NCBI GenBank assembly: GCA_031316235.1
Contig: JALDRA010000001.1
Span: forward strand, 810,001 to 842,000
From: Candidatus Scalindua sp.
GTDB taxonomy: Bacteria; Planctomycetota; Brocadiia; Brocadiales; Scalinduaceae
DNA length: 32,000 nucleotides
Reading direction: 5' to 3'
Part shown: in pieces, positions 1 through 32,000 of the stretch
Layout: every line of letters begins with the position of its first letter
Position numbering within the stretch: position 1 is the first letter of the stretch
Program-made: the position numbers and the translations under genes
The notes under the pieces: generated by a model
Seen by the model: only the letters and a program-made list of their open reading frames with translations
Told to the model about the DNA's origin: nothing
Database searches by the model: none

Positions 1-184
1 CCCGTTCACGCATGAGGGAAGCGGCTTTTGCCGCGATGGCTCCACGCTCGGCGAAGGTGGTGAGTCGCCATTTCTCAAAACAGTTTGCGGCGGTTTCGAT
101 CGCCGTTTCGAGTTGCGCGTCGGTCAGTTGTTCAAACGCCTTCACGGTTTCTCCGTTGAAGGGATTCACAGTTTGGTAACTCAT
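1..184 (-). CDS. NAD(P)+-dependent aldehyde dehydrogenase (succinate-semialdehyde dehydrogenase-like), N-terminal 61 codons; the gene continues beyond the window edge
   Basis: Own translation of the minus strand from the ATG at 184-182 gives MSYQTVNPFNGETVKAFEQLTDAQLETAIETAANCFEKWRLTTFAERGAIAAKAASLMRER. This is a typical ALDH-superfamily N-terminus and stays open to position 1. It is absent from the ORF track because it is truncated. Confidence 0.6.
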   Translation of the reverse strand, partial: MSYQTVNPFNGETVKAFEQLTDAQLETAIETAANCFEKWRLTTFAERGAIAAKAASLMRER

Positions 185-259
185 AATTTTTTCCTTTCGG
201 GTGGTTTAGCTCAGATGCGGCAATAGTTTCATAGTGATTTCAATTTCTTACTTGTGCCG

Positions 260-299
260 GATGATAGGAATTTGCTTTTTTGAGATTCTGCGATTTTAG
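260..299. repeat. 40-bp direct repeat, copy 1 (GATGATAGGAATTTGCTTTTTTGAGATTCTGCGATTTTAG)
   Basis: Identical 40-mer found again at 1349-1388. The two copies bracket the low-GC ORF 328-1323. Confidence 0.9.
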
Positions 300-327
300 T
301 GTTATCTCTCCTCTCTAGTGTTTCTCA

Positions 328-1323
328 TTAATTTCTCATTGCTCTTAACTGTGCTGATTGTCTTAGTTTATCTATATTATATTTTTTATATAATTCACTT
401 GTACTGTAAGCATATTTAATAGTATGAACATTTGTTGAATTAGAGCTGTCTCTAATTATATTATCCCAGGATTTGTTTTCTCCTAAATCCATTGGAACAC
501 CTTCATTATCTGCTGTTAAAAGATGTGTAATAATATAAGTTGTCATAATATCTAATATATATGAAAAGTTATTAAAATAATCTTCTAATACTAATAAAGC
601 TTGGAGCCCTGTTATACAGTGGAGTACTAGTATACTGTCTGTCTCATCTAATATAGGCAGTAGTAATTCTAATAAATTAACCACCTTCTCCTCGTTGCTT
701 CCATCAATTAACAATCCCATTTCCATATATTTGCTGTCATTGTAAAGAGCATGTAACTTTTTACCACGAGATGGGTTGGATTTTAATAATTCAATAATTT
801 CTCCATTATTAAATACCTTTTCTATACTTTCCAAAAACCGGGAAGGATTTACCTTTTTGTTAAATACACTTCCCTCTCTATAAGCTGTTATATAATAAGC
901 CAAAGCTCTGGCTACTTCCTCTTCTAGATCTTGATCTAATTTCATACCTTCAACTGCATAGGCTAATCTAATAGTAGTGTGAAATAATCCTGATGATATA
1001 CCAAGAGGATAACTGTTTAATACTTCTGCAATAACTTTTTCTACACCTTTTAATTGAATTTCTTTTTCTATAAGTAATAGACAAGCTTCATACAAATCTC
1101 TTTTCCCTACACATTCAGTTATAGTTTCTACTGGACTAAATTCAACTTTTATCTTGTCTATTCTTCCCGATTTTATATAGCTTTCAGAATATGATGCTAT
1201 TTTTTCTACATCATTTCCCATCATATATAATGCCAATTGACCCATAGGCAAATGATTTACTAGGTCACTTGCATATGGTGAAAAGGTCCTAGCATATTGA
1301 TTTACAACTTCTGAAATTTTCAT
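328..1323 (-). CDS. hypothetical protein, 331 aa, very low GC; possibly questin-oxidase-like (DUF4243) family, unverified
   Basis: Long uninterrupted ORF with an AGGGAG-type SD just upstream (1330-1336 on the minus strand). Its composition is much more AT-rich than its neighbours. The family guess rests only on the general look of the sequence (HLPMGQLALY, HTTIRLAY). Confidence 0.75.
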   Translation of the reverse strand: MKISEVVNQYARTFSPYASDLVNHLPMGQLALYMMGNDVEKIASYSESYIKSGRIDKIKVEFSPVETITECVGKRDLYEACLLLIEKEIQLKGVEKVIAEVLNSYPLGISSGLFHTTIRLAYAVEGMKLDQDLEEEVARALAYYITAYREGSVFNKKVNPSRFLESIEKVFNNGEIIELLKSNPSRGKKLHALYNDSKYMEMGLLIDGSNEEKVVNLLELLLPILDETDSILVLHCITGLQALLVLEDYFNNFSYILDIMTTYIITHLLTADNEGVPMDLGENKSWDNIIRDSSNSTNVHTIKYAYSTSELYKKYNIDKLRQSAQLRAMRN

Positions 1324-1348
1324 AAATACTCCCTCCGATTAGATGAGA

Positions 1349-1388
1349 GATGATAGGAATTTGCTTTTTTGAGATTCTGCGATTTTAG
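1349..1388. repeat. 40-bp direct repeat, copy 2
   Basis: Perfect match to 260-299. Confidence 0.9.
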
Positions 1389-1458
1389 ATAAAATGTTAA
1401 TTAAACACAAGTGCTTTCTGGGTGTTACGCCCGGCAAAGGGAAGGCGGCCTTGATTGT

Positions 1459-1526
1459 TATACTCATCTCATAATGGTTTTCGGATAAAATCCGAGATAA
1501 AATTGAGCGGGTATACCTTCACCAGG
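1459..1526 (+). repeat. A-family palindromic repeat, copy A1 (5' module only; 3' module missing)
   Basis: TATACTCATCTCATAATGGTTTTCGGATAAAATCCGAGATAAAATTGAGCGGGTATACCTTCACCAGG matches the 5' module of copies at 9358, 16578, 17617 and 21123. Similarity ends after CACCAGG. Confidence 0.8.
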
Positions 1527-1799
1527 GCATAATGGAGATCGATAACCGTCACGGCGAAACTCAGTATTGATGGCTCGACGGGGTCAGCCAGTGGAAGAAC
1601 AGAGATAAACGCCTTTGATTGGCCCGTAGTGAAAACATTGACCTCATAGTAGCATAGTAGTCGGTACCCCCATGGAAGCACGGGACTTGGCACATGTAGT
1701 GCTTGCTGGGAACACACAGCAACGCAGGTTGTGCGCAAAGCCTGGATTCCGGTGTTGACGGTACCCGTTCGCACACAAATTTGCGGTGGCTGTACGGGA

Positions 1800-2990
1800 T
1801 TACCCCTTGATAACAGCCAGGGGCTGCAACTCTATTTGCACCTCAACCAGGTCGGTCTGATTTTGCATCACCTCATCGATATCTTTGTAGGATTCCGGTG
1901 CCTCATCCAGATCCGAGCGGCGGCGGATGCCGTGCAAAATTCCGCTTTCATCGAGGGATTTTACCACCTCCTTCAAGTCCAGCGTTTTGCGTGCCCGGGC
2001 CCGGCTCATGATTCTTCCGGCGCCGTGGGAACACGACTCGAAGGACTGAGCTTCTCCCTTCCCCTTTACCAGAAAAGAACGCGTCCCCTGAGAACCAGGG
2101 ATCATCCCCCACTCTCCTTTGCGAGCACGCGTTGCCCCCTTTCGATGCACGATAACCGTTGCACCGAAATGCTCCTCTACGGCGGCGAAGTTATGCGGCT
2201 TGTTGATGAAGTCCGCAAACTCGACCTCGGGCAGAACATCCCTGAATGCCGCTTTTACCCGCTCCATCATCAGTTTTCTGTTGGCCAGCGCAAATTCGAG
2301 GCAGTAGTTCATTTCGTTCCAGTACAACTCAAAACATGCGGACGATTCCGGAATATATGCCAAGTCCTGAGACACATCTTCGCCGGATTCAGTGTTCTTC
2401 TTTTTTGCCACGTCGTTGTAGTGGTTAGCCACCGTGAAACCAATGTTGCGCGAGCCTGAGTGGATCATGATCCAGATATGTCCATCCGATCCTTTTTGGA
2501 TCTCGATAAAATGGTTGCCTCCACCCAAGGTGCCGATCTGGCAAAGAGCGCTTGCATACTCCTGGTTCACGACAGGCAGGTCCCCTTTTCTCTGCGGCAT
2601 CCAGGTTTCGTCCTGCTGCGTTTTGTGGTGATTGAAACCAACGGGAACGGTCTTCCGGATAATACTCATGATCTTTTTCAAGTCCGCCGTTTCTACATCT
2701 GTAAGATTGGTGCGCAAAGAACACATGCCGCAGCCGATATCCACGCCGACGGCGTTAGGGACGACGACCCCCCTGGTAGCAAGTATTGCGCCGATGGGCA
2801 TACCGTAACCTAGATGGGTGTCGGGCATGATCGCGATATGACTGAATGCAAAGGGATGATTCGCCAGATTTCGTGCCTGCACCAGAGCCCCCTCTTCCAT
2901 TTGATCTTCTTTCAGCCACAGCTTTATTGGTAATTTTTCCGTTTCAATGATCGCATGACCGCTGGTTTGGTTACTATCTTCACGTTCCAC
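1800..2990 (-). CDS. rtcB: RNA-splicing ligase RtcB (3'-phosphate/5'-OH RNA ligase)
   Basis: 396-aa ORF with RtcB motifs (MPDTHLGYGMPIG, GVDIGCGM, GGGNHFIE, HSGSRNIG, SCSHGAGR). It has a GTG start preceded by AAGGAGAG. GC is clearly higher than the flanks. Confidence 0.92.
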   Translation of the reverse strand: MEREDSNQTSGHAIIETEKLPIKLWLKEDQMEEGALVQARNLANHPFAFSHIAIMPDTHLGYGMPIGAILATRGVVVPNAVGVDIGCGMCSLRTNLTDVETADLKKIMSIIRKTVPVGFNHHKTQQDETWMPQRKGDLPVVNQEYASALCQIGTLGGGNHFIEIQKGSDGHIWIMIHSGSRNIGFTVANHYNDVAKKKNTESGEDVSQDLAYIPESSACFELYWNEMNYCLEFALANRKLMMERVKAAFRDVLPEVEFADFINKPHNFAAVEEHFGATVIVHRKGATRARKGEWGMIPGSQGTRSFLVKGKGEAQSFESCSHGAGRIMSRARARKTLDLKEVVKSLDESGILHGIRRRSDLDEAPESYKDIDEVMQNQTDLVEVQIELQPLAVIKG

Positions 2991-3325
2991 TTAAAACTCT
3001 CCTTTAAAAAATAAAAATTTTCTGACCAGTTTTTCTGCCCATGAGAATTATTTACACTTTCTCACCCCTGATTCCAGCCAGTATCCTTTCGGAAATTTAG
3101 GGTTGGTTATATTCATCAACACTCAACGGCGGTACAGATTCAGGTATGCTACGTGGGCCCGATCTGTTAAGACCATATTCTCAATACTAGTATGGAGTTT
3201 CATTAAAATATCGACAATTAATTTGTTAAAGATTCAAATTTGCGCCATCGGTGAGCCACGGATTGCTTATTGATTTCTTATACATCTAGAAATATTCTTT
3301 TTTTAGGGTCTTCCCATGAAGAAAC

Positions 3326-3765
3326 TCATATATGGCGAAGAAAAGTGCGTGCCATTTTACTAAATAATGTTTCAGCCAGGTCAAGCCAAGACCCATGAGT
3401 TGATGTGTGAACGTATATAAACCGTCCCGGCCGTGTTACAGGATATGCTCGTGTTTCCTGAGAAACATGGGAAGAATGATTGTCCAAGATTATTCGAATT
3501 TGAGCAACTAGAGGATAGTATGCATCAAATTCTTTCAGCAGCTCAGTAGATTCACAGCTTCGATGGCGACGTTGAACTTGAGCAAACAGATGACCATCGT
3601 GCAAACCTATGCCCGCTACAAAGATAATACTTAACCTTGTGGGGTTGCAATGTTTGATTTTTCAGAATTCGATTTACCGTAGCCTTCCCTTCCCGGTTTA
3701 ATGATGGATGTCCAGCTTGTGCCGCATGCTTGCGTGCATGGTCCGCAAGCGCTTTTTGGGTCAGG
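3326..3765 (-). pseudogene. IS630-family transposase remnant (frameshifted, internally deleted)
   Basis: ORF 3326-3604 has a DDE_3-like C-terminal part (ILDNHSSHVSQETRAY..HGSWLDLAETLFSKMARTFLR). Own translation of 3605-3765 in another frame gives an HTH-region-like segment (AGHPSLNREGKATVNRILKNQTLQPHKVKYYL). Confidence 0.6.
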
Positions 3766-3823
3766 GATCAAATCTCTATTGTTGACAAATATGTCATTTT
3801 ATTATGAGGAGATATTGCTTCTG

Positions 3824-4882
3824 TTAATCAATTAATACAACTGGCTTTATTAAATCAGCGGGTTTCTCTTTCATTAGCTGTAAAGCCTCTTCTATCTTGT
3901 CAAATCCATGGAATAAATGGGTAACTAATTTTCCTGGATCTAATCTGCCGTATTTGACCAATTCAATTAATCTTTCCATTCTTACTCTACCGCCAGGAGT
4001 TAATCCGCCATTAATCGCCTTGTGACCCATTCCTACTCCCCATGCTTCCCTTGGTATAGGTATGAATTCATCGCCACCAAAGTAGTTAATATTACCAATT
4101 GCTCCACCGGCCTTTAGAATTTTTACTGCATCAATAAGAATGTCACAATTCCCACCAGCTACTATTACTTTATCTGCTCCTCGATTATTAGTCATCTCTA
4201 GTACTCGATCTACTACAGATCTCTCTCGATAGTTAACTATATCTGTTGCTCCATAGAATTTAGCGGCTTCAATTAAAGCGGGCCTGCTTCCCACACCAAC
4301 AATTCTTCCTGCCCCCATTAATTGAGCTCCTGCAACTGACATCAGTCCAACAGGTCCTATTCCTAAAACCACTACTGTATCCCCATATTCTACATTAGCT
4401 AATTCCACCCCATGTAAACCTGTTGTTGCCATATCTGTAAGCATGACTGCTGCTTCTAAAGTAATTCCATCTGGTAAAACCGCTAAATTCATATCCCCAT
4501 CGTTCACGTGAAAATACTCACTAAATACCCCGTCTTTAATATTAGAGAACTTCCAGCCAGCCAACATCCCACCTGAATGCTGTCCAAGTCCTGTGTCTTG
4601 TAATTCAACACTTCTCCAATCAGGAGTTATAGCAGGTACTACCACTCTATCCCCAGGTTTAATATATTTAACCTCGCTACCTACTTCGACTACCTCTCCC
4701 ACACTTTCATGACCTAACACTAAATTCTTTCTATCTCCGATAGCACCTTCAATTGTATGTATATCTGAAGTACATGGTGCGAGAGCGATTGGTTTCACAA
4801 TTGCATCATATGGACCTGCAACTGGTTTTTCTTTCTCAATCCAACCCACACTACCAATTCCTAACATTGCAAACGCCTTCAT
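3824..4882 (-). CDS. adh: NADP-dependent zinc alcohol dehydrogenase, secondary-alcohol (isopropanol) dehydrogenase type
   Basis: 352 aa, collinear with what I remember of the Thermoanaerobacter brockii and Clostridium beijerinckii secondary ADH (MK.FAMLGI...GWIEKE.PVAG.YDAIV.P.A..PCTSDIHT, GHE.VGEVVEVGSEVK, GIG.VGLM). Confidence 0.9.
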   Translation of the reverse strand: MKAFAMLGIGSVGWIEKEKPVAGPYDAIVKPIALAPCTSDIHTIEGAIGDRKNLVLGHESVGEVVEVGSEVKYIKPGDRVVVPAITPDWRSVELQDTGLGQHSGGMLAGWKFSNIKDGVFSEYFHVNDGDMNLAVLPDGITLEAAVMLTDMATTGLHGVELANVEYGDTVVVLGIGPVGLMSVAGAQLMGAGRIVGVGSRPALIEAAKFYGATDIVNYRERSVVDRVLEMTNNRGADKVIVAGGNCDILIDAVKILKAGGAIGNINYFGGDEFIPIPREAWGVGMGHKAINGGLTPGGRVRMERLIELVKYGRLDPGKLVTHLFHGFDKIEEALQLMKEKPADLIKPVVLID

Positions 4883-4896
4883 TATAATTCTCCCTC

Positions 4897-5250
4897 TTGA
4901 ATAGAAAGTTTAAAGACTATAAAAGAAACTCACTGAAGGCCATGGCAAAAGCCGTTCATACTGATTACCTGCCCGACTTTGTCATTCAGGCGGGACAAAA
5001 ACTCCAATACTTCTTTTCTGAGTCCAAATGGGACTTGCCGGCAATAAAACAAAAAAGAATAGGCATTATTCAAAAACAAAGAACCACAGTAACTACAAAA
5101 GATGGTATTCTTACAATAGACGATACCGGATGTCCCAAACCCTTCGCTAAAAACACAGCGGCAGCCAAATGGCAGTATTGTGGTTCACTCAAAAGGTCAG
5201 AAATCTGCAATGTCGCCTTGGTGCGGCTTAAGAAAAAAATCACTGCTTAG
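4897..5250 (+). pseudogene. IS701-like (IS4-related) transposase, N-terminal fragment
   Basis: The motif DDTGCPKPFAKNTAAAKWQYCGSLKRSEICNV resembles the DDTG..K.G....V..QY.G..GK..NC motif of IS701-type transposases. The ORF stops after 117 aa and lacks the rest of the DDE domain. Confidence 0.5.
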
Positions 5251-5464
5251 TGCTTTTAATGCCTTTAACAACGTAATATCAATATACATCACAGCTGATT
5301 AAAGGGTATAGCTTCTTGAATAATTTGTCAAGTATGTTTAATCTTTTTTTCACAAACAATTCAGATACTGTACCACTGGATATTTTAGTGGCTTATCACA
5401 CATGTCACAATGGTTTGATGATGTCCAGTCTGTAAAAAAAACTTCTCAAAAGATATGGATCCGG

Positions 5465-5579
5465 GGTCAAACAATTAGTGATCGAATCTTTGTTATCCTC
5501 TTATTCAATTTTCCATCTTTCCTTATCTTTGATTTCATAATAGCTACCCTTCGACTTATGGATGAATAACCAAGACCAA
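5465..5579 (-). mobile_element. Remnant (3' end with degenerate terminal repeat) of the Y1-DnaA_C element family
   Basis: GGTCAAAC..AATTAGTGATCGAATC followed by sequence matching the last ~35 codons of the 15352-16317 gene (SSISRRV...KV stop). Similarity ends at about 5579. Confidence 0.75.
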
Positions 5580-5699
5580 TCATTATGGCCTCCATCAATA
5601 ATCGACCGCTTTAATCCGGGAATGGCTGCGACAAGAGCATTTGCGTGTCTCACCGGGAGGGAGCATTCCCGATTTTTTGTAAAATATAATAAAAAGATC

Positions 5700-5728
5700 T
5701 TGACTTCCTCGTTGCTTTCAACGATAAT
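5700..5728 (+). promoter_or_regulatory. Putative sigma70 promoter of the IS-borne MTase (TTGACT, 17-nt spacer, GATAAT) with a GATC abutting the -35
   Basis: TTGACT at 5700-5705, GATAAT at 5723-5728 and the ATG at 5735, which is only 6 nt after the -10, so the mRNA may be leaderless. No SD is visible. The arrangement is conserved in all three copies. Confidence 0.45.
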
Positions 5729-5734
5729 ACTTCC

Positions 5735-6400
5735 ATGAATTATCCAGGCGGCAAAGGAGGAGTATTCCAAAAGTTAATCAATCTTATGCCACCCCATGAT
5801 GTCTACATAGAGACTCATTTGGGTGGTGGTGCTGTTATACGGAACAAACGGCCTGCCAGGAGTAATTTCGGGATAGAAATTGACTCGGAAGTTGTTGAGA
5901 TGTGGACGAATATGCATCCAATAGATTTTGAACTGGTCCATGATGACGCAATTAATTATCTGAATAATTATCATTTCAAAGGAAAAGAACTGGTATATTG
6001 TGACCCACCATATCTTCGCGAGACAAGGAAAAAATATGGACAGCTATATAAATATGATTATAGCCGTGCGCAGCACATCGAACTTCTGGAAGTTTTGAAA
6101 ACTCTTCCCTGCATGGTGATGATATCCGGTTACGAGTCAACCTTATACAAAGAATCATTACGTAGCTGGCAGACACATTCTTTTCAGGCCGTCTGTCATC
6201 ATGGCGTAGCAACTGAGTGGTTATGGATGAACTATAGTGTTCCGGTAGAACTGCACGATTATCGTTATCTTGGCAATGACTTTCGTGAGCGGGAACGGAT
6301 AAAGAGGAAGACCAGAAGGTGGACAGCGAAACTTCAATCCATGCCTGTATTAGAGCGCCAGGCGTTACTATCCGCCATAGATGTAGTCAGGGAGCGATAG
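5735..6400 (+). CDS. DNA N6-adenine methyltransferase, D12/Dam-like, 221 aa (IS passenger)
   Basis: N-terminal YPGGK, motif I ETHLGGGAV and motif IV DPPY (VYCDPPYL). Near-identical to 25331-25996. Confidence 0.8.
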   Translation: MNYPGGKGGVFQKLINLMPPHDVYIETHLGGGAVIRNKRPARSNFGIEIDSEVVEMWTNMHPIDFELVHDDAINYLNNYHFKGKELVYCDPPYLRETRKKYGQLYKYDYSRAQHIELLEVLKTLPCMVMISGYESTLYKESLRSWQTHSFQAVCHHGVATEWLWMNYSVPVELHDYRYLGNDFRERERIKRKTRRWTAKLQSMPVLERQALLSAIDVVRER

Positions 6401-6574
6401 AAGTCTTTTGAAAGGGGGAATTTTTGGCTTGAGAAAGATAGAGTCATCCGATAACTGGAGAGCTTTATTTTATGGTTTTTTAGACACTCGATTGGATAAG
6501 ATTGGGGAAGAGTACTCAATGGAAGATTTAGGAGAAATCTCAAAAGCTGTTTTCGAAGAGAGAGCGAAGATTGT

Positions 6575-7027
6575 GGTGTTCCCAGATTGGTAATTAATTT
6601 CATGATTGGTGGATTTCAACAACAGTGTTGCTCCTAAACTCCGTGGAAGCTGCGCCGCTGCAGAAAACTGATCCACTATATTTTTCCCTCTCCTGCGAAT
6701 CGTAACAAACTTTATTCCTTTTTTGTCTAAACTACTTAAGTTTTGATAGGTAGTAAATTTGCTGTCAAACACGAGATATTTGGGGTTTTTGATTTTGTTC
6801 GTCCTGTAAAAATCTAAAAACTCCAAAACGACTTTGGCAATAGTATCACGAATACCATATCTTTCTATAAGTGGTATGAGACATAAAATACCCAATGTAT
6901 TTTGTGTGCTGAAAGATTTTAACCCAAAAGAAAGATATGACGGTTTTGATACGTGTGAAAATCGGTGATGAATAGCCTTAAAAGCTTTTTCATTTTTTTG
7001 TCTTGAACACCGGGGGATATTCTTTTA
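6575..7027 (-). pseudogene. DDE transposase internal fragment (IS4/IS1634-like, family uncertain)
   Basis: Open frame without a start codon: ...AIHHRFSHVSKPSYLSFGLKSFSTQNTLGILCLIPLIERYGIRDT...YLVFDSKFTTYQNLSSLDKKGIKFVTIRRRGKN. It abuts the truncated IS copy at 6571. Confidence 0.4.
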
Positions 7028-7315
7028 ATATGTACACAATAGCGAGACTCGGACGAACCAGATCAAAACAGAAGTTAATAAATTAGAAATCTCAAACCAC
7101 AAATTACAAATAAATTACAAATGACAGTGCTCGCCTTTGTATCGAGAGACAGGAGTGAACAAAACAGTTTGCTCGACCTGTTAAATACATATGCTGGCAT
7201 TTACATTTGTCCTTATAAAAAATTACTAAGTTACCACTAATACTACTACCGGTTAACAGAAAATTTTATTTTAACTTCTTTGATAAAGGTTCAATGTTCT
7301 CAACGTATTTCATGA

Positions 7316-7345
7316 TATACTCATCTCATAATGATTTTAGTATAC
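7316..7345 (+). repeat. A-family repeat, copy A2: minimal 30-bp form (5' tip joined directly to 3' tip)
   Basis: TATACTCATCTCATAATGATTTTAGTATAC consists of the first 18 nt and the last ~12 nt of the long copies. Confidence 0.7.
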
Positions 7346-7462
7346 TAAATTTTGGAGGAGACTTTAACTGGCAATAAACCGCACGCAGCAGATTCTAATT
7401 CGTGCTCAGCTAATTCGCAGCAGTCAGACGTTAGAAGACATAACAGTTGTCCCGGAAAAAGC

Positions 7463-8067
7463 ATGATTACAGACAACCGTTTTCTCCAACAATCGGATTC
7501 CAGACTCGACTTCTTTCGCTGCTTCCTCCAGGAACCGCAGCAGGTCGGTTCGGTCTTCCCAAGCTCCCGTTTCCTTGAGCGCCGGGTTGTAACACTTGCT
7601 GCTTTGAGGAAAGCCCGGACTGTCGTTGAACTTGGCCCCGGTACCGGTGGTATCACGAATGCCGTTCTACGGGAACTTCCCCCTCTTCTAACCTGCTGAG
7701 CATCGAGATCAATCATCGTTTTGTATCAATACTCCGGCGTTGTTCCGACCCTCGCCTCCTGATCCATCATGGGTGCGCTGGAAATCTTCGTGAGATCCTC
7801 CACCATTACCAGCTTCCGCAGCCGGAAGTGGTGATCTCCGGGATACCGTTCTCAACCATCAGCCGTAATAAGGGACAACGTATAATTGAGGAAATTCACA
7901 CGGCTCTTTCCCCGAACGGTTATTTCATAGCCTACCAGGTGCATGATCACGTGTCTAAACTGGGACGTTCTTTTTTCGGCAATGCAGAAGTTCACAGGGT
8001 CTTCTATAACATTCCTCCCCTGCGCATCTATCGCTGGCGTAAGAAAACCTGCAGGAACGATATCTGA
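7463..8067 (+). pseudogene. Class I SAM-dependent methyltransferase (COG3963 / phospholipid N-methyltransferase-like) with a frameshift near 7690
   Basis: ORF 7352-7699 carries GSVFPSSRFL and VVELGPGTGGITNAVL. ORF 7828-8067 carries VISGIPFST...LSPNGYFIAYQ. Own translation shows a third frame open across 7685-7830 that links the two. Confidence 0.6.
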
Positions 8068-8107
8068 TTGATTCTTGTGCAGGTGGGTATTGGGGTCTGG
8101 GTATTGG

Positions 8108-8856
8108 GGTCAAACCTTGATTAGTGATCTAATCTCTGTTATCCTCTTATTCAATTTTCCATCTTTCGTTATCTTTGATTTCACAATAGCTACCCTTCGA
8201 CTTATGGATGAATAACCAAGACCAAACAAATTACCAATTTCCTGGTTATTATACCAACCGGTACTCCACAGAAGATAGATTAATAAATCACGATTTAATT
8301 TATCTGAATCACTTATCCTTGAGGATCGTAAAAAAACACCCGTATCGCACTTTAAAACTTTTGCCGCTATCTTCAGAATTTTTTCAGGATTAGTATCTCT
8401 TAATACTTGCCTTTTTTGAGGAATTTCAACATCTGGGTTTTCTGACAAATACTGAGACTTTATACGGTCAATAAATTCCTGGGAACCAAAAAAAGGCCAT
8501 GTCGAAAATCTTCCCACATTTTTGTTTCTTCTTTGGAGTAACTTTGTACCATTTTCCTATATGCCAGGTGCTTGTTTTTTGTATCGAAAAGAGAAAGAAT
8601 AGGCTTTGTAATCAACCACTCCGGTGATTTCTTGCCATAAGCATAAATAGAATAACTGCTCCATGGATAGTCAGCCAGTCTCCTGACTATTCCTGCACGC
8701 AGAGGATTTCTATGGATATAACAGGAGAGAAGCATCAGGTATTCATCATTTTCTATAAGAAAGCTTTTGAAGCGCCCTTGAAAAAGATGTCCATTTCGCT
8801 TGTGTTTAATATTATATTGACGTGTATAGGTTGTTCCAAACCATTGCATGCCTTTT
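8108..8856 (-). pseudogene. Y1-DnaA_C element copy, 5'-truncated and frameshifted
   Basis: ORFs 8110-8517 and 8460-8849 together match residues ~79-321 of the 15352-16317 product. The run of A at 8478-8484 is 7 nt long versus 8 nt in the intact copy. The left terminal repeat GGTCAAACCTTGATTAGTGATC is present, while the HUH region and right end are absent. Confidence 0.85.
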
Positions 8857-9357
8857 AGTGAAGAGACTCCATAGTTACTCAGTAATTAATTATTCTTCTT
8901 GAGGAAATGTAGTTTAAAAATGCTATAAAGTTTCAGGAGTAGAATTGATGCTAAGAAGAGCTTTTGCTCTATCATCAAAAGTATCCTTCACACGTAAGTC
9001 TTCAATACGTGCAGATAACAAGCCTTTGCACCCGGGGCGCACCATTATCACCATTCTGCATCATTGTTCTCGAACCGTTTCAAATAAATTCAATCATACG
9101 ATAATTTACTACCCTGCTTTTGTTTCAAAAAACTCATGGGTAAAAACGTACATCCTCGTAAAAGCTGCATACTTTTAGCCATACATGACCCTAGTTAAAC
9201 ATATTATGCATTTAGCAGAGAAGCTCACCAATTAAAACATATTTACAAACGATAAAGGTAAACTCTGAGTGATCAGGGGACGTAAAGTAACAGGGTCTTA
9301 ACGCATATACAGGAAAAAGACTGTTTTACTGAATAGATAGTTTTTCTGCCGAAGATG

Positions 9358-9449
9358 TATACTCATCTCATACTGGATTTCGGATAAGATCCGAGATAAA
9401 ATTGAGCGAGTATACCTTCACCAAGATTTGGTTTCCGGTTTTAGTATAT
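9358..9449 (+). repeat. A-family repeat, copy A3
   Basis: 5' hairpin module plus a shortened 3' module ending TTTTAGTATAT. Confidence 0.8.
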
Positions 9450-9451
9450 TC

Positions 9452-9616
9452 CAGTAGTGTCCGGTTAGGTTTTTGCGTATTTAATTTATTGCCCCAAAAC
9501 TGTCATTCCCGCATGTTTTTAGCGGGAATCTATGATGAAACGAGTCTCTGGATACCCGATAAAGCCGTTCGGGTATGACGAAAGGCGCCTAAGCAAAACC
9601 TAACCGGACACTGTTG
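9452..9616 (+). mobile_element. B-family MITE, copy B1 (165 bp, ~28-bp TIRs, 9-bp TSD AGTATATTC)
   Basis: Left arm CAGTAGTGTCCGGTTAGGTTTTTGCGTA, right arm CTAAGCAAAACCTAACCGGACACTGTTG. Direct repeats AGTATATTC lie at 9443-9451 and 9617-9625. There is an internal hairpin ATTCCCGC..GCGGGAAT. Confidence 0.85.
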
Positions 9617-9846
9617 AGTATATTCGAAAGGATATCTTTTCAGTAAGGCTTTTTTTGTTTGAATAAGGTAATATATCGAAATAGTTTTATGCTGTTTCTG
9701 ATCTCCCTCGCGCGTTTCTCTTGTCCTGTCAGCGAGAACGATAGGTGGGTGGGGAACGTTTTATGATTTGTTAGATCGGTAACTTATCATTAAGCATTAC
9801 CAGTTTGTTATTTTCTCACTACTTCAAAATAGAAAGGTGGAGATGA

Positions 9847-10157
9847 CAAGACGATCTGCAAAAAGAACGTGAGGCTGCAAAGAAATCTCTGAAGAGAGAT
9901 TTTGGTTTTAACCGTATTGTGGGAGAGAGTAAGGTCATCCGGAAACTCCTTGATGACATTAAAAGAATATCTTCCTGTGACGTCAATGTCTTGATTACGG
10001 GTGAAAGTGGTACGGGGAAAGAGCTCTTTGCAAGGGCCGTTCATTACATAAGCTCAAGAACCGGAAAACCATTTATACCCGTCAACTGTGGCGCTATACC
10101 CGAAAACCTCTTTGAAAATGAACTTTTCGGCCATGTAAAGGAGCCTTTACGGATGCC
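9847..10157 (+). pseudogene. Sigma54-dependent transcriptional activator, AAA+ domain fragment
   Basis: GESKVIRKLLDDIKRISSCDVNVLITGESGTGKELFARAVHYISSRTGKPFIPVNCGAIPENLFENELFGHVK. Adding one nt gives GAFTDA. The fragment has an in-frame stop just upstream at 9844-9846 and loses similarity after about 10157. Confidence 0.75.
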
Positions 10158-10318
10158 AGTAATTGTGGCACAGAATACTCAGAATTTGATGGTATAGCTA
10201 AACGGTTGTTATTATAGACCATAAAATGATGTCGTGTCCCAGCAAATGGTCCATCGAAGCCTAGTTGGCATAACCGTCGAATGAAATTCCTCCTCTTACA
10301 TGGTGTCCACCGACTCAC
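10158..10318 (-). pseudogene. hicA: HicA-like toxin, C-terminally truncated or chimeric
   Basis: From the GTG at 10318: VSRWTPCKRRNFIRRLCQLGFDGPFAGTRHHFMVYNNNRLAIPSNSEYSVPQLLA. The reading frame then runs into the antisense of the sigma54-activator fragment. Confidence 0.5.
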
Positions 10319-10568
10319 GGAGAGGCTCCTTGTTAAGGTCGATATTTTCAATAATTGGCAAAACATGACCAAGCTTTAGGCCAACCAGTATCCAATCCTC
10401 AAGGACAGATCGTAATTCATCCTGACATTTATGTAATGAGGTACCAAACGCAATAACCCCTTTACAAGTTGGAATCCTTGCGCTAAAAGTGTCGTCTTCC
10501 AGTTTGTCATATACAGCTTGCGCCATGGCTTGTTCTATATATTCGCTCAGAATATAATTAGTTTGCAT
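10296..10568 (-). CDS. hicB: HicB-family antitoxin-like protein (UPF0150)
   Basis: From the ATG at 10568: MQTNYILSEYIEQAMAQAVYDKLEDDTFSARIPTCKGVIAFGTSLHKCQDELRSVLEDWI. It overlaps the downstream hicA-like start. Confidence 0.6.
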   Translation of the reverse strand: MQTNYILSEYIEQAMAQAVYDKLEDDTFSARIPTCKGVIAFGTSLHKCQDELRSVLEDWILVGLKLGHVLPIIENIDLNKEPLRESVDTM

Positions 10569-10687
10569 AAAAAATTCCTTTTTATTGCCATTTTTTATAA
10601 ATTTTGTAGTAACAGTAATGCTTATTGAATAATACAGAATCAGATAAGTCAAGGTAAATTAGTTGGATAAAGTAAAAGGGGAGCATT

Positions 10688-11470
10688 CCCGATTTTTTGT
10701 AAAATATAATAAAAAGATCTTGACTTCCTCGTTGCTTTCAACGATAATACTTCCATGAATTATCCAGGCGGCAAAGGAGGAGTATTCCAAAAGTTAATCA
10801 ATCTTATGCCACCCCATGATGTCTACATAGAGACTCATTTGGGTGGTGGTGCTGTTATACGGAACAAACGGCCTGCCAGGAGTAATTTTGGGATAGAAAT
10901 TGACTCGGAAGTTGTTGAGATGTGGACGAATATGCATCCAATAGATTTTGAACTGGTCCATGATGACGCAATTAATTATCTGAATAATTATCATTTCAAA
11001 GGAAAAGAACTGGTATATTGTGACCCACCATATCTTCGCGAGACAAGGAAAAAATATGGACAGCTATATAAATATGATTATAGCCGTGCGCAGCATCGAA
11101 CTTCTGGAAGTTTTGAAAACTCTTCCCTGCATGGTGATGATATCCGGTTACGAGTCAACCTTATACAAAGAATCATTACGTAGCTGGCAGACACATTCTT
11201 TTCAGGCCGTCTGTCATCATGGCGTAGCAACTGAGTGGTTATGGATGAACTATAGTGTTCCGGTAGAACTGCACGATTATCGTTATCTTGGCAATGACTT
11301 TCGTGAGCGGGAACGGATAAAGAGGAAGACCAGAAGGTGGACAGCGAAACTTCAATCCATGCCTGTATTAGAGCGCCAGGCGTTACTATCCGCCATAGAT
11401 GTAGTCAGGGAGCGATAGAAGTCTTTTGAAAGGGAGAATTTTTGGCTTGTGTGGTCAGAAGAAAGATCAG
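10688..11470 (+). mobile_element. IS with methyltransferase passenger, copy 2: left end plus MTase pseudogene; transposase lost
   Basis: Same left end and promoter as copy 1. Similarity to the intact copy fades about 50 nt after the MTase stop. Confidence 0.85.
10755..11418 (+). pseudogene. Dam-like MTase with a 2-bp deletion
   Basis: CAGCACATCGAAC in copy 1 (about 6071-6083) reads CAGCATCGAAC here (about 11091-11101). This splits the gene into ORFs 10755-11183 and 11020-11418. Total length is 664 nt versus 666 nt. Confidence 0.9.
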
Positions 11471-11593
11471 AGAACCGGTTATCTGAACTTAACCTTCGTA
11501 TCTTCTACAAATCGTCTACTCCCTACTGCGATATGTGCTGTCCAACAGGACTCTCTCCTGAGGCCATTATCATTAATGGCAGCTATGAGTAAC

Positions 11594-11618
11594 ACTTATC
11601 ATGTTCCGACCCCGCCCC
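11594..11618 (-). repeat. Solo tip of the second (IS200-like) Y1 element 5' end
   Basis: ACTTATCATGTTCCGACCCCGCCCC resembles 18006-18030 (ACTTATCATGGTCAGACCCCACCCC) and 14401-14426. Confidence 0.4.
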
Positions 11619-11681
11619 AAAACACCTGTTGACTGTTATCCCTCTACCCGCGCGCAGGGGTAACCATTAGGAGGAATCTAA

Positions 11682-13196
11682 TTACCCCAAAAAGGTTTTA
11701 TAGGCTGGATTATTGGTCTCTTCCTGATAGGTATATCCGATTTTATCGAAAAACTCATAGGCAAGTTTTTTATCACCCTTGTCAACCTGAAAACCTACCA
11801 TCACCCGGCCATAGGCGGCACCGTGGTTGCGGTAGTGGAACAGGGAAATATTCCAGCGCTGCCCTAACGTTTGCAGGAATTTCATTAACGCACCGGGGCA
11901 CTCCGGAAACTCAAAACGAAATATGACTTCCTCAGCCCCGGCTGGCGCATGACCACCCATCAAATGGCGCACATGCAATTTAGCCATTTCATTATCCGTC
12001 ATATCCGTCACCGGATACTTTTTATCGATCAGTTGCTCGATAATCTCTCGTCTTTCGGCATCACCTTCGCGTAGCTGCACGCCGACAAACACATGCGCAT
12101 CAACGCTATCTGCATAGCGGTAGTTAAATTCAGTAATATTACGTTTACCTAACGCGCCACAAAAGGCCTTAAAACTGCCCGGCTTCTCAGGAATGGTGAC
12201 GGCCAAAATCGCTTCACCCTTTTCGCCCAATTCTGCCCGTTCGGCAATATGGCGCAGGCGATCAAAGTTCACATTGGCGCCACTATCAATCGAGAGCAAC
12301 GTCTGACCTTTAATGCCTTCGCGCTCTATGTATTTTTTCAGACCCGCTGTGGATAATGCACCAGCTGGCTCAGCAATTGAGCGGGTATCGTTGAAAATAT
12401 CTTTAACAGCGGCACAGATTTCATCGGTAGTGACCGTAATAATTTCATCAACACATTCGCGGATAATTTTGAAGGTTTCCTTACCTGCCTGCGCTACCGC
12501 CACCCCATCGGCAAAGATGCCCACCTCCGGCAGCGTAATGCGCCGATTTTTTTCCAGCGCCCATTTCATGCAAGCAGAATCTTCTGCTTCAACACCGATA
12601 AGTTTAACCTCAGGGCGTACATAACGGATGTAAGCCGCCACTCCGGCCAACAAACCGCCACCGCCTACTGGCACAAACACCGCATCCAGCGGCCCGGTGA
12701 CCTGCCGTAAAATCTCCATGCCCACCGTACCCTGACCAGCAATCACCTCTGGATCATCAAAAGGATGCACATGCGTCATGCCCTTTTCCATGGCCAGTTT
12801 TATGGAGTACTCGCTGGCTTCATCGTACGTATCACCATGCAACACCACTTTAGCGCCACGCGCTTTCACAGAAGCCACTTTAATAGGCGGAGTAGTGTGC
12901 GGCATCACAATGACAGGTTGGATGCCCAGTTTTTTACCGGTTAATGCCACACCCTGCGCATGATTTCCGGCCGAAGCCGTAATCACACCACGCTTGAGCT
13001 GTGCGTCAGAAAGCTGAGAGATTTTGTTGTAAGCGCCACGCAATTTAAAAGAAAACACCGGCTGCAAATCTTCACGCTTCAGTAAAATGCGATTGCCAAC
13101 ACGCTCCGATAGTGACGGCATCTCATCCACTGGCGTTTCAATGGCAACATCATAAACACGTGCCCTGAGAATTTTCTTTACATAAGGCTGCAGCAT
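11682..13196 (-). CDS. ilvA: Biosynthetic threonine ammonia-lyase (threonine dehydratase)
   Basis: 504 aa, collinear with E. coli IlvA as I remember it (PLP-lysine motif FSFKLRGAYN, SAGNHAQGVA, GGGGL, and the C-terminal regulatory domains ending NPAYKTFLG). Confidence 0.93.
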   Translation of the reverse strand: MLQPYVKKILRARVYDVAIETPVDEMPSLSERVGNRILLKREDLQPVFSFKLRGAYNKISQLSDAQLKRGVITASAGNHAQGVALTGKKLGIQPVIVMPHTTPPIKVASVKARGAKVVLHGDTYDEASEYSIKLAMEKGMTHVHPFDDPEVIAGQGTVGMEILRQVTGPLDAVFVPVGGGGLLAGVAAYIRYVRPEVKLIGVEAEDSACMKWALEKNRRITLPEVGIFADGVAVAQAGKETFKIIRECVDEIITVTTDEICAAVKDIFNDTRSIAEPAGALSTAGLKKYIEREGIKGQTLLSIDSGANVNFDRLRHIAERAELGEKGEAILAVTIPEKPGSFKAFCGALGKRNITEFNYRYADSVDAHVFVGVQLREGDAERREIIEQLIDKKYPVTDMTDNEMAKLHVRHLMGGHAPAGAEEVIFRFEFPECPGALMKFLQTLGQRWNISLFHYRNHGAAYGRVMVGFQVDKGDKKLAYEFFDKIGYTYQEETNNPAYKTFLG

Positions 13197-13309
13197 AATA
13201 AGGTAGTTGATGGGTGGTCTGGAGTCGGGCCATGCTATCCACTTGGAAACATTGAGTTACTATCCCAAGAAATGAAATTCCTTTCCATTTTTTTTATAAA
13301 CTCTTTTAT

Positions 13310-13981
13310 TCAACCACCACTTAATGCTCGTGGATCCAGTACTTTAACCTTCACATCTGACGGGATTATAAGTTTATCTTCCGGGATGGAGATGTTTTCC
13401 TGTATCTCTGTCGCTTCTGTAATTACTCCCATTGCTGCTACATCCTGGTCCTTCCTCAATGCAATCCCTTTCCATATCCATGCCCTACTGTAAGGATAAT
13501 CTTTTTCCCAGACATCACATACCCTTCCGAGAATCTCTTCGGTGCCAATTTTCATTGCGCCAATTGCTACGTCCATGTTGCTACCGGAATTTCCTTGAAG
13601 TGCTTTATACCCTGCATTGTTCATCCTTATGGCTGTTCTGGAGTTAAGGTCAATATTGTATACCCATTTGCCATTTTCTGCGATTAAGATCATGAAATTC
13701 CTCTCAAGTTCTATACCCCTCATCTTTGTGGTAAATTTTTTGTATCTTGCCTCACATCTTCCCCAGTCGTCAATATAAACGGTTTCTGTACCGTTATTCA
13801 TTCCCGAAACTTTGTACTTTATGATTGCAGATTTCAACTCAGGGTAACGTCTGGATGATTCAGTCGATGCTTCTGTTTCGGATACCGTTTTTAATTCTGA
13901 AACGGAGGTGACATTTGCACACGATATAGTCATGGTAATAATTACTAAAGACATGATAAGGCAAAAAGACATATTTTTCAT
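13310..13981 (-). CDS. Hypothetical lipoprotein
   Basis: The start at ATG 13981 is preceded by AGGAG. MKNMSFCLIMSLVIITMTISC is a signal peptide with a lipobox-like TISC. The longer ORF-track start at 14098 is unlikely. Confidence 0.65.
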   Translation of the reverse strand: MKNMSFCLIMSLVIITMTISCANVTSVSELKTVSETEASTESSRRYPELKSAIIKYKVSGMNNGTETVYIDDWGRCEARYKKFTTKMRGIELERNFMILIAENGKWVYNIDLNSRTAIRMNNAGYKALQGNSGSNMDVAIGAMKIGTEEILGRVCDVWEKDYPYSRAWIWKGIALRKDQDVAAMGVITEATEIQENISIPEDKLIIPSDVKVKVLDPRALSGG

Positions 13982-14131
13982 TTTTTCTCCTGTTTCAAAT
14001 TTATTCATTTTCAATGTTTTACTCAAAATGAGCTTAAGAAAGTAGCATTTACTCATAGAATTTACCAGTGATAAATTTGTGATTTCCCTGTCATACAAAG
14101 GATACTTTTTACACTAATCATAACTGCTTAG

Positions 14132-14311
14132 GGTCCAGGAAAAAATAACTTGTTGTTTTATAGCGCTCAGTTTTAGATCAGATTTGGTCGATCTGATCGA
14201 GCAGGACCGCAGGCGTAGCCTTAGCTACAGCGAGGATACTGCGAGTGAAGACCGGCCGAAGGTGGCCTGAAAATGAGATGCAAGAACGACAAGTTATTCT
14301 TTCCTGAAACC
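14132..14311. mobile_element. C-family MITE (180 bp, ~27-bp TIRs, TTAG target duplication)
   Basis: GGTCCAGGAAAAAATAACTTGTTGTT versus the reverse complement of the right end, GGTTTCAGGAAAGAATAACTTGTCGTT (23/27). TTAG lies at 14128-14131 and 14312-14315. The interior is GC-rich with the hairpin GATCAGAT..ATCTGATC. Confidence 0.65.
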
Positions 14312-14316
14312 TTAGT

Positions 14317-14426
14317 TAAACACCGATTTTCTGTACTAAAAACAGGTATTTAAGGATAAAAATGTCACCCCTTTAAAGGTTATCTCTTTGTGCAACGGCA
14401 ACTTATCATGATCAGATCCCGCCACC
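14317..14426 (-). repeat. 5'-end fragment of the second (IS200-like) Y1 element
   Basis: About 110 nt match 17921-18030 (TTCTGTACTAAAAAYAGGTATTTAAGGATAAAAATGTCACC...CTTATCATG). Confidence 0.7.
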
Positions 14427-14433
14427 GACGCGC

Positions 14434-14508
14434 CAAATTCAATACGCCATTGTCTTGCCATAACAGACATAGTAACACAAACTACCTTTTACTGATCAAG
14501 GTGGCCCC
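14434..14508 (-). mobile_element. Y1-DnaA_C element remnant: right terminal repeat, promoter region and first ~8 codons
   Basis: AAATTCAATACGCCATTGTCTTGCCATAA...CTACCTTTTACTGATCAAGGTGGCCCC matches 16293-16384 with an internal deletion. Confidence 0.75.
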
Positions 14509-14530
14509 AGTTGTACGTAATACAATATAA

Positions 14531-15319
14531 TTATAACATAACTAAGCTTGCTGCCATTACCATCATTCCTAAGATTATTCCGATGATGACGGTGTGGCTG
14601 TGGCCATAGCGGTGAGCCATTGGGAGCAATTCATCCATTGAGATATAGATCATAATTCCTGCGACAAATGCCAGCAATCCGGCTAAAAAACCAGGTGACA
14701 GAAAAGGCATTAAAAAGGCATAGCCTACCAGTGCGCCGAGTGGTTCTGACAAACCTGAAATCGCAGAGAAGAAAAAAGCTTTGTTTCTGTTTCCGGTTGC
14801 GTAGAATATCGGCATTGAGACGGAGATGCCTTCGGGTATGTTATGGATCGCTATTGCGATGAGGACACCAAGTCTTGTGTCAGACAAAGCGGCTCCGAAT
14901 GTTGCCAGCCCTTCGGGGAAATTATGTATTCCTATTGCCAATGCCGTCATCATTGATGCGCGAAGCAGTTTCTTATCCTGGAGTGTTTTTTTGTACGGAT
15001 TCTGCAGGTTGTTGAAATGGTCAGGATTTTCGGATTCCGGGATGAAAAAATCAATTATTCCGATGAAAAATATGCCTATGAAAAATGCCACGACCGCTTT
15101 TAGTTGACCTAATGTTTGTACGGCACTTGTAAGCAGTTCCATAAACGAGACGTATATCATCGTACCTGCGGAGAAGCCAAGAGAAAAGGTCAGGTAACTT
15201 AAGCGAGGTTCTTTGATGAAATAGGCAATTGCAGCGCCGATCATCGTTGCAGAACCGGCGAGGGTTGTCAGCAATAATGCCATTTTAATATTAGCAGAGG
15301 TATCCACATCAAGCTCCAT
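14531..15319 (-). CDS. zupT: ZIP-family zinc transporter ZupT
   Basis: 262 aa with multiple TM segments and the motifs GIHNFPEGLATF and AIAIHNIPEGISVS. Confidence 0.9.
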   Translation of the reverse strand: MELDVDTSANIKMALLLTTLAGSATMIGAAIAYFIKEPRLSYLTFSLGFSAGTMIYVSFMELLTSAVQTLGQLKAVVAFFIGIFFIGIIDFFIPESENPDHFNNLQNPYKKTLQDKKLLRASMMTALAIGIHNFPEGLATFGAALSDTRLGVLIAIAIHNIPEGISVSMPIFYATGNRNKAFFFSAISGLSEPLGALVGYAFLMPFLSPGFLAGLLAFVAGIMIYISMDELLPMAHRYGHSHTVIIGIILGMMVMAASLVML

Positions 15320-15349
15320 TTATTCGAGGGTAAGGTCAAGTGAGGGTGA

Positions 15350-16382
15350 GGTCAAACCTTGATTAGTGATCTAATCTCCGTTACCCTCTTATTCAATTTT
15401 CCATCTTTCGTTATCTTTGATTTCATAATAGCTACCCTTCGACTTATGGATGAATAACCAAGACCAAACAAATTACCAATTTCCTGGTTATTATACCAAC
15501 CGGTACTCCACAGAAGATAGATTAATAAATCACGATTTAATTTATCTGAATCACTTATCCTTGAGGATCGTAAAAAATCACCCGTATCGCACTTTAAAAC
15601 TTTTGCCGCTATCTTCAGAATTTTTTCAGGATTATTATCTCTTAATACTTGCCTTTTTTGAGGAATTTCAACATCTGGGTTTTCTGACAAATACTGAGAC
15701 TTTATACGGTCAATAAATTCCTGGGAACCAAAAAAAAGGCCATGTCGAAAATCTTCCCATATTTTTGTTTCTTCTTTAGAGTAACTTTGTACCATTTTCC
15801 TATATGCCAGGTGCTTGTTTTTTGTATCGAAAAGAGAAAGAATAGGCTTTGTAATCAACCACTCCGGTGATTTCTTGTCATAAGCATAAATAGAATAACT
15901 GCTCCATGGATAGTCAGCCAGTCTCCTCACTATTCCTGCACGCAGAGGATTTCTATGGATATAACAGGAGAGAAGCATAAGGTATTCATCATTTTCTATA
16001 AGAAAGCTTTTGAAGCGCCCTTGAAAAAGATGTCTATTTCGCTTGTGTTTAATATTATATTGACGTGTATAGGTTGTTCCAAACCATTGCATGCCTTTAG
16101 AAATATTGGGCTTATTAGTTTTCAGTAACAAATGGTAATGATTATCCATGAGGGCATAAGCGTAAACTTCAATAGCAAACCTGTCTGACATTTCCCCCAG
16201 AGTGTCCAGGAATAAAATACGGTCATCGTTATCTCGAAAAATATCCCTTCGTTCATTTCCTCGTGATAAGATATGATAGTAAGCCCCTTCAAATTCAATA
16301 CGCCATTGTCTTGCCATAAAAGACACAGTAGCACAAGCTACCTTTTAATGTCAAGCGATTAATCACTGTTCAAGGTTTGACC
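15350..16382 (-). mobile_element. Y1-DnaA_C element, intact copy (1033 bp) with terminal inverted repeats
   Basis: Left end GGTCAAACCTTGATTAGTGATCTAATC. Reverse complement of the right end GGTCAAACCTTGAACAGTGATTAATC. The TGA stop of the gene lies inside the left repeat. Confidence 0.8.
15352..16317 (-). CDS. HUH/Y1 (IS200-like, RayT-like) transposase fused to a C-terminal DnaA-domain-IV-like HTH, 321 aa
   Basis: ATG at 16317 (MARQWRIEFEGAYYHILSRGNERRDIF). HUH is at DNHYHLLL and the catalytic-Tyr region at CYIHRNPLRAG. The C-terminal RDLLIYLLWSTGWYNNQEIGNLFGLGYSSISRRV resembles the DnaA C-terminal HTH. Confidence 0.8.
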   Translation of the reverse strand: MARQWRIEFEGAYYHILSRGNERRDIFRDNDDRILFLDTLGEMSDRFAIEVYAYALMDNHYHLLLKTNKPNISKGMQWFGTTYTRQYNIKHKRNRHLFQGRFKSFLIENDEYLMLLSCYIHRNPLRAGIVRRLADYPWSSYSIYAYDKKSPEWLITKPILSLFDTKNKHLAYRKMVQSYSKEETKIWEDFRHGLFFGSQEFIDRIKSQYLSENPDVEIPQKRQVLRDNNPEKILKIAAKVLKCDTGDFLRSSRISDSDKLNRDLLIYLLWSTGWYNNQEIGNLFGLGYSSISRRVAIMKSKITKDGKLNKRVTEIRSLIKV

Positions 16383-16577
16383 CCAGTTGGCCCACCCTCT
16401 CATTCATTATAGCATTATAAGGAAGATGCCAACAATGTACTTCACACAAATAATGGTTACTCATAAGACAATAAGCTGAAATATACCCAGGTACTGTATC
16501 CATTTTATTCATTAATCCATGTCATTATTGGTTGAATATAAATACAAATTCATGTAAAATTTAATCCTTATTGATGA

Positions 16578-16691
16578 TATACTCATCTCATGATGGTTTT
16601 CGGATAAAATCCGAGACAAAATTGAGCGAGTATACCAGTAACCAGGATTTGGTTTCCGGTAAAACTGAAAACCAAATCGGTTTTAGTATAT
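16578..16691 (+). repeat. A-family repeat, copy A4 (5' and 3' hairpin modules)
   Basis: The TATACTCATCTCATGATGG...GAGCGAGTATACC module is followed by GATTTGGTTTCCGGTAAAACTGAAAACCAAATCGGTTTTAGTATAT. Confidence 0.85.
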
Positions 16692-16698
16692 TGAAGCT

Positions 16699-16864
16699 CA
16701 GTAGTGTCCGGTTAGGTTTTTGCGTAGGCGGCTTTTGTCATACCCGAGCGTCTTTATCAGGTTTCCAGAGACTCGTTTCATCATAAATTCCCGCTGAAAA
16801 CATGCGGGAATGACAGTTTTGGGGCAACAAGTTAAATACGCAAAAACCTAACCGGACACTACTG
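16699..16864 (-). mobile_element. B-family MITE, copy B2 (166 bp, inverted relative to B1, 9-bp TSD ATTGAAGCT)
   Basis: Perfect 28-bp TIRs CAGTAGTGTCCGGTTAGGTTTTTGCGTA. Direct repeats ATTGAAGCT lie at 16690-16698 and 16865-16873. The interior is the reverse complement of B1. Confidence 0.9.
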
Positions 16865-16914
16865 ATTGAAGCTTAAAGAAAATATTTGTACTCAAAATTT
16901 AAACAGGAGAAAAT

Positions 16915-17121
16915 ATGATCAGGAATTTTTCTTTAGAATATTGGATAGATGATAATTGGTATGTCGGAAGATTAAAGGAAATTCCAGGAGTCTTCAGCCA
17001 AGGCGAAACCATTGAAGAGTTAGAAGAAAACATAAAAGATGCCTATCATATGATGATGGAAGATGAGGTAATACAACCTAACAAGGATGTAAAGATTAAA
17101 GAAATTGGAGTTGATGTTTGA
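16915..17121 (+). CDS. hicB: HicB-family antitoxin
   Basis: 68 aa, MIRNFSLEYWIDDNWYVGRLKEIPGVFSQGETIEELEENIKDAYHMM. AGGAGAAAA lies upstream of the start. Confidence 0.75.
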   Translation: MIRNFSLEYWIDDNWYVGRLKEIPGVFSQGETIEELEENIKDAYHMMMEDEVIQPNKDVKIKEIGVDV

Positions 17122-17297
17122 AGAGAGGCAATTTTATAAAGGAGCTAATAAAAGGGGGCTGTTATTTGAAACGTCACGGGAAAAAACATGACATATACAC
17201 AAATCCTAGAAATGGTAAAAAAGCACCTGTGCCACGCCATTCTGAAATAAAAGAAAGTCTTTGTGCCATTATAAAAAAACAACTCGGTTTGGATTAA
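17118..17297 (+). CDS. hicA: HicA-family mRNA-interferase toxin (59 aa, below the ORF-track cutoff)
   Basis: Own translation from the TTG at 17118, which overlaps the hicB stop: MKRGNFIKELIKGGCYLKRHGKKHDIYTNPRNGKKAPVPRHSEIKESLCAIIKKQLGLD. This fits the HicA pattern (G...RHG.KH.IY.NP..GK...VPRH.EI). Confidence 0.7.
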   Translation: MKRGNFIKELIKGGCYLKRHGKKHDIYTNPRNGKKAPVPRHSEIKESLCAIIKKQLGLD

Positions 17298-17331
17298 ACA
17301 CTCAAAAACCTCCGGTTTTTGAGTGTTTTTT
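17298..17331 (+). terminator. Rho-independent terminator after hicBA
   Basis: ACACTCAAAAACC tcc GGTTTTTGAGTGT followed by TTTTT. Confidence 0.75.
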
Positions 17332-17616
17332 ACTATTTTCTTGCAATTTTAACACACTCAAAAACCCTTGTCTCCCTTTATTTGTAAGGAATCCGAGATT
17401 TTTAAGGCTCGACTAATTACTGTCAACGTAAATCGGGTCGGACCAAGCTAACCTACTATGCCCCCCAACAATACATGTTTTCATGCCTTAAAAGATCTTT
17501 TTTGGCACTTAAATGAGCATTGTAAGGAACAATCAGTTCTTTAAGTACAAACTTATCGCTACCCTCCTCTACGCCGCCTTTATGTCTATTAAGGCGTATC
17601 TATCCGGTGGGTTTTG

Positions 17617-17758
17617 TATACTCATCTCATAATGGTTTTCGGATAAAATCCGAGATAAATTTGAGCGAGCAAAGTCCTCGACGTTTTTTGTCCGGGGATA
17701 ACTGCAACCAAGATTTGGTTTTCCGGTAAAACCGAAAACCAAATCAGTTTTAGTATAT
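17617..17758 (+). repeat. A-family repeat, copy A5
   Basis: 5' module, a different linker (CAAAGTCCTCGACGTTTTTTGTCCGGGGATAACTGC), then the 3' hairpin ending TTTTAGTATAT. Confidence 0.85.
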
Positions 17759-18030
17759 CCTTAATCCAAATTTCTTTTTAGCTTCAAACTGCCAGTACAT
17801 CCAACGCTTACGATCTTTCAGAAATTTCAAAAGAAATTCTTTTTTATGGCATCTATGGGTGATATGCCAAACATAATTTGGGATATAATGTCTATTTGCA
17901 CGTGCCATAACAAAAATTATTTAAACAACTCTTTTCTGTACTAAAAATAGGTATTTAAGGATAAAAATGTCACCTCTTTAAAGGTTATCTCTTTGTGCAA
18001 CTATAACTTATCATGGTCAGACCCCACCCC
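17759..18030 (-). pseudogene. Second IS200-like Y1 transposase: 5' end region plus the first ~50 codons only
   Basis: ATG at 17908, giving MARANRHYIPNYVWHITHRCHKKEFLLKFLKDRKRWMYWQFEAKKKFGL. The frame then runs straight into repeat A5. Upstream, 17909-18030 is repeated at 14317-14426. Confidence 0.7.
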
Positions 18031-18282
18031 GAGAGCAGCATATGATTTACAACAAATTAAAAATCAAACATACACCTTTAGGCAAGAAATATGTAAACAT
18101 CTCTTAAACCTCAAAGATGTAGTGCCGAAAATAAAGAGTAAAAATAGACAAACCATTCATATGAAAATGGTTACAGATTTTGGTTGTCGAAGTTGGGTTA
18201 AGGGTTTGCTTAAATGCGAGGACTGACCTTTTTTCTAGAAGTTGATAGATTGTAGTACAAAGCCCCTGAGTTTGAGACCAAC

Positions 18283-18325
18283 AAAGAAAGAGGTTGTCTC
18301 TTTATTTTAAGACAACCCCTTTCTT
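18283..18325 (-). terminator. Hairpin terminator downstream of nrdJ
   Basis: On the minus strand, GAAAGGGGTTGTCT taaaataa AGAGACAACCTCTTTC is followed by TTTGTT. Confidence 0.65.
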
Positions 18326-18343
18326 ACAAGTTCAGATATGTTA

Positions 18344-20962
18344 TTAACCGCACTTTGAAAAGCCACAGTCTGTGCAGAGCAGGCAACCCTCCTGGTAAAT
18401 CATATTGGAAGAGCTGCATTCATTACATTTCTTGCCCGCCTTGGCCTTTGTGCCATTTGCGATATATTTCTTTAACGCCCGTGCAACACCTGCTGTCCAG
18501 CTATTAATGGTAGCATTATCCAGATGCAGTGTAGAGACCAGATGGGCCGCATCAATTACTGTCATCCCGTGCCTTAGCACCCCGGAAATCAGTTTTGCGT
18601 AATTCCAGAATTCACTGTTAAACTGATGAGACAGCCCTCCCATTGTTACTTTATAACCATATTTATCAATGTACTGGAAATCGTATCTTTTTTCTCCGGA
18701 TTCCAGTTTATGCTTGATGATTTTTCCTTTTGAAACATTTTTTGGTATGGGGAAAGTATCATCCTCTTTGAGACCTGTGAATATTTCGTATGGTTTGCCA
18801 TCAATCAAACCGACAAAAGCGATCCAATACTCATCATTATTTTTGAATCTCAATATATCTGCATCAAGTTCTTTCGGCCTTCTTGTAGGGAATTTTAACT
18901 TTTCGTCTACCTTATTATCCGTAGCAAGTAATACTCCCGTTCGAGATCCGTCTCGATAAACGGTAACGCCCTTACAGCCACTTTCCCATGCCTTTATATA
19001 CAGATTTCCAACAAGCTCTTCCTTTGCTTCCGTCGGCAAATTTATTGTTACGCTGATAGAGTGATCTACCCATTTCTGTATTTCTCCCTGCATTTTGACT
19101 TTCTGCATCCAGTCTATATCTTTCGCGGTAGCCTTGTAATAAGGGGAGCGCTTGACCAGTTCATTGAGCTCTTTATCATCAAAGTTTTTAATCTCCTCCG
19201 GATCCATGCCATTTACCTTTAGCCAGGTAAGGAAATTTTGGTGAAATACATTATACTCCTCCCAACTGTCGCCAATCTCATCAACAAAAGTGACATTTAC
19301 CTCTTTATCATTTGGGTTTACTTTCCTGCGACGCTTATAGATAGGCAGGAAGACTGGTTCAATACCTGATGTGGTTTGAGTCATCAGACTGGTGGTGCCT
19401 GTAGGGGCAATAGTAAGCAGAGATATGTTTCTTCTTCCGTACTTCTTCATATCTTCAATTAATTTCGGGTCCTCTTTCGCCAATCTATTGATGAAAGGGT
19501 GGTCCTTCTCTTTCTTGATATCAAATACAGGAAAAGGGCCCCTCTCTTTCGCCATTTCCACAGAGGAGCGATACGCTTCGAGGGCAATTGTTTTATGCAC
19601 TTCCACCGAAAAATCAATGGCATTTTCGCTTCCATATCTTAATCCAAGCGCTGCCAGCATATCTCCTTCAGCAGTAATTCCCACGCCTGTCCTTCTCCCT
19701 TCAACAGCTTTACATTTAATATTCTCCCACAAACTTATTTCAACCTGCTTGATCTCTCTGTCTTCAGGGTCTGAAACAATTTTGTCTATAATAGCATCAA
19801 CCTTTTCCAGTTCCAGATCAATTATATCATCCATGATCCGTTGGGCTATTCCAATATGCTTCCTGAATTTTTCCCAGTTAAATTTAGCCTTGTCTGTAAA
19901 CGGACCGTCAACGTAACTGTAAAGGTTAATGGCAAGCAATCTACAACTATCATAGGGACACAGCGGAATCTCACCACATGGATTTGTACATACGGTGTTA
20001 AACCCAACATCTGCATAACTGTCCGCTACTGATTCTTTAATAATGGTATCCCAGAATAGCATTCCCGGTTCAGCCGATTTCCAAGCATTATGTACAATTT
20101 TTGCCCATAGCTGTCTGGCGTCTATTTCCTGTGAGTAAGATGGATCTTCAGCCTTCACAGGGAATTGCTGTTTGTACATTGTACCATCCACAACTGCATT
20201 CATGAATTCATCATCAATCCTTACTGAGATATTTGCTCCGGTAACCTTTCCCGTTCCCAGTTTTGCATCAATGAATCGTTCTGCGTCGGGATGCTTTATG
20301 GAGATGCTGAGCATGAGTGCGCCCCTGCGGCCATCCTGGGCTACCTCACGTGTTGAATTTGAATAACGCTCCATAAAAGGAACGACACCTGTTGAGGTAA
20401 GTGCGCTGTTTAACACCCGGCTTCCGGTAGGACGGATATGAGACAGGTCGTGCCCAACCCCTCCGCGACGCTTCATTAACTGGACCTGCTCCTGGTCAAT
20501 CTTCATAATCCCACCATAAGAGTCAGAAAAGCCTTTGTGTCCGATCACAAAGCAATTGGAAAGGCTCGCGATCTGGAAGTTATTCCCAATACCGGTCATT
20601 GGTGAGCCTTGAGGAACGATGTATTTAAAGTCTTTTATTAACTCATAAAGATCATCAAAGGAGAGTGGATTGGAATACTGCTTTTCAACTCTGCTTATCT
20701 CACTGGCCAGACGTTTATGCATGTCATCCGGAGTTAACTCATAGATATTTCCAAATGAGTCCTTTAATGCATATTTATTAACCCAAACCCTGGCAGCTAA
20801 TGCATCACCTTTAAAATATTCCAACGAAGCCTCTAACGCCTCTTCAAATGAAATTATCTTCTTCTCGCTCTTTGATTCTTGTTTTTGGTCTGTCACTATT
20901 TCGGTTGTTGGGTTTTTGTCTGCAAAAGAGAGATTTATTTGCGGTGCTGTTTTTTCTGTCAT
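18344..20962 (-). CDS. nrdJ: Class II (adenosylcobalamin-dependent) ribonucleotide reductase
   Basis: 872 aa with the motifs NPCGEIPL and TIAPTGTTS, and a C-terminal Cys-rich zinc ribbon (CNECSSSNMIYQEGCLLCTDCGFSKCG). Confidence 0.9.
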   Translation of the reverse strand: MTEKTAPQINLSFADKNPTTEIVTDQKQESKSEKKIISFEEALEASLEYFKGDALAARVWVNKYALKDSFGNIYELTPDDMHKRLASEISRVEKQYSNPLSFDDLYELIKDFKYIVPQGSPMTGIGNNFQIASLSNCFVIGHKGFSDSYGGIMKIDQEQVQLMKRRGGVGHDLSHIRPTGSRVLNSALTSTGVVPFMERYSNSTREVAQDGRRGALMLSISIKHPDAERFIDAKLGTGKVTGANISVRIDDEFMNAVVDGTMYKQQFPVKAEDPSYSQEIDARQLWAKIVHNAWKSAEPGMLFWDTIIKESVADSYADVGFNTVCTNPCGEIPLCPYDSCRLLAINLYSYVDGPFTDKAKFNWEKFRKHIGIAQRIMDDIIDLELEKVDAIIDKIVSDPEDREIKQVEISLWENIKCKAVEGRRTGVGITAEGDMLAALGLRYGSENAIDFSVEVHKTIALEAYRSSVEMAKERGPFPVFDIKKEKDHPFINRLAKEDPKLIEDMKKYGRRNISLLTIAPTGTTSLMTQTTSGIEPVFLPIYKRRRKVNPNDKEVNVTFVDEIGDSWEEYNVFHQNFLTWLKVNGMDPEEIKNFDDKELNELVKRSPYYKATAKDIDWMQKVKMQGEIQKWVDHSISVTINLPTEAKEELVGNLYIKAWESGCKGVTVYRDGSRTGVLLATDNKVDEKLKFPTRRPKELDADILRFKNNDEYWIAFVGLIDGKPYEIFTGLKEDDTFPIPKNVSKGKIIKHKLESGEKRYDFQYIDKYGYKVTMGGLSHQFNSEFWNYAKLISGVLRHGMTVIDAAHLVSTLHLDNATINSWTAGVARALKKYIANGTKAKAGKKCNECSSSNMIYQEGCLLCTDCGFSKCG

Positions 20963-21122
20963 GCAAGTCCTAGTTTAAAAGAGTTCTATCTAATCCAATA
21001 ATTCGACTACGGGAAATGTAACAACAATTTAGTAATTGGATTTACCTGTATCAATGTGCGCTTCACAACATTAATAAAACAAGCTTAATACAGTCTTATA
21101 TATTTGATTATCTGCATTAAGC

Positions 21123-21289
21123 TATACTCATCTCATGATGGTTTTCGGATAAAATCCGAGATAAATTTGAGTGAGTAAAGTCCTCGGCGTTTTCTGTCCG
21201 GGGATAACTGCCCGCCTGAACGACATGTCGGGCAGGCAACCAAGATTTGGTTTCCGGTAAAACCGAAAACCAAATCGGTTTTAGTATAT
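21123..21289 (+). repeat. A-family repeat, copy A6 (longest; extra internal hairpin CTGCCCG..CGGGCAG)
   Basis: Same ends and modules as A5, plus a ~30-nt insertion. Confidence 0.85.
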
Positions 21290-21401
21290 CCTTAATCCAA
21301 ATCTCTTTTTAGCTTCAAACAGCCAGTACATCCAACGCTTACGATCTTTCAGAAATTTCAAAAGAAATTCTTTTTTATGACATCTATGAGTAATATGCCA
21401 A
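21290..21401 (-). pseudogene. Second IS200-like Y1 transposase fragment (codons ~14-50 only)
   Basis: Matches 17759-17870. The junction with the A repeat is the same as at 17758/17759. Similarity ends near 21401. Confidence 0.65.
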
Positions 21402-21449
21402 AATCAATTCGCGACGGGTATAAATTGCTTAGTCACAGCTAAATAGTGT

Positions 21450-22004
21450 CTAAACGAAAACCCTGTGTTTGAATGAAAAGTGCCCAGGTACAAGGCGCGT
21501 AACAATTTCGTAACCGGAACGTACAATTGTACTTGAGGATTTCGAAATTGTTGCAGCAACGTAGTAGATGGGTAGTTTTCGTTCAAACACTAAATAGTCT
21601 TTCGCCATATCAAGAGTAAGCAGTTCAATCATTACTCTGTTTTCTATCCAGAACTCGATTACATTGAATCCACCTCGTGGTAACTCCAAAGCTTTCCAGC
21701 CCTGCGTCTCAGCAACTTGGAATATCTCTTCTCTCGAACGGTTGATGGAGATAGCAGCATGAGTCGCGCAGAATTTTGAGTGCGAAGGGTTGTACCGAAA
21801 ATTTGCTTGGCCAGCACCGGCATCAGGATACATCTCCGTACCTGCCGGATATAGCTCTATGGCCGAACCGTGTTCATCCCCAAACCATATGATGTACCAG
21901 TTTTGGTAGGGACCAAAACTGGTAATAGTTCCTCCGAAAAGGCGAACCAACACCTGCGAGACATTTTTTGTGTCTTGAACTGGAATCGAGTAGTGATGAA
22001 TCAT
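21450..22004 (-). CDS. Hypothetical protein, possibly VOC/glyoxalase-fold
   Basis: 184-aa ORF starting MIHHYSIPVQDTKNVSQVLVRLFGG. The fold guess is weak. The C-terminal ~40 aa may be read-through. Confidence 0.55.
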   Translation of the reverse strand: MIHHYSIPVQDTKNVSQVLVRLFGGTITSFGPYQNWYIIWFGDEHGSAIELYPAGTEMYPDAGAGQANFRYNPSHSKFCATHAAISINRSREEIFQVAETQGWKALELPRGGFNVIEFWIENRVMIELLTLDMAKDYLVFERKLPIYYVAATISKSSSTIVRSGYEIVTRLVPGHFSFKHRVFV

Positions 22005-22035
22005 ATAAATTGCTCGCTTAAAGGTCGAACGCAGT

Positions 22036-22101
22036 CATAACCGGCCGGAAAACCGCGTAGCGGTTTGGCGATCCAGCCCACGAAGTGGGCGATAGTTTAT
22101 G
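22036..22101. repeat. GC-rich compound palindrome (attC-like or REP-like), single copy
   Basis: Outer pairing CATAAC / GTTTATG. Inner perfect hairpins AAACCGC gta GCGGTTT (22050-22066) and GCCCAC gaa GTGGGC (22076-22090). Confidence 0.4.
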
Positions 22102-22372
22102 GCTTTGTTCTGTTTTTTTATTGTTGTTTCTACAATACTTGACTAGGCGACAGGGCCTTTATTGATAGTAGATACTTGTTATAATTTTCTCACGGTCGTT
22201 CTCCCATTTGTTAGTAAGCACGGCGAAAAGCCGCCACTCTACATACCCATTTACGGAACATAAAAACATAACGTATAAATAGCTCGCCTACTCGTGAAAG
22301 CTATTAATAGCAAATAGAGTTTGAACAAGAAGCAATTAAAACGTCCAAAACGTTGTTGTTTTAAGGGTGAGT

Positions 22373-22675
22373 TCATTTTTTTGTTAGGCGCTTATGGTGA
22401 TTTTTCTGTGCTTGCATGTAGGCTCGCAGCAATGCATTCATACGTGTTTGGTAGCCCTTACCTTGGGTTTTAAACCATTCTAACACATCAGTATCCATAC
22501 GTAAAGTTATCTGAGATTTTTGAGGTACTAGTTTCAGCCCTTTACGTACTACAGTTCTTGCAAACATTTCAGGTGTGATCTCAGGTGAATCAGAAAAATC
22601 AATATCTTTGTCTTCCTGTTTATCTAGCCGATTAAAATCAGTCCTGGATTTGCGAGAAATAGATTTTTTGCTCAT
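22373..22675 (-). CDS. brnA: BrnA-like antitoxin (DUF4415 type)
   Basis: DFSDSPEITPEMFARTV...ITLRMDTDVLEWFKTQGKGYQTRMNALLRAYMQ. It overlaps the brnT 3' end. Confidence 0.8.
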   Translation of the reverse strand: MSKKSISRKSRTDFNRLDKQEDKDIDFSDSPEITPEMFARTVVRKGLKLVPQKSQITLRMDTDVLEWFKTQGKGYQTRMNALLRAYMQAQKNHHKRLTKK

Positions 22676-22913
22676 ATTTGGTTGCCTTTCTCATAGATAT
22701 AATTCTAATCCTGTCGTTTCGTTCGGTATGTACAACCACTGCCACTCTACCTTTTATCATACCAAGGGTGAAAAAACGTTGTTCGTTATAGTGAAATCTA
22801 TCGTCCTCCATTGTAATCGTATATCCACTAAATAGTTCATCAGCATCAGAAAAGTCAATTCCATGTTTTTTAACATTTGTCGTACATTTTCTTTCATCCC
22901 ATTCGAATTCCAC
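22638..22913 (-). CDS. brnT: BrnT toxin (DUF497)
   Basis: MEFEWDERKCTTNVKKHGIDFSDADELF...RIRIISMRKATKYEQKIY. Confidence 0.85.
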   Translation of the reverse strand: MEFEWDERKCTTNVKKHGIDFSDADELFSGYTITMEDDRFHYNEQRFFTLGMIKGRVAVVVHTERNDRIRIISMRKATKYEQKIYFSQIQD

Positions 22914-22944
22914 AGGTATATTGTAGTTACATATTGTGGTTACG

Positions 22945-23145
22945 TCAAATAAATAATTTAATGGAGAGACAACATGAGCTTGGGGTTAGGACAACGACCA
23001 TGATGTCTGTGGATGAGATACCTCGATCGATTGCATCTCTCCACTCCTCACCAGTTCTTAATTCACCACTATCAAGACAGACTTGAACACCAGCTTCTTT
23101 TAACTTCATTTTCGTCAAGTCAGCAAATATAGTATCGGCGCGCTC
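22945..23145 (-). pseudogene. TIR-domain protein fragment
   Basis: Own translation gives ERADTIFADLTKMKLKEAGVQVCLDSGELRTGEEWRDAIDRGISSTDIMVVVLTPSS. This fits the TIR pattern (L...G..V..D...L..G..W...I...I..S....VVLSP.). It lacks the N-terminal beta-A strand and everything after the SP motif. Confidence 0.5.
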
Positions 23146-23203
23146 CTATAAGCAAGACCTGTGACAGGGCAGATTGTCAGCGGCGAAAAACGTCAGGTTG
23201 AAA

Positions 23204-23525
23204 CTATTGTTCGGCTTTTATTCCTACTTTTTTAACAAAACCAGTAACTTCTGAATAGATTTCAAGCGCTTCTGTCCTATCCGGTTCCCCAAGATCATGA
23301 ACAGCCTGATTTCGCATTTTAATAGCTCGTCTTAATTTCTTATAGTCTTCGACAGATATTTGATATTTAATCTTTACCTCTGGTATATCTTCGAAGACTT
23401 CAGGTTTTGAAGCTCGAATTTTTACTCCTGCTCTAATGTCCAGTTCTTTTTGTATGTCCCGAAAAAATTTGGAAAGTACCTCACCATGAGTCTCGCTTCT
23501 CTTTAGCTTAAGATTAACTACATGG
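23204..23525 (-). pseudogene. C-terminal fragment of an unidentified protein (no start codon)
   Basis: Open frame ...LKLKRSETHGEVLSKFFRDIQKELD...LRRAIKMRNQAVHDLGEPDRTEALEIYSEVTGFVKKVGIKAEQ stop. It begins right where the SIR2-like frame ends. Confidence 0.35.
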
Positions 23526-23850
23526 TATCAAATGGAAGTCCAGCAAAAGAAATGTGGGAATCTCCTGGTTCAATCGAATCAGAATGAAGAGCGTTACGAA
23601 TCGCTTCGATTAATTGTACGCGACCGAATCGATGTTCATATGCAGAAGCAACAGATGGACCAGGTTGCTTTGGGGACACATTTGAAGCATCGGCGAGAAC
23701 TTCAGTAAGCCCTTGCCAATCTGGCATCATTTTTTCACCTGGAAGCTTTGTATTTAAAGAAAACCCTGCCTCTACAAAAGGTAGACACTTACCATTTGCT
23801 ATATCATCTAGTAATGGCTGAGGTATTTTCATCAATATTTCCTTTGCCAA
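23518..23850 (-). pseudogene. SIR2-family (ThsA-like N-terminal) protein fragment, about 105 aa
   Basis: The likely start is the ATG at 23832 (MKIPQPLLDDIANGKCLPFVEAGFSLN...). PFVEAGFS resembles the FAGAGLS nucleotide-binding loop. The fragment stops at AGLPFDTM, just before where the TTNYD motif would follow. Confidence 0.5.
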
Positions 23851-23888
23851 ACGTTTCGCATGGGTGCATTCCCAATTTATTGTAAAAT

Positions 23889-25307
23889 TTATTTAACAAT
23901 TCGAAGACTTCTCTTAAATTTTTTATTTTTAATTCTTTCCTGGTCGTCCCTTTTGTATTTTTCGATAACTTTATCGTAAGTACCGTTATATTTCGCGCAT
24001 CTGATCTTGAGTATGTTATTAGCGTTTTGGATATACCACCAAGCTCCTGATCGTTTAAGCCTTGTATGGCTAATGAATTTATTGGCGCTTTCAATAGCAC
24101 CGCTGCCAATGTGATATCCTCCACGCTTGGCGGAACTGTAATCCATCTTTTCACAATGATTTGTGAGATAGGTATAAAACTTGTCAATTTTATCTTGAAT
24201 ATCTTGAGTTCGGGCTTTCATCTTTCCAAGACCGCCAAGCACCTCTTCATGGTAACCATAATATATTCTTGTCAGAGTCGCCTCACACCACTGTAGAGAC
24301 TCTCTTGTCTCTTTTCCGTAATGGGCATTGGCTACACCATGGACATACTCCGAGCAATGGTAATAGTCGAGAATCTCTTTTGCCGAGGGAAATATTTCTT
24401 TACATCGGTTCCAGATCCAGGGAGCACCGTCTCCTATAATTCCCAGGCGTATCTTCTCGTGGGGAATAAGCCCGGCTTCTTTGATCTTAACCAAGTATTC
24501 TGCTAATTCGTGATCTGCACAAACCTGGTGCCAGCTAATTAAATGAATAATAGTTTGACCATCGATGAGATACAGTCTAAAACCTTTAATCTCTTTGTAT
24601 TCTCCCTTGCCTCTTTTCCCTTTACGGGGGTGAGGACTTGGCTCGGGACGCATCGGCCCGTGGGCTCCATCCAGGGCAAGCATCATAATGGGACGACGAA
24701 ACTTATCCACTGAGAGGTTTTCTATCTGCTTATCAATCTCTTCCCTGGGCGGGCAGACATCCAAAATTCCCACTTCTTGACCAATGGCATTCGTGGTCTC
24801 ATGCATATGATGTTCACTCAGCTTTACTCCGGTTATTCTCTCGTAGGTTTCGCTGGCCGTCTCATAGGCCGTTTCGCTTGACAACCAGGCTTCCACATCT
24901 TGCACATCATATTGCTTCGATGATTCAGACAATCCAAGGGCTTCGTCTAAAGGATAGTATCCTAAACGACACGCTCTGCAATAAAAATAAGGCCTGGTTA
25001 ATTCAAATTGTCCGGCAAGGGTTTGGATAGTCTTGGATTGTTTTCCTTGTCTTTGCATACCCTTGCCGCATTCGGGGCAATCGCAGCTTTGCTGATTCAA
25101 TAAATGTCCAAATTTCCTCTCTATGAACCCAAGAATCAGTTGTCCTAATATCTCCGCTCTCTCTTCGAAAACAGCTTTTGAGATTTCTCCTAAATCTTCC
25201 ATTGAGTACTCTTCCTCAATCTTATCCAATCGGGTGTCTAAAAAACCATAAAATAAAGCTCTCCAGTTATCGGATGACTCTATCTTTCTTTTCACCACAC
25301 AAGTCAA
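23889..25307 (-). CDS. DDE transposase, ISKra4/ISLre2-like (family unverified), 472 aa
   Basis: TTG start with GGGGG five nt upstream. Zinc module CDCPECG...YFYCRAC. Motifs ALDGAHGP, IIGDGAPWIWN and ILDYYHCSEY. Confidence 0.75.
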   Translation of the reverse strand: MTCVVKRKIESSDNWRALFYGFLDTRLDKIEEEYSMEDLGEISKAVFEERAEILGQLILGFIERKFGHLLNQQSCDCPECGKGMQRQGKQSKTIQTLAGQFELTRPYFYCRACRLGYYPLDEALGLSESSKQYDVQDVEAWLSSETAYETASETYERITGVKLSEHHMHETTNAIGQEVGILDVCPPREEIDKQIENLSVDKFRRPIMMLALDGAHGPMRPEPSPHPRKGKRGKGEYKEIKGFRLYLIDGQTIIHLISWHQVCADHELAEYLVKIKEAGLIPHEKIRLGIIGDGAPWIWNRCKEIFPSAKEILDYYHCSEYVHGVANAHYGKETRESLQWCEATLTRIYYGYHEEVLGGLGKMKARTQDIQDKIDKFYTYLTNHCEKMDYSSAKRGGYHIGSGAIESANKFISHTRLKRSGAWWYIQNANNILKIRCAKYNGTYDKVIEKYKRDDQERIKNKKFKRSLRIVK

Positions 25308-25330
25308 AAATACCCCCTTTCAAAAGACTT

Positions 25331-25996
25331 CTATCGCTCCCTGAATACATCTATGGCGAATAGTAACGCCTGACGTTCTAATACAGGCATGGATTTAAGT
25401 TTCGCTGTCCACCTTTTGGTCTTCCTCTTTATCCGTTCCCGCTCACGAAAGTTATTGCCAAGATAACGATAGTCGTGCAGTCCTACCGGAACACTATAGT
25501 TCATCCATAACCACTCCGTTGCTACGCCATGATGACAGACGGCCTGAAAAGAATGTGTCTGCCAGCTACGCAATGATTCTTTGTATAAGGTTGACTCGTA
25601 ACCGGATATCATCACCATGCAGGGAAGAGTTTTCAAAACTTCCAAAAGTTCGATGTGCTGCGCACGGCTATAGTCATATTTATATAGCCGTCCATACTTT
25701 TTCCTTGTCTCGCGAAGATATGGTGGGTCACAATATACCAGTTCTTTTCCTGTGAAATGATAATTATTCAGATAATTAATTGCGTCATCATGGACCAGTT
25801 CAAAACCTATTGGATGCATATTTGTCCACATCTCAACAACTTCCGAGTCAATTTCTATCCCAAAATTACTCCTGGCAGGTCGTTTGTTCCGTATAACAGC
25901 GCCACCACCCAAATGAGTCTCTATGTAGACATCATGGGGTGGCATAAGATTGATTAACTTTTGGAATACACCTCCTTTGCCGCCTGGATAATTCAT
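25331..25996 (-). CDS. DNA N6-adenine methyltransferase, D12/Dam-like, 221 aa (IS passenger)
   Basis: Same protein as 5735-6400 with a few substitutions (YPGGK, ETHLGGGAV, DPPY). Confidence 0.8.
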   Translation of the reverse strand: MNYPGGKGGVFQKLINLMPPHDVYIETHLGGGAVIRNKRPARSNFGIEIDSEVVEMWTNMHPIGFELVHDDAINYLNNYHFTGKELVYCDPPYLRETRKKYGRLYKYDYSRAQHIELLEVLKTLPCMVMISGYESTLYKESLRSWQTHSFQAVCHHGVATEWLWMNYSVPVGLHDYRYLGNNFRERERIKRKTKRWTAKLKSMPVLERQALLFAIDVFRER

Positions 25997-26197
25997 GGAA
26001 GAATTATCGTTGAAAACAACGAGGAAGTCAAGATCTTTTATTATATTTTACAAAAAATCGGGAATGCTCCCTTTCGCATAAGCAACCACCACCTGCTTGT
26101 ATGCTTGCAAGAGAGGCTTGAAGCGGCAGCCCCAATAAATATTAAACCGCAAATATCTGGTGGTTGGCTTCATGCGCTTGTAGGATCTCTCCAATTT

Positions 26198-26366
26198 TTA
26201 CCAAGAGGAAATTGCTCGACTCATAAACAAGATCCCGGAAAATATTGGTATCAGAAGTACCAAGCTGACGGTTAACGCTAAGAACGATTTGACTTTTCTA
26301 AGTTCATTTAACTCTCGAAATGCTCCCCAACCAATAAAACCCCAGATCGCGATTACTAATAGTGCA
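26198..26366 (-). pseudogene. Small membrane-protein fragment truncated by the element at 26370
   Basis: Own translation without a start codon: PYALLVIAIWGFIGWGAFRELNELRKVKSFLALTVSLVLLIPIFSGILFMSRAISSW stop. Confidence 0.3.
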
Positions 26367-26369
26367 TAG

Positions 26370-27393
26370 GGTCAAACCTTGATCTGTGATTTAATCATTG
26401 TTATTCTTTCCTTGATCTTACCATCTTTAGATTTCACGATAGTTACTCGACGACTTATAGATGAATAACAAAGGCCAAATAATTTACCAATCTCCTGATT
26501 GCTATACCACCCTGTACTCCATAAAAAATAGATTAATATATCACGATCGTATTTATTTTCTTCGCTTATCCTTGAGGATTGTATAAAATCATTTGTATTA
26601 CACTTTAATACCTCTGCCGCTTTCTTCAGAAGTGATTCAGGGTTGGTATTTCTTAATACCTGACGCTTTTGTGGGACTTCAACATCAGTTTTTTCTGTCA
26701 AATATTTAGACCTTATTTGGTCGACAAATTTCTGGGAACCCAAAATAATACCGTGTCGAAAATCTTCCCATATCCTCTTCTCTTCCTTGGAATAGCTTTG
26801 CACTATTTCCCTGTATGCTTTGTGCTTCTCTTTTGTCTCCACACATGAAAAGATAGGCCCCGTACATAACCACTCCGGTGACTTCTTCCCATAAGCATAA
26901 ATTGGATAACTGCTCCATGGATAATCTACTAATCTCCTGACAATTCCGGCCCGCAACGGATTTCTATGAATATAGCAAGAAAGCCGTATTAGGTATTCAT
27001 CATTTTCGATGAGAAAGTTTTTGAAGCGTCCTTGAAACAAGTGACCGCTTCGCTTATGCTTTACATTGTATCTACGTGTATAAGTAGTACCAAACCATTG
27101 CATGCTTTTAGAGATATTGGAATTATTGGTTTTTAGTAGCAAATGATAATGATTATCCATAAGAACGTATGCATAAACCTCAACATCAAACCTGTCAGCC
27201 ATACTTCCTAAAGTCTCTAGAAACAAAATACGATCGTCACTATCCTGAAAAATATCCCTTCGCTCATTACCGCGTGATAAGATGTGATAATAAGCTCCCT
27301 TATACTCTATGCGCCATTGTCTTGCCATGGTAGACAAGGTATCACAAACCACCTTTAATCGTCAAGCATATAATCACATATCAAGGTGTGACC
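26370..27393 (-). mobile_element. Y1-DnaA_C element, second intact but diverged copy (1024 bp)
   Basis: Left end GGTCAAACCTTGATCTGTGATTTAATC. Right end ATCACATATCAAGGTGTGACC. Confidence 0.8.
26372..27328 (-). CDS. HUH/Y1 transposase fused to a DnaA-domain-IV-like HTH, 318 aa
   Basis: ATG at 27328 (MARQWRIEYKGAYYHILSRGNERRDIF). Motifs DNHYHLLL and CYIHRNPLRAG. C-terminal RDILIYFLWSTGWYSNQEIGKLFGLCYSSISRRV. Confidence 0.8.
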   Translation of the reverse strand: MARQWRIEYKGAYYHILSRGNERRDIFQDSDDRILFLETLGSMADRFDVEVYAYVLMDNHYHLLLKTNNSNISKSMQWFGTTYTRRYNVKHKRSGHLFQGRFKNFLIENDEYLIRLSCYIHRNPLRAGIVRRLVDYPWSSYPIYAYGKKSPEWLCTGPIFSCVETKEKHKAYREIVQSYSKEEKRIWEDFRHGIILGSQKFVDQIRSKYLTEKTDVEVPQKRQVLRNTNPESLLKKAAEVLKCNTNDFIQSSRISEENKYDRDILIYFLWSTGWYSNQEIGKLFGLCYSSISRRVTIVKSKDGKIKERITMIKSQIKV

Positions 27394-27399
27394 CCATTT

Positions 27400-27470
27400 T
27401 TAAAAACAAAAAATTTAAAAGAAATCTTCGAATTGTTAAATAAATTTACAAAAAAATAGGAATGATCCCC
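27400..27470 (+). mobile_element. Right-end stub of a fourth copy of the MTase-carrying IS
   Basis: The reverse complement GGGGATCATTCCTATTTTTTTGTAAATTTATTTAACAATTCGAAGATTTC matches 23862-23910. It is cut off by the Y1-DnaA_C element ending at 27393. Confidence 0.7.
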
Positions 27471-27522
27471 ATACAAATCTTCAGTCAGGACACTGGTAGA
27501 ATAAGGCTGAAAAATAAAGCAT

Positions 27523-27575
27523 CACATCTTGATTAGTAAACTCAAAAAATAAGTATAATCACTAATCAAGATGTG
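27523..27575. repeat. Mini-palindrome built from two Y1-DnaA_C-type terminal repeats
   Basis: CACATCTTGATTAGT (27523-27537) and ACTAATCAAGATGTG (27561-27575) form a perfect 15-bp inverted repeat, followed by GCCCC. Confidence 0.6.
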
Positions 27576-28079
27576 GCCCCAATTCAACAGGAATTAACAC
27601 AAAAACTGAAGAATACAGAAAAAGAAGTATTGTCAGTATCCAGAAATGATTTTCATATGTCTCATTTAATGAGCATTCCAGGCATTGGCCACTTTTCCGC
27701 AGCCTTAATCAAATCGGAAATCATAGATATCTCTCGTTTCGCTTCGTTTAACCGGTTATGTGCGTATGCAGGGCTTGCCCCTCGTGTCAGTGCGAGTGCA
27801 AACAAAACCTTCCATGGACCGTTAAACAAGAACAGGAGTAAAAATCTCCAATGGATATTGATAGAAAATGTTTATCATTTTATAAAAGCTATTCCAAAGA
27901 TGCAGGATAAATACGAAACACTCAAGAAGAGAAAAGAGCATAATACTGCGAAGGTAGCCCTTGCCAGGGAGATGCTCAAGATTGTCTATCATGTACTCAA
28001 AGAACAGAGGCCATTTTATCTTGATACAAAAAAATCTAAAATCCAGTCGGTGGCGGCTCCTGCACTCAGTGGGGTCTGA
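27573..28079 (+). pseudogene. IS110-family transposase, C-terminal domain only
   Basis: MSIPGIGHFSAALIKSEIIDISRFASFNRLCAYAGLAPRVSASANKTFHGPLNKNRSKNLQWIL is Transposase_20-like. The N-terminal DEDD domain is absent. Confidence 0.75.
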
Positions 28080-28261
28080 AGTATCCTTTTTTAAGGATAG
28101 CTTCCCGAGGTTTGATTAGTGAGGAGTCGCTTCCGAGAATATCATGCAGATCCTTGTAAAGTGGATGCTGCCAATAGGTGACTGAAGACTGGTGCTTATA
28201 AATCCAGAGCTTCTTACGATAGTGGAATCGACTGATTTATATTAAAAAGTTTGTTGGAAAC

Positions 28262-28309
28262 AAAAAATACTTTCACCCTCTCTATTGGTGAAGGGTAAAA
28301 GTATTTTTA
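28262..28309. terminator. AT-rich long hairpin (possible bidirectional terminator)
   Basis: AAAAATACTTTCACCCT ctctattggtga AGGGTAAAAGTATTTTT. Confidence 0.45.
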
Positions 28310-28452
28310 TATTAGTGTAACTTTAAAATAATTTGATTAATCAATTATTTGAGGAATCATCTGGTAGAAATAATCTCTTTTGTACTTGACAGTTATCTCA
28401 AAAGGTGACCCCAATTACACCACAGCACCTTGTTAGCCATTGTAGACACGAT

Positions 28453-28896
28453 TCATAGACAGAATGTTTTGTACAACATATAAGCCCAGCCTAATAAAAA
28501 AATCGAGGGCAGGCCATGGCCTGCGACCCGTCCTCTACGCGAGGTATAATCGCTCACATTTAAGTTAAATTCTTTTCCCGCATACTCTTGAGACAACACC
28601 TTTTGCGCTTTCCATGCGGCATTTACCGAAACCACAATAACAATGCAGACAGATATCCCCAATATTGGAAGCAGATCAAGGAGTGCCGACAATTTTGGCG
28701 TCGGACGAGCAACTCTTGCGAACCAACCATATGCAGCAAACAAAATAATTTGGGACTGTAGAAGCCAAGTTAGTCTGTTATGAACAAGGGAATCTTCATG
28801 CCACCATCTAGACCTAGCAAGCTTTTCTTCCTCCAAATTCAGTTTGGACTTCTCGATTTTCAATTTTTCATTTTCGTAATTATCAGTCTTACTCAT
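28453..28896 (-). CDS. Hypothetical membrane protein (N-terminal coiled-coil-like segment plus 3 predicted TM)
   Basis: The ATG at 28896 is preceded by AAGGAATAACG. Begins MSKTDNYENEKLKIEKSKLNLEEEKLARSRWWHEDSL, followed by hydrophobic segments. I recognise no family. Confidence 0.6.
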   Translation of the reverse strand: MSKTDNYENEKLKIEKSKLNLEEEKLARSRWWHEDSLVHNRLTWLLQSQIILFAAYGWFARVARPTPKLSALLDLLPILGISVCIVIVVSVNAAWKAQKVLSQEYAGKEFNLNVSDYTSRRGRVAGHGLPSIFLLGWAYMLYKTFCL

Positions 28897-29030
28897 CGTT
28901 ATTCCTTGTGATGGAGAACGGCTGAGATGACTTGCGAGAGAATAACACAAGAGTATAGAAAACAAAAATGGTAAAAAATAACTGCAATTCCGAGTCAATG
29001 TCTATTGATTCGTTAGGTAAAACCTTTATT

Positions 29031-29324
29031 TTATATAGAAATAGATGCTTCAAAGAGGACCTTAACTTTGGAGAGTCTCGTTTTTTTCTTCGCTCTCCAC
29101 AAATCATAATTCTGTTGCATATTTAACCATAGTTCGGGAGTGGTGCCAAATGCTTTTGATAATCGAAGTGCCATCGATGTGCTTATACCTGATCGCCCAT
29201 TTATCAATTCAGATAAAGTCTTTCTTGTGATTCCAAGGGACTCTGCAGCGTTTGTCACTGTTAGTCCCAACGGTTCGAGATACATCTCTTTCAAAACTTC
29301 ACCAGGGTGAGCTGGTTTAAACAT
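29031..29324 (-). CDS. higA: HigA antitoxin (XRE-type HTH)
   Basis: PAHPGEVLKEMYLEPLGLTVTNAAESLGITRKTLSELINGRSGISTSMALRLSKAFGTTPELWLNMQ. Confidence 0.85.
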   Translation of the reverse strand: MFKPAHPGEVLKEMYLEPLGLTVTNAAESLGITRKTLSELINGRSGISTSMALRLSKAFGTTPELWLNMQQNYDLWRAKKKTRLSKVKVLFEASISI

Positions 29325-29344
29325 ATATTTTCATCCTTTCTAAT

Positions 29345-29623
29345 CTAATGATAATCTAAATAATCAAGATCATGGGCATCACCATCTTCAAATTTAAAGA
29401 TGATTCTCCAATTTCCGCTCACACTAACAGACCAATATGATTGATATTTACCTGATAATCGGTGTAGGTTTGAACCTGGGAAATTGACATCATGTATCTC
29501 TTTTGCGGCAGTAATAATAGTTAATATCAAACGAATCTTTTTTCTATGCTCAGGTCTTATTTTTGAAAAATCACCCTTATCAAAGAACTTTTGAAGACCT
29601 TTATGCCTAAATGTCTTAATCAC
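29345..29623 (-). CDS. higB: HigB toxin (RelE/ParE superfamily killer protein)
   Basis: GTG start. MIKTFRHKGLQKFFDKGDFSKI...WSVSVSGNWRIIFKFEDGDAHDLDYLDYH. Confidence 0.85.
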   Translation of the reverse strand: MIKTFRHKGLQKFFDKGDFSKIRPEHRKKIRLILTIITAAKEIHDVNFPGSNLHRLSGKYQSYWSVSVSGNWRIIFKFEDGDAHDLDYLDYH

Positions 29624-29632
29624 ACCGTCAGT

Positions 29633-29649
29633 GTAACGCTATACGTTAC
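29633..29649. promoter_or_regulatory. Palindromic operator candidate upstream of higBA (GTAACG ctata CGTTAC) inside a putative promoter
   Basis: Perfect 6-5-6 palindrome. On the minus strand it lies between TTGACA (29658-29653) and TACACT (29635-29630), which are 17 nt apart. Confidence 0.45.
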
Positions 29650-29685
29650 GGGTGTCAAGTATTTTTTTTATATCAAGGTTTACCT

Positions 29686-29811
29686 AATGCGGAGTTGAGG
29701 AGCAACATTGAAATGTTGTCTGACTCAAACGACTTGTTCGCCCCGCCTGCGGCGGTCAGGCCGTTGCTCCTCAACTCCGCATTCGCACCGCCGCAGGCGG
29801 GGCGAACAAGT
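29686..29811. repeat. Two interleaved perfect inverted repeats (21 bp and 24 bp) in a GC-rich island between higB and intI
   Basis: Pair A is 29686-29706 with 29763-29783. Pair B is 29732-29755 with 29788-29811. The order along the sequence is A, B, A', B'. Confidence 0.9.
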
Positions 29812-29838
29812 TATTCTACAGTTTCTGTATAGTTATGA

Positions 29839-29881
29839 ATTCTATAAAATATTTGACAAATGTCAAGTATATTTTTATACT
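29839..29881. promoter_or_regulatory. Back-to-back promoters sharing a palindromic -35 block (TTGACAAATGTCAA)
   Basis: Plus strand: TTGACA 29853-29858, 17-nt spacer, TATACT 29876-29881, pointing toward intI. Minus strand: TTGACA 29866-29861, 16-nt spacer, TAGAAT 29844-29839, pointing toward the palindromes and higBA. Confidence 0.5.
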
Positions 29882-29922
29882 TATCTAACTGTATAGTATG
29901 TTTTATGTAACGTTATTTTACA

Positions 29923-31281
29923 ATGATAACTATTCCATCAGAAGTATCTGTTCGTTTCAATTCTGCTTTGGCAAAAAACAGAATTTCTAAAGAGCACCAG
30001 AATCATTATAGAAAATGGTTGCAGTACTATCTTGATTTTTGCCAAAAGTATCATTTCCAAAGTATTCAACCTGAAAGCCTCCAGAATTTTTTGAGAAAGT
30101 TGGGGAAAAAACGCCAGACACGAGAACAGCAAAAGCAGGCTTCTCATGCAATTTCTCTTTACTACTCTATTGCTCACACCGTAGCGGATCCTGTTGAGAA
30201 ATTACGGTCAGGTAGGATTCAGAATGAGCATATTTCTCCAGGGAATAAGGATTTATCTGATGAAGGCATGGAATGGCAAGCCGCGCTTGGTAATCTTTCA
30301 TCAGAAATTAAGATACGGCACTATTCACCGAAAACACTAAAGGCGTATACCCTGTGGGTCAGGCAATTTCAGGCCTTTACACGGAAAAAGGAGCCACAGC
30401 TATTGTCTTCAGCCGAGGTAAAAGAGTTTTTAACTTTTCTGGCCATAAAGCGAAAGGTCTCTGCCTCAACACAAAACCAGGCTTTTAACGCCCTCCTCTT
30501 CTTTTACCGACATGTCATCAAAAAGGATTTTGAAAATTTAAAGGATACTCCCAGGGCCAAGAGGACACGTTATATACCTGTTGTCCTGTCTCGACCAGAA
30601 ATAGACGAAATATTTATGCATCTATTATATCCATATGATTTAGTCTCTAAGCTTCTCTATGGGTGCGGACTGAGATTGTTTGAATGCTTGAACCTCCGCG
30701 TTCAAAATTTTAATTTTGACACATCTATTCTCACGATTCATGATGGAAAAGGGAAAAAAGATAGGACGGTACCTCTACCGGAGACAATCGTGCCTGATTT
30801 AAAGGCACATCTTGAACGGGTAAAGAACCTCCATCAAATAGATCTGGACGCAAATTATTCCGGAGTTTTCCTGTTTGACTTGTTGGATAAGAAATATAGA
30901 AATTGTGCAAAGGAGCTGGTCTGGCAGTGGTTTTTCCCCGCAAAAACATTGACTTTAGTTCCGGAAACAGGAGAATTTAGACGGTATCATCTACATGAAT
31001 CGCATGTGCAGAAGGCCATTAAACGGGCGGTTGGAAAGTCAAAGATAGCTAAGCGCGCCTCAGCACATACGTTCCGCCATAGCTTCGCCTCTCATCTGTT
31101 GCAAGCCAATTATGACATACGTACTATTCAGGAACTGCTGGGGCATAGCAATGTCAGGACCACGATGATTTATACCCATACGATAAAGAGGCAGACAGTA
31201 AAAGAGGCAAAGAGTCCTCTCGACTTTTCGCATCTGAAACGACCCACAGAATATAAGCAGAGGGTAACAACATCCCCCTGA
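29923..31281 (+). CDS. intI: Integron-type tyrosine recombinase IntI, 452 aa, with a ~115-aa N-terminal extension
   Basis: Catalytic R..K..HxxR..H..Y residues are present (GLRLFECLNLR, HDGKGKKDR, HTFRHSFASH, LGHSNVRTTMIYTH). The IntI-specific insert is LLDKKYRNCAKELVWQWFFPAKTLTLVPETGEFRRYHLHESHVQKA. An internal Met at 30268 would give a canonical 337-aa IntI. Confidence 0.85.
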   Translation: MITIPSEVSVRFNSALAKNRISKEHQNHYRKWLQYYLDFCQKYHFQSIQPESLQNFLRKLGKKRQTREQQKQASHAISLYYSIAHTVADPVEKLRSGRIQNEHISPGNKDLSDEGMEWQAALGNLSSEIKIRHYSPKTLKAYTLWVRQFQAFTRKKEPQLLSSAEVKEFLTFLAIKRKVSASTQNQAFNALLFFYRHVIKKDFENLKDTPRAKRTRYIPVVLSRPEIDEIFMHLLYPYDLVSKLLYGCGLRLFECLNLRVQNFNFDTSILTIHDGKGKKDRTVPLPETIVPDLKAHLERVKNLHQIDLDANYSGVFLFDLLDKKYRNCAKELVWQWFFPAKTLTLVPETGEFRRYHLHESHVQKAIKRAVGKSKIAKRASAHTFRHSFASHLLQANYDIRTIQELLGHSNVRTTMIYTHTIKRQTVKEAKSPLDFSHLKRPTEYKQRVTTSP

Positions 31282-31282
31282 A

Positions 31283-31310
31283 TCCCCCTTCAAAGGGGGA
31301 CTTTGATTTT
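31283..31310 (+). terminator. Terminator after intI
   Basis: TCCCCCTT ca AAGGGGGA followed by CTTTGATTTT. Confidence 0.65.
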
Positions 31311-31507
31311 AGTGGGGTTAAGATTACTTAGTGGTTGAACGAGAACTGCCCAGATATACCCATTACAAAATGATTTTTGGAATTTCAGGGCCGGAGTTTA
31401 CTTGAAATTTTGATTTTTCGATTGAACAAAACCGGAGGCTTAGTAATACTTAGAACCCAGGAAAAAATAATTTATCATTCCCGCATCTCATTCCTCTTGC
31501 TAAATTT

Positions 31508-31735
31508 TTACACCAATTCAAGAAACCTATCGACTGAAAGCCGAGCCTGTTTCAATATATGCGACAAGGTGGATCTTTTGATGGGACTGTGGGCAGGAAT
31601 TGTCAGTTTAAGAACTTCGTCTTGTAAATGCTTCTGAAGTCTAATATGGCTTCCCTTCTGACGGACAACTACCCATCCATCCCGTTGCAAAGCCTTTCTT
31701 ACCCTTTCGTATCCTAAACTCGGCACCTTTGTCAT
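31508..31735 (-). CDS. hicA: HicA-family toxin
   Basis: VRKALQRDGWVVVRQKGSHIRLQKH...LTIPAHSPIKRSTLSHILKQARLSVDRF. Confidence 0.8.
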   Translation of the reverse strand: MTKVPSLGYERVRKALQRDGWVVVRQKGSHIRLQKHLQDEVLKLTIPAHSPIKRSTLSHILKQARLSVDRFLELV

Positions 31736-31935
31736 ACGGCGATTTCCACAATTTCATGGTCCGGGGATAAGGTAAGATCGTCTTCTACCGGGTCTAAATA
31801 CAGTTCAATGGCTTCTTTGATATTGGCCATGACCTCTTCTTTGGTGTCTCCCTCACTGATACAACCAGGGAGGCTTGGCACATAAACTGTATACCCCCCC
31901 TCATCACTGGGTTCGATAACAATTTTTAATTTCAT
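31732..31935 (-). CDS. hicB: HicB-family antitoxin
   Basis: The likely start is the ATG at 31935, preceded by GGAGGGAAAAGC. MKLKIVIEPSDEGGYTVYVPSLPGCISEGDTKEEVMANIKEAIELYL. There is a 4-nt overlap with hicA. Confidence 0.8.
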   Translation of the reverse strand: MKLKIVIEPSDEGGYTVYVPSLPGCISEGDTKEEVMANIKEAIELYLDPVEDDLTLSPDHEIVEIAV

Positions 31936-32000
31936 AGCTTTTCCCTCCAAATTGAAGAAATATAACGTTAAATGAACTGCGACTATAATATCACAATTAT

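Follow-up and report, generated by a model that had tools for sequence, protein, structure and literature searches.

A multi-copy TIRYT-type element bounded by terminal inverted repeats in an anammox planctomycete

The locus is occupied by copy A, a compact element with one transposase gene between terminal inverted repeats (TIRs), which recurs, intact or broken, elsewhere in the window (the whole 32-kb stretch of DNA that was analysed). Its limits are set by GGGG...CCCC, where the similarity shared by window copies and homologous loci begins and ends. The features of copy A are as follows.

15348..16384, minus strand: copy A, complete TIR-bounded element (TIRtron), 1037 bp
15348..15376: 3' TIR of copy A, GAGGTCAAACCTTGATTAGTGATCTAATC, with the codons for the C-terminal I-K-V and the stop codon
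16356..16384: 5' TIR of copy A, reverse complement GGGGTCAAACCTTGAACAGTGATTAATC, from sequence reading and comparison with other copies
15352..16317, minus strand: TIRYT gene, 321 aa, with the Y1/HUH domain at aa 1 to ~150
aa ~150-210: family-specific extension of the TIRYT protein
15361..15654, minus strand: predicted C-terminal DnaA-domain-IV-like helix-turn-helix (HTH) domain, aa ~222-319
16325..16354, minus strand: promoter-like TTGACA-18 nt-TACTGT of copy A, 7 nt upstream of the ATG, read from the sequence and weak here
15326..15355: imperfect tandem duplication over the flank/TIR junction of copy A, GAGGGTAAGGTCAA-GT-GAGGGTGAGGTCAA (same locus as L075)

The two arms of copy A, GAGGTCAAACCTTGATTAGTGATCTAATC and, as reverse complement, GGGGTCAAACCTTGAACAGTGAT-TAATC, are identical at 25/29 positions with one indel, and the TIRs of the window copies are 28-29 bp long. 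A preliminary description of this DNA had delimited a 1033-bp unit with TIRs; the repeats are real, but the ends lie two bases further out, giving 1037 bp. It had also placed the stop codon inside one repeat, and the TGA (15352-15354) does lie in the 3' TIR, where it reverse-complements the TCA of the terminal GGGGTCA. The encoded protein matches P0001, "transposase [Candidatus Scalindua sp.]", at 100% identity. At the other end of the gene, the promoter-like pair ends 7 nt from the ATG, which suggests that the mRNA of copy A may be leaderless or near-leaderless. The TTGACA/TACTGT pair of copy A was not called by a promoter scanner; the promoter reading is based on positional conservation across loci, TTGAC lying equally far from the terminus in 29/30 aligned 5' ends.

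Both motifs that had been reported in the 321-aa product are present, namely the HUH motif DNHYHLLL (H60-Y61-H62 at 16132-16140) and YIHRNPLRAG (Y119 at 15961-15963), and the protein matches Pfam Y1_Tnp (PF01797) at 3e-14. H60-Y61-H62, Y119-IHR-N123-P124 and W138-S-S are all invariant among 24 homologs, and the window protein has the Y1 tyrosine signature Y---NP with the adjoining short Ser motif of TnpA-Y1 class 2. In NCBIfam, REP_Tyr_transpos scored 75.7 bits (cut-off 80) versus 19.6 bits for transpos_IS200 (cut-off 55). The best Foldseek match was E. coli TnpA_REP (4er8, TM 0.76), followed by the TnpA proteins of IS608 and ISDra2, and 4er8 was the sole, weak match (E 0.05) in a profile search of PDB sequences. 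The assignment of the enzyme to the HUH/Y1 transposases, and among them to the RayT and not the IS200 type, is supported.

The C-terminal segment, RDLLIYLLWSTGWYNNQEIGNLFGLGYSSISRRV, had been likened to the HTH of DnaA domain IV. In the predicted model (pLDDT ~78-87 for aa 230-320), Foldseek matched this domain to the DNA-binding domain of M. tuberculosis DnaA (3pvp_A; TM 0.84, target-normalised; rmsd 1.6 A; 91 alignment columns, 91 of 96 residues) and also to 8btg_A, so that structure prediction, which had been proposed as a check, pairs the N-terminal part with 4er8 and the C-terminal part with 3pvp. The NCBIfam DnaA model matched aa 223-320 locally at E 1e-4, spanning DnaA residues 360-458. 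Pfam Bac_DnaA_C (PF08299), in contrast, gave no match for the window proteins at E up to 1, its gathering threshold not being reached; formally, this is the outcome that the preliminary description had named as refuting the assignment. We keep the DnaA resemblance nevertheless because of the fold evidence, which supports a DnaA-domain-IV-like fold as the predicted structure of the C-terminal ~100 aa. In 24 relatives, Bac_DnaA_C, HTH_23 and HTH_28 all appear as weak Pfam matches, Bac_DnaA_C in 2/24 and at E 0.17 only. No DnaA was found by a profile search of PDB sequences, and no canonical DnaA box (TTATCCACA; 9-bp, TTATNCACA) was seen in the TIR. The base-contacting D-H-T-T positions of E. coli DnaA probably read Y-S-S-I in the window protein. 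When the C-terminal domain alone was searched against 1.8 billion representative proteins, the 402 matches were apparently all members of this TIRYT family (fragments or full-length), with no DnaA-length protein among the best 150; the search says nothing about the origin of the domain.

Besides copy A, the window contains a second intact copy, three broken copies, one mini-element and a doubtful solo end.

26368..27395, minus strand: copy B, second intact element, 1028 bp; CDS 26372-27328, 318 aa
8106..8856, minus strand: copy C, 5'-truncated and frameshifted, 97-99% identical to copy A, with unrelated flanks
8084..8111: exact 14-nt tandem duplication, TGGGTATTGGGGTC x2, covering flank and the first 6 nt of the copy C TIR
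5463..5580, minus strand: fragment D, 3'-terminal 118 bp with TIR
14434..14508, minus strand: fragment E, 5' end, comprising a TIR with part deleted, the leader and codons 1-9
27517..27580: 64-bp mini-element, MITE- or REPIN-like, with inverted TIR arms at 27520-27539 and 27556-27580 and ~16 nt between them
28402..28412: possible degenerate solo end, AAGGTGACCCC, 11 nt only, weak and doubtful

Copy B is 76% identical to copy A in amino acids and 78-79% in nucleotides. The multi-copy character claimed for the element was confirmed, as were remnants C, D and E. Two features had been listed as solo ends: the one at 27556-27582 proved to be one arm of the 64-bp mini-element, whose partner lies at 27520-27539, and the one at ~28398-28412 reduces to an 11-nt weak match (~28402-28412). 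The 15-mer core of the TIR occurs eight times in the window at <=3 mismatches, compared with a mean of 1.0 in shuffled sequence (0/100 shuffles reach 8). Mini-elements resembling that of the window were also found at loci L145 and L105.

TIRs are present in nearly all of ~70 full-length loci of the family, and in ~50 loci spanning 33-81% amino acid identity the best inverted repeat in the flanks nearly always begins GG(G/T)GTCA. The consensus GGGGTCA(C/A)ACCTTGATTAGTGATTA was derived from 86 distinct ends, in which the GGGGTCA tip is followed by C (60 ends), A (22) or G (4). Relative to the motif GGGGWSAS, copy A (GGGGTCAA) is one base off, and the 5' end of copy B (GGGGTCAC) is an exact match. 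Each TIR contains two tandem direct heptamers, which co-vary. RNAalifold detected no conserved subterminal hairpin in 30 aligned 5' ends; the sole pairing that it gave (GTCA/TGAC, 4 bp) was invariant and showed no covariation. Small hairpins seen by eye in single copies, such as GATTAG-TGAT-CTAATC in the 3' TIR of copy A, are not conserved. No target-site duplication was found on reading and comparing the left and right flanks of the loci, and the flank outside GGGG shows a weak A-A-T preference only. Short tandem duplications lie over the flank/TIR junction at about one third of element ends, mostly without microhomology and often with the break right after GGGGTCA, and locus L105 contains arrays of partial 5' ends.

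Within single anammox genomes, paralogs are 93-94% identical over 1037-1054 bp from TIR to TIR (L011/L012, L015/L019, L016/L021), with homology that stops exactly at the TIRs and flanks that are unrelated. These boundaries show, as far as sequence comparison reaches, that the element is mobile as a whole, and they provide evidence that at least the anammox branch of the TIRYT family transposes as a complete unit. A scan of GTDB representatives found several anammox genomes with 3-6 loci each, many of them ending at contig ends. Because within-genome paralogs are mostly 90-94% identical, activity is probably not very recent, copies A and C excepted. Some copies appear stable, as one family member (P0016) occupies one fixed locus in every sample examined. 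The only contig found to carry the exact ZIP-transporter neighbour of copy A is 975 bp long and breaks off within the element. No pre-insertion (empty) site was recovered from the ZIP-transporter orthologs L156 and L157 (94% and 87%), which share with the window only the transporter gene and 8 nt upstream of it, and no transposition intermediate was seen.

We also considered whether the gene could be a domesticated, immobile RAYT-like host gene, its inverted repeats being REP-like sequences spread by the enzyme, as in REP/REPIN-RAYT systems. The proximity of the window protein to RayT, the fixed position of the P0016 copy across samples and the occurrence of mini TIR pairs all fit such an origin. 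However, it is the complete 1.03-kb unit that recurs, its copies ending exactly at the TIRs and lying in unrelated flanks, the window alone holds two intact and three broken copies, contig breaks fall inside the element, and nearly every TIR in the window is joined to a gene copy, the only exceptions being one mini-element and one doubtful solo end. We therefore regard an immobile host gene as improbable. The reading that we prefer, and hold with good confidence, is that the locus consists of copies of an autonomous IS-like TIRtron of ~1.03 kb, which encodes one TIRYT protein and would act by Y1 single-strand chemistry with TIRs.

For such a TIRtron we infer the following mechanism from sequence and predicted structure, including the part of the TIR bound by the HTH domain and the position of the nick. 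The HTH domain would dock the enzyme on double-stranded TIR DNA, the duplex being either the element end or a stem that arises at a replication fork, where single-stranded DNA would let the two TIRs of one strand anneal. Next, the Y1 domain would nick single-stranded DNA at or beside the terminal GGGGTCA through a 5'-phosphotyrosine link and rejoin the strands. Nicking and rejoining of this kind would move the element, and its mini-derivatives with two TIRs, without target duplication. The chemistry would be that of IS200/IS605 and RayT, with TIRs replacing the subterminal hairpins. In a more specific version, which we put forward only tentatively, TIRYT elements are fully autonomous ISs with a Y1 mechanism unlike that of IS200/IS605: the HTH may read the two tandem heptamers in the double-stranded TIR, HUH and Tyr may nick each end directly on the 3' side of its terminal GGGGTCA, and faulty rejoining or nick-primed synthesis may leave the junction duplications found at about one third of ends. 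If this is true, those duplications are a natural footprint of the cleavage site. GGGGTCA^ is thus a candidate cleavage site, and the heptamers are candidate binding sites for the HTH.

The same element could instead move replicatively, with the HTH on the tandem heptamers of double-stranded TIRs, nicks on opposite strands after GGGGTCA, and nick-primed copying of a rolling-circle- or terminal-resolution-like kind rather than excision of a single-stranded circle. Inverted ends have the same polarity only if read on opposite strands, in each TIR the heptamers stand as tandem direct repeats, the junction duplications recur with the break right after GGGGTCA and mostly without microhomology, and L105 carries arrays of partial 5' ends, all of which favour copying. 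On the other hand, polymerase stalling could instead make the duplications, and we infer the position and strand of the nick. Moreover, all characterised Y1 enzymes (IS608, ISDra2, RayT) act, to our knowledge, on single-stranded DNA hairpins. We consider replicative copying doubtful and retain the single-strand TIRtron reading.

The preliminary description had presented the combination of an HUH enzyme, a DnaA-type HTH and TIRs as an apparently uncharacterised architecture. An undescribed IS architecture arising by a new fusion of these parts would fit the facts that neither Pfam nor NCBIfam names the combination, that public annotations read merely "transposase" or "RayT", and that no biochemical study of any TIRYT member was found in the literature. 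It is nonetheless very unlikely, because the architecture is already catalogued in the literature, an outcome that the preliminary description had itself listed as refuting its claim. Di Nocera, De Gregorio and Rocco (2013, BMC Genomics 14:522, PMC3733652) gave the name TIRYTs to Y1 genes flanked by TIRs starting GGGGWSAS, and TIRtrons to the units. TIRYTs correspond to RAYT Group 1 (Bertels et al. 2017, PMC5581495) and to TnpA-Y1 subclass 2.1, of which subclass 2.1.2 has a C-terminus resembling Bac_DnaA_C, HTH_23 or HTH_28 (Quentin et al. 2018, PMC6006769). The window protein is also homologous to named TIRYTs: in BLASTP it is 39% identical to gbm 2474 (E 1e-36) and 33% identical over 207 aa (aa 1-206) to pca 3049 (E 3e-34), both sequences being taken from Additional file 5 of the 2013 paper. 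In genome annotations, "TIRYT-type IS" would be the proper label for the element, in place of a generic "transposase" or "RayT". The element also accounts for contig breaks in assemblies of Scalindua and Brocadia, and the anammox family, with many copies, sharp ends, mini-derivatives and a compact 321-aa enzyme, offers a natural test case.

Among known systems, classical IS200/IS605 elements (IS608 and ISDra2 TnpA) share with the window element the Y1 HUH fold and the form of a small single-gene element. Their insertion, on the 3' side of a particular tetra- or pentanucleotide, leaves no target duplication, and none was seen in the flanks that were read here. Their ends are subterminal imperfect hairpins and not TIRs, whereas the window element has TIRs and no conserved hairpin; their TnpA is a single domain of ~130-155 aa, whereas the window protein has 321 aa and falls below the cut-off of the IS200 model. 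E. coli RayT (TnpA_REP, 4ER8) has the same HUH/Y1 chemistry and a gene likewise bracketed by inverted copies of its own DNA substrate. Unlike the window protein, RayT is a 165-aa product of a single-copy gene and has no HTH tail, and its substrate, unlike the window TIRs, is a hairpin that bears a GTAG tag and occurs hundreds of times. In a REPtron (RAYT plus REP/REPIN), the gene is single-copy, and palindromes tagged with GTAG or CGTC are dispersed in tens to hundreds; the window does not have this arrangement, and no GTAG or CGTC hairpin was found at the element ends. DnaA domain IV has its fold in common with the C-terminal domain of the window protein, which stays below the PF08299 threshold.

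The closest likeness is to the TIRYT/TIRtron design, with a RAYT-like Y1 gene between TIRs rather than REPs, a tip that fits GGGGWSAS, a fixed distance from TIR to gene, and dimers and clusters of TIRs. With subclass 2.1.2 and RAYT Group 1 in particular, the window protein shares Y---NP and the Ser motif, a length of ~320 aa, a weak C-terminal similarity to Bac_DnaA_C, HTH_23 or HTH_28, no nearby REP hairpins, a patchy taxonomic spread and the standing of the most IS-like of the RAYT groups. In contrast, gbm 2474 and pca 3049 lack the ~100-aa DnaA-like tail that the window protein has. The window element also differs from the TIRYTs of PMC3733652 in that it is multi-copy as a whole, with near-identical copies and fragments, and in its host clade, anammox Planctomycetota, which does not appear in the text consulted.

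RAYT Group 1/subclass 2.1 is reported to be the second-largest Y1 subclass, found in ~15% of surveyed strains, and reviews see no evidence that these genes move. TnpA-Y1 class 2 as a whole is described as having low copy number, low similarity between copies and no evidence of mobility (Quentin et al. 2018, PMC6006769). The first two of these traits are descriptive and not strict criteria, and the window family departs from both, with 97-99% identical copies, TIR-exact paralogs and 3-6 loci in several anammox genomes. The TIR-to-TIR paralogs with unrelated flanks, the junction duplications and the co-varying heptamers go beyond the papers of 2013-2018. Thus, the window element is a real, multi-copy mobile element and an unusually active member of the TIRYT/TIRtron design known from genome surveys.

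A reading from sequence alone had placed HUH and tyrosine motifs in a 321-aa ORF of a multi-copy element, and the window bears out both points: the two motifs are present in the minus-strand frame at 15352-16317, and this copy (A) is accompanied by a second intact copy (B), a truncated copy (C) and two end fragments (D and E).

15352-16317, minus strand: ORF of copy A, 321 aa, with HUH motif DNHYHLLL (H60-Y61-H62) and tyrosine motif Y119-IHRNP
15348-16384: whole unit of copy A, 1037 bp, GGGG to CCCC, from alignment of the window copies
26368-27395, minus strand: copy B, intact; 318 aa, 76% identity to A
8106-8856, minus strand: copy C, truncated and frameshifted; 97-99% identity to A
5463-5580, minus strand: fragment D, element end only
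14434-14508, minus strand: fragment E, element end only
27517-27580: mini-element, 64 bp
28402-28412 and vicinity: 11-nt remnant of doubtful value

The product of copy A is identical (100%) to a database protein named "transposase [Candidatus Scalindua sp.]", which identifies the host as an anammox planctomycete. Terminal inverted repeats (TIRs) do bound the gene as proposed, but the copy alignment places the true ends two bases further out, and the stop codon TGA of copy A is the reverse complement of the TCA within the terminal GGGGTCA. The TIR core has eight matches in the window versus 1.0 expected by chance. Two ends had been described as solo; the one at 27556-27582 is an arm of the 64-bp mini-element, and near 28402-28412 there is only the short remnant. 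Despite their near-identity, copies A and C have unrelated flanks. The genes of all five copies and fragments lie on the minus strand (5/5), and the plus-strand GC skew is negative throughout the window; as in IS200/IS605, the shared orientation may be biased with respect to replication, although n=5.

In Pfam, the window protein matched only Y1_Tnp (E 3e-14). Among NCBIfam models, that for REP-associated tyrosine transposases scored 75.7 bits (cut-off 80), the IS200 model was far off (19.6 bits, cut-off 55), and the DnaA model gave a local match between aa 223-320 and model residues 360-458 (E 1e-4). In the AlphaFold prediction, made with 24 homologs (mean pLDDT 79.9), a poorly predicted linker separates two confident domains; Foldseek comparison with the PDB ranked E. 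coli TnpA_REP (4er8) at the top, with the transposases of IS608 and ISDra2 next. The C-terminal domain had been likened to the helix-turn-helix (HTH) of DnaA domain IV, which holds at the level of the fold, the Foldseek match being the M. tuberculosis DnaA DNA-binding domain on DNA (3pvp; TM 0.84, rmsd 1.6 Å, 91/96 residues). By sequence the resemblance is marginal: Bac_DnaA_C had no significant Pfam match in the window protein, and Bac_DnaA_C, HTH_23 and HTH_28 matched 24 relatives only weakly. Used as the sole query, the C-terminal domain matched apparently only the window element's own family of TIR-associated Y1/HUH transposase genes (TIRYTs).

A protein search returned 3812 relatives, mostly of ca. 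321 aa, many of them on contigs that barely exceed the size of the element, as is typical of repeats in assemblies. Loci with 33-87% amino acid identity were gathered from species-representative genomes (69) and metagenomes (80). The consensus drawn from 86 distinct ends reads GGGGTCA(C/A)ACCTTGATTAGTGATTA, and conservation ceases immediately beyond the G run. Among the divergent metagenome loci, the inverted repeat that best pairs the upstream with the downstream flank almost always starts with GG(G/T)GTCA. Within the 3' TIR lie the codons for a conserved C-terminal I-K-V/M-stop. Downstream of the 5' TIR, at fixed spacing, come TTGAC(A) and then a -10-like hexamer, with the ATG 6-9 nt on, suggesting that the mRNA has little or no leader. 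No conserved hairpin was found in 30 aligned 5' ends.

Each TIR also contains two tandem heptamers (period 7) that co-vary between subfamilies, for example TTGATTA-GTGATTA, or TGAATAG, TCTACAT or CCATTAT repeated twice.

15359-15372 and 16360-16373: heptamer pairs of copy A (TIR positions ca. 11-25)

The two heptamers agree at six or more of seven positions in 17% of 83 TIR clusters, compared to 1.5% of shuffles, and other periods (5, 6, 8, 9) reach this agreement in 0-4%. We regard the heptamers as candidate binding sites for the HTH.

Sequence comparisons argue that the TIRYT class moves as a whole unit. Within single genomes, paralogs are 93-94% identical over 1037-1054 bp, and the limits of their alignments are the TIRs (locus pairs L011/L012, L015/L019 and L016/L021). 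Several anammox genomes (Scalindua, Brocadia, Jettenia, Kuenenia) carry 3-6 loci each, often cut by contig ends, and one short contig, derived from the sample that also gave the window, ends inside copy A. Mini-elements of two TIRs occur both in the window and at locus L145. At L145 these TIR pairs are 64-66 bp long, and there is a run of units consisting of the 3' TIR end plus flank (2299-2486, 2600-2760); at L105, an array of partial 5' ends joined as TGACCCC-G-GGGGTCA (1-200) lies directly upstream of a full copy. Comparison of left with right flanks revealed no target-site duplication, as expected from HUH/Y1 chemistry, and no empty site could be reconstructed from the orthologs of copy A's ZIP-transporter neighbor. 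One family member (P0016) occupies a single fixed locus across all samples read; thus, individual copies can be stable.

Short tandem duplications straddle the junction between flank and TIR, the repeated unit comprising unique flank and the first TIR bases (GGCCGAAATTGGGGTCA twice in L026, TGACCCCAGTCCTACC twice in L028).

8084-8111: junction duplication, TGGGTATTGGGGTC twice
15326-15355: junction duplication

Such duplications occur at 28/86 distinct ends, whereas shuffled flanks gave a mean of 0.37 and a maximum of 3 (200 shuffles); controls yielded 0/228 at pseudo-junctions within elements and 0.8% at random positions. The divergent metagenome set replicated the result, with 20/149 ends versus 0.5% of controls. 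Loci with duplications just outside the TIR include L009, L011, L012, L014, L015, L018, L025, L026 and L028, among others. In most exact duplications microhomology is slight or absent, and the TIR portion of the unit stops inside the G run or directly after GGGGTC(A). L001 (3440-3560) and L002 (3440-3490), which represent the same locus, differ between samples by a 74-bp tandem duplication of the 3' TIR plus 12 nt of flank; junction duplication is thus a polymorphism within a natural population. Nicking and rejoining at GGGGTCA^ may leave these duplications behind, or else they may result where a polymerase stalls at a TIR that is folded or bound by protein.

For a protein with these domains and a unit that duplicates exactly at TIRs of this anatomy, with neither target duplication nor conserved hairpin in the flanks and ends compared, we infer that the HTH would dock the protein on the duplex TIR, at the element ends themselves, or else on a stem formed by pairing of one strand's two TIRs in single-stranded DNA. 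In a different and less likely route, the two ends would be nicked on opposite strands, and the nicks would prime synthesis. Under the favored single-strand route, the Y1 site would cut and rejoin single strands at the terminal GGGGTCA, in the way that IS608 TnpA and RayT act on their hairpins.

The window holds several other repeats and mobile genes.

1452, 7309, 9351, 16571, 17610, 21116 and 31348: TATACTCATCTCATAATGGTTTTCGGATAAAATCCGAGATAAAATTGAGCGAGTATA repeat family, ca. 55-90 nt each
9247-9353, plus strand: c-di-GMP-I riboswitch aptamer (Rfam 37.1 bits, gathering threshold 35)
5658-6571, 10676-11467 and 25150-26074: three copies of a 0.8-0.9-kb repeat, 95-100% identity, one inverted
11594-11618, 14307-14425 and 17912-18030: repeat ending in ATCATGGTCAGACCCC (reverse complement GGGGTCTGACCATGAT)
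23889-25307 (minus), 27573-28079 (plus) and 29923-31281 (plus): other mobile-element genes

The short TATACTCATCTCATAATGGTTTTCGGATAAAATCCGAGATAAAATTGAGCGAGTATA family (5-7 copies per 32 kb) is separate from the TIRYT element, with inverted 7-mers at its termini and a hairpin inside; one copy directly adjoins the riboswitch. The 0.8-0.9-kb repeat carries an ORF of 221 aa, which contains just the C-terminal part of a D12 adenine methyltransferase domain. GGGGTCTGACCATGAT resembles the TIRYT tip motif; this repeat may mark where another TIR family ends, one that is unrelated or only distantly related to the first. One copy of it adjoins fragment E. The mobile neighbors are a UPF0236-family transposase, an IS110-family (Transposase_20) fragment and a tyrosine integrase. 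Genes for RtcB, threonine dehydratase, a ZIP transporter and ribonucleotide reductase form housekeeping islands among them, and around the ZIP gene synteny with Scalindua S225 is lost on both sides.

The architecture, which the preliminary description took to be uncharacterised, has been reported before. RAYT-like genes flanked by TIRs rather than REPs were named TIRYTs, and the whole units TIRtrons; their TIRs share the motif GGGGWSAS, lie at set distances from the gene, and also occur as dimers and clusters (Di Nocera et al. 2013, PMC3733652). Twenty of 26 TIRYTs were later assigned to TnpA-Y1 subclass 2.1, whose subgroup 2.1.2 has a Bac_DnaA_C/HTH_23/HTH_28-like C-terminus and whose GGGG[AT][CG]A[CG] motif is unlike the DnaA box (Quentin et al. 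2018, PMC6006769). The same group is RAYT Group 1, rated the most IS-like of the RAYT groups, with 6.3% duplicates and 1.2% plasmid-borne (Bertels et al. 2017, PMC5581495). The window protein shares 39% identity with TIRYT gbm 2474 (E 1e-36) and 33% with pca 3049 (E 3e-34; both from Additional file 5 of PMC3733652), it has both the class 2 Y---NP motif and the Ser motif, and the TIRs fit GGGGWSAS in the 86-end consensus and the divergent metagenome set. We found no description of the heptamer pairs or the junction duplications in these accounts (PMC3733652, PMC6006769, PMC5581495), and no biochemical study of any TIRYT in the literature; the sequence evidence for whole-unit movement is joined by candidate cleavage and binding sites for a first one. 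By its sequence, the element belongs to the TIRYT type (RAYT Group 1, subclass 2.1.2); it comes from anammox bacteria and is unusually proliferative, its family differing from the published TIRYT/class 2 picture in copy number and in the similarity between copies.

Follow-up and report, generated by a model that had tools for sequence, protein, structure and literature searches.

Insertion sequences (IS) are usually viewed as a transposase gene lying between two ends, and accessory genes found across families, such as tnpB, have proved central to their persistence. A single accessory gene family, that of TnpB/IscB (IS200/IS605, IS607), has been linked repeatedly to unrelated transposases, which implies a role in the life cycle of the element itself and not one as cargo. 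Adenine methylation is a further means by which transposition is controlled. In IS10/Tn10, IS50/Tn5 and IS903, transposition is tied to replication by methylation at the transposase promoter or at the ends. Restriction-modification systems have self-regulating methyltransferases and controller proteins (for example M.SsoII, M.MspI and C.PvuII), which use a promoter dyad and leaderless transcripts to time and limit their expression in a new cell.

The ISKra4 group corresponds to p-MULT 4 of the prokaryotic Mutator-like IS (Guerillot et al., 2014; PMC3942029). That study reported additional genes, the function of which is unknown, in four ISKra4 elements (PMC3942029), and a methylase is mentioned neither in the article nor in the portion of its supplement that was covered. 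A methyltransferase passenger is on record for transporter IS (tIS), for example IS220, an IS1380-family element (Siguier et al., as quoted in PMC11891212). Mu-like transposable prophages encode the non-specific adenine methyltransferases Hia5, Hin1523 and Nme1821 (PMC3299994). This family is related to Dam, has a divergent recognition domain and has been proposed to be a functional analogue of the anti-restriction protein Mom (PMC3299994).

An ISKra4-family element with a methylase gene

The element described here occupies positions 23862–26071 of the window, by which we mean the whole 32,000-nucleotide stretch of DNA from the anammox bacterium Candidatus Scalindua sp. that was analysed. The unit, of 2,210 bp, ends in terminal inverted repeats (TIRs) that match at 24 of 27 positions when GGGTGCATTCCCAATTTATTGTAAAAT is compared with the reverse complement of GGGAGCATTCCCGATTTTTTGTAAAAT. 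It is flanked by a perfect 8-bp target-site duplication (TSD), TTTCGCAT, which could not be extended to 9 bp when both flanks were compared. On the minus strand the methylase gene comes first and is followed, after 23 nt, by the transposase gene (Table 1); a scan of that strand revealed no terminator-like site in the gap between the two. A preliminary description of this DNA had reported the repeats, the duplication and the two co-oriented genes for proteins of 221 and 472 aa, and all of these were confirmed.

Table 1. Features of the element and of its partial copies in the window.
Feature	Position	Strand	Remarks
Truncated copy	5659..6571	+	Left end, promoter, intact 221-aa methylase ORF (5735-6400), first ~170 nt (~56 codons) of transposase
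Truncated copy	10679..11472	+	Left end, promoter, frameshifted methylase (ORFs 10755-11183 and 11020-11418)
TSD, copy 1	23854..23861		TTTCGCAT; same 8-mer at 26072-26079
Right-end TIR (element orientation), transposase-distal in the operon	23862..23888	-	GGGTGCATTCCCAATTTATTGTAAAAT
ISKra4-family DDE transposase, 472 aa, TTG start	23889..25307	-	NF033572; Pfam UPF0236; PGAP name
Intergenic spacer, 23 nt	25308..25330	-	Purine-rich ribosome-binding site AAAGGGGGT 5' of the TTG, from sequence reading
Dam-related N6-adenine DNA methyltransferase, 221 aa	25331..25996	-	PF02086; YPGGK, ETHLGGGAV, DPPY
Promoter-like head of the cassette	26003..26031	-	10/12 matches, the highest for a promoter-like site in the unit
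TIR, methylase-proximal (left end in element orientation)	26045..26071	-	GGGAGCATTCCCGATTTTTTGTAAAAT
TSD, copy 2	26072..26079		TTTCGCAT; same 8-mer at 23854-23861
Solo remnant of the transposase-side end, inverted orientation	27400..27464	+	89% identity over 66 nt, unit positions 6-71

The same description had been unable to match the IS to anything known. Its transposase in fact belongs to the recognised ISKra4 family, with a score of 241.5 bits against NCBIfam NF033572 (cut-off 205) and an alignment of model positions 15–421 of 422 to residues 32–443 of the protein. PGAP labels an identical protein as an ISKra4 family transposase. The N-terminus carries a zinc module (CxCxxC...CxxC), and from the full-length match to the model we infer the presence of the DDE catalytic triad. 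We conclude that the unit is an intact, recently active ISKra4-family IS with 27-bp TIRs and an 8-bp TSD. Given that this transposase family has been described before, the element is a member of ISKra4 with an added passenger gene. Its novelty is not that of a new IS family, because ISKra4 is recognised and sisters with homologous ends that lack the methylase exist; the closest such sister found, L164, measures 1,588 bp.

The whole unit recurs on two other contigs (L001 and L002), where the proteins are 100% identical and the flanks are different, and the Scalindua genome contains four adjacent, identical methylase/transposase pairs, as counted by accession adjacency. The full recurrence and the four genomic pairs argue that the unit is not a chance pattern. 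Within the window, the left-end TIR is present also in two truncated copies. The copy at 5659 matches unit positions 1289–2210 with 95.7% identity over 923 nt. The second is 96.0% identical to the unit over 796 nt and shows a 2-nt offset in repeat spacing relative to the first; PGAP calls its methylase remnants as two hypothetical proteins. Both copies had been noticed previously, although the second had been placed at 10688 and begins at 10679, and the methylase gene said to recur in it is frameshifted. A right-end stub seen earlier near 27400 proved to be the 66-nt remnant listed in Table 1.

ISKra4 relatives have the same layout inside their TIRs, and in one of them, L005, an 8-bp TSD is also present. 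TSDs were not confirmed for L001, L004, L058 and L107, the contigs of which may be chimeric or rearranged. The existence of copies without the methylase had been raised as an argument against a single unit; those found are only more distant sisters or one deletion derivative (L168), in which the body of the methylase gene is gone while the promoter and a degraded 5' end remain in front of the transposase. The earlier proposal that the methylase is part of the mobile unit is thus borne out: TIRs and TSD enclose the gene, identical copies occur elsewhere and relatives share the layout.

The methylase itself had been described as Dam-like. Pfam PF02086 was matched with 35.8 bits (cut-off 22) over residues 83–148 only, whereas the score against NCBIfam TIGR00571 ‘dam’ was 42.4, below the cut-off of 114.85. 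The catalytic residues, the alignment of which had been proposed as a check on function, are intact: E26, G30, G32 and D90-P-P-Y93 (AdoMet motif I and motif IV) are invariant among 30 diverse and 43 close homologues. A profile search of the PDB aligned the methylase with Dam/DpnM in two blocks, skipping about 100 Dam residues; profile positions 2–68 correspond to Dam 9–75 and positions 82–146 to Dam 174–242, with ∼13 residues in place of ∼100. In this alignment the DNA-recognition domain of the Dam type, a helical bundle with a beta-hairpin between motifs III and IV, is absent. The structure model likewise contains no inserted domain; the predicted fold is nearest to that of E. coli Dam, with a mean pLDDT of 67.7, which denotes moderate confidence. 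Residues ∼183–219 form a conserved, basic C-terminal two-helix region. The methylase is therefore a protein in which the catalytic motifs are kept and the Dam DNA-recognition domain is missing. Because no such domain is present it is probably an m6A enzyme of relaxed specificity, domain loss in itself being no proof of this. Membership of a known defence system was considered and rejected, as the only PADLOC matches were generic ones to Type II/orphan methylases and a weak, partial one to PD-Lambda-5_B.

A methylase cassette shared by several IS families

A census of about 160 related loci, coded L001 onward, was compiled. The transposase gene lies directly 3' of the methylase gene and on the same strand in 93 of 162 loci; it was upstream or opposed in none. 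Nucleotide homology between families is limited to unit positions ∼33–724, which correspond to the promoter and the methylase gene. The shared segment is thus a cassette of ∼700 bp, made up of a near-consensus promoter, a conserved dyad and the methylase gene. Carriers with scores above curated cut-offs belong to ISKra4, IS66 (L019 and L046), ISL3 (L015) and IS4 (L131). The carrier at L062 matches Pfam DDE_3 and is IS630-like, and the scores of IS701-like and unclassified DDE carrier groups fell under the cut-offs. At least four curated IS families, and probably seven, have therefore acquired the cassette at one and the same position, and it is spread over many phyla.

Boundaries outside the cassette were identified in other families as well. 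IS66-type carriers have 8-bp TSDs in four Longimicrobiales and four alphaproteobacterial copies, and the ISL3-type carrier L106 has TIRs and a TSD outside the cassette. Since the methylase gene lies inside TIRs and TSDs in ISKra4, IS66 and ISL3, as the result of independent insertions, chance adjacency is excluded and so is a compound element. In several unrelated DDE families, the cassette is the first gene, is co-oriented with the transposase and, where this was checked, lies inside the IS ends.

Carriers from different transposase families are intermingled in the tree of methylases. Frequent horizontal transfer is implied by the occurrence of methylases 57–80% identical to that of Scalindua in numerous bacterial phyla and also in archaeal bins; many of these host assignments, including all of the archaeal ones (contigs of 2–4 kb), rest on MAG binning. 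Relatives that are not associated with IS were found in P2-like phages and in islands of the DNA-modification or defence type, and were paired with an Ogg-like glycosylase. No description of a methylase cassette common to several IS families was found in the searchable literature. The recurrence of the cassette suggests a general, undescribed role in the spread of IS or in their self-control.

Predicted regulation and alternative explanations

The promoter-like head of the cassette consists of a -35 hexamer, TTGACT (26031–26026), a 17-nt spacer and a -10 hexamer, GATAAT (26008–26003), and the dyad TCGTTG-TTTT-CAACGA lies at 26022–26007. The ATG of the methylase gene (25996) is 6 nt past the -10 hexamer, implying a leaderless mRNA, a prediction based on the promoter consensus. 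Among 82 unique relatives in which a -35 hexamer could be recognised, 80 share this geometry; in one IS66-type sub-lineage the leader is longer and includes a Shine-Dalgarno sequence. Dyad positions C11 and G24 are complementary in 82 of 82 relatives and mirrored positions covary, the counts ignoring shared ancestry. The conserved form of the dyad, ATYATC-N12-GATRAT, takes in the G of GATAAT, which departs from the consensus, and an invariant C that has no other explanation. It is strongest in the non-IS relatives, where the arms are 10 bp long, and is partly decayed in many IS copies, which makes tight operator control within IS less convincing.

We propose, with a probability of roughly one half for the explanation as a whole, that the portable cassette gives rise to a self-regulated methylase–transposase operon and encodes an enzyme of relaxed specificity. 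The predicted promoter, which is of a near-consensus sigma-70 type and would give mostly leaderless mRNA, would transcribe the methylase and transposase genes jointly, the transposase gene having a ribosome-binding site of its own and TTG, a weak start codon. The dyad between the -35 and -10 hexamers would be a control site for the protein of the cassette itself, which might act by binding the dyad or by methylating its two mirrored GAT triplets. Transposase synthesis would then follow the feedback on the methylase: it would be strong when the element enters a naive cell or has just been replicated, and would drop to a low level after methylation of the cell. The methylase, with its putative relaxed specificity, might in addition protect the DNA of host and vector from restriction by methylating it beforehand. 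The roles put forward in the earlier description were the spread of an epigenetic mark, the blunting of restriction and control of the element's own transposition. The case for a regulatory link between methylase and transposition is circumstantial and comes from the conserved promoter and dyad and from the invariant gene order; the anti-restriction idea is supported by published precedent in the Hia5 family (PMC3299994).

A more far-reaching version of this proposal is rather doubtful. The cassette would there be a self-contained epigenetic control module, in which the methylase shuts its own promoter and which many unrelated transposase families have recruited repeatedly. It would provide, independently of the host, a burst of transposition upon entry into a naive cell or directly after replication, followed by silence, while broad adenine methylation would help in the crossing of restriction barriers, and its reach as a general IS accessory system would be comparable to that of TnpB.

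The methylase might instead be pure cargo, a ‘passport’ unlinked to transposase control, the broad methylation of which would shield outgoing DNA or the host from restriction and so raise the spread and retention of the IS. We regard this as tentatively possible. Non-specific Dam-related methylases have been proposed to replace the anti-restriction Mom function in Mu-like transposable prophages (PMC3299994). The strong conservation of the catalytic motifs also speaks for it, as do the wide distribution of related methylases and the horizontal transfer that it implies, the occurrence of non-IS relatives in phages and modification or defence-type islands, and the copy at 5659–6571, which has an intact methylase gene and no transposase. 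However, mere cargo should tolerate any position and orientation, whereas the methylase gene is first and co-oriented in 93 loci as against none with another arrangement. The block of homology always takes in the promoter and the dyad, and L168 retains the promoter despite the deletion of its methylase gene. Moreover, restriction has only a small target in an IS, and any benefit would accordingly be indirect. Another account assumes a self-encoded switch of the IS10/Tn5 type, in which the methylase marks the IS ends or the transposase promoter and only hemimethylated, just-replicated copies transpose, making control replication-coupled and host-independent. IS10, IS50 and IS903 are known to be controlled by Dam, the cassette promoter contains a conserved GAT at -12 to -10 and a mirrored ATC, and the gene order places the transposase under this promoter.

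Such a switch is nevertheless unlikely. The GATC that abuts the -35 hexamer in the Scalindua element is replaced by GTTC, GTAC or another sequence in the close relatives L003, L083 and L005; an IS10-type switch at this GATC was therefore dropped, and a classical Dam/GATC switch is improbable. The TIRs of the ISKra4-, IS66- and ISL3-type carriers (GGGAGCATTCCC, GTAACTACTCACC and GGCTCAACCGGAAC) have no motif in common, so that the methylase is unlikely to act on a shared site in the IS ends and any control by methylation would act on the promoter only. There is very little to be expected, finally, from the views that the protein is mainly a DNA-binding accessory factor or repressor with an irrelevant enzymatic activity, or that the association is a by-product of IS landing repeatedly beside a common gene. 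The basic C-terminal two-helix region and the operator-like appearance of the dyad would fit the former, but the DPPY and AdoMet motifs are invariant in all contexts; the latter is contradicted by independent insertions that enclose the gene within TIRs and TSDs in three families.

If the methylase does control transposase expression, as in the operon that we propose, the cassette would represent a new, portable way for transposons to sense a new host. Should it act as a broad anti-restriction enzyme, horizontal transfer would be actively promoted by IS, and these would also contribute an m6A signal to environmental methylomes that has been overlooked. A Dam-type enzyme of 221 aa without a recognition domain could also serve as a small tool for adenine methylation.

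Comparison with described systems

The likeness of the cassette to TnpB/IscB is conceptual only, since these are nucleases and not methylases and are associated with other transposase classes. The mechanism proposed for the cassette would follow the same logic as that of IS10, IS50 and IS903; these elements use the host Dam and GATC sites, whereas the Scalindua element encodes its own methylase. Methyltransferases of the M.SsoII type bind DNA via an N-terminal helix-turn-helix, a domain that is absent from the Scalindua methylase, and in contrast to restriction-modification systems the Scalindua IS has no restriction partner.

With respect to described ISKra4 elements, the TIRs of the Scalindua element start with GGGWGC and share the GGG start of, and a likeness to, ISAcce1 (GGGTGCATTTAATTTCC...), one of the published entries compared, ISAcas3 being another (PMC3942029). 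The TSD is 8 bp in the Scalindua element and in L005, and 9 bp in the two ISKra4-group rows of the published table that were compared (PMC3942029). The methylase cassette distinguishes the Scalindua element from its sister L164. In the manner of tIS as quoted in PMC11891212, it is an ordinary IS with one extra methyltransferase gene between its ends, and the passenger lies between the ends and moves with them both here and in the IS66-, ISL3- and ISKra4-type relatives. Nothing in the tIS description quoted in that source (PMC11891212) corresponds to one particular cassette that brings its own promoter and occupies the same place in several families.

The Scalindua methylase resembles Hia5, as judged by comparison of descriptions, in being Dam-related, in its DPPY and FxGxG motifs, in its aberrant recognition region and in having a carrier that transposes (PMC3299994). 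The two differ in that Hia5 is a protein of 281 aa with a divergent recognition region at ∼80–170 (PMC3299994), whereas the Scalindua methylase, of 221 aa, has ∼13 residues there.

The element in the window

The preliminary description had read this region as an intact insertion sequence (IS), bounded by terminal inverted repeats (TIRs) and a target-site duplication (TSD), with a methylase inside the mobile unit. Sequence reading of positions 23700-26250 and comparison of the window with itself bore out this structure. The two TIRs are 27 nt each, with 24 positions matching, and TTTCGCAT borders the unit at both flanks. The methylase and transposase genes are separated by 23 nt, with AAAGGGGGT ahead of the transposase TTG start. 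In the source assembly, a Candidatus Scalindua genome, identical methylase and transposase proteins are annotated four times under adjacent accessions (MDR4503198/199, 385/386, 573/574 and 720/721), and the identical unit was found with different flanks on two contigs from other samples. These four pairs and two contigs indicate that the unit is real, intact and recently active, and the methylase was rightly placed within it. When the unit was excised in silico together with one of its two flanking duplications, a longer minus-strand open frame appeared across the site, in which the frame of a 110-aa ORF extends upstream past the insertion point; the IS may interrupt a gene, either in its 5' part or in its leader.

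The 472-aa transposase scored 241.5 bits against the NCBI curated ISKra4 model, above the cut-off of 205. The ends of the unit, which start with GGG, resemble those of the ISKra4-group elements in Guerillot et al. 2014 (PMC3942029), a paper in which this family is already described. Judged by these comparisons, the IS family is a known one, ISKra4, and not new; the single element is a new member of it carrying an unusual passenger.

Features of the window
Feature	Position	Strand	Remarks
IS unit	23862-26071	genes on minus	2,210 bp
Methylase gene	25331-25996	minus	221 aa
Transposase gene	23889-25307	minus	472 aa
Promoter-like site	26031-26003	minus	TTGACT-17-GATAAT; best-scoring such site in the unit
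Partial copy	5659-6571		~96% identity to intact unit; methylase ORF intact at 5735-6400
Partial copy	10679-11472		~96% identity to intact unit; methylase frameshifted
End remnant	27400-27464		66 nt; opposite end of unit from partial copies
ORF beside insertion	23518-23850	minus	110 aa
IS200-like Y1 transposase-type genes	8110-8849, 15352-16326, 26372-27352	minus	78-99% identical
IS110-family transposase fragment	27573-28079	plus
Tyrosine recombinase	29923-31281	plus	452 aa
c-di-GMP-I riboswitch match	9247-9353	plus	37.1, barely above the Rfam gathering score of 35
Dispersed repeat	1452, 7309, 9351, 16571, 17610, 21116, 31348		~55-90 nt; five good copies, two weaker

The IS110 fragment and the tyrosine recombinase, together with the IS copies, make the window a mobile-DNA dumping ground amid housekeeping genes (RtcB, threonine dehydratase, ribonucleotide reductase). 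The IS200-like Y1 genes encode products of 324-326 aa whose C-terminal extension is long; the first copy is in two pieces. They are flanked by GGGGTCAAACCTTGATTAGTGAT-type inverted repeats, and one copy separates the intact IS from the solo end stub. The tyrosine recombinase has hairpins ahead of it (29686-29811), a nested pair of perfect inverted repeats of 21 and 25 bp. The dispersed repeat has the core TATACTCATCTCATRATGGTTTTCGGATAAAATCCGAGATAAAWTTGAGCG and an internal hairpin, TTTCGGAT...ATCCGAGA, and one copy is directly preceded by the riboswitch match.

The cassette across IS families

A census of loci encoding methylase relatives (80 genomic and 80 metagenomic) was carried out. In 93/162 loci the methylase gene was directly followed by a co-oriented transposase gene, while the nearest transposase was upstream or opposed in none of the 162. 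The ORFs immediately downstream formed a few clusters, which were classified by transposase family: IS66 (45 loci; L019 and L046 above the curated cut-off, the remainder IS66-like below it), ISKra4 (12 loci and the window, above cut-off), ISL3 (12 loci; L015 above cut-off), IS4 (three loci; L131 above cut-off), IS701-like (10 loci, below cut-off), IS630-like (two loci, Pfam DDE_3) and an unclassified DDE group (11 loci, weak DDE_Tnp_1 matches only). ISKra4 transposases followed only the closest methylase relatives, of ~77% identity or more, plus one 63% outlier. Many carriers lie on contigs of 2-4 kb, as expected of collapsed repeats, and their phylum, like every archaeal assignment, depends on binning; carriers on long contigs back several bacterial phyla (Brocadiaceae, Nitrospirae, Longimicrobiales, Alphaproteobacteria).

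The methylase lies within the mobile unit in several IS families. An ISKra4-type locus (L005) has the TSD GGAGAAAG, and an ISL3-type locus (L106) has a 22-bp TIR and the TSD TTAAATAT. IS66-type copies from Longimicrobiales, of 2,277 bp with the TIR GTAACTACTCACCCCC, have matching 8-bp duplications at four different sites, and alphaproteobacterial copies of a second IS66-type lineage provided four more. At the nucleotide level, the window element resembles carriers of other families (66-76%) only over unit positions ~33-724, a block that starts shortly before the -35 hexamer and stops shortly before the methylase stop codon. In a neighbour-joining tree of the methylase, a simple distance tree, branches linked to different transposase families intermingle: clades of ISKra4, ISL3 and IS4 carriers fall within the IS66-linked ones, and an ISKra4-linked copy clusters with an IS701-like one. 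This mixing suggests that IS families have repeatedly exchanged the cassette. Some ISKra4 sisters have homologous ends but no methylase (for example L164, 1,588 bp). In a further ISKra4 relative (L168:102-1995, 1,894 bp), with intact TIRs and a transposase 70% identical, the body of the methylase gene is gone, and what remains of the cassette, its promoter and a decayed 5' end of the methylase (ATG to ATA), directly precedes the transposase. On this evidence we regard the promoter and methylase as a cross-family accessory cassette of IS elements, which merits experimental follow-up.

The methylase and its predicted promoter

The methylase is Dam-related yet unusual. Its Pfam D12 match is limited to residues 83-148 and its NCBIfam dam score is far under the cut-off. 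A profile of 30 homologues aligned with Escherichia coli Dam and DpnM in two blocks (2-68 with Dam 9-75, and 82-146 with Dam 174-242), between which ~13 residues replace the ~100-residue DNA-recognition domain of Dam. The AlphaFold model (mean pLDDT 67.7) consists of a plain Rossmann-type methyltransferase core and, C-terminal to it, two helices, and its top structural matches are Dam structures (TM ~0.5). All aligned homologues keep DPPY and the glycine-rich AdoMet motif unchanged, and the enzyme is very likely active; the missing recognition domain suggests relaxed sequence specificity.

The 40 nt upstream of the methylase ATG are conserved across every context. A recognisable -35 hexamer was present in 82 of 118 unique upstream sequences, with the consensus cTTGACAtcatC-N12-GATaaT; the first T of TTGACA falls 35 or 36 nt ahead of the ATG in 80 of these. 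As the -10 element ends just 6-7 nt before the start codon, a leaderless mRNA is predicted. This layout is not universal: in one IS66-linked sub-lineage (L010, L095, L098, L105, L120, L121, L125) the promoter is ~60 nt upstream, and the ATG has a Shine-Dalgarno sequence ahead of it. The -10 starts with G rather than T in 80/82 sequences, and the spacer base 13 nt upstream of it is C in 80/82, a pattern beyond what sigma-70 recognition alone explains. The two positions are mirror images and complementary in 82/82, two double changes included. Adjacent mirrored positions are complementary more often than in shuffled columns; positions 12-23 were so in 39/82 sequences, where 23.3 would be expected, and 0/2,000 shuffles came as high in this test, which makes no correction for shared ancestry. 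In non-IS relatives the dyad forms a perfect 10-bp palindrome, ATCATCGTCA-N4-TGACGATGAT; many IS copies have it in partly decayed form.

These non-IS relatives (45-53% identical, in Proteobacteria) overlap by 4 nt a gene for a 281-aa Ogg-like helix-hairpin-helix DNA glycosylase (L036:3212-8950; also L029, L030, L031, L038, L039, L048, L049, L050, L052 and L064), and the perfect dyad lies in the methylase promoter of these islands. Adjoining genes encode a QueC-like protein, a PfkB kinase/nucleoside 2-deoxyribosyltransferase fusion and a nitroreductase-like protein; L036 additionally encodes a dGTPase-type HD protein. Such loci look like an undescribed DNA-modification or defence island.

Proposed working and known systems

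The cassette most likely works as a self-controlled methylase-transposase operon. Its promoter would transcribe both genes together, and a scan of the unit revealed no terminator-like site between them. The dyad would be the control site for the methylase, the sole protein common to all contexts, which might bind it, perhaps by its conserved basic C-terminal helices, or might methylate the mirrored GAT triplets, one of which includes the adenine at -11 within the -10 element. Transposase output would then track methylase feedback. We propose that a broadly acting, potentially toxic enzyme would need such tight self-control. The main rival, that the methylase is purely anti-restriction cargo, fits its wide distribution and its phage and defence-island relatives, but leaves unexplained both its invariant position and orientation and the retention of the promoter.

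In the literature that could be searched, we found no description of a single promoter-methylase cassette that recurs as first gene in IS elements of different families; an earlier description may exist in ISfinder, TnCentral or REBASE. It is established that Dam controls IS10-type elements. IS elements with passenger genes, methyltransferases included, are already known, as in IS220 (quoted in PMC11891212). The Hia5/Hin1523 enzymes, Dam relatives whose recognition region is aberrant, methylate adenine in almost any context and have been proposed as functional analogues of the anti-restriction Mom function in Mu-like transposable prophages (PMC3299994). Like them, the window methylase is Dam-related and departs from Dam in the recognition region.

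Follow-up and report, generated by a model that had tools for sequence, protein, structure and literature searches.

Gene-less cassettes, attC sites and the island beside intI

Integron cassettes without a gene are known and often carry a promoter, as in the superintegrons of Vibrio and the integrons of oral Treponema (PMC11014356, PMC6557892). A functional attC site needs R and L boxes, unpaired spacers and extrahelical bases (PMC4889954). Elements that target attC, such as IS1111-attC and the group IIC-attC introns, are 1.3 to 2 kb long and encode, or derive from, transposase or reverse transcriptase elements (PMC3001079). Our literature search found no description of integrons in Scalindua or anammox planctomycetes.

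The window, the whole 32,000-nt stretch of Candidatus Scalindua DNA analysed here, contains two perfect inverted repeats next to an integron integrase gene. Pair A comprises 21 nt at 29686 to 29706 and 29763 to 29783, is 100% complementary and was re-found at exactly the coordinates given by the first-pass annotation. Pair B comprises 25 nt at 29732 to 29756 and 29787 to 29811; it is 100% complementary, as annotated, but longer than the 24 nt first assigned to it. The arms follow the order A-B-A'-B' with spacers of only 25, 6 and 3 nt between them, so that the full A and B helices are mutually exclusive, as had been proposed; folding of the single-stranded DNA (ssDNA) agrees. The island was described as GC-rich within an AT-rich spacer, and its GC content is indeed 0.49 against about 0.30 to 0.35 in the flanks. 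Its placement also holds: the intI start at 29923 lies 111 nt past arm B' (about 110 bp in the annotation), a strong minus-strand promoter-like site at 29866 to 29839, matching 11 of 12 positions in a promoter scan, is directed into the island, and higBA lies downstream on the minus strand. Both strands fold far beyond shuffled sequences. The RNA minimum free energy of the island is -78.1 kcal/mol, where 200 shuffles gave -46.0 +/- 3.8 (z = -8.4), and the minus strand folded as RNA reaches -75.4 kcal/mol (z = -6.9).

Three readings had been offered for this arrangement: an attI/attC-type site folded from ssDNA, a two-state RNA leader and a pair of overlapping REP-like insertions. The first comes closest, since the island lies directly against the attI crossover and has arms equivalent to the R and L boxes of attC, but the island is a separate inserted cassette and not part of attI itself. 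We consider it probable that the island represents a gene-less cassette of 119 nt in the first attI slot of a chromosomal integron in a Scalindua-type anammox bacterium.

Boundaries and anatomy of the 119-nt unit

The regions upstream of eight intI loci can be aligned over an interval that begins at exactly AACAAGTTATT (window 29807) and ends at the intI start; on the far side of 29807 they are unrelated. These loci come from genomes of the family (G000, the genome of the window, and G001, G002, G005, G007 and G017), and one is also present as a public Ca. Scalindua rubra contig. The aligned attI region, 29807 to 29922, contains predicted divergent promoters sharing a palindromic -35 block (TTGACAAATGTCAA) and is conserved in all eight loci. 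The adjoining intI gene (29923 to 31281, plus strand) is intact in the window and encodes an integron integrase with an N-terminal extension of about 120 residues (TIGR02249, 391.5 bits against a cutoff of 265, with Pfam hits). The integron core site is GTTRRRY. On the cassette strand, which is the window minus strand, the junction reads ...AATAACTTG|TT, that is CTTG|TTCGCC, and the first cassettes at the aligned loci begin GTTCGCC (window), GTTGGCC, GTTAGGC, GTTGGGC, GTTATAC and GTTTATC. The breakpoint of homology at 29807 and the G|TT cassette starts thus place the beginning of the island at the attI crossover. The first cassette is a different one in a congener that shows ~98% identity in IntI and 96 to 99% in the upstream DNA.

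The distal end of the island, CCGCA|TTAGGTAAACCTT, coincides with the first bases of the second cassette (29012 to 29687, minus strand). This cassette contains higB (29345 to 29623), higA (29031 to 29324) and the R'' box AAGGTTTTACCTAAC (29026 to 29012), an exact RYYYAAC box that complements the start of its own cassette at 13 of 14 positions (29675 to 29687 against 29013 to 29026). It has its own predicted promoter (29658 to 29630) and an operator-like palindrome, both downstream of the island. Taken together, the attI breakpoint and the higBA start define the island as a separate cassette without an open reading frame, at 29688 to 29806 on the minus strand. It measures 119 nt, from the TT after the attI G (29807) to the A preceding the TT of the next cassette, and the same two ends recur in 23 copies. 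Two other delimitations were rejected. A 16-nt direct repeat (29653 to 29668 and 29861 to 29876), considered as an insertion duplication, consists at each site of an A-tract and the -35 TTGACA of a predicted minus-strand promoter. Helix A, considered as an attC with GAGCAAC/GTTGCTC R boxes, would have these boxes at the loop end of the stem, and the neighbouring cassettes fix the boundary after CCGCA.

Along the cassette strand, the unit opens with G|TTCGCC-CCGCC-TGC-GGCGG, followed by a first arm (U1) TGCGAAT-GCGGAG-TTGAGGAGCAAC, the bases GGCCTGA, a second CCGCC-GCA-GGCGG, a second arm (U2) GGCGAAC-AAGTCG-TTTGAGTCAGACAAC, the segment ATTTCAAT and a last arm GTTGCTCCTCAA-CTCCGC-A|TT. By direct reading, U1 and U2 are tandem duplicates of an R''-spacer-L'' arm, each preceded by a GC clamp, and the last arm is of the L'-spacer-R' type. 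The inverted repeats map onto this plan. Arm A (29686 to 29706, plus) is, on the bottom strand, the R'-spacer-L' arm of an attC-like site, ACCTAA|T GCGGAG TTGAGGAGCAAC. Arm A' (29763 to 29783, plus) is the outer R''-L'' arm U1, its perfect complement and a tandem duplicate of the inner arm. Arm B (29732 to 29756, plus) comprises the inner R'' box (bottom strand GTTCGCC) and the GC clamp CCGCC TGC GGCGG. Arm B' (29787 to 29811, plus) comprises the first bases of the cassette, the R' remainder that reads GGCGAA|C at the attI junction, with a GC clamp, and its final 5 nt are attI sequence. Pair B is therefore the inner R'' box and clamp pairing with the cassette's own first bases and clamp, a normal split R box of unusual length, and pair A is the L'-R' arm pairing with a perfectly complementary outer duplicate arm. 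A split R box combined with an arm duplication accounts for the interleaving without two insertions. First bases complementary to the cassette's own R'' are also seen in the higBA cassette and in two further cassettes of this genome with ORFs of 171 and 390 aa; for the unit, this complementarity is 25 of 25 in the window, and its 20-nt core is 83 to 100% paired in relatives.

Two further hairpins were identified. Hairpin X2 (29782 to 29806, plus), TTCGCaCCGCC GCA GGCGGgGCGAA, competes with helix B:B' and is compatible with A:A'. An inner imperfect L-box hairpin (29695 to 29728, plus) carries bulges at g29700, t29719 and ga29722-3, as in a canonical attC, and forms in ssDNA folds of most of the 20 distinct copies. 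A hairpin similar to X2 in design and unlike it in sequence was noted in a congener (G002 C22, L062:1440-1505), whose first cassette opens just 5' of its ORF with the R'-hairpin G|TTGGCCGCCA-GAAAA-TGGCGGCCAAT.

The inner arm and the L'-R' arm form a canonical-looking attC, with an AAC triplet, 6-nt unpaired spacers and a short loop. In the inner L stem, t and ga bulge out on the '' side, and neither spacer (GCGGAG, ACGACTT) pairs; in relatives the inner arm reads GCGAAC-AAATCA-TTGGAGCAGAC. The unit thereby resembles the attC sites of sedentary chromosomal integrons (the VCR type of about 128 nt, including this genome's own family) in its R''/R' and L''/L' arms, its inner-arm spacer and bulges, a suggestive bottom-strand pairing bias and an R' remainder that complements its own R''. 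It differs from them in an R-box helix of 20 to 25 bp, an extra perfect '' arm, an ATT/AAT triplet and weak HMM similarity. An HMM of the local attC sites aligns to the inner R''-spacer-L'' arm on the minus strand only weakly (E 0.01 to 0.05 on a 6.8-kb database) and did not match the island unit in a search of the whole genome. Besides this weak similarity, two features of the unit count against the cassette reading. The outer arm (pair A) is perfectly paired through the spacer, with neither an unpaired spacer nor extrahelical bases. In addition, the distal crossover base is A in about 20 of 23 copies (ATT/AAT) against the canonical G (GTT/AAC). The inner R'' is GGCGAAC, with AAC present, and the outer R'' is TGCGAAT; R' reads ATTAGGT, ATTCGCC, ATTAGAT and similar, its first base being A in about 20 of 23 copies, and GTT/AAC occurs in one copy only, by compensatory change.

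In common with gene-less cassettes, the unit is bounded by crossover sites, has no plausible ORF and lies in an array beside intI and attI, upstream of other cassettes. Such cassettes combine non-coding cargo with an ordinary attC, whereas all 119 nt of this unit consist of recombination-site material, one arm being duplicated: the "cargo" amounts to about 32 nt and is itself a copy of an arm. A promoter scan found no promoter-like site inside the unit.

Other features were observed in the window. A C-terminal fragment of an IS110-family transposase (27573 to 28079, plus), 1.6 kb from the island, lies just past a cassette with a 181-aa ORF. The stop of this ORF is followed by GGCTAAC-AAGGTG, an R''-like box (in 28380 to 28460, minus), which may belong to an attC disrupted by an insertion of the IS1111-attC type. 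A partial match to a VCR-like attC HMM (26134 to 26172, minus; HMM positions 23 to 62, E 0.02) adjoins an ISKra4-family IS and suggests that the minus-strand cassette array once reached at least that far. A c-di-GMP-I riboswitch match lies at 9247 to 9353 (plus; 37.1 bits against an Rfam gathering score of 35).

Copies of the unit in the genome, the family and metagenomes

The island sequence occurs once in the window, as first reported, but the genome (4.26 Mb, 42% GC) contains four further full copies and one partial one. The ~120-nt unit, thus present as five full copies and one partial copy, has the fixed ends TAATGCGGAG...GGGGCGAAC, and copies with 95 to 99% identity occur in unrelated flanks. 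Copy c3 starts exactly at the R' box of an attC of the 128-nt family; for c2 the R' box belongs to a shorter attC, the loop of which (GGAGCGYAGCGGA) is conserved. The cassettes 3' of c2 and c3, those with the 171- and 390-aa ORFs, each terminate in an attC site, and in each the R'' of this site matches the opening bases of the cassette. Two copies count against the cassette reading: the site of c4 is not recognisable as attC or attI, and c5 lies inside a TA-flanked MITE, where it occupies an A|AT site 14 nt short of the right end. An apparent 17-bp duplication around c5 vanishes once this nesting is taken into account, and the MITE insertion that contains c5 is absent at the orthologous site in two congeners. 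The MITE is itself abundant: it is about 140 bp long, TA-flanked (TACTAAAACCG...CCGAAAACCATTATAAGATGAGTA; L013:5757-5880, G000 C1:3679756-3679879), with 371 BLAST hits in this genome and dozens in congeners.

The 128-nt attC family of this genome, CTAAC-AAATCA-GTGGAGCCAACCCC ... GGGGTTGCTCAC-TTCAGAC-GTTAKAY, gives 11 hits, some of them clustered near intI fragments; its L boxes covary, and the extra bases lie on the R''-L'' arm. Its VCR-like sites form clusters in one orientation at G000 C1:912041-918227 and 1144925-1161965, the second adjoining intI fragments (tblastn 1142478-1148379). These clusters, at distances of 70 kb and 300 kb from the window intI, are CALIN-like cassette arrays that lack an intact integrase. 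A second, short attC-like family of about 65 nt, with the loop motif CGGAGCGYAGCGGAG (L012:7516-7585, L014:5165-5225 and L045 near 4890-4950), adjoins c2, the partial copy c6 and a copy in a relative. A motif of about 50 nt, CAGYTTCTGRATAAC..ATTATTGYRAWRATATCCAAATAAACC, has about five copies in the genome and is found in the flank of c4 (G000 C1:2821178-2821250) and, in G010 and G012, in the right flanks of copies. It begins with a sequence similar to the initial part of attI, and its side and orientation relative to the mini-cassette differ between copies.

We also searched for the unit in related genomes. Matches were found in 12 of 23 other genomes of the family, six with full-length copies and the others with partial ones; the 16 genomes that represented other families of the order gave none. 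When 185,579 species genomes and JGI metagenomes were scanned with exact patterns, only Scalindua-type contigs matched. In the sequences searched, the unit is thus confined to Scalinduaceae. Among the 23 genomes, 11 of the 12 with a full or partial match have an intI homologue and seven of the eight without intI lack the unit, a co-occurrence that is only indicative, the genomes being related. Many intI homologues of the family carry at least one in-frame stop (G001, G004, G005, G010, G014 and G017), which may mean that several of their integrons are in decay. In three relatives, copies directly follow an attC, its R' box supplying the first bases of the unit, and one relative has two copies 6 to 7 kb into the array beside intI, in array orientation. 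Of three metagenome copies at complete attI sites, one precedes an intI with 74% amino-acid identity and another precedes a degraded intI. The occurrence of the unit at attI before different second cassettes argues for repeated insertion. Unit boundaries are the same in 23 copies, across four genera and metagenomes, in unrelated flanks; the flanks of about ten of the 23 fit no recognised class, which counts against the cassette reading. Most interpretable copies lie at attI or directly 3' of an attC, and not at many loci unlinked to integrases. With five full copies in the genome, it is a low-copy repeat.

These copies bear on whether the island is merely the scar of an old event, a degenerate tandem of attC remnants left by cassette loss and passively copied, immobile and with functionless hairpins. 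Judged by U1 and U2, the island does look like two attC halves joined as a dimer from which most of one ' arm has been lost; its crossover base departs from the canonical one, and several relatives have in-frame stops in intI. Such a scar would not be expected to keep identical boundaries across genera and metagenomes, to occur as near-identical copies at different loci of one genome, to keep helix A and X2 paired through compensatory changes, or to recur at attI before different second cassettes. We therefore regard an inert scar as improbable; the unit has moved as one piece.

The copies also bear on the identity of the mobilising enzyme. A non-autonomous element moved by an enzyme other than IntI that targets integron sites, in the manner of IS1111-attC (IS110 family) or the group IIC-attC introns, would fit the IS110-family fragment 1.6 kb away, the position of c5 at a non-GTT site inside another MITE and the richness of this genome in small repeats. 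Like those elements (PMC3001079), the unit sits directly at attC or attI in one orientation. It differs from them in that no transposase or reverse transcriptase was found with it and in that its insertion point is the IntI crossover: the junctions are base-exact with that crossover at attI and at attC R' boxes, and the arms of the unit are themselves attC-like. No consistent target-site duplication was seen in 18 copies, nor were terminal inverted repeats; the unit ends, TAATGCGG... and ...GGGGCGAAC, do not form an inverted repeat, which also sets the unit apart from MITEs. The genome did not yield any longer parent element with the same ends. This explanation accordingly has a low probability in our view.

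REP-like insertions can be judged on the same evidence. The unit is short, GC-rich, hairpin-forming and intergenic, as are REP and REPIN sequences mobilised by RAYT, and a RAYT-like gene (26372 to 27352; NF047646, 82.9 bits) lies 2.3 kb from the island. None of the five full copies and one partial copy is near this gene, however, and a link to it was rejected. Unlike REPINs, the unit has five copies and no doublets, and its ends are integron crossover points. Two overlapping insertions are thus the wrong mechanism for what is one piece with fixed ends, five copies and neither terminal inverted repeats nor target duplications.

Strand bias, alternative folds and the proposed recombination unit

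Pairing was compared across 18 copies. In helix A it amounts to 96%, and a C:G insertion as well as two substitutions there are compensatory. For hairpin X2 the figure is 90%, and several lineages have C-G or T.G in place of its internal A.G mismatch. Helix B reaches 84%; only its 20-nt core (GTTCGCC..GGCGAAC) is conserved, and its outer 4 to 5 pairs are specific to the window copy. In some lineages helix B has three central mismatches and is clearly weaker than helix A. The recombining form of attC is the folded bottom strand. Where a change affects only one side of helix A or B, the bottom strand shows G.T in 34 cells at 13 sites against A.C in 7 cells at 6 sites, in copies that are related and at sites that are few. 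This suggestive bias is in the direction expected for attC and opposite to that expected for RNA made from the cassette promoter.

A role at the RNA level would have the island transcribed as a leader from the cassette promoter; as a switch between two states, or as a structural roadblock, it would modulate read-through into higBA and the cassettes beyond, or their translation. The strong promoter-like site directed into the island and the very stable fold of minus-strand RNA are what such a leader would show; array copies always lie 5' of the ORF of the next cassette, and gene-less cassettes with regulatory (promoter) activity are known (PMC11014356). The wobble-type changes, on the other hand, fit the bottom strand, the one not transcribed from Pc, and would leave A.C mismatches in the RNA. 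No Rfam family reached its gathering score in the island, sub-threshold matches being only chance microRNA or UTR hits, and no terminator-like site or tail was found. Furthermore, the predicted promoter and the operator-like palindrome of higBA itself lie downstream of the island, pairing in helix B has deteriorated in several lineages, and c4 and c5 have no consistent relation to genes. The RNA leader of the first-pass annotation is thus unsupported, and we hold it to be very unlikely.

The preferred reading is that of a mini-cassette recombined as ssDNA. The position and limits of the unit, the homology of its arms, its suggestive strand bias and its movement as one piece are observed; catalysis by IntI and any function of the alternative between A and B are inferred. 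According to this model, the cassette would begin with TTCGCC after the attI crossover G and continue with a GC-clamp hairpin and an attC-like site made of one L'-R' arm and two tandem R''-L'' arms. Its exposed bottom (window plus) strand would fold into state A or state B. IntI, the presumed catalyst, would bind the R and L boxes and cut at AA|C (29806|29807) and AA|T (29687|29688), which would require that it tolerate A for G at the distal crossover. The 119-nt unit would then be excised, or inserted at attI or at another attC, and the circle formed by excision would have the junction GGGGCGAA|TGCGGAG.

For the window copy, ssDNA folding gives -48.5 kcal/mol for state B (helix B with the inner L hairpin) and -42.2 kcal/mol for state A (helix A with two clamp hairpins). 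Both states are stable in every copy, and the favoured one varies. The alternative between A and B may be a by-product of the arm duplication, and the perfect outer arm may act as a competitor, or may be no more than a duplication that hairpin-templated repair has kept free of mismatches. A more elaborate proposal, which we consider unlikely, is a two-state ssDNA device in which state B is competent for recombination and state A locks the L'-R' arm, so that a self-propagating mini-cassette consisting of attC only would control its own excision. Under the same proposal, the unit might instead be a portable landing pad or insulator for the first slot of Scalinduaceae integrons, a role that would explain its recurrence at attI before different cassettes.

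The mini-cassette is most likely an unusual variant of known mobile DNA and no new kind of system. For annotation, it would mean that interleaved palindromes beside intI have an ordinary structural cause, a split R box together with an arm duplication. If the reading is correct, the unit is a natural attC with two competing arms, and would provide a substrate with which to study how spacer pairing, bulges and R-box length affect the strand choice and efficiency of IntI. Integrons that look to be in working order, with attI, two attC families and toxin-antitoxin cassettes, would be documented in marine anammox bacteria. Finally, cassettes would be able to shrink to a nearly pure recombination site and yet spread within a family, as a "selfish" minimal cassette.
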